Shown here piece by piece: positions 1 to 52,899 of a stretch of 52,899 nucleotides of DNA (the stretch's first letter is position 1; each line of letters begins with the position of its first letter). A program made the position numbers and the translations under genes. The stretch is taken from assembly GCA_046542505.1 (NCBI GenBank), contig JBKHBH010000004.1, positions 1-52,899 of the forward strand. Reading direction: 5' to 3'. The notes under the pieces were generated by a model. That model searched no databases, was not told the origin of the DNA, and worked only from the letters and a program-made list of their open reading frames with translations. The DNA is from Thermovirgaceae bacterium (GTDB taxonomy: Bacteria > Synergistota > Synergistia > Synergistales > Thermovirgaceae).

Positions 1-84
1 CAGGTCGCCCCACGGCCTGAAATGGCCTATACTGTCCCCTGTTCCTGCATTGCGAAAGGGGTATTCTTCAACAAGGGGGATTTC

Positions 85-333
85 ATGAGATTCCTGATAA
101 TGACACTGTCTTTCGTCACACTTGTCCTCTACGGTCATGCCATCGCCGGGCTCTGGGGATATTTCATCGGCAAACCGGGGATATCGGCCATTCTCCTGGG
201 TCTGGCGGGAGGAACGGCCTCCGGCGCCGGGGCTGTGATCCTCTGGCACAGGTACATGGTAAAAGGTCTTTTTGGAGGGAAATCTGAAGAGTCAACAGAA
301 GAACCAAAAGACCGGGAATCAGACGGAACCTGA
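85..333 (+). CDS. Small membrane protein, unknown function
   Basis: ATG at 85 after AAGGGGGA RBS; two hydrophobic, Gly-rich segments and an acidic tail. Confidence 0.6.
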   Translation: MRFLIMTLSFVTLVLYGHAIAGLWGYFIGKPGISAILLGLAGGTASGAGAVILWHRYMVKGLFGGKSEESTEEPKDRESDGT

Positions 334-861
334 TCTCCAAAATCGGGAACTGCCCGTTTCTTCAAGTCCCTGAAGGAGAAACCTTTCGCCAGCCTCCCTG
401 AGCTCTTGTATTCCATGGCGCCCCGTTCGCGCACACTCCTTTGCGGGATGACCGCAAAGAAAACACCGCCTCGGCGGGAACCCAAAGGAGGCCCGGGACA
501 GCGCCCCTTCAGGGAGGAGAACGTCAATATCCAAAACAGCGCCCCAGGACGGGGTTTCCTCAAGGACCATCGCCTCTTTTTTGACCTTCTCCGGGACGAC
601 ACCCTGGACCGCGAAAAGCAGCGCGGGCCCTGCACCGTTTTCAAGCATCCACCAAGAGAGTATCTGCCCTGGATTATTACGGATCTTTTCAGACAGGCGA
701 AACCCGACCACATCGACAAGAGTCCGTGATCCTGACAATTCCTTGGGATAGCCGGGAATATTCAGCGAGACCTGCATCACCAGCGCGGCGGAGTTGAAAA
801 TATGTTTCTGGAGCCTGGCTCTTGCCTCGCGCCCCGAAAGGACCCTGTCAAGAGCCTTCAC
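319..861 (-). CDS. citX: Apo-citrate lyase phosphoribosyl-dephospho-CoA transferase (holo-ACP synthase CitX)
   Basis: Motifs L..RE.R...Q, SLNIPG.PK, LDIDV, SR...G.PPRRCFLC...AKECAR...H; GTG start overlaps the upstream stop (GTGA). Confidence 0.85.
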   Translation of the reverse strand: MKALDRVLSGREARARLQKHIFNSAALVMQVSLNIPGYPKELSGSRTLVDVVGFRLSEKIRNNPGQILSWWMLENGAGPALLFAVQGVVPEKVKKEAMVLEETPSWGAVLDIDVLLPEGALSRASFGFPPRRCFLCGHPAKECARTGRHGIQELREAGERFLLQGLEETGSSRFWRSGSV

Positions 862-2216
862 GAAAGGTCTCTCCAGGCGTCGGCGAGTCTGCCCACAGCC
901 TTCGCAATGAGAGGGGAGCCTGTTCGGCTGATGGAGAGCCTGACCGAGCCTGTCTCGCGGCCGGAAAGGGAAAACTCCCTGCCGCAGGCCACCTCGACGC
1001 CGGCCTTCGTGGCCAATTCGGCAAGGGCTTGATCCTGTGCGCCGGGCAGGGTAACCCAAAGGTATATTCCCCCCTGGGGGACGTCGAAAACCGCCTCCGG
1101 GAGGTGTTGACCGAATTTTTGGGCAATCTGCCGCATGCGCACCGACATGGCCGCTCTCGCCGTTTCCAGACAGGGTTCCAGATGGCCTTCCTCAAGAAAG
1201 GCCGCAACAAGGCGCTGGAGGAGAGACGATACGGCTCCCGCAGAACGCGAGAGGGTCTCGCAAAAATCCCACAGGATCTCGTCAGGGACAAGGGCGTACC
1301 CCTGCCTGATGCCGGGAAAAAGCAGCTGGCTGAAGGACCCGAGGTAGATGACCTTTTCGGCCGATTCGAGAGCCCGCAATGCCGGTACGGAATGTTCCCC
1401 GTATCTCAGTTCCCCGTAAGCGTCGTCCTCGATGATCCAGAAGCCTCGCCGGGCCGCAACCTCAAGGATCGCCTTTCGGCCTTCGTGGGAGAGGGTCCGC
1501 CCTGTGGGGTTCTGGAAGCTGGGAACAAGGTACAGAACGTCCGTTTGGCCCATCCGGCGGCATGATTCAAGAATCCCTTCAACATCGAGAGGAACCGAAC
1601 GGAGCGAGAGGCCTGCATTTTCCGACATGGAAAGGGCGTCAGGGTACGTGAGTTCTTCCACCCAGACTCTCTTGACACCGCGCAAGGCAAGGGTCTGGAA
1701 GGAGAGAAACAACCCCTGCTGAACGCCGCTGGTCACAAGGACATTCTCCCACCTGGCGGGGATGCCGCGGGTTGCGGCATGCCTTACCAGAGCCTGGCGC
1801 AGTGCCTGAAGCCCCGGCAAGGGCGCACCCTCAAGGACAGCATGGCCGTACCGGCTGAACACCAGCCTGCTGAGGGTGGAAAGTTTCTCCCATGGCATGA
1901 GATCAGCGGAAGGGAGCCCGGAGGCCATGTCGATAAGCGGAGGCGCCTCTTTCCGGGAAACGGGATGGAGGCGAAATCTCGAAGTCACGAAGGTTCCACG
2001 CCTTCCGCTTCTGCGGAGATATCCTTCATCTTCGAGCAGGTCATAAGCCAAAGTGGCCGTCGTTCGGCTGATCCCGAGCTCCGACGCCAGTTCCCTCGTA
2101 CCCGGAAGCCTGGTGCCATCAGCAAGGGTCCCGCTTTCGATCATTCGCATGAGATGTGCCGTGATCTGGCGGTAGAGCGGTATCTCGGAACGGCGTTCCA
2201 GGGGAATTTCAAGCAC
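858..2216 (-). CDS. MocR/GabR-family regulator (GntR wHTH + PLP aminotransferase-like domain)
   Basis: PLYRQI...RLPGTRELASELGISRTT..AY..L..EGY HTH; PSFQNPTG, IIEDDAYGEL, YLGSFS; start approximate. Confidence 0.9.
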   Translation of the reverse strand: MLEIPLERRSEIPLYRQITAHLMRMIESGTLADGTRLPGTRELASELGISRTTATLAYDLLEDEGYLRRSGRRGTFVTSRFRLHPVSRKEAPPLIDMASGLPSADLMPWEKLSTLSRLVFSRYGHAVLEGAPLPGLQALRQALVRHAATRGIPARWENVLVTSGVQQGLFLSFQTLALRGVKRVWVEELTYPDALSMSENAGLSLRSVPLDVEGILESCRRMGQTDVLYLVPSFQNPTGRTLSHEGRKAILEVAARRGFWIIEDDAYGELRYGEHSVPALRALESAEKVIYLGSFSQLLFPGIRQGYALVPDEILWDFCETLSRSAGAVSSLLQRLVAAFLEEGHLEPCLETARAAMSVRMRQIAQKFGQHLPEAVFDVPQGGIYLWVTLPGAQDQALAELATKAGVEVACGREFSLSGRETGSVRLSISRTGSPLIAKAVGRLADAWRDLS

Positions 2217-2283
2217 CGGGCGCACCACGCTTTCGTCGGTAGTGCCAATATCATACCTGTTCCGGATGCCCTGGGCGATGTTT

Positions 2284-3354
2284 TCAGGAAAAGTTTCGCA
2301 AAAAGGACAAGAGCCTCTCCATTTCGTCCTCCCGCCCCACACTCGCACGGATCCACCCTCCCGACTCTACTGAATCGGAGAAAACGGGTTCCGGATCCTT
2401 GAGATTCAGCCCATGCAGCTCTGCCGTTTCAAGCACCGATTGCGTTTTCTGGTTTCCCCTGAGCAGGACGAAATTGCCTCCGCTGGGATAGGCCTTCCAC
2501 CCGGGAAGCCTGTTGACATCTTCCAGAAAACGGTCCCTCGTGTAGGAAATGGACGCGACGCGGCGTTCCATCCATTTTCTGTATTTGAGGGCGAGAAGGG
2601 CTGCTTCCTGGGAAAAGATGTTGATGTTAAAAGGCGGTTTAACACTATCCAGCCGTTCCCGTGTCGTCCGCGCACAGACGGCGTACCCCACCCGGAGGCC
2701 CGCCAGCCCCCAGGCCTTCGAAAAGGTCCTCAAAACGACCAGGTTCTCCGGCAACGGCCTGCCGGTAAAATGATCCAGTATCGACTTTCCGGAAAACTCC
2801 GCATATGCCTCGTCAACGACGACGATTCCACCTGACAGCTGGATGACCTTTCTCACCAGATCCTCGGGAAGGACTTTCCCCGTGGGATTGTTCGGGCTGT
2901 CCAGCAAAACAAGCGCAGGAGGATTGGCCGAAAGGGCATCCAAAAGTTTCTCCCCTGGCACATGAATTTCTTTCTCACCTGGCTCTAGGGACACGCATTT
3001 ACGCCTGGCACCGTAGATTCGACAAAGCGCCTCATATTGCGAAAAGCACGGTTTCAGTGTGAGGACCACTGATCCGGGCCCGGAAAACGCCGAAAAAAGC
3101 ATTTGCAGGATTTCATCGCCACCGTTTCCCACGGTGATGTTTTCCTCGGAGAAGTCCAGTTCGTCTGCGAGAGCGACACGCAGCCGCCTGTTTTCGGGAT
3201 CCGGATAGCGGTTGAAAACCAGTTCGGGAAGGAGCTGTCTCAGCTCTTCCTTGAAGGCCGGAGCCATATCGTAGGGACTCTCGTTCTTGTCGAGCCGGGC
3301 CGGCCCGGAAGCGGCGGAAGTCCCTTCGAAAACAAAAGCACGGTTCAAGGGCAT
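2284..3354 (-). CDS. hisC: Histidinol-phosphate aminotransferase
   Basis: LDKNESP, NRYPD, GNGGDE, SPNNPTG, VDEAY.EF, RTFSKAWGLAGLRVGY; divergent from the his operon. Confidence 0.93.
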   Translation of the reverse strand: MPLNRAFVFEGTSAASGPARLDKNESPYDMAPAFKEELRQLLPELVFNRYPDPENRRLRVALADELDFSEENITVGNGGDEILQMLFSAFSGPGSVVLTLKPCFSQYEALCRIYGARRKCVSLEPGEKEIHVPGEKLLDALSANPPALVLLDSPNNPTGKVLPEDLVRKVIQLSGGIVVVDEAYAEFSGKSILDHFTGRPLPENLVVLRTFSKAWGLAGLRVGYAVCARTTRERLDSVKPPFNINIFSQEAALLALKYRKWMERRVASISYTRDRFLEDVNRLPGWKAYPSGGNFVLLRGNQKTQSVLETAELHGLNLKDPEPVFSDSVESGGWIRASVGREDEMERLLSFLRNFS

Positions 3355-3413
3355 GTCTTTTATCCTCCTGCCAGTTTATTATGGTAATGTGTTTTTTTGA
3401 ACACACGAACCGG

Positions 3414-3443
3414 AGTTTATCACTCTCGACGATATCCTGTCAA
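3414..3443 (-). promoter_or_regulatory. Putative sigma70 promoter of hisC
   Basis: TTGACA-N18-TAAACT with TG extended -10. Confidence 0.5.
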
Positions 3444-3469
3444 CGACTTTTTTCTTTCGTGTCGGGCCC

Positions 3470-3499
3470 TTTACAAGCCAGTCGGGTGTGTGCTATTAT
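3470..3499 (+). promoter_or_regulatory. Putative sigma70 promoter of the hisZ operon
   Basis: TTTACA-N18-TATTAT with TG extended -10. Confidence 0.45.
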
Positions 3500-3632
3500 C
3501 CCGGCCATGTGACTGCCATGCTACTTCTTTAGCTTGACGCATTTCCTCGGAGGTCCCTATGACGCGCTTTATCGAAAAAACCTCAAGACAAAATATTTCC
3601 TCCTGCAAAAACCCGACCGGGAGACGTCCCTC

Positions 3633-4844
3633 ATGACCAGGATTCCGAAAGGTTTCAGGAACTACGCCGATCCGCTTGCCACAGCCATGGAGCATTCGAG
3701 GGGAGTCTTTTTCGATTCTTTTGCATCCTGGGGGTACCGTGTTTTTTCCCCGTCCAGGGTGCAGCTTCTCTCGATATACTGGGACCGTCTCCCTGCCGGA
3801 GTCAGAGACCGGATCATAACGCTGACAACCCCTTTCGGTGAACAGGGCTGTCTTTGCCCCGATCTTACCCTGTCGGCCGTCTCGCACCTTTTTGCCCATC
3901 ATGCTCCCGAGGAAAGGCCTCTCAGGATCTGCTACGCAGGGCAGATTTTTCGTGTTCCGAATCCGCCCGAAACACACATAGAGCGCTACCAGGCCGGCGC
4001 CGAACTTCTGGGCTGGGAGGGCCATGGTGCGGATGTGGAAATCCTCTCCCTGATGATGAACACCCTTGACCGTTTGTATCACGAGGACGCCATCGTCGTT
4101 TTGGGGGACGTGAATATCATGGAGCACCTGCTTCGGACGGTGGAGCCTTCAATTGCAGGAGCGTTGCGTGACGCCCTTTTGAAGGGCTCTCTTTCAGACT
4201 ATTTTTCTATCCTGGAAAGCCGGAGGGTCCCGGAACCGTCCCTTTCACACCTCTCGAGTCTTCCGACTCTCAAGGGAGGCACCCGCGTTCTGGAAGAGGC
4301 AACCCGGAAACTGCCCGGTGATTCCCCCCTTTCCGAGCTCAGGCAGATTTCGCGGGAACTGTGCCTTCTCGGATTCGAAGACAGGATCCGTTTCGATCTG
4401 TCCCTCCTCAGGAGACTCGGCTACTACAGCGGACCGGTTTTTGAAATCTACAGCCCCCGTACAGGCAAGGCCCTCGGAGGCGGAGGCCGTTATGACAGGC
4501 TCCTGAACCTCTACGGCATTGTCGGCCAGGCGGTGGGATTCGGACTGGATCTTGAACTGGTGGCCTCCTCTGCTTCCCGGGGCGAAACATCACATTCGGA
4601 AACCATCATGGCATGGACGGGAGAACTGGACCCGGCGGAAGCCTTGTCTGCCGCCGAGTCCATAAAACGCGGGGGGCTTCCTGTCGAACTCAGCTGGACA
4701 CCAGACCGGAAGGCATCAATCGCACTGGCTCGACGACGCAGGTACCGATGGTGGACAGACCTCTCCGGTGAAACCGTTTTCGATCTGGCAAAGAACACGC
4801 ATACAAAAAATCTCTCGTGGCTGGAGACACAGAAAAGATGCTGA
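3633..4844 (+). CDS. hisZ: ATP phosphoribosyltransferase regulatory subunit
   Basis: HisRS-like fold motifs (PDLT, R.CYAG.IFR, QAGAEL.G, LGYYSG.VF, GGGRYD.L); directly upstream of a short-form hisG. Confidence 0.92.
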   Translation: MTRIPKGFRNYADPLATAMEHSRGVFFDSFASWGYRVFSPSRVQLLSIYWDRLPAGVRDRIITLTTPFGEQGCLCPDLTLSAVSHLFAHHAPEERPLRICYAGQIFRVPNPPETHIERYQAGAELLGWEGHGADVEILSLMMNTLDRLYHEDAIVVLGDVNIMEHLLRTVEPSIAGALRDALLKGSLSDYFSILESRRVPEPSLSHLSSLPTLKGGTRVLEEATRKLPGDSPLSELRQISRELCLLGFEDRIRFDLSLLRRLGYYSGPVFEIYSPRTGKALGGGGRYDRLLNLYGIVGQAVGFGLDLELVASSASRGETSHSETIMAWTGELDPAEALSAAESIKRGGLPVELSWTPDRKASIALARRRRYRWWTDLSGETVFDLAKNTHTKNLSWLETQKRC

Positions 4845-5509
4845 CCATCGCCCTCCCGACGGGAAGAATGCTTGAGATCTGCCGCAAAATCCTGAAAGGG
4901 TTCGGCCTCCCTTGCGATGGCCTCGAACACAGAGGTCGATCCCTCGTCGTCGAGGAAAAGGAAACCCGTTACCTCCTCGCCAAACCTATGGACCTTCCCG
5001 CCTATGTCCATTACGGCACCGCCGACATCGCTTTCGCCGGAAGTGACGTCATTCGGGAAAGAGGTGGTTCGCTTGTGGAGATAGCCGACACCGGAGAAGG
5101 GCGCTGCCGCCTCGCAGTAGCCGGGCCCGCGGGGCTGGCCGAACGCTTCATGGGCCATGAGAGTGGTCTCATGGGGCTTCGCATCGCAACGAAGTACCCG
5201 GTCATCACCAATGATTATTTCGCGTCCCGCGGCGTCCAGCCAGAGATCATCACCCTTCACGGCTCCATCGAGCTCGCGCCGCTTCTGGGGTTGAGTGACT
5301 GCATCCTTGACATCGTCCAGACGGGGAACACCCTGAAAGCGAACCGGCTCCGAGTACTGGAAGACGTGGCACCCGTTTCGCTCCGGATCGTCGCGAGCCG
5401 GAAAAGCACGCAGACGAAATGGGAACATTTCGACAGGATTCTTTCCAGAATAAGACAAATGAAAGGTGGCCGTTTTGATGAACACGCCCTTCCGGCGAAA
5501 AACAACTGA
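4838..5509 (+). CDS. hisG: ATP phosphoribosyltransferase, short form
   Basis: LTIALPTGR, RIATKYP, GSIELAP..GL.D.I.DIVQTG.TLKAN.L. Confidence 0.95.
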   Translation: MLTIALPTGRMLEICRKILKGFGLPCDGLEHRGRSLVVEEKETRYLLAKPMDLPAYVHYGTADIAFAGSDVIRERGGSLVEIADTGEGRCRLAVAGPAGLAERFMGHESGLMGLRIATKYPVITNDYFASRGVQPEIITLHGSIELAPLLGLSDCILDIVQTGNTLKANRLRVLEDVAPVSLRIVASRKSTQTKWEHFDRILSRIRQMKGGRFDEHALPAKNN

Positions 5510-6044
5510 AACCGACGTATCACTGACGCTTTCCGCCCGCGGACAAATCCGCATCGAAACACCTTCACCGTTTCTTTCACACATGCTGGAGCAGTTGATC
5601 CATCATGCAGGGTGGGGCATCGATCTTTCTGCCGAAGGCGACACGTCCATCGACTTCCATCACCTGACGGAAGACACGGGCATCGTCCTCGGACAGGCGC
5701 TGTTGTCTCTGCGCGAGGCAAAGCCGATAAAACGATACGGATGGGCCGTCATTCCCATGGACGGATCCTGTGTCCTTTTTTCTGTCGATGCCGGCGGCAG
5801 GGGCGGCTGTTTCTTCGAAGGCGGCTTCCCCTCGCCGCGATGCGGCGATTTCGACATGGAACTCGTTCCCGAGTTTTTTCGCGCCCTTGCCAGGGAAGCC
5901 AAAATGACACTGCACATCCGCATCATTGCGGCCGACAATTCTCACCATGCAGCAGAAGCGATCTTCAAGGCCGCCGGCGTCTCCCTCTCCCGGGCCTTTG
6001 AAAAAATCGGGCGTGATTCAAGCACCAAGGGAACCTGGACATGA
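5478..6044 (+). CDS. hisB: Imidazoleglycerol-phosphate dehydratase (monofunctional)
   Basis: RKTTETD, FLSHML, D.HH..ED.GI.LG, N.HH..EA.FKA, STKG; no phosphatase domain. Confidence 0.95.
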   Translation: MNTPFRRKTTETDVSLTLSARGQIRIETPSPFLSHMLEQLIHHAGWGIDLSAEGDTSIDFHHLTEDTGIVLGQALLSLREAKPIKRYGWAVIPMDGSCVLFSVDAGGRGGCFFEGGFPSPRCGDFDMELVPEFFRALAREAKMTLHIRIIAADNSHHAAEAIFKAAGVSLSRAFEKIGRDSSTKGTWT

Positions 6045-6655
6045 TCGGCGTAGTTTCCTATGGGGCGGGCAATATCGGGAACATTCTCCGCGCACTGGCT
6101 TTTCTCGGACATGAAGCATCCCTTTTGCGGACCCCCGATGATCTTTCAGAAGCATGCAGCCTGCTGGTCCTGCCCGGCGTCGGAGCCTTCCCCCCGGCTA
6201 TGGCCGCATTGAAACGGACAGGATGGGACCTTACGCTGCGTCACTGGGCGCAATGGGGGAAGCCGCTTCTGGGCATCTGTCTGGGCATGCAGCTTTTGTG
6301 CGAAGCGAGCCTGGAAGACGGCCTGCACGAAGGTCTGGGCCTGGTCGAAGGGACCGTCGCCGGACTCGAAGGTGCATCCCGGCTTCCTCATATCGGTTGG
6401 AACACCATATCATGGATAAATCTTCCCGAGCGCTTCAAAAGAATCCCGCGCTGCCGGTTCTGTTATTTCGTACATAGCTACGCCCTGCCTCCCGGACCCG
6501 ACACGATCGGAGTGTCCAAAACAGGTTCCGCCGTTTTCTCCGCGGCTGTCGCGAGGGGTTCCATCACGGGATTCCAGTTCCATCCCGAAAGAAGCGGACG
6601 TGAAGGGCTCTTTCTGCTGGCTCATGTAATCGGTACACTGGAGGCGACACCATGA
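6041..6655 (+). CDS. hisH: Imidazole glycerol phosphate synthase, glutaminase subunit
   Basis: YGAGN, LPGVGAF, GICLGMQ, PHIGWN, YFVHSY, QFHPE. Confidence 0.96.
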   Translation: MIGVVSYGAGNIGNILRALAFLGHEASLLRTPDDLSEACSLLVLPGVGAFPPAMAALKRTGWDLTLRHWAQWGKPLLGICLGMQLLCEASLEDGLHEGLGLVEGTVAGLEGASRLPHIGWNTISWINLPERFKRIPRCRFCYFVHSYALPPGPDTIGVSKTGSAVFSAAVARGSITGFQFHPERSGREGLFLLAHVIGTLEATP

Positions 6656-7371
6656 ATATTTATCCGGCCATAGACCTGTATGGCCAAAAGGTGGTCAGAC
6701 TCTCCAAAGGAGACTACAACAGGATGACCGAATACGGCAGCGACCCTCTTGAATGGGGTCGGCTCTTTCGGGACAGCGGGGCGGGCTGGCTTCACATCAT
6801 CGATCTCGAGGGGGCAAAAGCAGGAAAACCCGTCCACATGGAGGTCCTGCGGAAACTCGTCGGACTTGGCCTTCAGGTTCAGTACGGAGGCGGAATCAGG
6901 GACGTAGAAAGCGTCAGACAAGTCCTCGAGTCGGGCGCATCAAGAGTGCTTCTCGGAAGCCTTCTCCTGGAAACGGAACAGTCGCCTGCAGAGCTTTTTA
7001 CCCGCTTCGGCCCGGCCGTTACTCCGGCTGTGGACATCCGGCACGGCCGGGTCGCCTCGGCGGGGTGGACCCGGCTGAGCAGTACCAGTGGGAAGGAATT
7101 TACCAAAATGCTTGTCGCGGAAGGATTCACCACTTTCCTTTTCACATCCATCGAAAGGGACGGCACCCTTGAGGGACCGGACCTTTCCTTGTACGCCGCG
7201 TTGAAAGAAGACTTTCCCCGTATCCGGATCATGGCCGCCGGAGGCATTTCCTCCCTCAAGGACCTGCTTTCTCTGGAACAGGCGGGAGTAGACGGCGCCG
7301 TACTCGGAAAATCGCTCTACGAAGGGCGGATCAACCTGAAGGAAGCGCTGGAGGTCCTTGCAGGATGCTGA
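6652..7371 (+). CDS. hisA: ProFAR isomerase
   Basis: IYPAIDL...VVRL..G, LHIIDL.GA, QYGGGIR, RDGTL.GPD. Confidence 0.95.
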   Translation: MNIYPAIDLYGQKVVRLSKGDYNRMTEYGSDPLEWGRLFRDSGAGWLHIIDLEGAKAGKPVHMEVLRKLVGLGLQVQYGGGIRDVESVRQVLESGASRVLLGSLLLETEQSPAELFTRFGPAVTPAVDIRHGRVASAGWTRLSSTSGKEFTKMLVAEGFTTFLFTSIERDGTLEGPDLSLYAALKEDFPRIRIMAAGGISSLKDLLSLEQAGVDGAVLGKSLYEGRINLKEALEVLAGC

Positions 7372-8132
7372 CGAAGCGGGTCATTCCCTGCCTGGATGTC
7401 AAAAACGGACGCGTCGTCAAGGGAATCCGGTTCAAAAACCTCACCGACGCGGGAGACCCTGCCGAGCTGGCGTCGGCCTATATGGACGAGGGGGCCGACG
7501 AGGTGGTCTTTCTGGACATCTCCGCTTCATCAGAGCGCCGAATGACCATCCGAGAATGGGTCAGGCGCACGGCGGAAAGGCTTTTCATTCCCTTCACGGT
7601 CGGGGGAGGCATCTCTTCAGTAAAGGAAGCCAGAAAAATCGTGGAACTGGGCGCCGACAAGATATCCCTCAACACGGCGGCTGTAAGCGATCCCCGCCTT
7701 ATCTTTGAATGCGCCCGCCTTCTCGGGCGCCAGGCCGTCGTGGTTGCCGTCGACGCGGCTAAAAGGGGCCCCGCAGACTGGGAGGTTTTCATCCAGGGAG
7801 GGAACACCGCCACGGGACTGGATGCCGTACAGTGGGCAATGGAAGCCGAGGCGAAAGGCTGCGGCGAGATCCTCCTGACGTCTATCGACCGCGACGGGAC
7901 AAGGGACGGATATGACCTTGATCTCATCGAGGCGGTCGCCTCCAGCGTCAAGGTCCCCGTCATCGCCTCCGGCGGAGCAGGCGAAGCGCCTCATCTCGCC
8001 GAAGCTTTCCGTCGCGGCGCCGAAGCAGTCCTTGCCGCTTCGATTTTCCATTACGGCCAACTGCGCATCGGCACCCTGAAAGACTACCTGGAATCCGCCG
8101 GATTTCCCGTACGAAAGGATGAATATTCATGA
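7365..8132 (+). CDS. hisF: Imidazole glycerol phosphate synthase, cyclase subunit
   Basis: [54 protein letters not shown]. Confidence 0.97.
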
Positions 8133-8755
8133 CAACACAACTTGACGATATCGTCTTCGACGAAGCGGGACTGGTCCCGGTGATCGTCCAGAACGCCTCG
8201 ACGGGGATGGTTCTCATGATGGCCTGGGCAAACCGAAAGGCCCTGGAACTCACCCTCAAAAGGGGAATCATGGTTTTCTGGAGCCGATCGCGCAAACAAA
8301 TCTGGGAGAAGGGCGAGACCAGCGGCAACACTTTGTATTTGCGCGAGCTCCGTCTCGATTGCGACGGCGACGCCCTTCTCGCTTTGGTCGATCAGACAGG
8401 ACCGGCATGTCACACGGGAAACCGGTCTTGTTTTTCCCGCACCGTCACGACCTTCAGGGCGGGCAGCATCGCCTTTTTCGACAAACTTGTCTTTACGATT
8501 TCATCAAGGGCCGGGGCCTTTTCACAAAACAGTTATACCGCCCGCCTCCTCGCGGCAGGGAATGAGCGGATCGGCCAGAAAATCGGCGAGGAAGGCGTAG
8601 AAACGGCCATCGCAACGGCCCTGGGCAAAGGTGAAAAAATCCTCTACGAGATGTCTGACCTTCTCTACCACTGCCTCGTCGCCTTGCAGGCCTTCGACTT
8701 GTCCCCAGCGGACTTATGGGAGGAACTCGAAAGCCGTCACGGAGGGGACCAATGA
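8129..8755 (+). CDS. hisIE: Bifunctional PR-AMP cyclohydrolase / PR-ATP pyrophosphatase
   Basis: WSRSR..W.KGETSGN, DCDGD, ACHTG..SCF; SYTA.L, KIGEE..E, DLLYH. Confidence 0.95.
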   Translation: MTTQLDDIVFDEAGLVPVIVQNASTGMVLMMAWANRKALELTLKRGIMVFWSRSRKQIWEKGETSGNTLYLRELRLDCDGDALLALVDQTGPACHTGNRSCFSRTVTTFRAGSIAFFDKLVFTISSRAGAFSQNSYTARLLAAGNERIGQKIGEEGVETAIATALGKGEKILYEMSDLLYHCLVALQAFDLSPADLWEELESRHGGDQ

Positions 8756-9582
8756 CGCGCCGGGCCCTGATCTTCGACGTGGACGGCGTGCTGGTGGACA
8801 CGGACCGGTCTTTCCCCAACGTGGTGATAACCGCCATCCAGTGGTGGAGCCGGTTCAGGCTCGGCGTAAGAACCGATGCACAGCCTTTCACCAGGGAACA
8901 TTACGACATCACGAAAAACCACGGCTCCTTCAACGATGATTACACCATCGCCTGGACATTCCTCTCCCGTGTCGCCGCATTGGGCAAAAGGCGCCTTTCG
9001 GAATGCCGCCTCACGCCGGGACGCTGGAAACAGATCATAAGTTCCTGCAGATCCGCCGACCCTGTCCCCTGGGTCCTTGAAACCTTCGGGAAAGAAATTC
9101 CCCTGCAGGGATTCCGCGACCTTTGCGATGAAATCTATTTCGGCACCGGAACTCTTGAAAGCGCCCGGGGAAGGAAGCCTGCTTTCATCACAATGCGCGG
9201 ACTCTGGAACCTTGAACGGTCCATGCTGAGGGTGCCCTGGACATGTTTCGGCGATCCTGTCGGCATTTACACGGGGCGGACCCGTGCCGAACTCTCCCTC
9301 GCTCTGTCGCTGTTGGGTTGGACGGACTTCCCTTGCGAAGCCTGCGTCACCCTTGATGACGGGATAGCGAAGCCTTCCCCTGAAGGTTTCAGGAAGCTCG
9401 AGAAAACCCTTGGCTGCGATGAAGTTCTCTATTTTGGCGACACCGAAAGCGACAGACTGGCGTTTGAGGGCTACGGCAAGGGGCGCTTCATTCCCGTCGG
9501 CCCGCTTTTTGGAAAGGGCGCCGCGGAAAACCTGCCCGCGGCTCTGGCGAGAGAATTTCCCGGGCTCGGCCACATCCTCTGA
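8752..9582 (+). CDS. HAD-superfamily hydrolase; candidate histidinol-phosphate phosphatase
   Basis: FDVDGVLVD motif I, TGR motif II, KP.P motif III, GD...D motif IV; ATGA overlap with the hisIE stop. Confidence 0.8.
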   Translation: MTRRALIFDVDGVLVDTDRSFPNVVITAIQWWSRFRLGVRTDAQPFTREHYDITKNHGSFNDDYTIAWTFLSRVAALGKRRLSECRLTPGRWKQIISSCRSADPVPWVLETFGKEIPLQGFRDLCDEIYFGTGTLESARGRKPAFITMRGLWNLERSMLRVPWTCFGDPVGIYTGRTRAELSLALSLLGWTDFPCEACVTLDDGIAKPSPEGFRKLEKTLGCDEVLYFGDTESDRLAFEGYGKGRFIPVGPLFGKGAAENLPAALAREFPGLGHIL

Positions 9583-9597
9583 AAGAGGGACAGGTTC

Positions 9598-10203
9598 TCA
9601 CCACTGGGCTCCCTCGACAAGGACGGCAAGATCTTCGGCCAGCCGTGCATAGCCGGCGGCATTCGGGTGGATGAGATCACTTTTGAGCGAGGAATCCAAA
9701 AGAATCCGGCGAAGTGAGCGCCCTTCATAGAGGGCTCCCGTTTCATGGGCGATCTTTTCGTAGAAGGAAGGCACCGTCATGGAAAGACCCGGCTCGGGGA
9801 CACCGACGATGACCAGGTCGGTGGCTGTCCGCTTCACGGCCCTGGCCATCTCGTGAAGGTTTTCCGACGTCTTTTCGAGAGGCAGTCCCCGAATCAGGTC
9901 GTTTCCCCCATGACACAGGACGACGAGAGTCGGCCTGTGTTTTTCCAGAAGTCCCGACAGGCGTTTGAGTCCCTCTTCCGACACCTCGCCCGGAACTCCG
10001 GCATTGACCACGGGGACACCGAGTCGTTCTTCCAGGCGTTTCGGGTATGACTTTCCGGCCGGTGCTCCGGTGCCGTAGGTAATACTGTCTCCGAAGGCGA
10101 GGATCAGGCTGTGACTGCCGAGGGGCGCAATATTGGCAGCGAAAGCCCCCACAGGCAACAGGAGAACCAAAAAAAGAAGGGCGAACCCAATTTGTCTGGT
10201 CAT
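9598..10203 (-). CDS. SGNH/GDSL arylesterase (TesA-like), exported
   Basis: Signal peptide; FGDSIT, NAGVPG, GGND, D.IHPN. Confidence 0.9.
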   Translation of the reverse strand: MTRQIGFALLFLVLLLPVGAFAANIAPLGSHSLILAFGDSITYGTGAPAGKSYPKRLEERLGVPVVNAGVPGEVSEEGLKRLSGLLEKHRPTLVVLCHGGNDLIRGLPLEKTSENLHEMARAVKRTATDLVIVGVPEPGLSMTVPSFYEKIAHETGALYEGRSLRRILLDSSLKSDLIHPNAAGYARLAEDLAVLVEGAQW

Positions 10204-10242
10204 ATCTCGAGAACACCCGGCTTTCAGGCCGGTGGCCCTTTC

Positions 10243-11304
10243 CTAGTGGCGTCCCTCGTGCTCCATCAGGTGATCCAGCACCGGGCGCGCCTCCTCGGAG
10301 CGAAGGTACTCCCAGGTTTCCTTCGGGACGAGACGCCTGACGCCTTCCCAGTCATCTTTCCTGACGAGATCCCTGACCGTCGATGCCGAGACTATGGTCC
10401 CGTCCTCGAGCCGGAGGCGCTCGATCTCCAGAAGCTCCACCCCGCATGGGGGAAGGATGTCCTTCATGGCCGCATTATAGGATCCCGTCACGGGACAATA
10501 CGGCTCCGTTCCGACGAAACGTTTCTGAATGCCGAGTTCCGGGACAAAAAGGTTGGCGAACATGGTGACATCGAGATGGGCCTGCACGGACGCTACTTTC
10601 TGTGCGGAAGAGCCTTTCATGAAATAGGATGGGAAAGTCGCAGGCGATACGGCGTAGTCTCCGCTTCGCAGCACTGTCACGTTAGATAGATGTGAGGTCC
10701 CTTTTTTGACCAGATCAAAACGATGGCGGAAGGGAAAAGATGACAAGTCAGCCTCGACGACGATTACGTAGAGGTGGCCGCTCTTTTGTGAAGCCTGTTC
10801 GATGAGATACCGGTGCCCGAGGGTGAAGGGGTTGCAGTTGACCACCACGGCTGCAACAGGGCTTCTGCCTTCGCAATCAGCTTTCATGTCGGCCAGGTAA
10901 TTCCGGAAATCATCTATCCCAGGGTGTCCCATCTCCAGAACCGCCGCTTCCTCCCCGTATCGGGCAAGCTCCCTGAAACCCATGGATCTGAACCGGGAAG
11001 CCGCGTTGGGCCGGGTAAAAACAAAAAGATGGGTCATTCCCCTGGAGCGTGCGTACTCGACGAGGCGGGTCGTCATGGTCCCCGAGAGCCCGGCTTCCTG
11101 CCACTGGGGATCAATGGCGAACATTTTCAGCACTTTGCCTTTAAGGCTTCCCGTTCCGACAATCACACCGTCCTGGTCCTCGACGACGACAGCGGCATCA
11201 GGAACCTCTTCAAAGACAAGGCCGCTTTCTTCTATAAACTCTTTTATCCTCGCCGCTTCCTCTCGCCCGACGGGCGACAAAAGACGGATATCGAAGCCGA
11301 ACAT
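10243..11304 (-). CDS. citC: [Citrate (pro-3S)-lyase] ligase
   Basis: N-terminal GNAT-like domain; VNCNPFTLGHRYLIE, S.ATFPSYF, RFVGTEPYC.VT..YN, SASTVR. Confidence 0.93.
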   Translation of the reverse strand: MFGFDIRLLSPVGREEAARIKEFIEESGLVFEEVPDAAVVVEDQDGVIVGTGSLKGKVLKMFAIDPQWQEAGLSGTMTTRLVEYARSRGMTHLFVFTRPNAASRFRSMGFRELARYGEEAAVLEMGHPGIDDFRNYLADMKADCEGRSPVAAVVVNCNPFTLGHRYLIEQASQKSGHLYVIVVEADLSSFPFRHRFDLVKKGTSHLSNVTVLRSGDYAVSPATFPSYFMKGSSAQKVASVQAHLDVTMFANLFVPELGIQKRFVGTEPYCPVTGSYNAAMKDILPPCGVELLEIERLRLEDGTIVSASTVRDLVRKDDWEGVRRLVPKETWEYLRSEEARPVLDHLMEHEGRH

Positions 11305-11338
11305 GCTTTTTCAACACCTCCGATTTCTTCAAAACACA

Positions 11339-12817
11339 CTATCTCCGGCGCAGCTCCCTCTTCAGAACCTTTCCGATACTCGACCTGGGAAGCTCCTCGA
11401 CAAACTCCACGAGTCTCGGAACCTTGTAATGGGCCAGGCGATTCCTGCAGAAAGAAAGAATCTCCCTGACGGGAATTTCCGTTTCAGGATTTGTGACGAC
11501 ATAGGCTTTTATGATTTCACCGCTGATCGGGTGGGGAACGCCTACAACGGCACATTCTCTTATTTCCGGAATTTCCTGCAGGACGGCTTCAACTTCCGTG
11601 GGGTACACGTTGAACCCCCCGACGATGATAATATCCGTCTCCCTGTCAAGGATGGACAGATATCCTTCTTCATCCAGACGCACCACATCGCCGGTGTTGA
11701 ACCAGTCGTCCTTTACCCTCTCCGCCGTTTGCTCTTGATCCCGGAAATAGCCTTTGAACACCGAGGGCCCCCTGAGCCACAAGACCCCTTCCGTGCCGGG
11801 AGGCACGACCTTTCCCTCGCCGTCGCGAACCTGGACATCGTAGCCGTCCAGGATTGTTCCGGCCGTCCCGAGTTTCTGTGAAGCGTAATTCGGGTTGACG
11901 GACACAACGGGGGAAGTCTCCGTCAACCCGTATCCTTCAAGCACGCCCACGCCGAACATTTTTCTGGCCCTGCCGTCAAGTTTCTCGGGGAAGCGGTCCC
12001 CTCCGGATATGAGAATTCTCAGAGACGCCGGTGGAACGGCACCTCTGGCTATGGCTCCCAAAAGCAGGGTGATCATGGTAGGAACGGCAATAACGACGGA
12101 CACGTCCGCCGCCCGTATCGCTTCCAGCGTCGTCTCGGCGGGCATGAAGGCAGGAAGAATCACCTGAGAAAAACCGCCCACCAGGGGCAGCAACCCGCTT
12201 GTGGTAAACCCCAGGGCATGGAAATTGGGCAACACGTTTAAAAAGTTGTCACCTTCCCTGAGATCCGTGAAGTGCTCCACCGACCGGAGGACATTGTCCA
12301 ACAGGTTGCCGTGGGTGACAGGGACCGCCTTTGGCGTTCCCGTTGTGCCTGACGTATAGAAAAGAACCGCCGTTTCCGGATCCGTAAGGGAAACGGTCCG
12401 TGCCTCAAACGCCGCAGGGGGCGGCCCTTCGAGAGGTGTCGTTATCGCAGGGATTCCGGTCCGGCCAAGATCTTTCGCAACCTGTTCCATCCCCTGGGGA
12501 AGCATCACCCCGCAAACCTCACCGTGTATGAGGTTTGCCGCAATGGCCGACTTCCCCGCCTGGAGATTGAGCGGGACGAGCGTCCCTCCCAGTTTCCACA
12601 CGGCAATCATCAGGGCAAGAAAAACCGGGGAATTCGGCAAAAGCACCGCGAGCCGGCTTCCTTCCTGAAACCCCGCTTCCCTCAGGACTTCCTCACATTT
12701 TCCCGCAAGATCCGCAAGGACCCTGCGGGACCACCAGGTCCCTCTCCACCAGAATGATTTTTCTCCGTTGCATCTGACACATTGCTCGAGAATCCGGTTT
12801 TCCAGGCGCATCGTCAA
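11339..12817 (-). CDS. AMP-binding acyl-CoA ligase (long-chain fatty acid-CoA ligase family)
   Basis: YTSGTTGTPK, EGYGLTETSP, TGD, GFNVYP.EVE, LP.S.IGK. Confidence 0.92.
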   Translation of the reverse strand: MTMRLENRILEQCVRCNGEKSFWWRGTWWSRRVLADLAGKCEEVLREAGFQEGSRLAVLLPNSPVFLALMIAVWKLGGTLVPLNLQAGKSAIAANLIHGEVCGVMLPQGMEQVAKDLGRTGIPAITTPLEGPPPAAFEARTVSLTDPETAVLFYTSGTTGTPKAVPVTHGNLLDNVLRSVEHFTDLREGDNFLNVLPNFHALGFTTSGLLPLVGGFSQVILPAFMPAETTLEAIRAADVSVVIAVPTMITLLLGAIARGAVPPASLRILISGGDRFPEKLDGRARKMFGVGVLEGYGLTETSPVVSVNPNYASQKLGTAGTILDGYDVQVRDGEGKVVPPGTEGVLWLRGPSVFKGYFRDQEQTAERVKDDWFNTGDVVRLDEEGYLSILDRETDIIIVGGFNVYPTEVEAVLQEIPEIRECAVVGVPHPISGEIIKAYVVTNPETEIPVREILSFCRNRLAHYKVPRLVEFVEELPRSSIGKVLKRELRRR

Positions 12818-12971
12818 GGCAAGATCCCCCCGCTTTTTTGGAAATCAATCTGCCGCTCAAAGGAACAAGTCACCGGAAACGGACTGTTCCTTCCCTGTCA
12901 CGAAAACGGCGGATCAAAATCCCGCATAGATACATTTATTGTACATTATGAATTTCCTGAATTATTCCGAA

Positions 12972-14168
12972 CTACAGGACAAGTCCCAAAAAAGCCAGCC
13001 ACGCCGACGCCACAGGTAGAAGTTCTTCGGGAACGTCATATCTCGGGTGATGAAGCCCTAACTCCGATCCGGTTCCCAGGAGCATGAAACAGGACGGGAC
13101 TTCAAGAGAATAAAAGGAAAAATCTTCCCCTGAAAGTATCGGCCGCGGCATCTCTTCCACAAGGTCTTCATCCAAAAAAGAGCGTCCCAGGGCAAAGACG
13201 TCTTCAGTAACTTCGTCGTCGTTGACCAGGCTCGGGTAATTCCGGGTGTATTCTACGGTGGCGATCGCCTTGTGTCCCCGTGCGACGAGCGGGACCATCT
13301 CCTCGAGCCGGTTCTGTAGATAATCCCTGACATCCTCTGAAAAGGTCCGGAGCGTTCCCCAGAGGTGAGCTGACTGGGGAATGATGTTGTATGCTTCACC
13401 CGCTTCTATCTGTCCGAACGAGATAACCGCCGTTTCCATGGGGTCCATCTCCCGCGTCAGGAGGCTCTGGACGGCCAGAAGGATATGAGCGGCGACAATA
13501 GTGGGGTCCACACCCAGGTGCGGGGAGGCGGCATGCGCGCCGGAGCCCTCGATGACAACATGAATCCGGTCCGACAGGGCTGTAACGGTTTTCTTTTTCG
13601 TCCTCAACTGGCCATAGGGGATCATGGGCCAGAAATGCAACCCGACCATCCGGCCGACTTGATAGGAAGTAAACAGTCCGCCCTCAATGATTTTTTTGGC
13701 ACCACCCTTGCCCTCTTCCGCAGGTTGGAACAAAAAAATAACGGGCCTTTGAAGTTCATCGGCCCGTGCTGAAAGGATCCTTGCCGCCCCCAGAAGGGAA
13801 GCCATGTGGGAATCATGCCCGCAGGCATGCATGAGTCCAGGAAAACAGGAAGCAAAAGGCAGATCCGTTTCTTCCTGGACGGCAAGAGCATCCATATCGG
13901 CCCTCAGCACAAGAGCCGGTCTCGCGATATCATTTCTGAGGATACCGATGACCGATGTCGCCGTGCCAAGCCCCCTCACGACCTCCATGGACGGCATGGC
14001 ATCAAGGGCCGTAGCAATCCGAGAGGCTGTGATGTTTTCCTCGTAGGCCAGTTCGGGAAACTGGTGAAATTCCCTTCTCCAGCCCACGATCTGGTCCATG
14101 ATATCTTCAGCGTCGCCGGTCAGGGCGTCTCGCAAACATCCAAGTGTCGATGGGTTATGCTCAATCAT
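12972..14168 (-). CDS. M20D family amidohydrolase
   Basis: RR.FH..PEL..EE, RADMDAL, MHACGHD.H, FQPAEEG, GEDF, LHHP. Confidence 0.92.
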   Translation of the reverse strand: MIEHNPSTLGCLRDALTGDAEDIMDQIVGWRREFHQFPELAYEENITASRIATALDAMPSMEVVRGLGTATSVIGILRNDIARPALVLRADMDALAVQEETDLPFASCFPGLMHACGHDSHMASLLGAARILSARADELQRPVIFLFQPAEEGKGGAKKIIEGGLFTSYQVGRMVGLHFWPMIPYGQLRTKKKTVTALSDRIHVVIEGSGAHAASPHLGVDPTIVAAHILLAVQSLLTREMDPMETAVISFGQIEAGEAYNIIPQSAHLWGTLRTFSEDVRDYLQNRLEEMVPLVARGHKAIATVEYTRNYPSLVNDDEVTEDVFALGRSFLDEDLVEEMPRPILSGEDFSFYSLEVPSCFMLLGTGSELGLHHPRYDVPEELLPVASAWLAFLGLVL

Positions 14169-14322
14169 CGTTTCTCCTTCCGGCTCGGCAGACGGCCCGG
14201 ATAATCCTCGGGAAGATGTGTTTCATGCAGGGGAAGCAATCGTGAAGCGACATATCTGTGTTAGTGTATCATACATAAAGATATATGAACCATTTTCCTG
14301 AATCCATGAAGGGGGATCTTCC

Positions 14323-15627
14323 ATGTCCGCACCCTGGGTCGAAATCAAAAACCTCTCGGAACACAAAGACCGCGAGGTCGCCATCAAGGGATGGATGTAC
14401 AACAAAAGGAGTTCCGGGAAAATTCACTTTCTGCAGCTTCGTGACGGGACGGGATTCGTCCAGGCCGTCATGGCCAAGGCCGAAGTTCCGGAGGATACGT
14501 TCCTGGAAGCGAAAGGTCTCTGGCTGGAGGCCTGCGTGGAGGTGTCTGGTATCGTAAAAAGCGACGAGAGGGCCCCATCGGGCTATGAATTGACCGTCAC
14601 GGATTTGAGGGTTTTTCACAACCCGCAACAGGAATACCCAATCGGGAAAAAGGAACACGGCATCGACTTTTTGCTGGACAACCGGCATTTGTGGCTGCGA
14701 AGCCAGCGCCAGCGCGCAGTCATGAAAATCAGGGACCAGGTGATCTGGGCGGCAAGGGAATACCTTCACGGCGAAGGTTTCCTGCTCGCCGACAGTCCGA
14801 TCCTAACGGGTTCCATCGGCGAAGGCGCTTCCGGACTCTTCGAGGTCCCCTATTTCGATGAAGGAACGGCCTATCTGGCCCAGACGGGACAGCTTTATGC
14901 CGAGGCGGCGGCAGCCGCCTTCGGAAAGGTCTATACTTTCGGGCCCACCTTCAGGGCGGAAAAATCCAAGACGCGCCGGCATCTGACGGAGTTCTGGATG
15001 GTCGAGCCCGAAGTGGCCTTTTATGATCACGAGGACAACATGAAACTCCAGGAAAACCTCGTATCCGCCATCGTGACAAGCGTCCTCGAGAATTGCCGGG
15101 CGGAGCTCAAGACACTGGAAAGGGAGACGGAGCCCCTGGAAAGGGTCCATCCCCCATTTTACAGGATCAGCTATGACGAAGCCGTCAAGATGCTTCAGGA
15201 TCTCGGCAACACCATTGAATACGGCATCGATTTCGGCGGAGACGACGAGACGGTCCTGACGCAGCAGTTCGACAAGCCCGTATTTGTCGAGTGCTATCCG
15301 AAAAAGGTCAAGGCCTTCTACATGAAACAGCATCCTGACCGGGAAGATCTCGTCCTCTGCGACGACCTGCTGGCACCGGAAGGTTACGGCGAGATCATAG
15401 GTGGATCCCAGCGTGAGGACGATTACGACCTTCTCCTCTCGAGGATCAGGGAGGAAGGACTCCCCGAGGAGTCCTACGAGTGGTATCTCGACCTGAGGCG
15501 CTACGGAACCTTCATCCACAGCGGGTTCGGCCTGGGAATCGAGAGGCTGGTCAGCTGGATCTGCGGCCTTCATCACATCAGGGAGGCCATCCCCTTCCCC
15601 AGGACCATCTACCGGCTGAATCCCTGA
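14323..15627 (+). CDS. asnS: Asparagine--tRNA ligase
   Basis: OB-fold N-terminus, YLAQTGQLY.E, FRAEKSKTRRHL.EFWMVEPE, EIIGGSQRE, GFGLGIER. Confidence 0.96.
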   Translation: MSAPWVEIKNLSEHKDREVAIKGWMYNKRSSGKIHFLQLRDGTGFVQAVMAKAEVPEDTFLEAKGLWLEACVEVSGIVKSDERAPSGYELTVTDLRVFHNPQQEYPIGKKEHGIDFLLDNRHLWLRSQRQRAVMKIRDQVIWAAREYLHGEGFLLADSPILTGSIGEGASGLFEVPYFDEGTAYLAQTGQLYAEAAAAAFGKVYTFGPTFRAEKSKTRRHLTEFWMVEPEVAFYDHEDNMKLQENLVSAIVTSVLENCRAELKTLERETEPLERVHPPFYRISYDEAVKMLQDLGNTIEYGIDFGGDDETVLTQQFDKPVFVECYPKKVKAFYMKQHPDREDLVLCDDLLAPEGYGEIIGGSQREDDYDLLLSRIREEGLPEESYEWYLDLRRYGTFIHSGFGLGIERLVSWICGLHHIREAIPFPRTIYRLNP

Positions 15628-15648
15628 ACTTTTAAAAAAGGCCGTTAA

Positions 15649-15683
15649 AAGAAGCCCCGCATGATAATCATGCGGGGCTTCTT
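15649..15683. terminator. Hairpin between convergent asnS and gdhA, probably a bidirectional terminator
   Basis: 17-bp inverted repeat AAGAAGCCCCGCATGAT / ATCATGCGGGGCTTCTT. Confidence 0.75.
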
Positions 15684-15717
15684 GCGCGCTTCTTTCTTTC
15701 GCAAAGCGGGGTGCTTC

Positions 15718-17064
15718 CTAGAAACCTTGTTCTATCATGGCTTTCGAAACGCGGAGGAATCCTGCAATGTTGGCGCCTATCACGTAGTTGCCCGGGGAAC
15801 CGAATTCCGCCGCGGCTTCCATGCAGTTTTTGTGGATATCTTTCATAATCCCCTTCAGGCGCTGGTCGACTTCTTCCCTCGTCCAGAAGAGCTTCAGGCT
15901 GTTCTGGGACATCTCCAGGCCGGAAGTGGCCACCCCGCCGGCATTTGCAGCCTTGCCGGGAGCCAGGGTAATGCCCTTTTCAAGCAGGAACTCAGTGGCG
16001 TCGAGGCTGGTTGGCATGTTCGCCCCTTCGGAAACGACGCGACAGCCGTTGTCCACAAGCACTTTCGCGTCATCAAGCTCGAGCTCGTTCTGCGTCGCGC
16101 AGGGAAGTGCAATCTCAGCCTTGGCAAGACCCCAGGGCCGTTTGCCTTCATAATATTTCGCGGTCGGGAATTTCTCCACATACTCGCTGATGCGACCACG
16201 CTTGACGTTCTTGATTTCCATGATGTAGTTCCACTTTTCTTCGTCGATTCCGTCTTCGTCAATGATCGTTCCGCCCGAATCGGACATGGAGATGACCGTG
16301 GCCCCCAGTTCACGCGCTTTCGCGGCCGCATGCTGCGCCACGTTGCCGGAACCGGATATTAGAATCCTTTTGCCTCCGATGGAATCTTCTTTGCTCTTGA
16401 GCATTTCCTCAGTAAAGTATACGGCGCCATATCCCGTGGCTTCGGGTCTGATGAGACTGCCGCCCCATCCTACGGTCTTCCCGGTCAGGACCCCGCCGTC
16501 GTGCAGGTTGGTAATCTTCTTGTATTGGCCGAGCAGGAAACCGATCTCCCGGGCGCCCACGCCGATGTCACCGGCAGGAACGTCAATATCGGAACCAAGA
16601 TGGCGGTAAAGCTCCGTCATGTAAGCCTGACAGAAACGCCGGATTTCGTCTTCCGATTTGTTCTTCGGGTTAAAATTGCTTCCTCCCTTGCCGGCGCCCA
16701 TGGGAAGACCCGTCAGGGAGTTCTTGAAAATCTGTTCAAAAGCGAGGAATTTAAGGATGCTGAGCACAACGCTCGGATGGAATCTGAGGCCGCCCTTGTA
16801 AGGGCCAAGTGCGCTGTTCATCTGAACCCTGTAGCCGTAGTCGACGTCGATATCTCCGTTGTCCCGCTGCCAGGTAATCCTGAAGACCACAGTCCTTTCC
16901 GGAACAATGATCCTCTCGAGTATCCTGTACTTCTTGTACTTTGGATCGCTTTCCACCACAGGCCTGACGGCATTCACAAATTCCGTCACGGCCTGGATGA
17001 ATTCCGTCTGCCAGGGCCACTTCGTTTTGACATGCTTGTCCAGTACTTCATCCACCCAACTCAA
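15718..17064 (-). CDS. gdhA: NAD(P)-specific glutamate dehydrogenase
   Basis: GPYKGGLRFHPSV, FEQIFKNSLTGLPMGAGKGG, RPEATGYG, SGSGNVA, PGKAANAGGVA; TTG start after AGGAGGG. Confidence 0.96.
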   Translation of the reverse strand: MSWVDEVLDKHVKTKWPWQTEFIQAVTEFVNAVRPVVESDPKYKKYRILERIIVPERTVVFRITWQRDNGDIDVDYGYRVQMNSALGPYKGGLRFHPSVVLSILKFLAFEQIFKNSLTGLPMGAGKGGSNFNPKNKSEDEIRRFCQAYMTELYRHLGSDIDVPAGDIGVGAREIGFLLGQYKKITNLHDGGVLTGKTVGWGGSLIRPEATGYGAVYFTEEMLKSKEDSIGGKRILISGSGNVAQHAAAKARELGATVISMSDSGGTIIDEDGIDEEKWNYIMEIKNVKRGRISEYVEKFPTAKYYEGKRPWGLAKAEIALPCATQNELELDDAKVLVDNGCRVVSEGANMPTSLDATEFLLEKGITLAPGKAANAGGVATSGLEMSQNSLKLFWTREEVDQRLKGIMKDIHKNCMEAAAEFGSPGNYVIGANIAGFLRVSKAMIEQGF

Positions 17065-17164
17065 CAGCAATCCCTCCTGTAAAATTTTTACTCGTCTTCG
17101 GCTCTTCTCCTGCATTTGGGCCTTTTACTGGTGCCTCGGCCCAAGCCGTCAGAACACCGATACA

Positions 17165-17192
17165 AGTTTATGTGAAAAGAGTATCTTGTCAA
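17165..17192 (-). promoter_or_regulatory. Putative sigma70 promoter of gdhA
   Basis: TTGACA-N16-TAAACT. Confidence 0.5.
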
Positions 17193-17206
17193 GACCGGAC
17201 ACCATT

Positions 17207-17244
17207 GAAAAAGGAGCAGGGACCGAGGTCCCTGCTCCTTTTTC
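17207..17244 (-). terminator. Intrinsic terminator after the putative selenoprotein gene
   Basis: GAAAAAGGAGCAGGGACC-GA-GGTCCCTGCTCCTTTTTC inverted repeat with T runs on both strands. Confidence 0.85.
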
Positions 17245-17260
17245 GCTATGTTGTTTCAGT

Positions 17261-17572
17261 CTAGACGGCGCACCCGCCTCTAGGCAAAGCATCCGTCACG
17301 GCTTCCAGATAGGTGCTCCACAAAAACCCCCTGTGTTCCACGCGAACGGTATCTTCCGGGAAAGAGAGATCCTCGGGAACCCATATGGTTATATCGCCGT
17401 CATCCACCTTGTTATATCCGTTTTCCACAGGCGGTTTCCCGCTCTCGACGAGAGCAGCGGTCCTGGCGCCTCAACCGGAACCGAGCCTTCTTACTATGAC
17501 ATAGCCCTCTTTCCCCTCTTTTTCGAGTTTTTCACGGGCCTTGTCGGAAATCTGCAGCTTCAGGTCTTTCAT
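17261..17572 (-). CDS. Putative HesB-like / CC-Se-motif selenoprotein, 103 aa, Sec at codon 34 (not in the ORF track)
   Basis: GGAGGG RBS, ATG at 17572; MKDLKLQISDKAREKLEKEGKEGYVIVRRLGSG-U-GARTAALVESGKPPVENGYNKVDDGDITIWVPEDLSFPEDTVRVEHRGFLWSTYLEAVTDALPRGGCAV*; in-frame TGA at 17473-17471 followed by a hairpin. Confidence 0.82.
17430..17470 (-). promoter_or_regulatory. Putative bacterial SECIS element
   Basis: Immediately 3' of the UGA: GGCG...CUGCUCUC-GUC-GAGAGCGG...CGCC; apical loop starts with G about 21 nt after the UGA. Confidence 0.7.
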
Positions 17573-17613
17573 AGTCAACCCTCCAAGGGAATGGTTTTTA
17601 TTTTACACTATTG

Positions 17614-17642
17614 ATTATACCCTATGACCGTATAAATTCCAA
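17614..17642 (-). promoter_or_regulatory. Putative promoter of the selenoprotein gene, embedded in the 3' end of the pseudouridine synthase gene
   Basis: TTGGAA-N17-TATAAT. Confidence 0.5.
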
Positions 17643-18574
17643 CCCCTGTCGGAAAGAAGGAAGAGAAAATCTTCGGGCGGAACTGCCGTGAAAGACTTTC
17701 CCCCAAGATGCTCCAGGGGAGAAGGCGGTTCCTTCGGGAAGGCGATCTTTCTGGCATGCAGCATCGGCCTCACGATGCCGGAATGCTTCCATTCGGCATT
17801 TGTCTTTTCGTCACCGTATTTCATGTCCCCGATGACGGGATGCCCCATCTGCGCCATATGTACCCGTGCCTGGTGAGGTCTTCCCGTCACAAGTTCGATC
17901 AAGACGAGAGACAGGCGACCATCCGTCTCCAGCCGCGAGAAACGGGTTTCAGAATACCTTCCGCCGGTTTTCACGGTGGAGACAACGTTCCGGGAAGTAT
18001 CCTTTTCCAGCTTCCCCCTGACGACACCTTCCTTTTCCGTCTGCCCTTCGACAATGGCAAGGTAGAACTTCCGCATCCTGTTTTCCCGCCACATCTCGTG
18101 AAGCGCCCTCAGCGCGAGGCCAGTCAGTGCAACGACCAGGACGCCTGAAGTGTTCCTGTCGAGCCGGTGAGCCGCCGTTGGGAAGAAGGTCCGGTCTTTC
18201 CATTCAAGGGTTCCGACCAGGCGTCCCACGGCTGAATCATCTCCTTCTTCCACGGGCTGGGTCAGAAGATTCCAGGGTTTGTTGGCCACACAAACCTCTC
18301 CGTCTGCATAGACTATGTCTATCGCCGGAGGACGGCCGCTTTCCTGCCCGGGTATCTCTCCCTTTTCCCTGGCTGGATCATCCCAGGGGACGGTCACGGT
18401 CTGCCCCTCCATCACGCGGTCGTCAAACCGCGCAGGTCTGCCATCAATCCGGACGCGCTTTTTCCGGAAAAATTTCATCATCGCTCCAAGCGGTAGGTCG
18501 GGCCATCTGCTTTTCAGGACCTTGTCGAGGCGCCTTCCATCCTGGTGTCTGTCAATATCGAAAGCCTGTCCCAT
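17615..18574 (-). CDS. RluA-family pseudouridine synthase with S4 domain (RluC/D-like)
   Basis: GRRLDK.L S4 domain, NKP, HRLDRNTSG, TGR.HQ.RVH, PVIGD.KYG, LHA. Confidence 0.92.
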   Translation of the reverse strand: MGQAFDIDRHQDGRRLDKVLKSRWPDLPLGAMMKFFRKKRVRIDGRPARFDDRVMEGQTVTVPWDDPAREKGEIPGQESGRPPAIDIVYADGEVCVANKPWNLLTQPVEEGDDSAVGRLVGTLEWKDRTFFPTAAHRLDRNTSGVLVVALTGLALRALHEMWRENRMRKFYLAIVEGQTEKEGVVRGKLEKDTSRNVVSTVKTGGRYSETRFSRLETDGRLSLVLIELVTGRPHQARVHMAQMGHPVIGDMKYGDEKTNAEWKHSGIVRPMLHARKIAFPKEPPSPLEHLGGKSFTAVPPEDFLFLLSDRGWNLYGHRV

Positions 18575-18575
18575 A

Positions 18576-19619
18576 TTATTGACCTCTTTCGTTTTCATCC
18601 TGATGATTCGGCCTCTTCCAGAAACGCCTTTGCGCGGAAGGATGATAATCCGACACTTCCGGCTCGCCTCCAGGACTTTCCCGGGCGGTCTGCCAGCAAT
18701 ACATCACGAAATCCAGCTCATCCGCTGAAGAGACGATAAGTGCTTCCGGCGTGGCTGGGAGAACGGGCGAGCCATACTCGCGTCTTCCGTGGTGACTGAC
18801 GAGAATGTGGCCTATGGCCAGTGACGTTGCGTCGTCGAGTTCGTGCTCCTCCGCCAGCTTGACGAATCGGGCATACCCAAGCGGAATATGGTCAATGACC
18901 GTTCCCGGAACTGTCACTGAAGGAAAAGGGTCCAGCGAATAGGCGTCAAGCTTGCCGATATCGTGAAGGAGTCCGCCTGCGGTGACGATGCCCATGTCGA
19001 CGCCGAATCCGCTGGTACTGTAGGCCGCAGCCAAGGCCCTGGCCCCGCGGGTCACAGCGAGGGTGTGCTCCAGGAGGCCGTGGACGTAGGCGTGATGGTG
19101 TGAAACGGCGGCGGGAGCATTCCGGAATATCTCCCAGAAAGGACCGTCAAAAACCTTCGCGAGAAAACTTTTCACGGGATCCCCGCACCCCCCGATCATT
19201 TCCCAAAGCTCCCGTTCCATATCCTCGAGCGGCACAGGCGACCGTTCAAGAAACATCGACAGCGGGTACTTTCCCTCATCTAGAAGGTAGATTTCGTTAA
19301 ACTGGTACTGGGGTCTGCCCTTGAACTCCGTCACCGTTCCAAAAACACCAACGGGGCTGTTCAGAAGATCCGTCTGGATATCAAGTTTGTCGGGTGCGAG
19401 GGGGGTTTTTTGCCCGCTTCTCGCGTCCCACCATTTGGCGTCGCTCCAGACCTTGGCCTCGAGGGATCCCTCGGTATCCATGATGGCCATCTCCCAGAAA
19501 AGGCGACGGTTCTTGTCAAATCGAGCCTTGACGGAGGCGATGGCCGCCGTCACCTTGAAATTTTTCCCGGGGGGAAGGGCCCTGATGTCAAGGGTCGTCA
19601 TGGCTTTGTCTTCGCTCAC
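18576..19619 (-). CDS. OB-fold + HD-domain 3'-5' exoribonuclease, YhaM family
   Basis: PAA.SHHHAY.HGLLEHT, LLHDIGK, DHI, SHHG..EYGSPV.P.TPEA; GTG start after GGAGG. Confidence 0.85.
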   Translation of the reverse strand: MSEDKAMTTLDIRALPPGKNFKVTAAIASVKARFDKNRRLFWEMAIMDTEGSLEAKVWSDAKWWDARSGQKTPLAPDKLDIQTDLLNSPVGVFGTVTEFKGRPQYQFNEIYLLDEGKYPLSMFLERSPVPLEDMERELWEMIGGCGDPVKSFLAKVFDGPFWEIFRNAPAAVSHHHAYVHGLLEHTLAVTRGARALAAAYSTSGFGVDMGIVTAGGLLHDIGKLDAYSLDPFPSVTVPGTVIDHIPLGYARFVKLAEEHELDDATSLAIGHILVSHHGRREYGSPVLPATPEALIVSSADELDFVMYCWQTARESPGGEPEVSDYHPSAQRRFWKRPNHQDENERGQ

Positions 19620-19639
19620 GAAAAAACCTCCGGTTCCGG

Positions 19640-20854
19640 TCATGCCCCGTATTTCGCGAGGCGACGGGCATGGGCGAGCATGAGACCCATGAGTTTGAAT
19701 GCGGGTATGTTCCCCAGGCTCCCCCGGGCACATGCTCTTTCACTGAAGGCTTCGCTGTCATCGGTCCGCACGAAGGAGCTTTTGAGAAGCATCGGCGACG
19801 GATGCCATGAATGGGAAGCCAGTTTCGCCGGCGTGCTGTGATCCCCCGTTACAGCGATCACATCCGGGCGAAGTTCGAGCAAATCTGGCAGCAGGCGGTC
19901 AACCTGCTCGATCACATCAACCTTGGCGTCAAAATCCCCATCTTCACCCCTGCTGTCAGTGTATTTCACATGAACAAAAAAGTAATCACTGGCGTCCCAC
20001 TGGGATTTCACGATTTCCACAAGATCCGGAAGATCCCGGGCCGGCTCGGCCACCTCCATTCCCACAAGGCTTGCAAGCCCCCTGTACATAGGATAGGAAG
20101 CGACCGCAAGAGGATGAATCCCGTAAAGATCCCTCATTTGCGGGATGTCTGGCACGCCGGAAAATCCGCGGAGCAAACAGCCGTTCGCCTTGTCTTCCCC
20201 TGAAAGGACCTTCCGCACTTCCCGGATAAGGGCGTTTACGGTTTTGGCCGTTTTTTGACCTTCAGGAGCCGTGGCCTCGGACCATTTCATCGGCTTGCCC
20301 TCAACCTGCGGGTCGGCGTCGGAGACGTTTTCGGACAGGTCCTCTCCAGACAGGACGACGACGAACCGGTGTTCGAGTCCCGGGTAAAAGCGGACCTTGA
20401 CGCCGTCGATTTCAGAGATCGAGCGTGACAGCTTTTCTACGAGTTCTCCGCTGGTCTCCGTGTCGATACGACCCGCCCGCCTGTCGAGGATGACATCCTG
20501 CTCTTTCCAGGTGGCGAAATTGCCGCGAGCGCAGATTTCTCCTTTTTTTACCTGCGCTCCTATGCCAAGAGCTTCGAGGATGCCCCGACCGATGGAAAAC
20601 TCAAGGGGGTTATAGCCGAACAGACCGAGGTGACCAGGTCCGCTTCCTGGTGTGATGCCCGTGTCCACGATCTCGAGAAGGCCCGTCTCCCCTGATGCTG
20701 CCAGCTCGTCGAGGTTCGGCGTCCATGCTTTCTCGAGCTCTGTCCGGCCTTCCGGTCCAGGCAATCCGCCGAGACCGTCCATAACGAGCAGGACCATCTT
20801 TGTCTGGTTTCCCACCGCGAGCGACTTCAAAACTTCCAGCCGCGACATTGTCAT
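19640..20854 (-). CDS. apgM: 2,3-bisphosphoglycerate-independent phosphoglycerate mutase (ApgM type)
   Basis: DGLG, TPNLD, PGSGPGHL.LFGY.P, GRG.LEA.G, HVK.TD..GEDG, TGDHSTP, HSWHP. Confidence 0.92.
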   Translation of the reverse strand: MTMSRLEVLKSLAVGNQTKMVLLVMDGLGGLPGPEGRTELEKAWTPNLDELAASGETGLLEIVDTGITPGSGPGHLGLFGYNPLEFSIGRGILEALGIGAQVKKGEICARGNFATWKEQDVILDRRAGRIDTETSGELVEKLSRSISEIDGVKVRFYPGLEHRFVVVLSGEDLSENVSDADPQVEGKPMKWSEATAPEGQKTAKTVNALIREVRKVLSGEDKANGCLLRGFSGVPDIPQMRDLYGIHPLAVASYPMYRGLASLVGMEVAEPARDLPDLVEIVKSQWDASDYFFVHVKYTDSRGEDGDFDAKVDVIEQVDRLLPDLLELRPDVIAVTGDHSTPAKLASHSWHPSPMLLKSSFVRTDDSEAFSERACARGSLGNIPAFKLMGLMLAHARRLAKYGA

Positions 20855-20942
20855 CTGCAAGCACCTCCTGAAAAAGCTCTTCTTGTCGGAAGTTCCATTG
20901 TTTGAACATACACCCCGAAGTCTCGTCTTGTCCACTTTGCCC

Positions 20943-21575
20943 TCACAAGGAGAGCTGTACTTCACGATTGAAGGGCGAATCCGACCAAAAGATGTCTCCA
21001 AGCAAAAAAAGGGTGACTCCATCCTGGTTCAACCTGACACCGGTGATAGAGGCGTTGGCCAGCTCAAAGCGCCAAAAACCCGAAAGGGGAAGCCCGAGCC
21101 AGGCACACAAAAGAACCTTGAGCACGGCGTCATGGCTCACGACGGCAACAGGATCGACATTGCAGGAAGACACCTCTTCCATGGCCTTCAGGGACCGGAC
21201 CTGGACATCTTCGAGGGATTCCCCACCCGGCATGACAACCTTCTGGGGTGTCTCGCGCCAGAGCCTGTAAAGACGCGGCCATCGGCGCGCCACGACATCG
21301 ACCTTCAGGCCTTCCCATTTCCCATGCCTGATTTCACTCAGGCCTTCTTGCACACGGACACGCAGCCCTTTCTTCCGGGCAAGGACGGCGGCCGTCTCCC
21401 CCGCCCTGGAAAGGGGGCTTGACCAGATGGCGGAGAAAGGGATCACAGCCGCCCTTTCGGCCATTGCCTCAGCCTGGGCCCGCCCTGTTTCATCCAGGGG
21501 GATGTCCCGCCCCCCCTGAAAAAGTCCCTGCGCGTTCCATGCGGTTCGACCATGGCGGATCAGGAATATGTCCAT
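20943..21575 (-). CDS. Histidine phosphatase family; likely metal-independent phosphoserine phosphatase (PspA-like)
   Basis: RHG.T.WN...QG, SSPLSRA, EI.HG.WEG, VSH; directly downstream of serA. Confidence 0.8.
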   Translation of the reverse strand: MDIFLIRHGRTAWNAQGLFQGGRDIPLDETGRAQAEAMAERAAVIPFSAIWSSPLSRAGETAAVLARKKGLRVRVQEGLSEIRHGKWEGLKVDVVARRWPRLYRLWRETPQKVVMPGGESLEDVQVRSLKAMEEVSSCNVDPVAVVSHDAVLKVLLCAWLGLPLSGFWRFELANASITGVRLNQDGVTLFLLGDIFWSDSPFNREVQLSL

Positions 21576-21577
21576 CC

Positions 21578-23212
21578 TTAAAGACCTTCCTCCAATCTGA
21601 CCGACTCCGCCCAGAGCAAATCACCCACTGATCTGAGACGCTCGAGCACCGAGGGGTGGACATCGGAGTCGACCTGCAGCACTCCCAGGGCAAGGCCGCT
21701 GCCGTTTTTGCGTCCCAGGGCGAAATTGGCGATATTGATGCCCAGTTCGCCAAGCAATGACCCTACCTTTCCAATTACACCTGGTCTGTCGTGGTTCTGG
21801 AAAACGATCAGGTTTCCCTCGGGGACGCAATCGATCCAGTATCCGTTGATATTGACGATCCTGTGTTTCCCGTCTTCCGTGACGGTTGCCGTGATTTCCA
21901 CCGCTTGGCCCTCCCCGGCGAGCTTTAATTCCACCGTGTTGTGGTAGGTCGATGACGGTCCTGTGCCTTCCTCGACCTGAAGCCCCCGTTCCGCAGCTAT
22001 CAGGGGTGCTGACATGTAACTCGTTTCCGGGCCGTGGCGGACCTCAAGAACTCCCTTGAGGGCTGCAACGGCGTATGCCGAATTTCTGCAGGGGTTTTCA
22101 AAACAGACAATGCTTTCATCATCAAGGAGACCGCCTCTCCTGTTAAGGGTCATGCGCTCCGGTGGGGCTTCCATGATGGACCCAGCAAAAGCACCTATTT
22201 TCCTGGAGAGGGATAGAAACTTTCGCCGCGCAGGTGGCAGACGGTGCTCCATGAAGGGGAGGTTGACCGCATGTTCGTAAGGTTCACCCTTCAGGGCCGC
22301 AATGAGGTTCGACGCGGCTATTTCCGAAACCGCCGACTGGGCTTCCTTGGTGTTGGCCCCGATATGAGGCGTCAAAACGACCCGATCGCGCAGGTCGTCA
22401 GCGAAAAGCGGGTGTTCAACCGGAGGTTCCGATGAATAGACGTCGAACCCGGCCCCCGCCAGACGTCCTTCCCTGAGAGCCCCTGCACAGGCTGTTTCGT
22501 CTACAAGACGTCCTCTGGCACAATTGATCAGAATCGCCCCGTACTTGAAGGCCCGAAGCATCCGCTCGTCGATCATGTCCCTGGTTTCGTCCGTCATGGG
22601 CGTATGAAGGGTGACGACGTCGGCGAGCGCCAGGGTTCCGGCAAGGTCCGGCACCAAAGACACACCAAGGTCCTCCGCCCGTTTCTTCGAGACGTAAGGA
22701 TCGTAGGCCAGGACGCTCATGCCGAAAGCTTTCGCCCGGGCCGCCACACGGCTCCCGATCCTCCCCAGACCTATGATAAGCAGGGTTTTTCCTGCCAGCT
22801 GCGTTCCAATAAAGGGCTTCCTCTCCCACCGGCCGCTGACGAGCGATCGATGCGCCTGGGGAAGTTTTCTACAGACGCCCAGCATAACTGCGAAGGTGTG
22901 TTCCGTGGCGGCAAGGGTGTTCCCCGTCGGCGCGTTGATAACGACGATGCCACGCCTGCTCGCTTCGGTGAGATCGATGTTGTCCACCCCGACACCTGCC
23001 CTGGCTACGGCCCTGAGATGCTTGCCTGCAGCCAGGATTTCTCCGTCCAGAGGAGTCCCGCTTCTGGTGATCATGGCATGAACGTCGGCAACGGCCTCAA
23101 GGAGTTCCCCCCGGGACATGCCCATCCTCTGTTTCAGTTTGACAGAGGGGTCCGAGGAAAGAATCCGGAGGCCCGATTCATGTACAGGTTCGGTGACCAG
23201 AATATCCCACAT
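21578..23212 (-). CDS. serA: D-3-phosphoglycerate dehydrogenase (long form, ASB + ACT)
   Basis: RAGVGVDNID, NAPTGNT.AA.EH, G.GRIG, NCARG, TPHIGA.T.EAQ, DRPGVIG ACT; TGATG coupling. Confidence 0.95.
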   Translation of the reverse strand: MWDILVTEPVHESGLRILSSDPSVKLKQRMGMSRGELLEAVADVHAMITRSGTPLDGEILAAGKHLRAVARAGVGVDNIDLTEASRRGIVVINAPTGNTLAATEHTFAVMLGVCRKLPQAHRSLVSGRWERKPFIGTQLAGKTLLIIGLGRIGSRVAARAKAFGMSVLAYDPYVSKKRAEDLGVSLVPDLAGTLALADVVTLHTPMTDETRDMIDERMLRAFKYGAILINCARGRLVDETACAGALREGRLAGAGFDVYSSEPPVEHPLFADDLRDRVVLTPHIGANTKEAQSAVSEIAASNLIAALKGEPYEHAVNLPFMEHRLPPARRKFLSLSRKIGAFAGSIMEAPPERMTLNRRGGLLDDESIVCFENPCRNSAYAVAALKGVLEVRHGPETSYMSAPLIAAERGLQVEEGTGPSSTYHNTVELKLAGEGQAVEITATVTEDGKHRIVNINGYWIDCVPEGNLIVFQNHDRPGVIGKVGSLLGELGINIANFALGRKNGSGLALGVLQVDSDVHPSVLERLRSVGDLLWAESVRLEEGL

Positions 23213-24360
23213 CACGCTTCCTCCTTCGCGAAAACCTCTAGACATTTCCCGAGATCGGGTTCTTTCACAGGTATTTTCGCTTTTTTACAGGCGAACAAAA
23301 AAGACCCCAGCAAGAGGCAGACTTCAGGCCACCCTTCGCCACAGAAATGACCGATCCTGAGGATGTCGCCCTTCAGTCCGCCCTGGCCGCCGGCAGTTTC
23401 AATCCCGAGATCCCTCAGAATCTCTCTCAGGTCATCGGCACGCTTTCCGGGAATTTTCACCGACGTAACACCGGGCGAACGAAAGGTACCGTCGGTCACG
23501 AAAAGTTCCAGCCCCATACCAGAAAAACCTTCAACCAATGTCCTGGCAAAGCGCCTTGCCGCTTCAAACCGCCTTTCGTATCCGGTTCTTGCCAATCCGT
23601 CGAGCGCGGCGTCCAGGGCGCGAAGGATGGTAACCGGCGGTGTATAGGGAAAAGAGGGTTCTTCCTTTTCCAATGCCGAAAGCAATGCGCTGAGATCAAA
23701 AAAGACCGTCGGAGCGGACAACCCTTTGCTCAAGACATCCCGGGCCCGGCTCGAAAGCCAGAGGATGCCCAGTCCCGGCGGTGCCCCAAGACCTTTCTGG
23801 GAACATGATGCCATGGCGTCGATACCCCATTTTTCCGGATAAACGGGAACCACGCCGAGGGAACTCACTGCGTCGACCAAAACGAGAGGTTTTCTGTCCG
23901 GCAGAGCCCGGCAGATCTCTTCAATCGGATTGAGAACGCCCGTGGAGGTTTCATTGTGAGTCAAAAGCAGGAGATCCGCATCAGGAAAGCTCCGGCAAGC
24001 GTTTGCCACATCGTCCGGAAGACACGCCCGGCCGGGCTCGATATCGAAGGGCATAACCTCGGCGCCCCGCCTTCTGACGATTTCCCTAAAGCGGTCTCCG
24101 AAGACTCCGCAGGAGAAGGAAAGCACCTTGCTGTGGGGCCCGACAAGATTCACCGCCAGTGCCTCCAGGGCCCCCGTGCCCGACCCCGGAACAACGGGCA
24201 CAGGACATCGGGTGCGCAAAAGGTCACGCAACCTGTTCTGGAGCCTCAAAAGCAGCGCAGGGAACTCCCTGCTCCTGTGGCTCGTCACCGGCTCAGCCAT
24301 GGCCGCCTGCACTGCCGCATCAAGCTGAACCGGCCCGGGCGTAAAAAGGTATTTTGTCAT
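23212..24360 (-). CDS. Class V (AGT/SPT-like) aminotransferase; probable phosphoserine aminotransferase
   Basis: LFTPGPV, SHRS..F, SGTGALEA, HNETSTGV.NP, VDAVSS, SQKGL..PPG, RIGH. Confidence 0.88.
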   Translation of the reverse strand: MTKYLFTPGPVQLDAAVQAAMAEPVTSHRSREFPALLLRLQNRLRDLLRTRCPVPVVPGSGTGALEALAVNLVGPHSKVLSFSCGVFGDRFREIVRRRGAEVMPFDIEPGRACLPDDVANACRSFPDADLLLLTHNETSTGVLNPIEEICRALPDRKPLVLVDAVSSLGVVPVYPEKWGIDAMASCSQKGLGAPPGLGILWLSSRARDVLSKGLSAPTVFFDLSALLSALEKEEPSFPYTPPVTILRALDAALDGLARTGYERRFEAARRFARTLVEGFSGMGLELFVTDGTFRSPGVTSVKIPGKRADDLREILRDLGIETAGGQGGLKGDILRIGHFCGEGWPEVCLLLGSFLFACKKAKIPVKEPDLGKCLEVFAKEEA

Positions 24361-24386
24361 GGGATAAAGCCTCCTTTCAAAAGTTC

Positions 24387-24417
24387 AAAAAAAAAGGACC
24401 GGAACATGTCCGGTCCC
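24387..24417 (-). terminator. Intrinsic terminator inside the 5' leader of the serine operon (attenuator)
   Basis: GGACCGGA-CATGT-TCCGGTCC followed by T9, ending about 26 nt before the start codon. Confidence 0.85.
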
Positions 24418-24593
24418 CTCTGGGTCTTTCTGTTTCAGGGCTGGTTAAGGGTTACTCCAGGTGCTCATCGAAACCGGACTCCATATCAGGACATATTCTT
24501 GCGGCGAAACTGCAAGAGCCTGATCCAGAGCCGGAAATTCCGCTGGCAGGAAGAACCGCGGTGCGATTTTTGAGCATCCCATGCGCCACCCTT
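24387..24593 (-). ncRNA. Candidate cis-regulatory leader RNA, class unassigned
   Basis: Long closing stem, two internal hairpins and a terminator/antiterminator alternative; see findings. Confidence 0.55.
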
Positions 24594-24611
24594 TAAAAAA
24601 ACGTTGCGCCA

Positions 24612-24640
24612 TGTATACCACGGATATTTGCTTCGGTCAA
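24612..24640 (-). promoter_or_regulatory. Putative promoter of the leader and serine operon
   Basis: TTGACC-N17-TATACA with TG extended -10. Confidence 0.5.
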
Positions 24641-24763
24641 GCACAAAAGGCTGCGGACACCAAAAGGTGATGAACGCAAAAAACAGGGGGTTTAGCGGAT
24701 GTCGAAAAAGGCGACTTGCTATAATATAGAAAAGAATCAAAGAATCCGAAGGGGGTGTCCCCC

Positions 24764-25402
24764 GTGAAAAAAGCAAAGGCCCTATTGTTGGCGCTGACAC
24801 TCCTGTTCGCTTTGGCCGTTATTCCTGCCGAGGCGGGGATCGACAGTGCCGCCGTCCCCCGGATATGGGAGAGACTGACATCCACCGCCGGTATCTCCAA
24901 TGCGGGTCCCGTCCATATGGAAGAAGAAAAAACGCCGAATGCCTGGGTATCTTTCCAGGGCAATTCATACTCTGTGCACGCTACAACGGGTCTTCTTGAC
25001 ACTCTCAAGACGCAAGACGAACTTGCAGGCGTCCTCGCCCACGAAATCGGTCATATAAAAAGCGGCCACTACAATCAGGTGGTGGGACGAAGCCTCCTGT
25101 GGTACCTTCTCTACAGGGTCGTCAAAGACGAAAGCGATCTTGCCCAAGGTGCCTTCGGGGTCGGAATGGCCCTGGCGGAAGCGGGTTTCAGCAGGGAACA
25201 GGAAATCGAGGCCGATATCTACGGGGTAAAGCTGGCGACAAAAACCGGATACGATCCCTGGGGCCTTTACAATTCCATGTTGCGAATGAAAAAGGCCGGT
25301 TACAAAACTTCTCCGAGCGGATTCAATTCCCATCCACCGACGGACCGCCGGTTGACACGCATCAGACAGGAGACGGAGGCCGTCGTCGCCTCGAGAAAAT
25401 AA
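24764..25402 (+). CDS. M48-family zinc metallopeptidase, exported
   Basis: Signal peptide; PNAW, ELAGVLAHEIGH, FSREQE.EAD, SHP. Confidence 0.9.
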   Translation: MKKAKALLLALTLLFALAVIPAEAGIDSAAVPRIWERLTSTAGISNAGPVHMEEEKTPNAWVSFQGNSYSVHATTGLLDTLKTQDELAGVLAHEIGHIKSGHYNQVVGRSLLWYLLYRVVKDESDLAQGAFGVGMALAEAGFSREQEIEADIYGVKLATKTGYDPWGLYNSMLRMKKAGYKTSPSGFNSHPPTDRRLTRIRQETEAVVASRK

Positions 25403-25505
25403 TACCGAGCTTTCGCAGGAGACAAAAGCCCTCTTGAGGAAGGCGACGGACTTCAGGAAACGGAGGAGAGAAAAAGCCGAGAACAAATTTTTGGAGGGAT
25501 GCACT

Positions 25506-26711
25506 TTGAGTTCGTTTCTGGAACTTCTGTATAGCGAGGCCACCCGGAATTCGAAACCTTCTCCGATCCGGGAAATGCTTCATGTCATCCGGCAGCCGGG
25601 GATGATTTCCTTCGCCGGCGGAATGCCTGATCCCGAAATTTTCCCCGTCCGGCAATTCAAGGAAGCAGCGGGCATTTTCGACCGGGAAGGCAAGGATGTC
25701 CTCCAGTACGGAACCACGGAAGGATACCAACCTCTGAAGGAATTCCTCTGCGAATGGACGGCTCCGAGAATGGGCCGTTCCATCGATCCGGAGGAAATCC
25801 TCATCACCACCGGCTCGACACAGATTGTGGATCTTTTGTGCTGGGCCCTCATCGACAAGGGAGACTGCATCATTTGCGAAGAACCCACCTTTCTCGGCGC
25901 AACTCTCTCCATGTACAACCACGGAGCGGAATTTCTGACCGTTCCCTGTGACAAAGCGGGCATGAAGGTCGAACTCCTGCCGGGAATCATCGAAAGGGCC
26001 AAAAAACAGGGGAAAAAGATCAAGTTTATCTACACCATCGTCAACTTCCACAATCCGCTGGGCTGCGACCTCTCGGTGGAACGCAGGAAAAAACTTCTTG
26101 AAATCGCCGAGGAACACAATCTCGTCATTCTGGAAGACGACCCCTACGGATACGTCCGCTTCGACGGCGAAGACCCGCCGACAATCTTCTCCATGGACAC
26201 TGCAGGCAGGGTGCTTTTCGCCTGCAGCTTCTCGAAAATTCTCGCGCCTGGAACCCGCGTCGCCTGGTGCGTCGGTGACTCCGATCTGATCCGGAAGATG
26301 ACCGTCTTCAAACAGGGCGTGGACGTCTGCACCAGCGTCGTGGCGCAGGCCATGGTCTACGAATACTGCAGACTGGGGCATCTCGATGCCTTTCTTCCAA
26401 AAATCATCGACCACTACCGCAAGAAACGGGACGCTATGGAAGAAGCCTTCAGAACATATCTGCCGCAGGAGGAAGTCCGGTACCAGACACCCAAGGGCGG
26501 CTTCTTCTATTGGCTGGAAACACCGAACATCCAGGCAAAGGAGCTTTTCGACAAGGCTATAGAGAAGAAAGTGGCCTTCGTTCTCGGGGAGCCCTTCTAT
26601 CCAAACGGGGGCGGCGAACACAACTTCAGGATGTGCTTTACCTTTGCGTCACCACAGCAGACGGAAGAGGGAATCTCCAGACTTGGAGACGCCATACGGG
26701 AACTGGCGTAA
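25506..26711 (+). CDS. PLP-dependent aminotransferase class I/II (LysN / 2-aminoadipate transaminase-like)
   Basis: SPIRE, ISFAGGMP, LQYGTTEG, NFHNP.G, EDDPYG, SFSKILAPG.R; TTG start after GGAGGGA. Confidence 0.9.
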   Translation: MSSFLELLYSEATRNSKPSPIREMLHVIRQPGMISFAGGMPDPEIFPVRQFKEAAGIFDREGKDVLQYGTTEGYQPLKEFLCEWTAPRMGRSIDPEEILITTGSTQIVDLLCWALIDKGDCIICEEPTFLGATLSMYNHGAEFLTVPCDKAGMKVELLPGIIERAKKQGKKIKFIYTIVNFHNPLGCDLSVERRKKLLEIAEEHNLVILEDDPYGYVRFDGEDPPTIFSMDTAGRVLFACSFSKILAPGTRVAWCVGDSDLIRKMTVFKQGVDVCTSVVAQAMVYEYCRLGHLDAFLPKIIDHYRKKRDAMEEAFRTYLPQEEVRYQTPKGGFFYWLETPNIQAKELFDKAIEKKVAFVLGEPFYPNGGGEHNFRMCFTFASPQQTEEGISRLGDAIRELA

Positions 26712-26744
26712 CCGGACTGAAAAACCCTTGCTTTGTGCCGGCGT

Positions 26745-26783
26745 AAGCGGGAGAATCCGTGTCAACGGTTCTCCCGCTTTTTT
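26745..26783 (+). terminator. Intrinsic terminator
   Basis: AAGCGGGAGAA...TTCTCCCGCTT followed by a T run. Confidence 0.75.
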
Positions 26784-26857
26784 CCTTCATTCCGCGTTTG
26801 TGGAAGCCGGCGGTTTCCCCGTGATTGACAGAATACTCAACGGACCGGAGGTTCGAA

Positions 26858-28225
26858 ATGGACAGGGACATCATTGCCGCAATCGCCACCGCCTGGGGCG
26901 AGGCGGGAATCGGAGTCGTCAAAGTTTCAGGAAAGGGCTCGCGGGATCTTGTGAAGGGGATTTTCCGCGGAGCGAGACCTCTTTCGGAGGTGCCTGCACG
27001 ACACATGACCTACGGCCGCCTCATTGATGCTTCAGGGGAAGCTGTCGACGAGGTCCTTGCCGTATGGTTCATGCCCCCGAAAAGCTACACCGGAGAGGAA
27101 GTCACCGAGATCCATTGTCATGGAGGCTCTCTGGTGGCTAAAAGGTGCCTTGACGAGGTCCTTTCCGCAGGCGCCAGGATGGCCGACCCCGGCGAATTCA
27201 CCCGGCGGGCCTTTCTCAACGGGCGAATTGACCTGGCCCAGGCGGAATCGGTCATCGGTATCATACGGGCCAGAAGCTCGGAAGCCCTCAAGGCGGCGAC
27301 AAGAAGCCTCTCCGGGGAATTTTCCAAGCGCGTGAGGGATATCTACGAAAAGATCATGGACCTGTGCTCCATCATCGAGGCCGGGCTCGATTTCCCGGAA
27401 GAAGACATCCCGATTTTGGAAAACACCGAAGCGATGAAACGACTTCGGGAACTCGACGGCGAACTCTCCAAGCTCATCGTCCGCGCCAAAACGGGCAATC
27501 TCCTGAGGGAGGGAATCCGAATCGCCCTGGTCGGCCGCCCAAATGTCGGGAAATCATCACTACTGAACGCCTTCCTCTCCGAGGCCAGGGCAATCGTCAC
27601 CTCAATCCCCGGAACGACCCGGGATGTCATCGAGGAAGTGCTCACCCATCGCGGTGTTCCTCTCAGGCTCGTCGATACCGCGGGAATCCGTCGCCCTTCC
27701 GACGAGGCGGAAGCCATCGGCGTGGAACGCGCCCGTGCCGCCCTCCGGGAAGCCGATGTCAGAATATGGGTCATCGACGGGAACGAGCGGCTGGCAAAGG
27801 AGGACAGGGAGATCGCTTCCCAGCTTGCGGGCAAACCCCACATCGTCGCCGTGAACAAGGCGGACCTACCCTTGGCTGTCTCCAGCTCTGATGTCCATTC
27901 CATGTTGCCTGAAAGCACGATCAGGATTATTTCCGCCGAGACAGGATCCGGTGTGGAAGAGCTGAAAAACGACATGGTTTCCCTTTTTGCAGGCGGCGGG
28001 ACTCTTGACGAGGGGTTGAACACCACGGCACGCCAGCTGGAGGAACTCCGCCTCGCCAGACAGGCCCTTGCACACTCTCTTGAAGCTTTTGCCGGCGCCC
28101 TCGGGGAAGACGCCGCCGCCGCGGGCCTCTCGGATGCGAGAAAATGCATGGAACGGATTCTTGGCATCGCCGCCGACGATTCGTTGCTCGACAGGGTTTT
28201 CAAAAATTTCTGCATCGGCAAGTAA
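26858..28225 (+). CDS. mnmE: tRNA modification GTPase MnmE
   Basis: IAAIAT, SYTGE...EIHCHG, GEFTRRAFLNG, GRPNVGKSSL, GTTRD, DTAG, NKAD, FCIGK. Confidence 0.97.
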   Translation: MDRDIIAAIATAWGEAGIGVVKVSGKGSRDLVKGIFRGARPLSEVPARHMTYGRLIDASGEAVDEVLAVWFMPPKSYTGEEVTEIHCHGGSLVAKRCLDEVLSAGARMADPGEFTRRAFLNGRIDLAQAESVIGIIRARSSEALKAATRSLSGEFSKRVRDIYEKIMDLCSIIEAGLDFPEEDIPILENTEAMKRLRELDGELSKLIVRAKTGNLLREGIRIALVGRPNVGKSSLLNAFLSEARAIVTSIPGTTRDVIEEVLTHRGVPLRLVDTAGIRRPSDEAEAIGVERARAALREADVRIWVIDGNERLAKEDREIASQLAGKPHIVAVNKADLPLAVSSSDVHSMLPESTIRIISAETGSGVEELKNDMVSLFAGGGTLDEGLNTTARQLEELRLARQALAHSLEAFAGALGEDAAAAGLSDARKCMERILGIAADDSLLDRVFKNFCIGK

Positions 28226-28267
28226 TTTCACGCATCACCCAAATCCGCCGCGGAAAGGAGGAGAAAA

Positions 28268-28453
28268 ATGCCAATCATTAACATTCACATGCTCGAAGGC
28301 CGCGACAAGGGAAAAAAGGCAGCCCTCGCAGCAAACGTCACGAAGGCTGTCTGTGAAAGTCTCGATGTAAAACCCGAGGCGGTCCGGATCATCATGTCCG
28401 AAATGCCCCGCGAAAACTACGCCGCCGCGGGCCGGCTCTTTTCCGAGAAGTAG
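28268..28453 (+). CDS. 4-oxalocrotonate tautomerase family protein
   Basis: 61 aa, Pro at position 2, EGR...K, strong AAGGAGG RBS. Confidence 0.9.
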   Translation: MPIINIHMLEGRDKGKKAALAANVTKAVCESLDVKPEAVRIIMSEMPRENYAAAGRLFSEK

Positions 28454-28457
28454 TCCT

Positions 28458-29303
28458 TCAGTCCCTCCAGCGCCGGTGCATCCAGAGCCATTGCTCGGGT
28501 GCCCGGCGTATCATCTTTTCCAAAGCCCTGTTGCATTCGGCGGTCATTTCCCGGATTTTCTCGTCACGCGACCCTGAAGCCGGAATTTTTACGGGCTTTT
28601 GGGCTTCAAAACAATACCTGAAGGGCCCCAGCCGGTATGCGGCGATAGGAATCAACGGCGCCCCGGAAAGGAGCGCGTACGCCGCAGGACCTGAAGCCGT
28701 GCTGCAGGACCTGCCGAAAAAGGGGACATCAATTCCCATGCTTCCCCAGTGCTGGTCTCCCGCGATTCCGACAAAACGGCCCTGCTTCAACCTCTTGAGT
28801 GGTTCCCGCAAGGAATCCTTGGCGATGGTTCCCATGCCCATGATATTCCGGTAAGACTGCAGCAAATCCCTCAGCTCGGAATTATCGGGCTCACGAACCA
28901 TGGCGTCGATGGGATACCCCGAAAAGGCCAGCCACCCCCCCAGAAGTTCCCAGTTCCCGAAGTGGCCGAACAAAAGAACTGCTCCGTTTTTCTTCGCTAC
29001 GGTCTCGTCCAGAAACTCCTTTCCCTCGGTCTTTACGAACCATTTGAGCACCGAAGGGGGGTCGTTCAACGTGGCGAGATATTCCACGAGTATCCAGGCA
29101 TAATGCCTATACACGCGTCGCAGCACCTGTTTTCTCTTCGAGGGCTCCCATCCTGGAAAAACCAGGGCCATATTCGCGAGAGCGACATCCCTGCGGGGAC
29201 CATACGCCGCAAGAAGGACGGAAAGCACTCCCGCCACGGTCCTGGCGCGGATTCCCGGAGCCATAATCCGCCGAAGGCCTTCAAGAATCCTGCATTGCCA
29301 CAC
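28458..29303 (-). CDS. Lipid A lauroyl/lysophospholipid acyltransferase (LpxL/HtrB family)
   Basis: HFGNWE, DQ, VPFFG, PEQWLWMHRRW. Confidence 0.88.
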   Translation of the reverse strand: MWQCRILEGLRRIMAPGIRARTVAGVLSVLLAAYGPRRDVALANMALVFPGWEPSKRKQVLRRVYRHYAWILVEYLATLNDPPSVLKWFVKTEGKEFLDETVAKKNGAVLLFGHFGNWELLGGWLAFSGYPIDAMVREPDNSELRDLLQSYRNIMGMGTIAKDSLREPLKRLKQGRFVGIAGDQHWGSMGIDVPFFGRSCSTASGPAAYALLSGAPLIPIAAYRLGPFRYCFEAQKPVKIPASGSRDEKIREMTAECNRALEKMIRRAPEQWLWMHRRWRD

Positions 29304-29369
29304 CAGAGCGGATCACCTCTCTCATTCTGTTGTCCACGGCTGCCGCCCGGAAAAACTCAGCCGGAAGCT

Positions 29370-30653
29370 TCAGGAGCACCGTCTTTCGGCAATATGGAAC
29401 CGTTTTTTCCCGAGCCTGAAAAAAAGGAATCTGCCCTCAAGAAAATCTTCCTGCTCCAGGGAGGCGTCTTCCGATTTGACTTTCCTGCCGTTCAGCATCA
29501 CTCCGCCTCCGCGTATCAGGCGGCGTGCCTCTCCCTTACTCTTGCAGGCCCCACTTCCCACGAGGGCTTCCACCACATCTGCCGAATCGGTATCAAGGCG
29601 GCCCGAGGGGACTTCCTCCTGCAGGACCGGAAGCATCTCACTATCCAGCTCGGAAGGATCGAAATCCCCCCCAAAAAGGATTTCGCTCGCTCTTTTCGCC
29701 CTGGTTGCCGCACTGGTCCCATGAACGGCGGATGTCACCTCCCAGGCAAGTATCCGCTGGGCTTCACGTCTGGACGGGTTTTCCCGGTGCCTTTCGACGA
29801 GGGAAGCAATATCCGAAAGAGGCAAAAATGTGAAAATTTTCAAAAACCTCTCCACATCCCGATCGTCGGCGTTGATCCAGAACTGGTAGAACTTGTAGGG
29901 AGATGTCCGCTCAGGGGAAAGCCAGACTGTTCCTTCTTCAGTTTTTCCGAACTTTTGGCCTGTGGCGGTCAGAAGCAGCGGATACGTAACGCCGAAGGCC
30001 TGTCCGCCGGTCTTTTTCCGGATCAGGTCGATACCTGCGATGATGTTTCCCTGCTGGTCATTCCCGCCCATCTGCAGCTTGCAGCCGATTTCTTGAAACA
30101 GGTGATAGAAATCATAGGCCTGCAGCAACATGTAGGAAAACTCCGTAAAGGAGATGGATTTCTCCGGATCTTCCAGTCGGCTTCGTACATATTCACGACC
30201 CACCATATAGTTCACCGAAAAATGCTTTCCCGTATCCCTCAGAAAATCGATGAAAGAAAGCTTGCCGAGCCAGTCATGGTTGTTTATGATCATTGCCGAG
30301 TTGGCGCCGCAGTCAAAGTCGAGAAACTGCTTGAACTGTTCCTTCACGGTTTCCATGTTTCTCTCAACCTGCTCCAAAGTCAGCAGATTCCTCTCCTTGC
30401 TTTTTCCCGAGGGATCTCCGATAAGTCCCGTGCCGCACCCGGCTATCGCTATCGGCCGGTGTCCGAGACGTTGCATCCAGGAAAGTCCCATGATCGGGAT
30501 GAGGTGCCCCACATGCAGGCTGTCGGCAGTGGGATCAAATCCGACGTATCCCGTGACCATTTCTTCGTTGAATAACGCAGCCAGTTCATCGGGACTGCTG
30601 CACCATTCGACACAGCCCCTTTCTTCAAGAATGGTAAGGGCGTTTTCAGGCAT
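29370..30653 (-). CDS. tyrS: Tyrosine--tRNA ligase
   Basis: GFDPTADSLHVGH, EFSY.LLQAYDF, KFGKT, C-terminal S4 domain. Confidence 0.97.
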   Translation of the reverse strand: MPENALTILEERGCVEWCSSPDELAALFNEEMVTGYVGFDPTADSLHVGHLIPIMGLSWMQRLGHRPIAIAGCGTGLIGDPSGKSKERNLLTLEQVERNMETVKEQFKQFLDFDCGANSAMIINNHDWLGKLSFIDFLRDTGKHFSVNYMVGREYVRSRLEDPEKSISFTEFSYMLLQAYDFYHLFQEIGCKLQMGGNDQQGNIIAGIDLIRKKTGGQAFGVTYPLLLTATGQKFGKTEEGTVWLSPERTSPYKFYQFWINADDRDVERFLKIFTFLPLSDIASLVERHRENPSRREAQRILAWEVTSAVHGTSAATRAKRASEILFGGDFDPSELDSEMLPVLQEEVPSGRLDTDSADVVEALVGSGACKSKGEARRLIRGGGVMLNGRKVKSEDASLEQEDFLEGRFLFFRLGKKRFHIAERRCS

Positions 30654-30707
30654 TTCGCGTTCCTCCCCGCATTGCTGATAATTTATTGAAGTCCGGGTCT
30701 TTCCACC

Positions 30708-32207
30708 TTATTCTTCGGCCTGGGTGGCTTGTTCCCAGCTGATACGGCCGTTTTTGTAATCTTCAATGACAATCATGAGCTTTCCAAGCCTCCGGAGTTC
30801 TTCGGCCACAGTGGCGATATCTTCCAAATCCTTTCCTCCTGAAAGCCCGACCCTCTGTGCCAGTGATCCGGCTCTGGCAATGTTTTCCATGGCATCGGCC
30901 GCCTTCGGAAAGTCCACAAAAACCCACCCCAGGGCGGTTTCGGGCAAATCAACGATTTCCCGCAGGGGAACACGCTTTTTCAGGCCTGATTCATCCATGG
31001 CTCCAAGGACTGCCAGATCTTCCGAAGCTGCGCCGACAACGGTCAGGGGAACGGACAGGCTCCCGCCCGTCTTGAACCCTTCCAGCGGTTTCGGAGTCAG
31101 GGAAAGGCGCATCCAGTGTCTGTCCCATATCCGTTCGACAAGTTCCATCCCTTGTGCGCCTCTGTCGGGCAACTCGACGAGAAAACCCGGGAGGTTCATC
31201 ATGAGGAACCGGCTCTGCCCTCCGATGGCGACGATGAGGGGTCCCTCGAGAACTTTCTCCAGCAGTTCCGTCCTCACACCAAGAGCTTCCGCGGCTTCGG
31301 GCAGTTCCGTGGAAATTTCACGGGCCGTTGAAAAACCGGGGGGCAGGTTGAAACCCGTCGCCGCTATGAGCGGGTCGGGAACAAACAGTTTTTCAGACCA
31401 GTCATACCCCTCCAGGTTGTTTCTGATTGTATCAGGGATCCAGCCTTCCAACCCGGAAACTGTCCAGGCCAGCAAACCATCGCCGGCTTTTTGCCGCCAG
31501 GCCATTTCGATTTTGACGGGATCGTTTCCGACGTTCCGGCCTTGCATCGCCGCAGATGCTGCGAGGGAACCGCCGTCATGCAGATACATATGCCCCGGCC
31601 AGTCCGTTTCCAATGTCCAGAGAATTTTCGACCGCATTTCTGGGTTTTTCAAAGCCTCACGCATTCTTTCGAGGCCGCTTTCGTGCAAGGAGAGCAACAC
31701 CAGTCGATCCACCGTCTCCAGATACATTGCGGGCGCATCGACAGCTGTTACCAGACGGTGCCGGCCCTTTTCTCCGGCTTTTTCTACCGAGGCTTCTGGA
31801 AGAACATTCCTCCATTCATCTGGAATCTTTCCCGATGAGAGCATCGACACGTTCTCCCTTGAAAAAAGGAATGCACCGTACAAATCGGCCCTGTTTCCCT
31901 GCTCGGCCCAGGTGGCAAGAAGTGCCGTCTCTTCCGAAAGCCCCGCCAACGGCAGTATCAGTTCTTCCATCAGGTGGACATAGGGTCTTGCCCGGGGGGA
32001 AGCTTCCTCGGCAAGTGTTTCGGGAATCCTGTTTTTGATCTGGTTCCCTTGTGTCGTCAGCAAGGCATGGGGGACACCTTCGCTCACGAGGGGCAAAGCT
32101 TCCGTAACGGCCTCCGTAACAGGCTTCCGGCCAAAGTAGAGAAAACCACCGGCAATCACCGAAGCGGCAACAATGACAGTCAGCCAGAAAAACAGATTTT
32201 TACGCAT
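30708..32207 (-). CDS. Hypothetical protein with N-terminal membrane anchor
   Basis: 499-aa ORF, AGGAGG RBS, start overlaps the RND permease stop; no recognised motif. Confidence 0.75.
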   Translation of the reverse strand: MRKNLFFWLTVIVAASVIAGGFLYFGRKPVTEAVTEALPLVSEGVPHALLTTQGNQIKNRIPETLAEEASPRARPYVHLMEELILPLAGLSEETALLATWAEQGNRADLYGAFLFSRENVSMLSSGKIPDEWRNVLPEASVEKAGEKGRHRLVTAVDAPAMYLETVDRLVLLSLHESGLERMREALKNPEMRSKILWTLETDWPGHMYLHDGGSLAASAAMQGRNVGNDPVKIEMAWRQKAGDGLLAWTVSGLEGWIPDTIRNNLEGYDWSEKLFVPDPLIAATGFNLPPGFSTAREISTELPEAAEALGVRTELLEKVLEGPLIVAIGGQSRFLMMNLPGFLVELPDRGAQGMELVERIWDRHWMRLSLTPKPLEGFKTGGSLSVPLTVVGAASEDLAVLGAMDESGLKKRVPLREIVDLPETALGWVFVDFPKAADAMENIARAGSLAQRVGLSGGKDLEDIATVAEELRRLGKLMIVIEDYKNGRISWEQATQAEE

Positions 32208-35200
32208 GGAGAAACCTCCTTTTGAAACGGTCTTTCAGATCCCACACCAACGCATAAATCGGCGGAATCAGAAAGAGCGCCATCGTCCCGCCAGCGACCA
32301 GACCGCCGATGAGGACAATGGCAAGGGGCGCGCGATACTGTCCTCCCGCTCCAAGCCCGAGAGCAAGGGGCAGCATGGCGATAAGAGTCGTCACATCGGC
32401 CATCAGGATCGGCCTGAGCCTGACGGAAACAGCCTCGAGAACTGCTTCCGTGGGGTGCTTTCCTTCTTTTCTGAGAACTTCAGCGTAATCGACGACAATA
32501 ATGGCATTGTTCACCACGAGACCAACGAGCATGATCATGCCGAGAAGCCCGTAGATCGAAAGTGTCGTTTCGGTGACAAGCAAAACAGGGACAACGCCGA
32601 TGACCGACAGGGGAAGTGTCAACATGATGATAAGCGAGAAGAGGTACGATTCGATAATCCCCGCGATCAAGAGGAATGTCAAAAGCGTGGCCATCCCGAA
32701 GGCAATGCCCAGCCTCATGAAGTTCTCCTGAATGTTCTGGATGTCGCCCTCATAGACAAAGCCATATCCCGGGGGAATATTCATGTTGTCCACTATGGGG
32801 CGTATGTCCTGGAAAACTTCACCCACTGACCTGTTGGCGGTGTCGGCCTCTATGGTGATCTTCCGTTGCCTGTCCAACCGGTAGATGGCCGTCGGCCCCT
32901 GTTCCATGGTAATGTCGGCCAATTCTCTCAAGGGCACGAATCCCACCGATGACCAGATCGGGAGCTCCGGCACCCGGGAAGGGCTGTCACGCCATTTTTC
33001 GCTCAACTGAACCAGGATGTCGTACTCAAAACCTTCTTCACGGAACACTCCGGCATCAATTCCACTCAGGTATCCCCTGAGTTCTTCCGACACATCATCG
33101 AGGGTCACGTTCAGCGAGGCGAGCCTGTTGTATTCCGGGGAAAGGCGCAATTCGTAACGCCCGACCTCCCAATCCGTTCCAAGGTCTACCAGCCCGGGAA
33201 CGTTCCGAAGCTTTTCCAGAAGCTCCCGGGATATTTTGTTCAACATGTCGAGATCAGGTCCTGTAAGGGTGACCTGAACGGGTTTCCTTCCACCGCCTCC
33301 GCGGCCGGAGGAAACATCAACGGTAACATCCGCGTCCGGAAGGGATGCAAACTCCCGACGCAATTGAGAAGCGATGGCAAAGGCTGAAGCCCTCTCGTCC
33401 TCATCGACAAGGTAGGCCCTGACAGAACCATTGTTCTTTCCACCAAGCCTTCGCCCTCCGCCAACATTCGTGCTGATGGATTCCACGTAGGGCTTTTTCA
33501 TAAGAGAGGCTTCTACACGGCGTACGATATCGTCGGTAGCATCAAGAGATGCGGAACTGGAAAGCTCCACACGGGCCAGGATCACTCCCTCGTCGACTTT
33601 CGGGAAAAACTCGAAGGCTACATTTCTGCCGAAGAACAGTGAAACACCGACAAGAAGGGCAAAAAACGTTAATGTAAAGAAGGGATGCCGGACGCATCGC
33701 GGAACGATCTCTTCATGAACGATCTCGACGGAGCGGTATATCCATTGCCACCATCCGCTCAGGATCCTCGCAGGCCGAGACACACTGTGCACGCCCTTGC
33801 CGATACGCGCCGCCACCATCGGCGTAACCGTAAAGGCACCCCACAGGGAAAAGAGGGTCGCAAAAACAACGGTGAGCGCAAACTGGTAGAAAAACTGTCC
33901 AACCATGCCCCCCATGAAGGCCACAGGGATGAAAACTCCAAGGTTGGTCGCAGTGGTTGACAAGACGGCGGCCTCGATTTCGCGGGTTCCGATTTCCGCC
34001 GCTTCCTTCGGGTCCTTCCCAAGCTCCCGGTAGCGGTATATATTCTCCAGGACCAATATGGAGTTGTTCACCAGGACACCGACCGATATGGCCAGACCCA
34101 GGGTGCTCATGACATTGAGGGTGAAACCGAAGAGGTACATGGGTATAAATGTCCCGATAATGGAAGCGGGCATGGATATGGCCACGGCCACGGTGGCTCC
34201 AAACTGCTGCAGGAACAGGAAAAGAACCAGAGCGGTGAGAACCGTCCCGATGGCCATGTCCCGTATCACGTTCCTGATGGCTTCATCCACGAACTCGCTG
34301 CTGTCGTAGACGACGTCAAGTTCGATACTCCCCTGGAGCGAGGGCCTGATCTCTTCGAGGTCGGCACGAACAGCCCTGGCCACTTTGACGATGTTCGCGT
34401 TAGGCCGGGCGATGAGATCCATCAGTATGGCATCTTCCCCATCATGCCTGGCCCTGTTCCGCTCTTCAGCCAGAGTGTCCTTGACCTCGACAATCCTGTC
34501 GAAGCGTATAGTCTGCCCCTGGCCAAGAGGCACCCCGATCTTGCCGAGATCTTCCGGAACAGCCGGCTCCCCAACGACCCTGACGGAGGTTTCCTTCAGA
34601 CCCTGGGCGATACTGCCAGATGGGGAATTGAAGTTCGACTGCCTGACCATTGACGCGATCTGTCGGAGGTTGACGTCGTGTGCTATAAGTTTTTCCGGAT
34701 CAGCATCAAGGTGGATCTCACGATCACGGCCACCGCTGATATCCACGTTGGCCATCCCGGTTATTTGCGTCAGGCGCTTGGCCACCCGGTCCTCGGCGAT
34801 GTTTTTCGTCAGGTACGACGGCAGGTTGCTTTTCGCAACCAGGATCATGAAAGGCTGTGCATTGATGTCGAATTTATCCACTACTGGTTCGTCGGCATCA
34901 TCGGGCAAAGAGTTGGTAATCGCCTTGACCCGTGTGGATATGTCCATCGTTGCCTGGGTCACGTCAGTTTCATAGGTCAAGGCGGCAACGACGAAAGCGG
35001 AGCCTTCCATGGCGTAGCCGTTGATTTCATCGACTCCTTCGACGGTAGAGACGGCATCCTCTATGGGTTCAACGATCTGCCGCTCGACCTCGAGGGGGTT
35101 GGCTCCCCTGTACGTCACCCTGACCAGCACGACGGGAATGTCCACCGTTGGCAAAAGGGCAACGCCGGATTGGGTAAAGGAATAAAGACCAAGAAGAATG

Positions 35201-35262
35201 AGAATAATAATGATGGCGCTCGTCAGGACGGGACGCCTGATGGAAGTGCCGATGAGCCCCAT
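32200..35262 (-). CDS. RND efflux permease (AcrB/HAE family)
   Basis: IRRPV, GA.P.EVE, G.LV.N.I.V.ENI, G.VVNNAI, RLRPILM. Confidence 0.95.
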   Translation of the reverse strand: MGLIGTSIRRPVLTSAIIIILILLGLYSFTQSGVALLPTVDIPVVLVRVTYRGANPLEVERQIVEPIEDAVSTVEGVDEINGYAMEGSAFVVAALTYETDVTQATMDISTRVKAITNSLPDDADEPVVDKFDINAQPFMILVAKSNLPSYLTKNIAEDRVAKRLTQITGMANVDISGGRDREIHLDADPEKLIAHDVNLRQIASMVRQSNFNSPSGSIAQGLKETSVRVVGEPAVPEDLGKIGVPLGQGQTIRFDRIVEVKDTLAEERNRARHDGEDAILMDLIARPNANIVKVARAVRADLEEIRPSLQGSIELDVVYDSSEFVDEAIRNVIRDMAIGTVLTALVLFLFLQQFGATVAVAISMPASIIGTFIPMYLFGFTLNVMSTLGLAISVGVLVNNSILVLENIYRYRELGKDPKEAAEIGTREIEAAVLSTTATNLGVFIPVAFMGGMVGQFFYQFALTVVFATLFSLWGAFTVTPMVAARIGKGVHSVSRPARILSGWWQWIYRSVEIVHEEIVPRCVRHPFFTLTFFALLVGVSLFFGRNVAFEFFPKVDEGVILARVELSSSASLDATDDIVRRVEASLMKKPYVESISTNVGGGRRLGGKNNGSVRAYLVDEDERASAFAIASQLRREFASLPDADVTVDVSSGRGGGGRKPVQVTLTGPDLDMLNKISRELLEKLRNVPGLVDLGTDWEVGRYELRLSPEYNRLASLNVTLDDVSEELRGYLSGIDAGVFREEGFEYDILVQLSEKWRDSPSRVPELPIWSSVGFVPLRELADITMEQGPTAIYRLDRQRKITIEADTANRSVGEVFQDIRPIVDNMNIPPGYGFVYEGDIQNIQENFMRLGIAFGMATLLTFLLIAGIIESYLFSLIIMLTLPLSVIGVVPVLLVTETTLSIYGLLGMIMLVGLVVNNAIIVVDYAEVLRKEGKHPTEAVLEAVSVRLRPILMADVTTLIAMLPLALGLGAGGQYRAPLAIVLIGGLVAGGTMALFLIPPIYALVWDLKDRFKRRFLHA

Positions 35263-35265
35263 GGA

Positions 35266-36336
35266 TCAGTCCTCCTGGATCCATATTTTTGCGTCGGGAA
35301 AGAGCCGGTCGGCACCTCTGACGACAATGACATCACAAGGTTCGAGCCCTGAAAGAATGCGGACCCTTCCGTTGGACTCGCGCCCTGTCATGACCATTCT
35401 CTGCTTCGCCACATCATCGGAGACGACATATACGGCCGTCTTGCCTTCCTCGAGCTGCTGGATCGATTCGTAGGAAACAGAGATAGCATCGGCCAGTTTT
35501 TCGTCCTGGACCTGCCCTTCCAGGGTCTGCCCCGGGTTCAGTCCGGAACGAGGGGGAATGGCGAGAACAACCTTAAAAAGTCCGGTTTCCGGATCTGCTG
35601 ACGGGTCGATTCGCAGAAATTCCGCATCGACCCACCCGTTGGGAGTCTTAACCCGTGCAGCCAGGCCTTTACGAATTTTCCAGGCATCGTCGGGGGCGAC
35701 ATTGAGTTCTGCCTCAAGCCTGTCCAGGTCTGCGACGACAAAAAGCGGAGAACCCGGCGATGCCAACGCCCCTTCTTCGATGTTCTTCTCCAGAATGATT
35801 CCGTTCACAGGAGAACCGATGGAGATCTTGTCCAGATCCCTTGCAAGAGCTTCAAGCCGGGCCCGTGCCTCTTCGGCTTCAGAAAGCGCAGCCTCAACTT
35901 CCTGTGCGCTCGCCCCTCCGGCTTCCTGAAGCGTTTTCAACCTCCTGTAACGTCCGGCCCTCTCATTCACCCGTGCCTTCTGGGCATTGTATTCCTGCTG
36001 TAACGTCGATTTTTCCAGCAAGGCAAGTCGCTGCCATTTGTTCACCCTGTCCCCGACGTCGACAAGGATCTGCTGTACATACTCCTGCCTGTCGGCCGAA
36101 ACGTCGACAGTCTGCGGAGCCTTGACCCTTCCGTACAGGGTGATCCAGTGCTCCCAGGGGCCTGAACACACCTCCTCGACAGTTACCGGGATGCCCTGCT
36201 CGGCCCTGATTCCGGCAACACTTGCTGGCGGCTCTTTTTGCTCCCGTGTCGACACCTGCCAGATCATGCCCCCGAACAGAAGAAGTAGCAGCAGGGCCCA
36301 GACGAAAAGGTGCAATTTGCTCCGTTTCAATTCCAT
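35266..36336 (-). CDS. RND periplasmic adaptor (MFP)
   Basis: N-terminal TM, V.VGD.V lipoyl motif, coiled hairpin, SP.NG, IDP.AD..T. Confidence 0.92.
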   Translation of the reverse strand: MELKRSKLHLFVWALLLLLLFGGMIWQVSTREQKEPPASVAGIRAEQGIPVTVEEVCSGPWEHWITLYGRVKAPQTVDVSADRQEYVQQILVDVGDRVNKWQRLALLEKSTLQQEYNAQKARVNERAGRYRRLKTLQEAGGASAQEVEAALSEAEEARARLEALARDLDKISIGSPVNGIILEKNIEEGALASPGSPLFVVADLDRLEAELNVAPDDAWKIRKGLAARVKTPNGWVDAEFLRIDPSADPETGLFKVVLAIPPRSGLNPGQTLEGQVQDEKLADAISVSYESIQQLEEGKTAVYVVSDDVAKQRMVMTGRESNGRVRILSGLEPCDVIVVRGADRLFPDAKIWIQED

Positions 36337-37619
36337 TCCTCCCCTAGAACACGGCCTTCAGCCGCCCTGAGAGTGGCTTCAGCGACCAGCATCTCTTTCT
36401 TTGACTCGATCAAAGCCGCTTGTGATTCCGCGTAGCGAACCTGGGCATCGAGAACGTCAAGCTGATTTGCCAGTCCTTCTTTGTAACGGAGCAGGGCGAT
36501 TTCCCGCTCACGCTCGATAAGCTCGAAACGCTTTCTGGCCGCTTCATACCCTTCTTTTGCCGACATGTAATCCTCCCAGGCTGTAAAAAGCGTTTCCATG
36601 AGAGAGGCTCGGGCTTTCGACAAGTCGGCTTTTGCCAGCTCGACACCCGCCCGGGCCTCTTCAACGGCCCATTTTGTCTTGTTGCCGTCGGTGAGAGGAA
36701 TTTCAAGGGTAGCCTGTCCGTACCACTCATCATCGGGCTGGGCCATTGATGCAGATCCTTCGGTATGCAGGTTTCTCGTCGCCGAAAGGGACAACATCGG
36801 AGATTTTCCCTTTGCCGCCGCGTGCAGAAGTGCCTCCATCCGGCTGATTTCCGCTTTCTGCTGAAGCACCGACGGGTGTTCCCTGACTGCCTTTTCGTAG
36901 TCCGGCGGTGTTACGCGTTCCGGGAGCTTTACATCCTCGAAAACGTTTTCGACGGGTGTAAGTTCCTTCCAGCCTGCAAGGCCTTTCAGCATGGCCCTGA
37001 AGCTTTCCCTGAGGGAACGTTTCGAAGTAAGGGAGTGACGAGCTTCGGCGAGGGCGCTTTCCGCCCGTATGACGTCAAGCTCCGGGACCAGCCCCTGTTC
37101 AAATTTAAGCCGTGCATCCTTGAGGAAGGCTTCCCTCCGCCGAAGTTCTTCTTCCGCCGCCATCAGCGCAGCATCACCTGCGGCTGCACTCCAGTACGCC
37201 AGCGCCGCCTGGCGATACAAATTGAGCCTGGCGTCGGAGAAGCCCAGCACGGTTTTTTCGAACCGAAACCGCTCGGCATCAAGAATATCCCTCTCCCGCC
37301 CGAGAAGGCTCGTGCTGTATTTCAACCCGACCCCAACAGAAGAAGATTCACCTGTGCCTTCCAATTTCGACCCCGTGGCCGTCAGGGAAGACGTCACCCT
37401 TTGATTTGCAGCCTCAACCTTCATGCCCGCCGCGGCAGAATTCGCCGCCTCGCGAAGGGCTTTCAATCCGGGGTTCTCGGCTTCAATGATTTTCCATGCC
37501 TTTTGCCATTCCACGCCTTCGGCACAGGCTTCGGGGACGTTAAGCACAGCAATTCCTGCGACTATCGCAAAAATGATCGCAAAAAGGCCCCTCCCCCTCT
37601 TTTGTTTCCACTGCTTCAT
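36327..37619 (-). CDS. TolC-family outer membrane efflux protein
   Basis: Signal peptide; duplicated F/Y..GL....LDV motifs; first gene of the MFP-RND operon. Confidence 0.88.
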   Translation of the reverse strand: MKQWKQKRGRGLFAIIFAIVAGIAVLNVPEACAEGVEWQKAWKIIEAENPGLKALREAANSAAAGMKVEAANQRVTSSLTATGSKLEGTGESSSVGVGLKYSTSLLGRERDILDAERFRFEKTVLGFSDARLNLYRQAALAYWSAAAGDAALMAAEEELRRREAFLKDARLKFEQGLVPELDVIRAESALAEARHSLTSKRSLRESFRAMLKGLAGWKELTPVENVFEDVKLPERVTPPDYEKAVREHPSVLQQKAEISRMEALLHAAAKGKSPMLSLSATRNLHTEGSASMAQPDDEWYGQATLEIPLTDGNKTKWAVEEARAGVELAKADLSKARASLMETLFTAWEDYMSAKEGYEAARKRFELIEREREIALLRYKEGLANQLDVLDAQVRYAESQAALIESKKEMLVAEATLRAAEGRVLGEEWN

Positions 37620-37735
37620 CTCGTCATCACCCATCGATTGACACATGTATTCCCGTACGTTTCAAAGGTAAAACATGGCGTTTATTCTATCACGTTACCT
37701 TTCTGGAGAAACCTTCAGGCCGCTGCAGGAAGGCC

Positions 37736-39349
37736 CTACAGCACCGTTTCCCCGCTGCCTGTTTCCTCTATCCTGTCTCTCACAGTCTCAAGAAGGGTCC
37801 GTGCCGACGACAAGAGGGCCACGTACTCTTCCCTGTTGACATCTTTCTTCTCTTTCAGGAGTGACGCCATGAGGGAAATCTCCGAGAGAGCCGCTTCACC
37901 TTCAGCCCCTGATTCAGCACCTCGACTGCTCGAACGAACGGTTCCGGCCGTGACCGCTTCACGGCTCGGCTTCAGCTCGAATTCCTGTCCAAGCGACGGG
38001 ATAACGGCCTTGAACCCTTTGTCCTTCAATGCTTCCGCCAGGGCCCCGGCAGCCTCCTCTTCACCGTGGGTGATGAAAAAGGTCGGGTCCGTCCTGAAGT
38101 TCCCGGCCCAGGCAAGGAGGTCCCTTCTGTCCGCATGGGCCGAAAACCCGTTGATAGTATGAAGCGTTGCGTTCACGGCGACTTCCTCCCCTGCGACGCG
38201 AACGGACTCCGCCCCCTCGACGAGTCTTCTCCCCAGGGTCCCGCGAGCCTGATATCCCACGAAGACGACATGGGCGTCCTCCCTGTAGAGATTGTTCTTG
38301 AGATGATGGACGATCCTCCCGCCGGTGCACATGCCGCTTCCGGCCATGACGATGGCGTGCTTCACGGAGTTTATGGCTTTTGATTCATCCACACTCTCCA
38401 CAATGTGCAACTGTTTTGGAGAAAAGGGATCCGTCCCCTTGCGGATCTTGTCCTGAATTTCGCTCGAGAGAAGGGCGACATGCTCATTGTAAATCGCTGT
38501 CGCCTTCATCCCCATCGGCGAGTCGAAGTAAATCGGGACGTTGTCCGGAAGGATCCCTTCAAGCTGCATCAGGGTCAATTCGTAGAGAACCCTTTGCGCT
38601 CTGTCAACGACGAATGTGGGGATGAGTACCTTGCCGTGATCCTTGAGCATGGTCCTCATGGTTTCACGGAATTCCTCCCGGCTTTCCTCGTTGGTCTTGT
38701 GTTCCCGGTTCCCGTAGGTGGACTCTATAACGACATAATCCGCTTCCTCGATGAAAGACGGATTGCGCTCCATGACGGTCTTCTGCGGACCAAGATCGCC
38801 GGAAAAAACGATCTTGACTTCTTCGTTCCCCTCGGAAAGCCACAGCTCGAGGTTGGCGCTCCCGAGGATATGACCCGCGTCCCGGAACCTGACGCGAATG
38901 CCGGTTTCGATGTCGATAACATCGTCGTAGCTCGCGGACCTGAGCTGACTGAAAGCCTGTTGTGCGTCTTCCTCGGTAAAGAGAGGTTCCACTGGAGGCA
39001 GGCCTTTGCGGCGATTCTTCCTGGTTTTCCATTCGGCATCCTCTTTCTGGATATGGGCCGCATCTTTCCAGAGGACCTCGGAAAGCTCCAGCGTCGGGCG
39101 CGTCGCGTATACGGGGCCCGTAAATCCTTCCTTTACAAGAAGCGGAACCCGCCCTGTATGATCAAGATGGGCATGGGTCAGGATCACCGCTGCGAGCTCC
39201 GAAGGCTCAAAATCCAGGGGATCCATGTTTTTCTCCTGTTGTCGTCCCTGGTAAAGGCCGCAATCGACAAGGATCTTTTTACCGCCGACTTCGAGAAGAT
39301 AATTCGACCCTGTGACCTCACCTGCTGCTCCAAGAACACGTATTTTCAT
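37736..39349 (-). CDS. MBL-fold beta-CASP ribonuclease
   Basis: GAAGEVTGS, HAHLDHTG, AGHILGS, FSGDLG, ESTYG, SGMC.GGR, FSAHAD. Confidence 0.92.
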   Translation of the reverse strand: MKIRVLGAAGEVTGSNYLLEVGGKKILVDCGLYQGRQQEKNMDPLDFEPSELAAVILTHAHLDHTGRVPLLVKEGFTGPVYATRPTLELSEVLWKDAAHIQKEDAEWKTRKNRRKGLPPVEPLFTEEDAQQAFSQLRSASYDDVIDIETGIRVRFRDAGHILGSANLELWLSEGNEEVKIVFSGDLGPQKTVMERNPSFIEEADYVVIESTYGNREHKTNEESREEFRETMRTMLKDHGKVLIPTFVVDRAQRVLYELTLMQLEGILPDNVPIYFDSPMGMKATAIYNEHVALLSSEIQDKIRKGTDPFSPKQLHIVESVDESKAINSVKHAIVMAGSGMCTGGRIVHHLKNNLYREDAHVVFVGYQARGTLGRRLVEGAESVRVAGEEVAVNATLHTINGFSAHADRRDLLAWAGNFRTDPTFFITHGEEEAAGALAEALKDKGFKAVIPSLGQEFELKPSREAVTAGTVRSSSRGAESGAEGEAALSEISLMASLLKEKKDVNREEYVALLSSARTLLETVRDRIEETGSGETVL

Positions 39350-39500
39350 GACATCGCCCCAAAAAGGGGCTCCCTCCCTTCATCGGGTGGTACCGTCCGG
39401 CTTCTTCCTTCTTCCAACAAAACTTACTCATTTTATACTAAGATGAGATGAACAGATCGTCCATAAAACTCCCATATGAAGGGTCACATTTGGAGGAACC

Positions 39501-40016
39501 ATGGACCTCGCAGGTTTGCTGCTTATCTTCTTTGCCCGTCTTCTAGACGTTTCCCTCGGGACATTCCGCATCCTGCTTCTGGTGAGGGGCAGGAAAGCGC
39601 AGGCCGCCTTCACGGCTTTCTTCGAGTCGGGTATTTACCTTGTCGCCCTCGGATATGTCCTCAAAAACGGCATTACCTCGCCGCTTCAGATCATCGCCTA
39701 CGCCGGGGGGTTTGCCGTGGGGAACTACCTCGGTGTCCTTCTTGAATCGAAACTGCTGAGCTCCTTCGTCCTCGTGGAGGCCATCACTCCACAAACGGAA
39801 GCCGCCATGACCCTTGTCGACACCCTCAGGGAAGAAGGGTTCGGCACAACCGTGATCCATGGCGAGGGAAAGGCTGGCGACCGCCTCATCCTCAAAATAC
39901 TCTGCCAGCGCTCGGAAATCCCGTATATCTCAAAGATGATCGGCAACACAGGGTTTGTCTTCGTATCCGACGTCAGGGGCGTCTGGGGAGGCCATTTCAG
40001 GCAGAAGCGGAAGTGA
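39501..40016 (+). CDS. DUF2179/UPF0316-like membrane protein
   Basis: IFFAR..DVSLGT.R, YA.GFA.GNY.G, LRE.GFG.T. Confidence 0.8.
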   Translation: MDLAGLLLIFFARLLDVSLGTFRILLLVRGRKAQAAFTAFFESGIYLVALGYVLKNGITSPLQIIAYAGGFAVGNYLGVLLESKLLSSFVLVEAITPQTEAAMTLVDTLREEGFGTTVIHGEGKAGDRLILKILCQRSEIPYISKMIGNTGFVFVSDVRGVWGGHFRQKRK

Positions 40017-41358
40017 GAGGCGCCAGGCAGCGGATTGTCGTCCCTTCTTTCGGGATGGAATGGATTTCAAGCGTCCCTCCAATGAGACTCATCCGCTCGC
40101 TCATGTTGGCGAGGCCGCGGTGGCCGCTAACCCGAAGAGTCTCCACATCAAATTTTGCTTCAAACCCCTCACCGTCATCGGAAATCTCCAGCACCGCCCT
40201 GTCCTCATCCCTGAAAAGCCTTATCGTCACCGAATCCGCGTGGCCGTGCCTCGCTGAATTGTGAACCGCTTCCTGGACCACGCGGAAAAAGGCAAGAGTT
40301 TGATCACGCGACAGGGATACGTTGTTTTCGGCTTCCACATTCACGGACACCCCCAGGTGTCTTGAAAGCCGTCCGGCCAGCTCATGAAGCGCCTGATCGA
40401 GCCCGAGATCGAGCCAGGGCGGTGAAAGCTCGTCGCACAGGGCACGGAGTTCTCGAACAGCATGAACGGCCCCTTCCTCGGCAAGATGGAGCCTCGTTCC
40501 GGGCTGCCTTGACTCCGATTCCGAGGCCGCCAGCCGCAGTTGCTGTATCAGGGCTGTCACGTCCTGAAGCGGACCGTCGTGGATCTCCCGGGCAAGCTTT
40601 GACCTTTCCTCCTCCTGGACATGAACGAGATCGCTGACGTATCGTCTCATGAGCTTCGCGCGCTCAACGGCTGAAAGAGCCAGTTGATACAGGACCTGCC
40701 GCAATCTCCTGAGCTGGAAGACAGCACGAGGATCATCGCTTTGGGGAACTTCCTTCCCCCATTTCAGCACTGACACCTCGGATTCAAGTGATCTGAGCGG
40801 GGATACGAGCCACCTCCAGAGGGCGTAGACGGACAGAAGCCCCAAAAGCCCTGTAATGCCTACAAAAAGCGGCCAGCGGTTGAAGGCTATCATGGGACCC
40901 AGAAGCTCGTTCCACGAAACAGCCGCGATAACAAACCACCCTGTTTCGCCGGCAGGATATGCCGCCAGGGTTAACCTGTCACCGTCAGCGGTTTTGATAT
41001 CAACAGCGTTCCTGACAGGAAATTCCCGCTCCCAAAGGTTCGCAAGAATGCCCGCGCCCGGCGTGGAAACCAAAAGGCGCCCCCCTGAATCGACAACGGC
41101 GACCCAGCCAGGCATGGAAAAATCAAAATTCATCCGCTGGACGCGCATCATCTGTTCCAGTCTGGCGAAACCGCTTCCTGTACGCCATCCTGTCTCAATT
41201 TGTCCGGCCACGTTTTGTGCGAGATCCTCGACGTACGACTGGGCGACCACCTCCATGGCCTCCTTGTGCTGGATCATCCCCGCCCCTCCGATCACCAGGG
41301 CCGAAAAGGAAGGCAGGAGGACAGCCACCGTCAGAAGGACCAGAAGATGCCGCTTCAT
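39997..41358 (-). CDS. Sensor histidine kinase (HisKA_3 / NarX-like)
   Basis: Two TM segments; EEER..LAREIHDGP.Q, QEA.HN..RH, DDG.GF, GL..M.ER. Confidence 0.93.
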   Translation of the reverse strand: MKRHLLVLLTVAVLLPSFSALVIGGAGMIQHKEAMEVVAQSYVEDLAQNVAGQIETGWRTGSGFARLEQMMRVQRMNFDFSMPGWVAVVDSGGRLLVSTPGAGILANLWEREFPVRNAVDIKTADGDRLTLAAYPAGETGWFVIAAVSWNELLGPMIAFNRWPLFVGITGLLGLLSVYALWRWLVSPLRSLESEVSVLKWGKEVPQSDDPRAVFQLRRLRQVLYQLALSAVERAKLMRRYVSDLVHVQEEERSKLAREIHDGPLQDVTALIQQLRLAASESESRQPGTRLHLAEEGAVHAVRELRALCDELSPPWLDLGLDQALHELAGRLSRHLGVSVNVEAENNVSLSRDQTLAFFRVVQEAVHNSARHGHADSVTIRLFRDEDRAVLEISDDGEGFEAKFDVETLRVSGHRGLANMSERMSLIGGTLEIHSIPKEGTTIRCLAPLTSASA

Positions 41359-41990
41359 ACAATCAGTTCCTCCAGTGAGACCACGCCGTATTTCAAAGCA
41401 AGGAGCATGGCTTCCGTCTTGTTTTTTGCCCCGAGTTTGTCGTAAATGGACCCTAGATGGGTCTGGACCGTCCGTTCGCTGATGTAAAGCTTTCCGGCAA
41501 TCTCTTTGCTGGAAAGCCCCCTGGCTGCCTCGAGCAGAACTTCCCGCTCCCGGGTGGACAAATTCTCCGGAGAGAAAGCAGGTCCTTCCATAGCCCGGGA
41601 AACTTCCGAATCCAGGTAGAGACCGCCCGACGCAACGATCCGTATGGCCCTGGCCAGTTCCTCCGGTGTCGCCGTCTTGAGGACGAAGCCCTTCGCCCCG
41701 GCCCTCAGGGAGGAAAGAACATACTGCTGGGCATCGTAGGAGGTCAGCATGACCACAGCCGTTGCCGGTGCGATCACCCTGACCCTTCGGGCAAGGGAAA
41801 CACCGCTCTCTCCTGGCATGCGGATATCCAGCAGCGCCACGTCCGGCTTCTTTCTTTCAATGAGTTCACCGGCTTCGATTCCGTCGGAAGCCTCGCCAAC
41901 AAGGTCGAATTCTTCCTCCCTGAGCAGGTAATCCCGGATACCCACCCGTGTCAACGGATGATCATCGGCGAGAACAATCCGTATTGTCAT
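41355..41990 (-). CDS. NarL/LuxR-family response regulator
   Basis: LADDH, LLDIRMP, LS.RE.EVL...A.G.S.KEIA..L.ISE.TV. Confidence 0.95.
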   Translation of the reverse strand: MTIRIVLADDHPLTRVGIRDYLLREEEFDLVGEASDGIEAGELIERKKPDVALLDIRMPGESGVSLARRVRVIAPATAVVMLTSYDAQQYVLSSLRAGAKGFVLKTATPEELARAIRIVASGGLYLDSEVSRAMEGPAFSPENLSTREREVLLEAARGLSSKEIAGKLYISERTVQTHLGSIYDKLGAKNKTEAMLLALKYGVVSLEELIV

Positions 41991-42339
41991 GGATACACCC
42001 CCTGCTTCCTTTCAGTTTCCCTTACTTCCCGTGTTTCACATATCCGCCTGTTTGCGGATTTCCGCCGCCGAGCCCCCGGAATCCCGACGTTGACTACCGC
42101 GAAGAAGCCAGTGGGCCTGGCCAAGGCGCCGGCCCACTGGGGACACAAGTATTGCTCGCCGAAATGACGGCAACCCCCCGCAGCTTCGGGGCACGAGGGC
42201 CCGAAAAGTCAGTTCCGGAGAAGTTTTTTCAGCATGATGTATTCACGATCTTTTCAGGAGTGATAAACTGACAGAAGAGTTGATAAAAGGAACAGTACCA
42301 CAAACAGGGCTGTTCCGACATGCCGGAGGGTGATTGCCC

Positions 42340-42807
42340 ATGGCTTCAAGACATGCTTTCGTGAAACCGGTGCTGCTTATTTTCCTCGCGCTGGGACTTG
42401 CCGTGAGCCTTTTTTACAATTTCAGACATCTTTCAGAAATCCGTTCCCTTGAGGCGGAAATCGACAATCACGTTCTCAGGGAAAAGCTTCTCGAAGAAGA
42501 AAACGAACGCTGTCGTGAAGCCGTTCCACCCGGGCCGGACTGGAAAGGACGCATCACGGAATCCATATCGGATCCGAGGAATCATGTCCTCGAGGACCTG
42601 CTTTCACAGAGGGACCTTCTACCCTGGGAAGGTGTTCTCGGGGGGACGATGAAAATCCACCGGGAGCGTGACGTATGGTTTTTCGGGCCTTCATGGTGTA
42701 TGGCCTATGTGGAGGATGGTCACATCGGCGGATACATACTGCTCTCCTACGAGATCGAAGAAACCGGGATCAAATGGGAACTTTTGGAAGCGGCACCCCT
42801 CGAATAA
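42340..42807 (+). CDS. Hypothetical membrane-anchored protein
   Basis: GGAGGG RBS; N-terminal TM, coiled coil, GVLGGTM and EDGHI.G motifs. Confidence 0.7.
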   Translation: MASRHAFVKPVLLIFLALGLAVSLFYNFRHLSEIRSLEAEIDNHVLREKLLEEENERCREAVPPGPDWKGRITESISDPRNHVLEDLLSQRDLLPWEGVLGGTMKIHRERDVWFFGPSWCMAYVEDGHIGGYILLSYEIEETGIKWELLEAAPLE

Positions 42808-42843
42808 CAGGGGGCACCGCTTCCGTCTCTGAAAATGCAAGAA

Positions 42844-43416
42844 TCAGCTGTCTTCCCCGAGACCGATTTCAGATTCCACGGGGCGCAGGGCTTCGATAAC
42901 CTCCCCTATGAGATCCTCCAGAGACTGGCCCAGAAGGTCCGCTCCATTTTGGATGACATCCCTGTCGACTCCTCTGGCAAAGGCCTTGTCCTTCCATTTC
43001 TTCTTGACCGATTTGACCTTGAGATCCAACAGCGACTTGCTGGGACGCACCAGGGCGACGGCGGTAATGAACCCTGTAAGTTCGTCCACCGCGTACAAAT
43101 GCTTTTCCATGTTTGATTCGGGCCTGACATCGCTGCAGATCCCCCAGCCATGCGACAGGACCGCGCGTACGACTTCGGCGGGATACCCCTCTTCCTCGAG
43201 AATCTGCGCCCCCACGTGGGTGTGTCGATCCGGAGCTTCCTGGGTTTTCTCCCAATCGAGGTCATGCAGAAGGCCCGTAATACCCCACAGGTCTTCGTCT
43301 TCTCCCGACTTGCGCGCAAAATGCCGCATGGCGGCTTCCACGGCCAGGGCATGTTTGATGTGTCCTTCTTCCTTATTGTGCTCTTTCAGCAGTTTCAGAG
43401 CTTCGTCCCTGTTCAT
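42844..43416 (-). CDS. HD-domain (HDIG) phosphohydrolase
   Basis: H..AVEA.MR, GLLHDLD, H...G, SH, DEL.G; AGGAGG RBS. Confidence 0.88.
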   Translation of the reverse strand: MNRDEALKLLKEHNKEEGHIKHALAVEAAMRHFARKSGEDEDLWGITGLLHDLDWEKTQEAPDRHTHVGAQILEEEGYPAEVVRAVLSHGWGICSDVRPESNMEKHLYAVDELTGFITAVALVRPSKSLLDLKVKSVKKKWKDKAFARGVDRDVIQNGADLLGQSLEDLIGEVIEALRPVESEIGLGEDS

Positions 43417-43453
43417 TGTGGTTCCTCCTTCTTGAGTGTTGTCTTGCATCCTC

Positions 43454-46099
43454 TCAGACGAAAACAAAGGTTTCCAAAAGTCCCGGGTCGACCTTGTCGG
43501 CAAGGATCTTTCGGATTCCCGTATGGTTGCGGATGAGTTCCTCGAGTTTCCTGGCCGACGCCGGCGCCCCTGATTTAAGCTGTAAAGAGAGCTTCCTTGC
43601 TTCGGCGATTTCCCCCAGGGCAACGAGGCTCACAGCCTGACCGTAGAGCGGGGCCGGGTGTCTGAGGGACACATAGGCCTTGCGGAATCCCTCCAGGGCT
43701 TCCGTCCACTTGCCCAGGTGAGCTGCCGCCACGGCACCGAGATAGGCTGTTTCCTCGACCACTTTCTTGTCCGCCCGCTCCCACAAGACCGGCCCGGGAT
43801 CACTCATTCTCGCCCTCCTGGCACAGCTTTCCACAAGACCCCATTCTTCTATGCCGGCCAGACCCGCTGCCAGGAGCCCCAGACCGTCCGGGCCGAGTTC
43901 TTCCTGTGGTACCGACATGAGACCCGATTTGGCCGAGCGGTCACCGGAAAGCCCCCGTGCCGCCGATTCGACAAGTTTCAACCAGGCATTCCCGTCATCG
44001 CCCGTGACATGTTTTCTCGCCTGATAGAGATTTTTCGTCGCGATAAAAACCCTGATCTTCCAATAGCGGGCAGCCTGGCCCAGCTGATTTTGGGGAAGAG
44101 GATCATGAAGCAACCGCTCCGCTTCAGGCCATTTCCCCTTCTCCACAAGAGCCCTCCCGTGCCAAAATCTGGCTTCGGGCAACGTTATTTCGTCTTTGGC
44201 CCCTTCAAAGAACCGCAAGGCCTGGTCGAGGCGTCCCGAAGATGCCTTCAGCGTGCCCAGCCTTTCAGCGCACAAGACTTTCTCTTTTCCCTCGAGGCCC
44301 TGGCTCCAGGCCTTTTCGTAAAGCTCTTCCGCCTCTTCCGGGTTGCCTCTTTCCTCTTGTTTTTGCGCCAGTGAAAGCGCCGCGGACCCCGTACCGGAAG
44401 GGTCATCCACAAGAGTCTGGTAAATCTCCTCAGCCTTTTCCTTCAATCCTGCCCGATTGTACAATTCCGCTAGTTTATGCCAGTCTTCCGTCCTTCGTGG
44501 CTCCAGCTCCAGGGCCACTTCCAGCGACGCCGTTGCTGAGGAGGCATCGTCCATGGACTCATGGCATGCCGCAAGCAACCGGTGAGCCCCGGCGTCATCC
44601 GGACGGGAGGCAAGCACCGACTTGAGGACCTCGGCCGCAAAAGGCAGTGCCTCTTTATCTTTTGTTGCCAGGAGAGCCCGCCCCAACCCAAGCAGGGTCT
44701 CCGCCTGCTGTCTCCATGAGCGCGTCACGATATCCATTAAAGCCTCGCTGCTCGCGGGCGAATCAAGTCTCTCGAAAGGGAGGTTTCTAAGGATCGACGG
44801 CGGGACTTCGCCGCCTCGCTTTTCCAGGCCTTCTCTGACATGATCGACGGATTTTCGCCATTTCCCTGCCAAGAAGGCGGCAAAGGCCAGTGCGTAACGC
44901 CTGTCGGCCTCTTCCGGGGCCTCCAGAACCGCTTTTTCCAGAAGCGATTCCGCCTGAACAGTTTCGCCGGCCCAAAGGGCGGAAAGGCCCTGGAAAAAGA
45001 CGCTGTCTTTGTCCTCAGGACGGGTTGAAAAAATCCGCCACGCCTTTTTTTGCTCTCCAGTCATATAAAGAGCTTTGCCATAAAGGACCGCCTCCCTGTC
45101 GTCGAGATCGGCGGCAAGGGGTTCGAGTACCGCGGCTGCATCGGACCAGAGCCCAGACTCGGCGTATGCGGCAGCCAGTTCGTATCGTCTGCTTCGGTCC
45201 GAGGGATCCGCGTACATTTCTTTTTTCCTGATTTCGATACTTTGTTCCATCGCACCGTTCTCACCAGCCGGATCCTCCAGGTCAACGGCGGTAATGGTCT
45301 TCAGGTCCCAGGGCAGAACTTTCCGCTTGGACTGCAACCGCGATGACATTTTCGTCTTTGCGCGGTCGAGAATGTTCCGTACTTCCCTGGCGTTGCTGAA
45401 ATCCGAGGCTTTCGTCCGGTTTTCCATAATGCCTAGCAGCTTCCGCGACGCTTCGTCGGAAAACTCGAGGTTCTCCGCGGCGGCCATGAAATTGGCGATA
45501 CGGATCAATTCCGACGGTGTGTAATCCTCAAATTCCAGATGATAGGGGACACGGCTTTTGAGACCCGTAACCTTCTCGAAAAGCCGATCCAGCTCCACGG
45601 GATATCCTGCGAAGACCACAACAAGGGCGTCCCGGTAATCTTCCATCCCTTTGAGGATGACTTCCAGAGCCCGCTGGCCCGGGTCCGACGGACCTTCCCC
45701 GACAAGGGTGTAGGCCTCGTCGATGAAAAGGACGCCGTCGAGAGCTCTTTTGAGGACCTTTCTCGCCAGGGTTTCCGTCTCCCCCGGAGTGGATCCGACA
45801 AGCCTGGATCGGTCGATCTCGACCACATCTCCGACGCGGAGAATGCCGTACCGGCGGAAAATCTCACCCAAGAGCCTCGCCACCGTGGTTTTTCCCGTTC
45901 CGGGGTTGCCCCTGAAAGCGAAGTGAAATGATTCCAGTTGCAACCGCCCAAGGTCCTCCCTTTCCCTGTGGCGGTTAAGCCACAACATGGCTTCAATGCG
46001 CCGCAGCTCACGCTTGATGGACCAGAGGCCTATCAATGCGTCGATGTCGACACCTGGATCACGCTTCTTCCGGGATATTTCAATCGCCATGGACGTCAT
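43454..46099 (-). CDS. CbbX/SpoVK-like AAA+ ATPase fused to a long C-terminal TPR-like region
   Basis: GNPGTGKT, LFIDEAY, FAGY, LKSR, SNAREVRN; then about 590 aa of helical A/L/Y/G repeats; start uncertain (46102/46099/46090). Confidence 0.85.
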   Translation of the reverse strand: MTSMAIEISRKKRDPGVDIDALIGLWSIKRELRRIEAMLWLNRHREREDLGRLQLESFHFAFRGNPGTGKTTVARLLGEIFRRYGILRVGDVVEIDRSRLVGSTPGETETLARKVLKRALDGVLFIDEAYTLVGEGPSDPGQRALEVILKGMEDYRDALVVVFAGYPVELDRLFEKVTGLKSRVPYHLEFEDYTPSELIRIANFMAAAENLEFSDEASRKLLGIMENRTKASDFSNAREVRNILDRAKTKMSSRLQSKRKVLPWDLKTITAVDLEDPAGENGAMEQSIEIRKKEMYADPSDRSRRYELAAAYAESGLWSDAAAVLEPLAADLDDREAVLYGKALYMTGEQKKAWRIFSTRPEDKDSVFFQGLSALWAGETVQAESLLEKAVLEAPEEADRRYALAFAAFLAGKWRKSVDHVREGLEKRGGEVPPSILRNLPFERLDSPASSEALMDIVTRSWRQQAETLLGLGRALLATKDKEALPFAAEVLKSVLASRPDDAGAHRLLAACHESMDDASSATASLEVALELEPRRTEDWHKLAELYNRAGLKEKAEEIYQTLVDDPSGTGSAALSLAQKQEERGNPEEAEELYEKAWSQGLEGKEKVLCAERLGTLKASSGRLDQALRFFEGAKDEITLPEARFWHGRALVEKGKWPEAERLLHDPLPQNQLGQAARYWKIRVFIATKNLYQARKHVTGDDGNAWLKLVESAARGLSGDRSAKSGLMSVPQEELGPDGLGLLAAGLAGIEEWGLVESCARRARMSDPGPVLWERADKKVVEETAYLGAVAAAHLGKWTEALEGFRKAYVSLRHPAPLYGQAVSLVALGEIAEARKLSLQLKSGAPASARKLEELIRNHTGIRKILADKVDPGLLETFVFV

Positions 46100-46572
46100 C
46101 AACTCCCGTCAACCTGATTCTGGCTGCGATATATCTCTTCCTCCAGGCCGGCCTCTTTCCTGAGCCGTCTGGAGAGTTCGTCGGGGTAGGGTTCCCTGAA
46201 GACAAGCCCAACAATCCCGGCGTTGATCAACGCCTTAGCGCAGAAGGCGCAAGGTTCATGAGTACAATAGAGCGTTGCCCCAGCCGTGGAAGAACCCACC
46301 GCCGCGGCCTGGGCTATGGCGTTGATCTCGGCATGCGAGCCCCGGCACATCTCATGACGCTCGCCAGAGGGGATCGAAAGCTCCTTCCTGAGGCACCCGA
46401 CATCGACACAATGGGGGACCCCCTTCGGCGCGCCATTATACCCCGTGCTGATAATCTGGCGGTCCCTGACGATGACGGCTCCAACGCTGCGTCTCAGGCA
46501 GGTGCTTCTCGTGGAAACCACGTCTGCGATGGACATGAAATAACTGTCCCATCCGGGTCTCGTTCCAGCCAT
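46099..46572 (-). CDS. dCMP deaminase / ComEB family zinc deaminase
   Basis: WD.YFM, RSTC.RR.VGA, TGYNG, HAE.NAI, PC..C. Confidence 0.92.
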
Positions 46573-46583
46573 GCCGATCCCCC

Positions 46584-47147
46584 TCAGGCAAAAATGTTTT
46601 CTAACAGTATCTTCAGGCCGATCCCAAGCAGCAAAAGGCCGCCGAGGACAAGCATCTTCTCTCCGAAACGGCGGCCGATGCGGCGGCCGAAAACCATACC
46701 TGCCACAGAGAAGGCAACGGTCGTTGACCCGATGACTACTACCACGGGGACGATTCCCACGCCAAGGCCGACGAAGCCGGCTCCGGCTGCAAAGGCATCG
46801 ATACTGGTTCCGACGGAGAGGGCGAAAAGGGCTTTTCCCTTCGTCGGATCCGGCCACCTGGGGCAGCTGGTGCCGTCCTTGAACCCTTCAATGATCATAT
46901 GCCCCCCCACAGCCGAAAGCAGCAAGAAGGCAACCCAATGGTCCCATGACTGCATGATGCTGACAAAACCGGAGGCTGCCATCCATCCCAAAAGGGGCAT
47001 TACGGCCTGGAACACCCCAAAGCTTCCCGCCACCTTCAGCACCTGCTTCAGAGACAGCGCAGCCACACAAAGGGCTATGGCAATGGACACGGCAAAAGCA
47101 TCCATCGAGAGGCTGAAACCGAGCAAGGCTGCTGTTGCAAGATCCAT
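46584..47147 (-). CDS. mntP: Manganese efflux pump MntP
   Basis: [31 protein letters not shown]. Confidence 0.9.
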
Positions 47148-47818
47148 CAGGGGACATCCTCAAAGGAGTGGTTCGGGAAAACCACCTCCGGTGGGGGTCC
47201 GACTATCTTCCGTGTAGCCTCGAGTTCGAAGTCAAACAGGAGTTTCGTTATAGAAAGTTCCGTGATGTCATCGGTTTCGAAAGGGATCGAAAACCTTCTG
47301 TATCCGAATTGCTCAGCAAAAAAGGAATTGCCGCGCACATGGCTTTCAACGGCCGAATTCTGCAACAATTCCGAAAGCGCCGTTATGCAGCCCTGCTCAT
47401 TGAACAGTACGTTGTCGCTCACGAGGACGATTACCTTGCACTCGTCGATGAGCATGGTTCTGTCCCAAACGCCGCACAGGGCAAGCCCGGCGCTTATCCC
47501 GGGATACGCATCGGCGAAAAGGCCCAAAAAGGTTTCCATGGCCGTTGAATACCCGAAAACCATTGAAAAACCCGATGTGGCCGAGGCATTGCGTCCCGGA
47601 AGTATGAGGTTTTCCCTGAAAAGGGACCCCACCTGTCCCATTGTCGTCCCCTCGATGCAAAGGAGCTCGCTGTCAAGCTCAAGGGCCATCTCGGCGATCA
47701 GACCGATCTGCTCACTGTGAAGCGCGTTGATTGAAACGGGGGAAAAATCGACCCCGTAAGGCATCCAAGAGACAATTTCCAAGTCAACGTTCCTGTCCCA
47801 GTAGGGCAGAATTCCCAT
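47147..47818 (-). CDS. Hypothetical protein
   Basis: GGAGGA RBS before ATG 47818; TGATG coupling to mntP; no recognised motif. Confidence 0.7.
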   Translation of the reverse strand: MGILPYWDRNVDLEIVSWMPYGVDFSPVSINALHSEQIGLIAEMALELDSELLCIEGTTMGQVGSLFRENLILPGRNASATSGFSMVFGYSTAMETFLGLFADAYPGISAGLALCGVWDRTMLIDECKVIVLVSDNVLFNEQGCITALSELLQNSAVESHVRGNSFFAEQFGYRRFSIPFETDDITELSITKLLFDFELEATRKIVGPPPEVVFPNHSFEDVP

Positions 47819-47871
47819 GTTTTCAGTATCCTCCCGAAACAAAGGCTGTCTTTTCCCGTCATTATACTAGA

Positions 47872-48762
47872 TCATCGGTTTCCGTCTTGCAGCAGAAGGG
47901 CACCTTCTTTTAAGAGCTTCTTTTTGTCCAGGTCAGGCCTGATTCCGAAACGTGTGAGGACAAAGTCATAACGCAGGGGGTCTTCGGGGCATATCGTCGA
48001 AAAAGCCCTTGTCACCTCAATAACGACCCTGAAATCGGCGCCTTTCCTTGAAGTCATCCCAAGCGCCCGTGCTATCGAAAACATGTGGGTATCAAGAGGC
48101 ACCAGGAGGTCTGAAGGATCGAGCACAGTCCAGCCTCCTGGATCCACTTCATCGGAACGAACCATCCATTTCAAAAAAAGATGCAGTCTCTTGCACGCGG
48201 AGTTTTTGGAAGGATCCGGAAGAAGGGTCCCGCCGGAAGCGGAAGGGTGTATATCGCTGCGGAGTTCCTTTCTGAAAAACTCCAGGGCCCTCGCCGGTGA
48301 CACTCCGTCCTCTTTCAGCCCCTCGCGCAAACAGTTTTCAAGGGTCCCGTAGAGGGAAAGAGTCCTTCGAATTCCCGACAAAAGACCGGCAATATCTTCT
48401 CCGGAAGTAAAACGATGCCTGAAAGAACGTAACCGTGCCAACAGGTCTTCATCGCTGGAGTTCAATACGAATTTCCTTGGTGAAGGGCCCAGGGCATCCA
48501 AAACCATGCCGGCGCTTTTCATGATCTGCGCCGCCCTTCCATAGGCAAGGGAGGCTGCCACCAAGGCCGCAATCTCCCTTTCCCTCACGTCTTCAAAACC
48601 ATACAGCAACGCCACCGGATCCGGGTGGACATACTCCCTGTGATTGAAACGGGAGTAAAGTTCCTCGAGCCAGCGGGACAGCCTGCCGGATACGATGCCG
48701 GTATCTTTTTTCAGGCCGTCCTTCGTCGGATCGCTGCATTCACCTGCCTCGAGCGGAGTCAT
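47872..48762 (-). CDS. TIGR02757/DUF2400 family protein (HhH-GPD-related)
   Basis: DP, EI.A...A.LAYG, SACKRL.LFL.WMVR...VD.G.W, PLDTH, P.DP..YDF. Confidence 0.85.
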   Translation of the reverse strand: MTPLEAGECSDPTKDGLKKDTGIVSGRLSRWLEELYSRFNHREYVHPDPVALLYGFEDVREREIAALVAASLAYGRAAQIMKSAGMVLDALGPSPRKFVLNSSDEDLLARLRSFRHRFTSGEDIAGLLSGIRRTLSLYGTLENCLREGLKEDGVSPARALEFFRKELRSDIHPSASGGTLLPDPSKNSACKRLHLFLKWMVRSDEVDPGGWTVLDPSDLLVPLDTHMFSIARALGMTSRKGADFRVVIEVTRAFSTICPEDPLRYDFVLTRFGIRPDLDKKKLLKEGALLLQDGNR

Positions 48763-49289
48763 TTCACTTCATTCAGCGTTGACGTCGGGGCGTTCTTCGG
48801 GGACTTCCCTTTCTTGACCTCGTGATAATGGGCATATGTCAGTGGAGCTCCATCCCTGAGTACCTCGGAAGAAACCACCTTGCCGAAAAACATGACATGG
48901 GTGAAGATGTCCGTGTGCTTCACAAGTTCCGCTTCGATAACCGCCAGGGAATGCTCGACGGGAAGCGGGGCACCCGTGAGCCCTTGCCGGTACTCACATT
49001 TCCCGAACTTGTCGATATCCCTGCCACACTTGAATCCGAAGTTTCCTATATACGTCATGGGGGTTTCTTGATCAAGAACGGCCACGCTGAAAACTCCCGA
49101 GTCGAGAATGCACTCGGTGGTCAGATTGTCCTTGTGCAGGCAGGCCACGATACTTATGGGGTCTGCGGTCACCTGCATGACGGCATTAGCCACCTGACCG
49201 TTGAGCTTTTCCCCCTTGCGGGAACAAACCAGGTAGAGACCGTAGGAAATTCTGTACAACGCCTTCTTGTCGATACTGTTTTCGGTCAT
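48759..49289 (-). CDS. Flavin reductase family protein
   Basis: ISYGLY, NGQ.AN...QVT, FGF..GRD.DKF, TH..F.G, LTY..YH..K.G. Confidence 0.88.
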   Translation of the reverse strand: MTENSIDKKALYRISYGLYLVCSRKGEKLNGQVANAVMQVTADPISIVACLHKDNLTTECILDSGVFSVAVLDQETPMTYIGNFGFKCGRDIDKFGKCEYRQGLTGAPLPVEHSLAVIEAELVKHTDIFTHVMFFGKVVSSEVLRDGAPLTYAHYHEVKKGKSPKNAPTSTLNEVK

Positions 49290-49327
49290 CCTTTTCCCTC
49301 CTCCTTCGACACCGCCATCAGATATCA

Positions 49328-49357
49328 GACGGGGCAGGTTATATAACCTGCCCCGTC
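49328..49357. repeat. Perfect 30-bp palindrome between the ferritin and flavin reductase genes
   Basis: GACGGGGCAGGTTAT-ATAACCTGCCCCGTC. Confidence 0.9.
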
Positions 49358-49402
49358 GAAAAAACCTGATTCCGCAAAACGAGGCGCCGGGAAATAAATC
49401 CC

Positions 49403-49900
49403 CTAGTCATCCTCCCGTTTGCCGAGCTCCCTGTCCACCATGAAAATTCCGTTTTTCGACCCGGAGACCATTTTGAGTTTCTGGACGACTTCATCCACAG
49501 AGGCTTCCTCCTCGACCTGCTCCTCGATAAACCACTGCAGAAACACCTGTGAGGCATAATCCTTCTCCGCGGCGGCAAGACCGTAAAGATCGTTGATGCA
49601 GGCCGAAATATGCTGCTCGTGCGCAAGAGAAGCCTCGAACACCTCCAATATGCCGGTCCAGTCCTTTTGTGGTCCCTCGACGGGATGCAACTCGACTTCG
49701 CCGCCTCTTTCGTTGATGTGATTGAAGAACTTCATGGCATGTTCCATCTCTTCTTCCGACTGCTTCCGCATCCATGACGCGGCTCCTGTAAGGTTGCTCT
49801 TTTCGGCCCATGCCGCCATGGAAAGATACAAATAGGCCGAAAAAAGTTCCTCATTGATCTGTTTGTTCATGGCATCCTGCATTTTTTTGCTTATCATCAT
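49403..49900 (-). CDS. ftnA: Non-heme ferritin
   Basis: NKQINEEL.SAYLYLSM, EE..HA.K, HE..I, FLQWFI.EQVEEE. Confidence 0.93.
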   Translation of the reverse strand: MMISKKMQDAMNKQINEELFSAYLYLSMAAWAEKSNLTGAASWMRKQSEEEMEHAMKFFNHINERGGEVELHPVEGPQKDWTGILEVFEASLAHEQHISACINDLYGLAAAEKDYASQVFLQWFIEEQVEEEASVDEVVQKLKMVSGSKNGIFMVDRELGKREDD

Positions 49901-49902
49901 CT

Positions 49903-50277
49903 TCAACTCCTCCACAATCCGTGAACATTGCAATATTCCCGCGCTCCGGAAACCTCGCCGCTCACCCGAAAAAGCGCCTCCGGGGCGTCACCGGGCTCAA
50001 GGAAACGTCTGAGCACCGTACCGTCAACAGTCAGCTCGATCCATTCTATGTGATGCTTCTCTTCCATGGGATGGGGAACGCTGCCGACTTTGACCAGGAT
50101 ACCCTCGTCAGTCTTTTCGATGACCGGAACATGCTTTTCGGTGGCCGAGTCCGCATTCTGTTCTTGCAGCCGCTTCATGGGCTGCCCACAGCAAACCAAC
50201 TCTCCCGCCCCCTCATGGACGAGAACCACGATGTTTCCGCAAATTTCGCATTTGTACACTTCATTCAGATTCGTCAC
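49903..50277 (-). CDS. dfx: Desulfoferrodoxin (2Fe superoxide reductase)
   Basis: YKC..CGN, LVCCG.PM, EKHVP, HPM...H.I.WI, YCN.HGLW; GTG start after GGAGGTG. Confidence 0.95.
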
Positions 50278-50337
50278 AACCCACACCTCCGGGGATTCTG
50301 TCCAGTTTCACCGTCATACTTCTCAACTCTTGATCCT

Positions 50338-50364
50338 ATTATAGCAATAGCGAAGCGGTGTCAA
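50338..50364 (-). promoter_or_regulatory. Putative promoter of dfx-ferritin
   Basis: TTGACA-N15-TATAAT with TG extended -10. Confidence 0.55.
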
Positions 50365-50436
50365 CACGGCGAAGCCAATTTGAAATCGTTTTTCTTTACT
50401 GTATATTTCTACCTGACTCCGCGATGAATGTCAAAT

Positions 50437-50471
50437 AAAAGAGCGCCGGGAGCTGGATCCCGGCGCTCTTT
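50437..50471 (-). terminator. Intrinsic terminator of the NCS2 permease gene
   Basis: AAAGAGCGCCGGGA...TCCCGGCGCTCTTT inverted repeat, T-rich tail on the minus strand. Confidence 0.8.
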
Positions 50472-50487
50472 CCGGTTCACCCGCGGA

Positions 50488-51864
50488 TTATTTCGCAGGC
50501 CTTTTGATGCCCCGCTCCTCTGGTGTTCCCGGAACGATGCTGTCCCAGAAAGCCGCGCAGATACCGGCCACCGCCATGGGTGTGGTCAAGATAGCCCACA
50601 GGACCTGGCCCGGAACGCCCCAGGCAAAAAAGGCTTCCTGCTGTCCCTCAACCCAGCCGGGAAGGCCCAGAGCCATGAGAAAGGCAAATCCCACGATCAG
50701 GATATTCCTCTGGCTTCCCATGTCGGCCCGCATCAGGACCTGGATCCCAAGGGCGCCGATGATGCCGAAAAGGGCGATGTACGCACCACCTATGACAGGT
50801 GATGGTATCGTTGCGATAAGGGCTCCGAGCTTCCCGATCATGCTCATGAGGATCAAAATCACCGCACCGGTCCTGACGACCCACCTGGAGGCAACACCGG
50901 TCAATCCTATCAAGCCTATGTTTTCCGTATAGGAGGTGGTTCCAATGGCGCCGAAAAGACCGGTAAGAGCACAGTTGAGACCTTCAGCCCCAATGCCTCG
51001 GCTGATGGTTCCTTCATCGGGATCATCGAGCCCCGCTGCATAGGATACGGAATGATAATCTCCTATTGACTCGATCATGACGGCAAAAAACCCGGCGATG
51101 ATCGCGCCGAATGCCAGGAAACTGAATTTCGGTGGGCCCCAGGGCATGAAGATCCTGAAGCGGAACCACGGAGCCGCAGCGACCTCGGTCAGGTCCACGA
51201 ATGCGGCATGGTCTGTTCCGAAAAGGCCCACGAGGCTGCCGAAAAGGCACACCAGGTACGCGATAATAATGGAAGAAAGAATGGAAAAGATGTTTATGTA
51301 CTTGCTCCTGCTGATGAGGCTGAAGAAAAAAACCAGAAAAACAACGAGAAGCGACACGGGCCAGTATTTCGCCGCATTCCCTCCAATGGCCACCGGTGCA
51401 AGAGTAAACCCTATAGCCATGATGGTCGGACCGATGACCACGGGGGTTATGACCTTCCTGATAATACCCACCAGCCGGCTGTAGCCGATTGCCGAAAGCA
51501 CGAGACCACCGGCGATGAGCGAGCCTCCGATGTATTGCATGACGGCTGCCGGTCCCAGTCCCTTGTAGGCGCCGATTATGGTCATGATCGGCGGGATGAA
51601 ACTGAAGCTTGAGCCCTGGACGATGGGCAGCCCTGAGCCAAGTTTCGGGTGTGTCTGGATCAGGGTAGCCACACCCATAGCAAAATAGACACAGGATATG
51701 AAAAAGCCAATCTCTGAAGACGTCATCCCCATGGCCGGGCCGAAAATCAGGGGGACAAGGGTCGTCGCACCAAAGAGGGTCAAAACATGCTGAAACCCTG
51801 CAAGGATCATTATCAGCGTCGGTGGACGATCATTCAGCCCATATACGATATTTCTTTTCGTCAT
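50488..51864 (-). CDS. NCS2 family xanthine/uracil permease
   Basis: QH.L..FG, G..LP.VQG.SF, ESIGDY, TSY.EN.G....T.VASR. Confidence 0.93.
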   Translation of the reverse strand: MTKRNIVYGLNDRPPTLIMILAGFQHVLTLFGATTLVPLIFGPAMGMTSSEIGFFISCVYFAMGVATLIQTHPKLGSGLPIVQGSSFSFIPPIMTIIGAYKGLGPAAVMQYIGGSLIAGGLVLSAIGYSRLVGIIRKVITPVVIGPTIMAIGFTLAPVAIGGNAAKYWPVSLLVVFLVFFFSLISRSKYINIFSILSSIIIAYLVCLFGSLVGLFGTDHAAFVDLTEVAAAPWFRFRIFMPWGPPKFSFLAFGAIIAGFFAVMIESIGDYHSVSYAAGLDDPDEGTISRGIGAEGLNCALTGLFGAIGTTSYTENIGLIGLTGVASRWVVRTGAVILILMSMIGKLGALIATIPSPVIGGAYIALFGIIGALGIQVLMRADMGSQRNILIVGFAFLMALGLPGWVEGQQEAFFAWGVPGQVLWAILTTPMAVAGICAAFWDSIVPGTPEERGIKRPAK

Positions 51865-52001
51865 CTTTGCGGCACCTCCCCAATATACCGTCTTTTTGTC
51901 TTCCTGACGGCCGCCGACATTCTATCATGGAATGTAACCGGTTGCATAGCTTTCCCGGTCCCTCATCAGGGCTCATGATATAGTACAGGAGGAGTTCAAA
52001 A

Positions 52002-52805
52002 TTGGAGGGATCATTCTTGTCCGACAGGAATATTATTGAAAGGCAGGTGCAAAAATGCGCCTCGTTGCTTGAAAATTCAAAACGCGTCGTTCTTTTGAGC
52101 GGAGCCGGTATGTCAACCAGCGCCGGTCTCCCCGATTTCAGGGGTCCCCAGGGCATCTACAGGCAAAAACTTCACACGAACCCGGAACGGATTTTCGACA
52201 TCGATGCCTTTTACGAAGATCCCCGCTTTTTCTATAACTTTCACAGGGAATTCCTCCGTTCCGCGAAAACAATCGTGCCTACATTCGCTCACAAGTTTTT
52301 CGCGGCCCTTGAAAGGGAAGAAATTCTTGGCGGGATCATCACTCAGAACATTGACGCCCTGCACCAGAGGGCGGGATCACGGAAGGTCTACGAAATTCAC
52401 GGTGGTATCTGGAAGAGTTTCTGTACGGAATGCGGCAAGACGTGGGGGTACGAAGAAAGCCTGGAGCTCGCCTTCGAGCATGACGTCCCTCACTGTGAGA
52501 GTTGCGGCGGTGTCATTAAGCCGGACATTGTTTTCTTCGGCGAGATGGTCAAACATCTCAATGATTGTCGGACCCTCGCGGAGTCGGCCGATCTCTTTTT
52601 CGTTGTCGGGTCCTCCCTCGTCGTAACGCCGGCGGCCCTTCTGCCGTCAATGACACGGGGCGACGTGATCATCGTCAACAAGGGCGACATTTCCAGGACC
52701 TATCTGCCCCAGGAAAGGGTCGTTCTCCATGCCGAGGAGGATATCGACACCTTTTTCAGGGCCGTCAACGAAATCCTTGAACTCGACGTTCCCGAAGAAG
52801 AATAA
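52002..52805 (+). CDS. cobB: NAD-dependent protein deacylase (sirtuin)
   Basis: GAG.STSAG.PDFRG, TQNID.LH, HG, C..C...C..C, KPDIVFFGE, GSSL.V.PAA; alternative TTG start at 52017. Confidence 0.92.
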   Translation: MEGSFLSDRNIIERQVQKCASLLENSKRVVLLSGAGMSTSAGLPDFRGPQGIYRQKLHTNPERIFDIDAFYEDPRFFYNFHREFLRSAKTIVPTFAHKFFAALEREEILGGIITQNIDALHQRAGSRKVYEIHGGIWKSFCTECGKTWGYEESLELAFEHDVPHCESCGGVIKPDIVFFGEMVKHLNDCRTLAESADLFFVVGSSLVVTPAALLPSMTRGDVIIVNKGDISRTYLPQERVVLHAEEDIDTFFRAVNEILELDVPEEE

Positions 52806-52848
52806 AACCCTTTTCCGCCTTTTGAACGAAACATCCCGCACCCATGAG

Positions 52849-52881
52849 CGAAAGCCCCGGGGAGTTTCCCCGGGGCTTTCG
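52849..52881 (+). terminator. Probable intrinsic terminator after the sirtuin gene
   Basis: CGAAAGCCCCGGGGA-GTT-TCCCCGGGGCTTTCG followed by T-rich sequence. Confidence 0.75.
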
Positions 52882-52899
52882 TTGTTTGCAGTTTATTGT

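Follow-up and report, generated by a model that had tools for sequence, protein, structure and literature searches.

Ribosome-mediated attenuation is textbook knowledge for Trp, His, Phe, Leu, Thr, and Ile/Val, and the classical leader-peptide attenuators of enterobacteria serve the trp, his, pheA, thr, leu, and ilv operons. The mechanism is summarised in excerpts of PMC9413887 and PMC1183508. Two RNA controls are known for serine, a T-box (excerpts of PMC8002221) and the unexplained serC element (excerpts of PMC1273637). The T-box is Ser-specific and lies upstream of serA in Paenibacillus polymyxa, according to the excerpted text of PMC8002221, and the serC element bound none of the ligands tested, according to that of PMC1273637. 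Full-text literature searches returned no published serine leader-peptide attenuator, with one 2010 attenuator survey falling outside their coverage. They likewise returned no published description of the element studied here, which agrees with the original prediction that had presented it as possibly undescribed.

We analysed a window of 52,899 nucleotides from a Thermovirgaceae bacterium of the order Synergistales (contig JBKHBH010000004.1), whose minus strand carries a leader located between a divergent M48 peptidase gene (24755–25402, plus strand) and a class-V aminotransferase gene (23212–24360). We consider it highly likely that this leader is a ribosome-mediated (leader-peptide) serine transcription attenuator, not a riboswitch. 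The putative promoter of the original prediction (24612–24640, minus strand) is present in the sequence and consists of a −35 box TTGACC (24640–24635), a 17-nt spacer, and an extended −10 element TGnTATACA with its hexamer at 24617–24612; the −35 box, the spacing, and TGnTATACA occur at the same place in all six genus members. A consensus promoter scan did not list this TTGACC/TATACA promoter because its −10 lacks the final T, and the scan rule requires T at −10 position 6. Transcription would start near 24605. At the other end of the leader, the first gene begins with an ATG at 24360 preceded by the RBS AAAGGAGG (24377–24370), the two together occupying 24360–24377 on the minus strand.

Between promoter and gene, the minus strand exposes a second RBS, AAGGGTGG (24586–24593), positioned 8 nt before an ATG at 24577; its GGTGG is invariant in the genus alignment. 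This ATG opens a leader reading frame (24452–24577, minus strand) of 41 codons plus a TAA that ends at 24452, which the original prediction had missed. The 5′ leader holds a short frame with its own RBS and start codon. Seven of its codons specify Ser (codons 12, 15, 17, 19, 21, 23, and 34), and the first six constitute the regulatory codon cluster (24509–24544, minus strand), cognate to the end product of the pathway encoded by an operon that holds SerA. Specifically, the clustered Ser codons are AGC, TCC, TCT, TCA, TCT, and AGT, none of them adjacent, spaced every second or third codon with four Gly codons interleaved. When the 300-nt upstream region was dinucleotide-shuffled 100 times, one shuffle matched this density of six Ser in 12 codons.

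All six genus members keep the frame open, and its start and stop fall in shared alignment columns, corresponding to the invariant columns GATG and GTAA/GTAG; the sole indel, a 12-nt insertion in genome G005, preserves the frame. The two remaining frames each contain stops in five of the six members. Variable sites are distributed 21/25/28 over the three codon positions with no clear third-position excess, a pattern that fits selection acting on Ser codons and RNA pairings only and that does not prove coding. The maximum reaches only five Ser in 12 codons in G005 and G003, a value attained by 26 and 23 of 100 shuffles, respectively. The Ser signal of the genus is weaker than that of other genera, and the window's own signal is moderate. 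Taken together, the RBS, the ATG, the fixed stop, the in-frame indel, and the Ser cluster point to a translated mini-gene rather than an aptamer.

The RNA structures overlap this frame. The anti-antiterminator hairpin (regions 1:2; 24469–24542, minus strand), predicted with RNAalifold, is built from a 5′ arm (24542–24510) that coincides with the Ser cluster (24544–24509) and a 3′ arm (24504–24469). The region 2 core, GUCCGGUUUC (24470–24479, minus strand), falls in leader codons 33–37, ends 15 nt upstream of the stop codon, and has two alternative partners, region 1 and region 3. In the alternative pairing, GUCCGGUUUC (24479–24470) and GGGACCGGAC (24417–24408) form ten base pairs, two of them G-U, yielding a region 2:3 duplex of −14.8 kcal/mol versus a shuffle mean of −10.6 kcal/mol, with eight of 200 shuffles as good. 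Regions 3 and 4 form an intrinsic terminator (24387–24420, minus strand) of −19.0 kcal/mol with a stem at 24420–24409/24403–24392 and a T9 run at 24395–24387; it separates the leader frame from the first structural gene and is conserved in the genus. The overall layout, 1:2/2:3/3:4, is that of trp/his-type attenuators. The long hairpin (24542–24469), the GC-rich terminator with its U9, and the 10-bp pairing exclusive with that terminator had all been proposed from the single sequence and are borne out here, the first two with conservation in the genus. An outer closing stem and a short CCGC/GCGG hairpin, also proposed, are not conserved (66.7% of cells paired, equalled by 44 of 500 shuffles).

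Conservation in relatives had been named as a check on the proposed structure, and RNAalifold keeps both the long hairpin and the terminator across the six genus sequences. In the six-genome alignment, 93.2% of cells are paired versus 35–58% with partners slid; six pairs change on both sides, and none of 500 shuffles reaches the observed covariation score, counts that rest on six related sequences and are indicative only. The helices of the long hairpin (helices 3–5) have 95–100% of cells paired, with two pairs changed on both sides. Of the 60 genus cells of the antiterminator helix, 49 are paired, most failures coming from one misaligned sequence, and the helix displays no covariation in the six-sequence alignment because both of its strands hardly vary. 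The single-sequence fold exceeds chance by a modest margin only (z −1.71, with 11 of 200 shuffles equalling it), and the weight therefore rests on conservation. A further predicted long-range helix joins the leader RBS (24586–24593) to 24444–24437 on the minus strand, just past the leader stop, with 95% of genus cells paired and one pair changed on both sides. In the predicted fold, this helix might limit re-initiation, confining leader translation to an early round.

In a BLAST-type search of 61 related genomes, the leader was recovered from all five same-genus genomes at 67–77% identity, with nothing real beyond the genus, the one other match measuring 22 nt. Genus members score 209–246 bits with a covariance model of the genus, and nothing outside the genus exceeds 31.6 bits; weak full-length matches (17.6–22.7 bits) nonetheless lie directly upstream of the orthologs in G013, G018, G012, and G015. 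From a metagenome pattern scan, 80 of 119 stretches were tested against this model, and among those tested only one (L104) matched; it is near-identical to G003 and adds no covariation. A locus search with the aminotransferase alone returned only two distant loci at 34% identity and was uninformative. The Ser-rich frame is kept across the order while the nucleotide sequence is not.

Within the genus, G003 and G004 have ~100 extra nucleotides between the attenuator terminator and the gene (L006 ~1737–1850 and L007 ~1742–1860, respectively). The extra nucleotides hold a second hairpin with a T-run, plus a further GC-rich hairpin, and may represent a second control element in tandem.

A scan against all 4227 Rfam families, another check attached to the original prediction, gave zero matches at gathering score in the window. 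Over the leader itself, only three terminator-driven matches appeared at E ≤ 10 (E 0.6–4.3), and 20 related loci yielded no match. RF00517 and the Rfam His, Leu, Thr, and Trp leader families gave no match at E ≤ 10. RF00514 is named in an excerpt of PMC9413887. The absence of Rfam matches also agrees with the earlier reading that the leader carries no T-box, glycine, SAM-I, ZTP, THF, or lysine consensus.

The region has been picked up once before. In the portion of table S1 of Stav et al. 2019 that covers Thermovirga lienii (PMC6429828), the region between Peptidase M48 (<) and Class V aminotransferase (>) is entered as “Unnamed, ?, 1 example”. The gene context is the same, so the element had been noticed before and left unexplained. 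The same portion lists further unexplained regions before tryptophan synthase beta, homoserine dehydrogenase, and acetohydroxyacid synthase (PMC6429828), which may be other amino-acid attenuators of the lineage.

Selection of this intergenic region by a structured-RNA screen in a relative is what a metabolite-binding riboswitch would also lead one to expect. Here, the hairpin would be an aptamer for serine or a related compound, and the ligand would stabilise the 1:2 pairing and favour the terminator. The conserved long hairpin and the mutually exclusive pairings accord with this mechanism, and Rfam, with no known-family match, leaves room for a new class. However, the leader has neither a multi-stem junction nor a conserved unpaired core, and its nucleotide conservation collapses outside the genus (≤31.6 bits), the opposite of aptamer behaviour, whereas the frame, its RBS, and its Ser codons persist across seven families with different sequences. 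Nor would an aptamer account for an indel that keeps the frame or for the invariant start and stop. No curated aptamer matches the leader and no core is kept across distant hosts, and we regard a riboswitch as extremely unlikely. The original idea of an attenuator responding to serine thus survives in part: exclusive pairings do precede a serine operon, and the signal is very probably serine supply, but the ligand-binding aptamer is not upheld.

The structure could also be selected by a protein or by uncharged tRNA-Ser, in a T-box-like manner, with the frame incidental. Some Firmicutes have serA or serC under T-box control (excerpts of PMC8002221), the present genome contains three T-box-like matches elsewhere (62.9–79.9 bits, below the cut-off of 93), and the 5′ motif AGGGUGGC is similar to the beginning of the T-box sequence given in an excerpt of PMC8002221. 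Nevertheless, RF00230 finds those three other places and none at the leader locus, even at E ≤ 10; the GGGUGG in question is the 5′ RBS of the frame and not an antiterminator bulge beside the terminator; and no repeated protein-binding motif was seen in the leader, making a protein- or tRNA-dependent switch very unlikely. The three T-box-like matches lie at G000:C132:3383–3603 (−), C54:4541–4795 (+), and C126:34–290 (+), and the genome probably uses T-boxes elsewhere.

We then consider the leader-peptide attenuator across the order. Across 121 genomes of the order, a search for the aminotransferase gave a match at E ≤ 1e-30 in 73. Orthologs were defined as the 48 genes at E < 1e-80, the rest (28–39% identity) being taken as paralogs, and up to 450 nt upstream of all 48 orthologs was read. 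A leader was called by rule as the best Ser window in a stop-free frame with an in-frame start after a Shine-Dalgarno-like word. This rule identified a leader frame at 40 of the 48 loci, with at least six Ser in 12 codons at 35 loci and at least seven at 25. At three more loci the frame is seen by eye only (G034, G014, and G066), two are cut by a contig end (G007 and G017), and three of the 48 orthologs (G109, G099, and G039) lack a convincing leader. The 40 rule-based leaders span seven of the eight families holding an ortholog, the genomes being related, so that order-wide counts overstate independence.

Ser counts are well above both controls. The mean maximum of Ser in 12 codons is 6.70 on the forward strand, whereas the reverse strand gives 3.77 and shuffled sequences 3.88 (47 upstream regions, G017 being left out as too short; 100 dinucleotide shuffles each), and Ser ranks first in clustering among the amino acids in 34 of the 47 regions. 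A terminator hairpin with a T-run was found by rule at 44 of 48 loci, a few of them mis-placed. Thirty-six leaders combine a rule-based frame with a downstream terminator; G028, G019, G037, and G032, with T-runs shorter than the rule, were left out. Compared with the long ORFs of this genome, these 36 leaders are richer in Ser (24.1% versus 6.0%), Gly (12.9% versus 8.9%), and Cys (4.8% versus 1.2%), and a Trp codon lies within or next to the Ser window in 15 of them. TCN accounts for 300 of 335 leader Ser codons versus 72% genome-wide; TCN codons are reported to be sensitive to serine limitation in Bacillus subtilis (excerpts of PMC3862929). Other genera have Ser runs of 5–8, whereas Ser is interleaved with Gly in this genus, and the peptide sequences diverge widely between families, Ser runs excepted.

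The leader may be multivalent, sensing how much is demanded of the serine pool overall and not serine alone, because Gly, Cys, and Trp, all made from serine, are enriched or lie near the Ser window. Constraints on RNA structure (UCCGG, UGG) could explain the Gly, Cys, and Trp enrichment too. A genome-wide scan of G000 for further leader frames with terminators was noisy. Its only stronger Ser hit (G000:C109:6780–6879 (+), L092), with nine Ser in 10 codons, lies opposite a 244-codon frame that contains an acidic run, on the antisense strand, and is an artefact and not a second Ser leader.

The conserved frame might instead encode a functional small peptide rich in Ser, Gly, and Cys, with the terminator ending its transcript and the operon relying on its own downstream promoter, an arrangement for which the ~100 extra nucleotides in G003 and G004 would provide space. 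The T-run and the aminotransferase ATG lie only 26 nt apart in the window, and no promoter-like site was found between terminator and gene but one weak match that overlaps the RBS. Moreover, the peptides differ widely between families outside the Ser runs, and the frame always immediately precedes the same operon and shares sequence with the alternative hairpins. We judge a functional peptide extremely unlikely.

To evaluate the leader-peptide attenuator in silico, we masked the footprint of a ribosome and computed the pairing of region 3. When the whole leader was folded at equilibrium with a masked ribosome, the terminator formed in every case and the ribosome positions could not be told apart; the switch must therefore be kinetic, requiring kinetic coupling. 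The transcript was accordingly ended just after region 3, and the probability that region 3 is paired upstream was calculated for the 36 leaders. With the ribosome on the Ser codons, this probability has a mean of 0.74 (0.79 in the window), falling to 0.47 (0.44 in the window) when the ribosome has reached the final three sense codons or the stop; the first position gives the higher value in 33 of 36 leaders. With the ribosome absent, the mean is 0.71 and the window value 0.41. In this model, default termination is supported for the window and not order-wide, given the no-ribosome mean of 0.71. For the window, these in silico values fit an antiterminator strand that is freed by a stall on the Ser codons and hidden otherwise. 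Region 2:3 duplexes have a mean z of −1.8 relative to shuffles, with z below −2 in 13 of 36 leaders; at most 10 of 200 shuffles are as stable in 16 of 36, and the duplex is no better than shuffles in five of 36. Region 2 lies 10–50 nt before the stop codon in most leaders, where, by this geometry, a terminating ribosome would cover it.

We propose the following mechanism. Transcription would start at the conserved promoter, and a ribosome would load at AAGGGTGG and translate the 41-codon frame. When seryl-tRNA is plentiful, the ribosome would pass the Ser codons to the stop and cover or flank region 2; alternatively, it would be released, allowing regions 1 and 2 to re-pair. Either way, region 3 would stay free to pair with region 4, the U9 terminator would form, and the polymerase would halt before the operon. 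When seryl-tRNA is scarce, the ribosome would stall on 24544–24509, the 5′ arm of the 1:2 hairpin, freeing region 2 (24479–24470) to pair with region 3 (24417–24408) as it emerges. This 2:3 pairing would block the terminator and let the aminotransferase-serA-phosphatase-apgM operon be transcribed. The sensor would most likely be the ribosome reading Ser codons, in other words charged tRNA-Ser. We infer the translation of the frame, the stalling at Ser codons, and the regulatory outcome. At the level of sequence, the leader displays every computationally testable feature of leader-peptide attenuators, and its regulatory response is a prediction.

The operon under this putative control (19640–24360, minus strand; annotated with Pfam and NCBIfam) encodes four proteins on the minus strand. 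The class-V aminotransferase (23212–24360) is assigned by Pfam, with its best NCBIfam matches all far below their cut-offs. It is followed by SerA (21578–23245; NCBIfam TIGR01327, 568.6 bits, cut-off 454) and by a histidine-phosphatase-family protein of 210 residues (20943–21575) that scores 145.5 bits against the PspA model (cut-off 350) and 156.1 bits against the CobC model, just below 162.9. The last product is an apgM-type phosphoglycerate mutase (19640–21022; PRK04135, 589 bits, cut-off 468). Together, the four products could run from 2-phosphoglycerate to serine. The operon looks like a complete non-canonical serine pathway with a class-V aminotransferase in place of SerC, and the dPGM/PspA-like histidine phosphatase may stand in for SerB. 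We see about an even chance that the leaders form an order-wide (Synergistales) family of Ser attenuators on a complete non-canonical phosphoserine pathway operon, the first classical one for serine biosynthesis.

If true, a conserved attenuator based on Ser codons would fill a gap among the amino acids of the classical set, bring the mechanism to a little-studied phylum, and explain the “Unnamed, ?” region of a published screen. It would also offer a testable handle on when amino-acid-fermenting bacteria make their own serine. A caution follows for similar predictions, as structured leaders with a hidden reading frame can pass for orphan riboswitches. The mechanism is textbook, and our literature searches found no published serine case.

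Like the classical attenuators, the leader combines a cluster of product codons in a short frame, here with predicted translation, with three overlapping pairings and a terminator before the operon. Unlike the enterobacterial examples, the amino acid is serine, interleaved with Gly in this genus, and the host belongs to Synergistota; the frame extends across the two arms of the 1:2 hairpin and ends past region 2, and no Rfam leader family matches. As proposed for our locus, the P. polymyxa T-box has low seryl-tRNA charging relieve a terminator before serA. It differs in binding uncharged tRNA through a specifier codon and a 14-nt T-box sequence, according to excerpts of PMC8002221, whereas the proposed codon reader here is the ribosome, and RF00230 is without a match. 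The alpha-proteobacterial serC element RF00517 is likewise an RNA element directly upstream of a serC-serA operon (excerpts of PMC1273637), but it is described in those excerpts as a short two-hairpin motif thought to hide the RBS, with neither a leader frame nor a terminator (PMC1273637). Another comparable system is uORFC-8-2, a Cys-codon frame before cysS in Rhodobacterales that is also a lineage-restricted candidate for ribosome-mediated attenuation from comparative genomics (excerpts of PMC8632094). From the same excerpts (PMC8632094), uORFC-8-2 likewise has a start codon, a terminator, and regulatory codons in tandem within the first stem, and it differs in serving another amino acid, preceding a tRNA synthetase gene, and belonging to another phylum.
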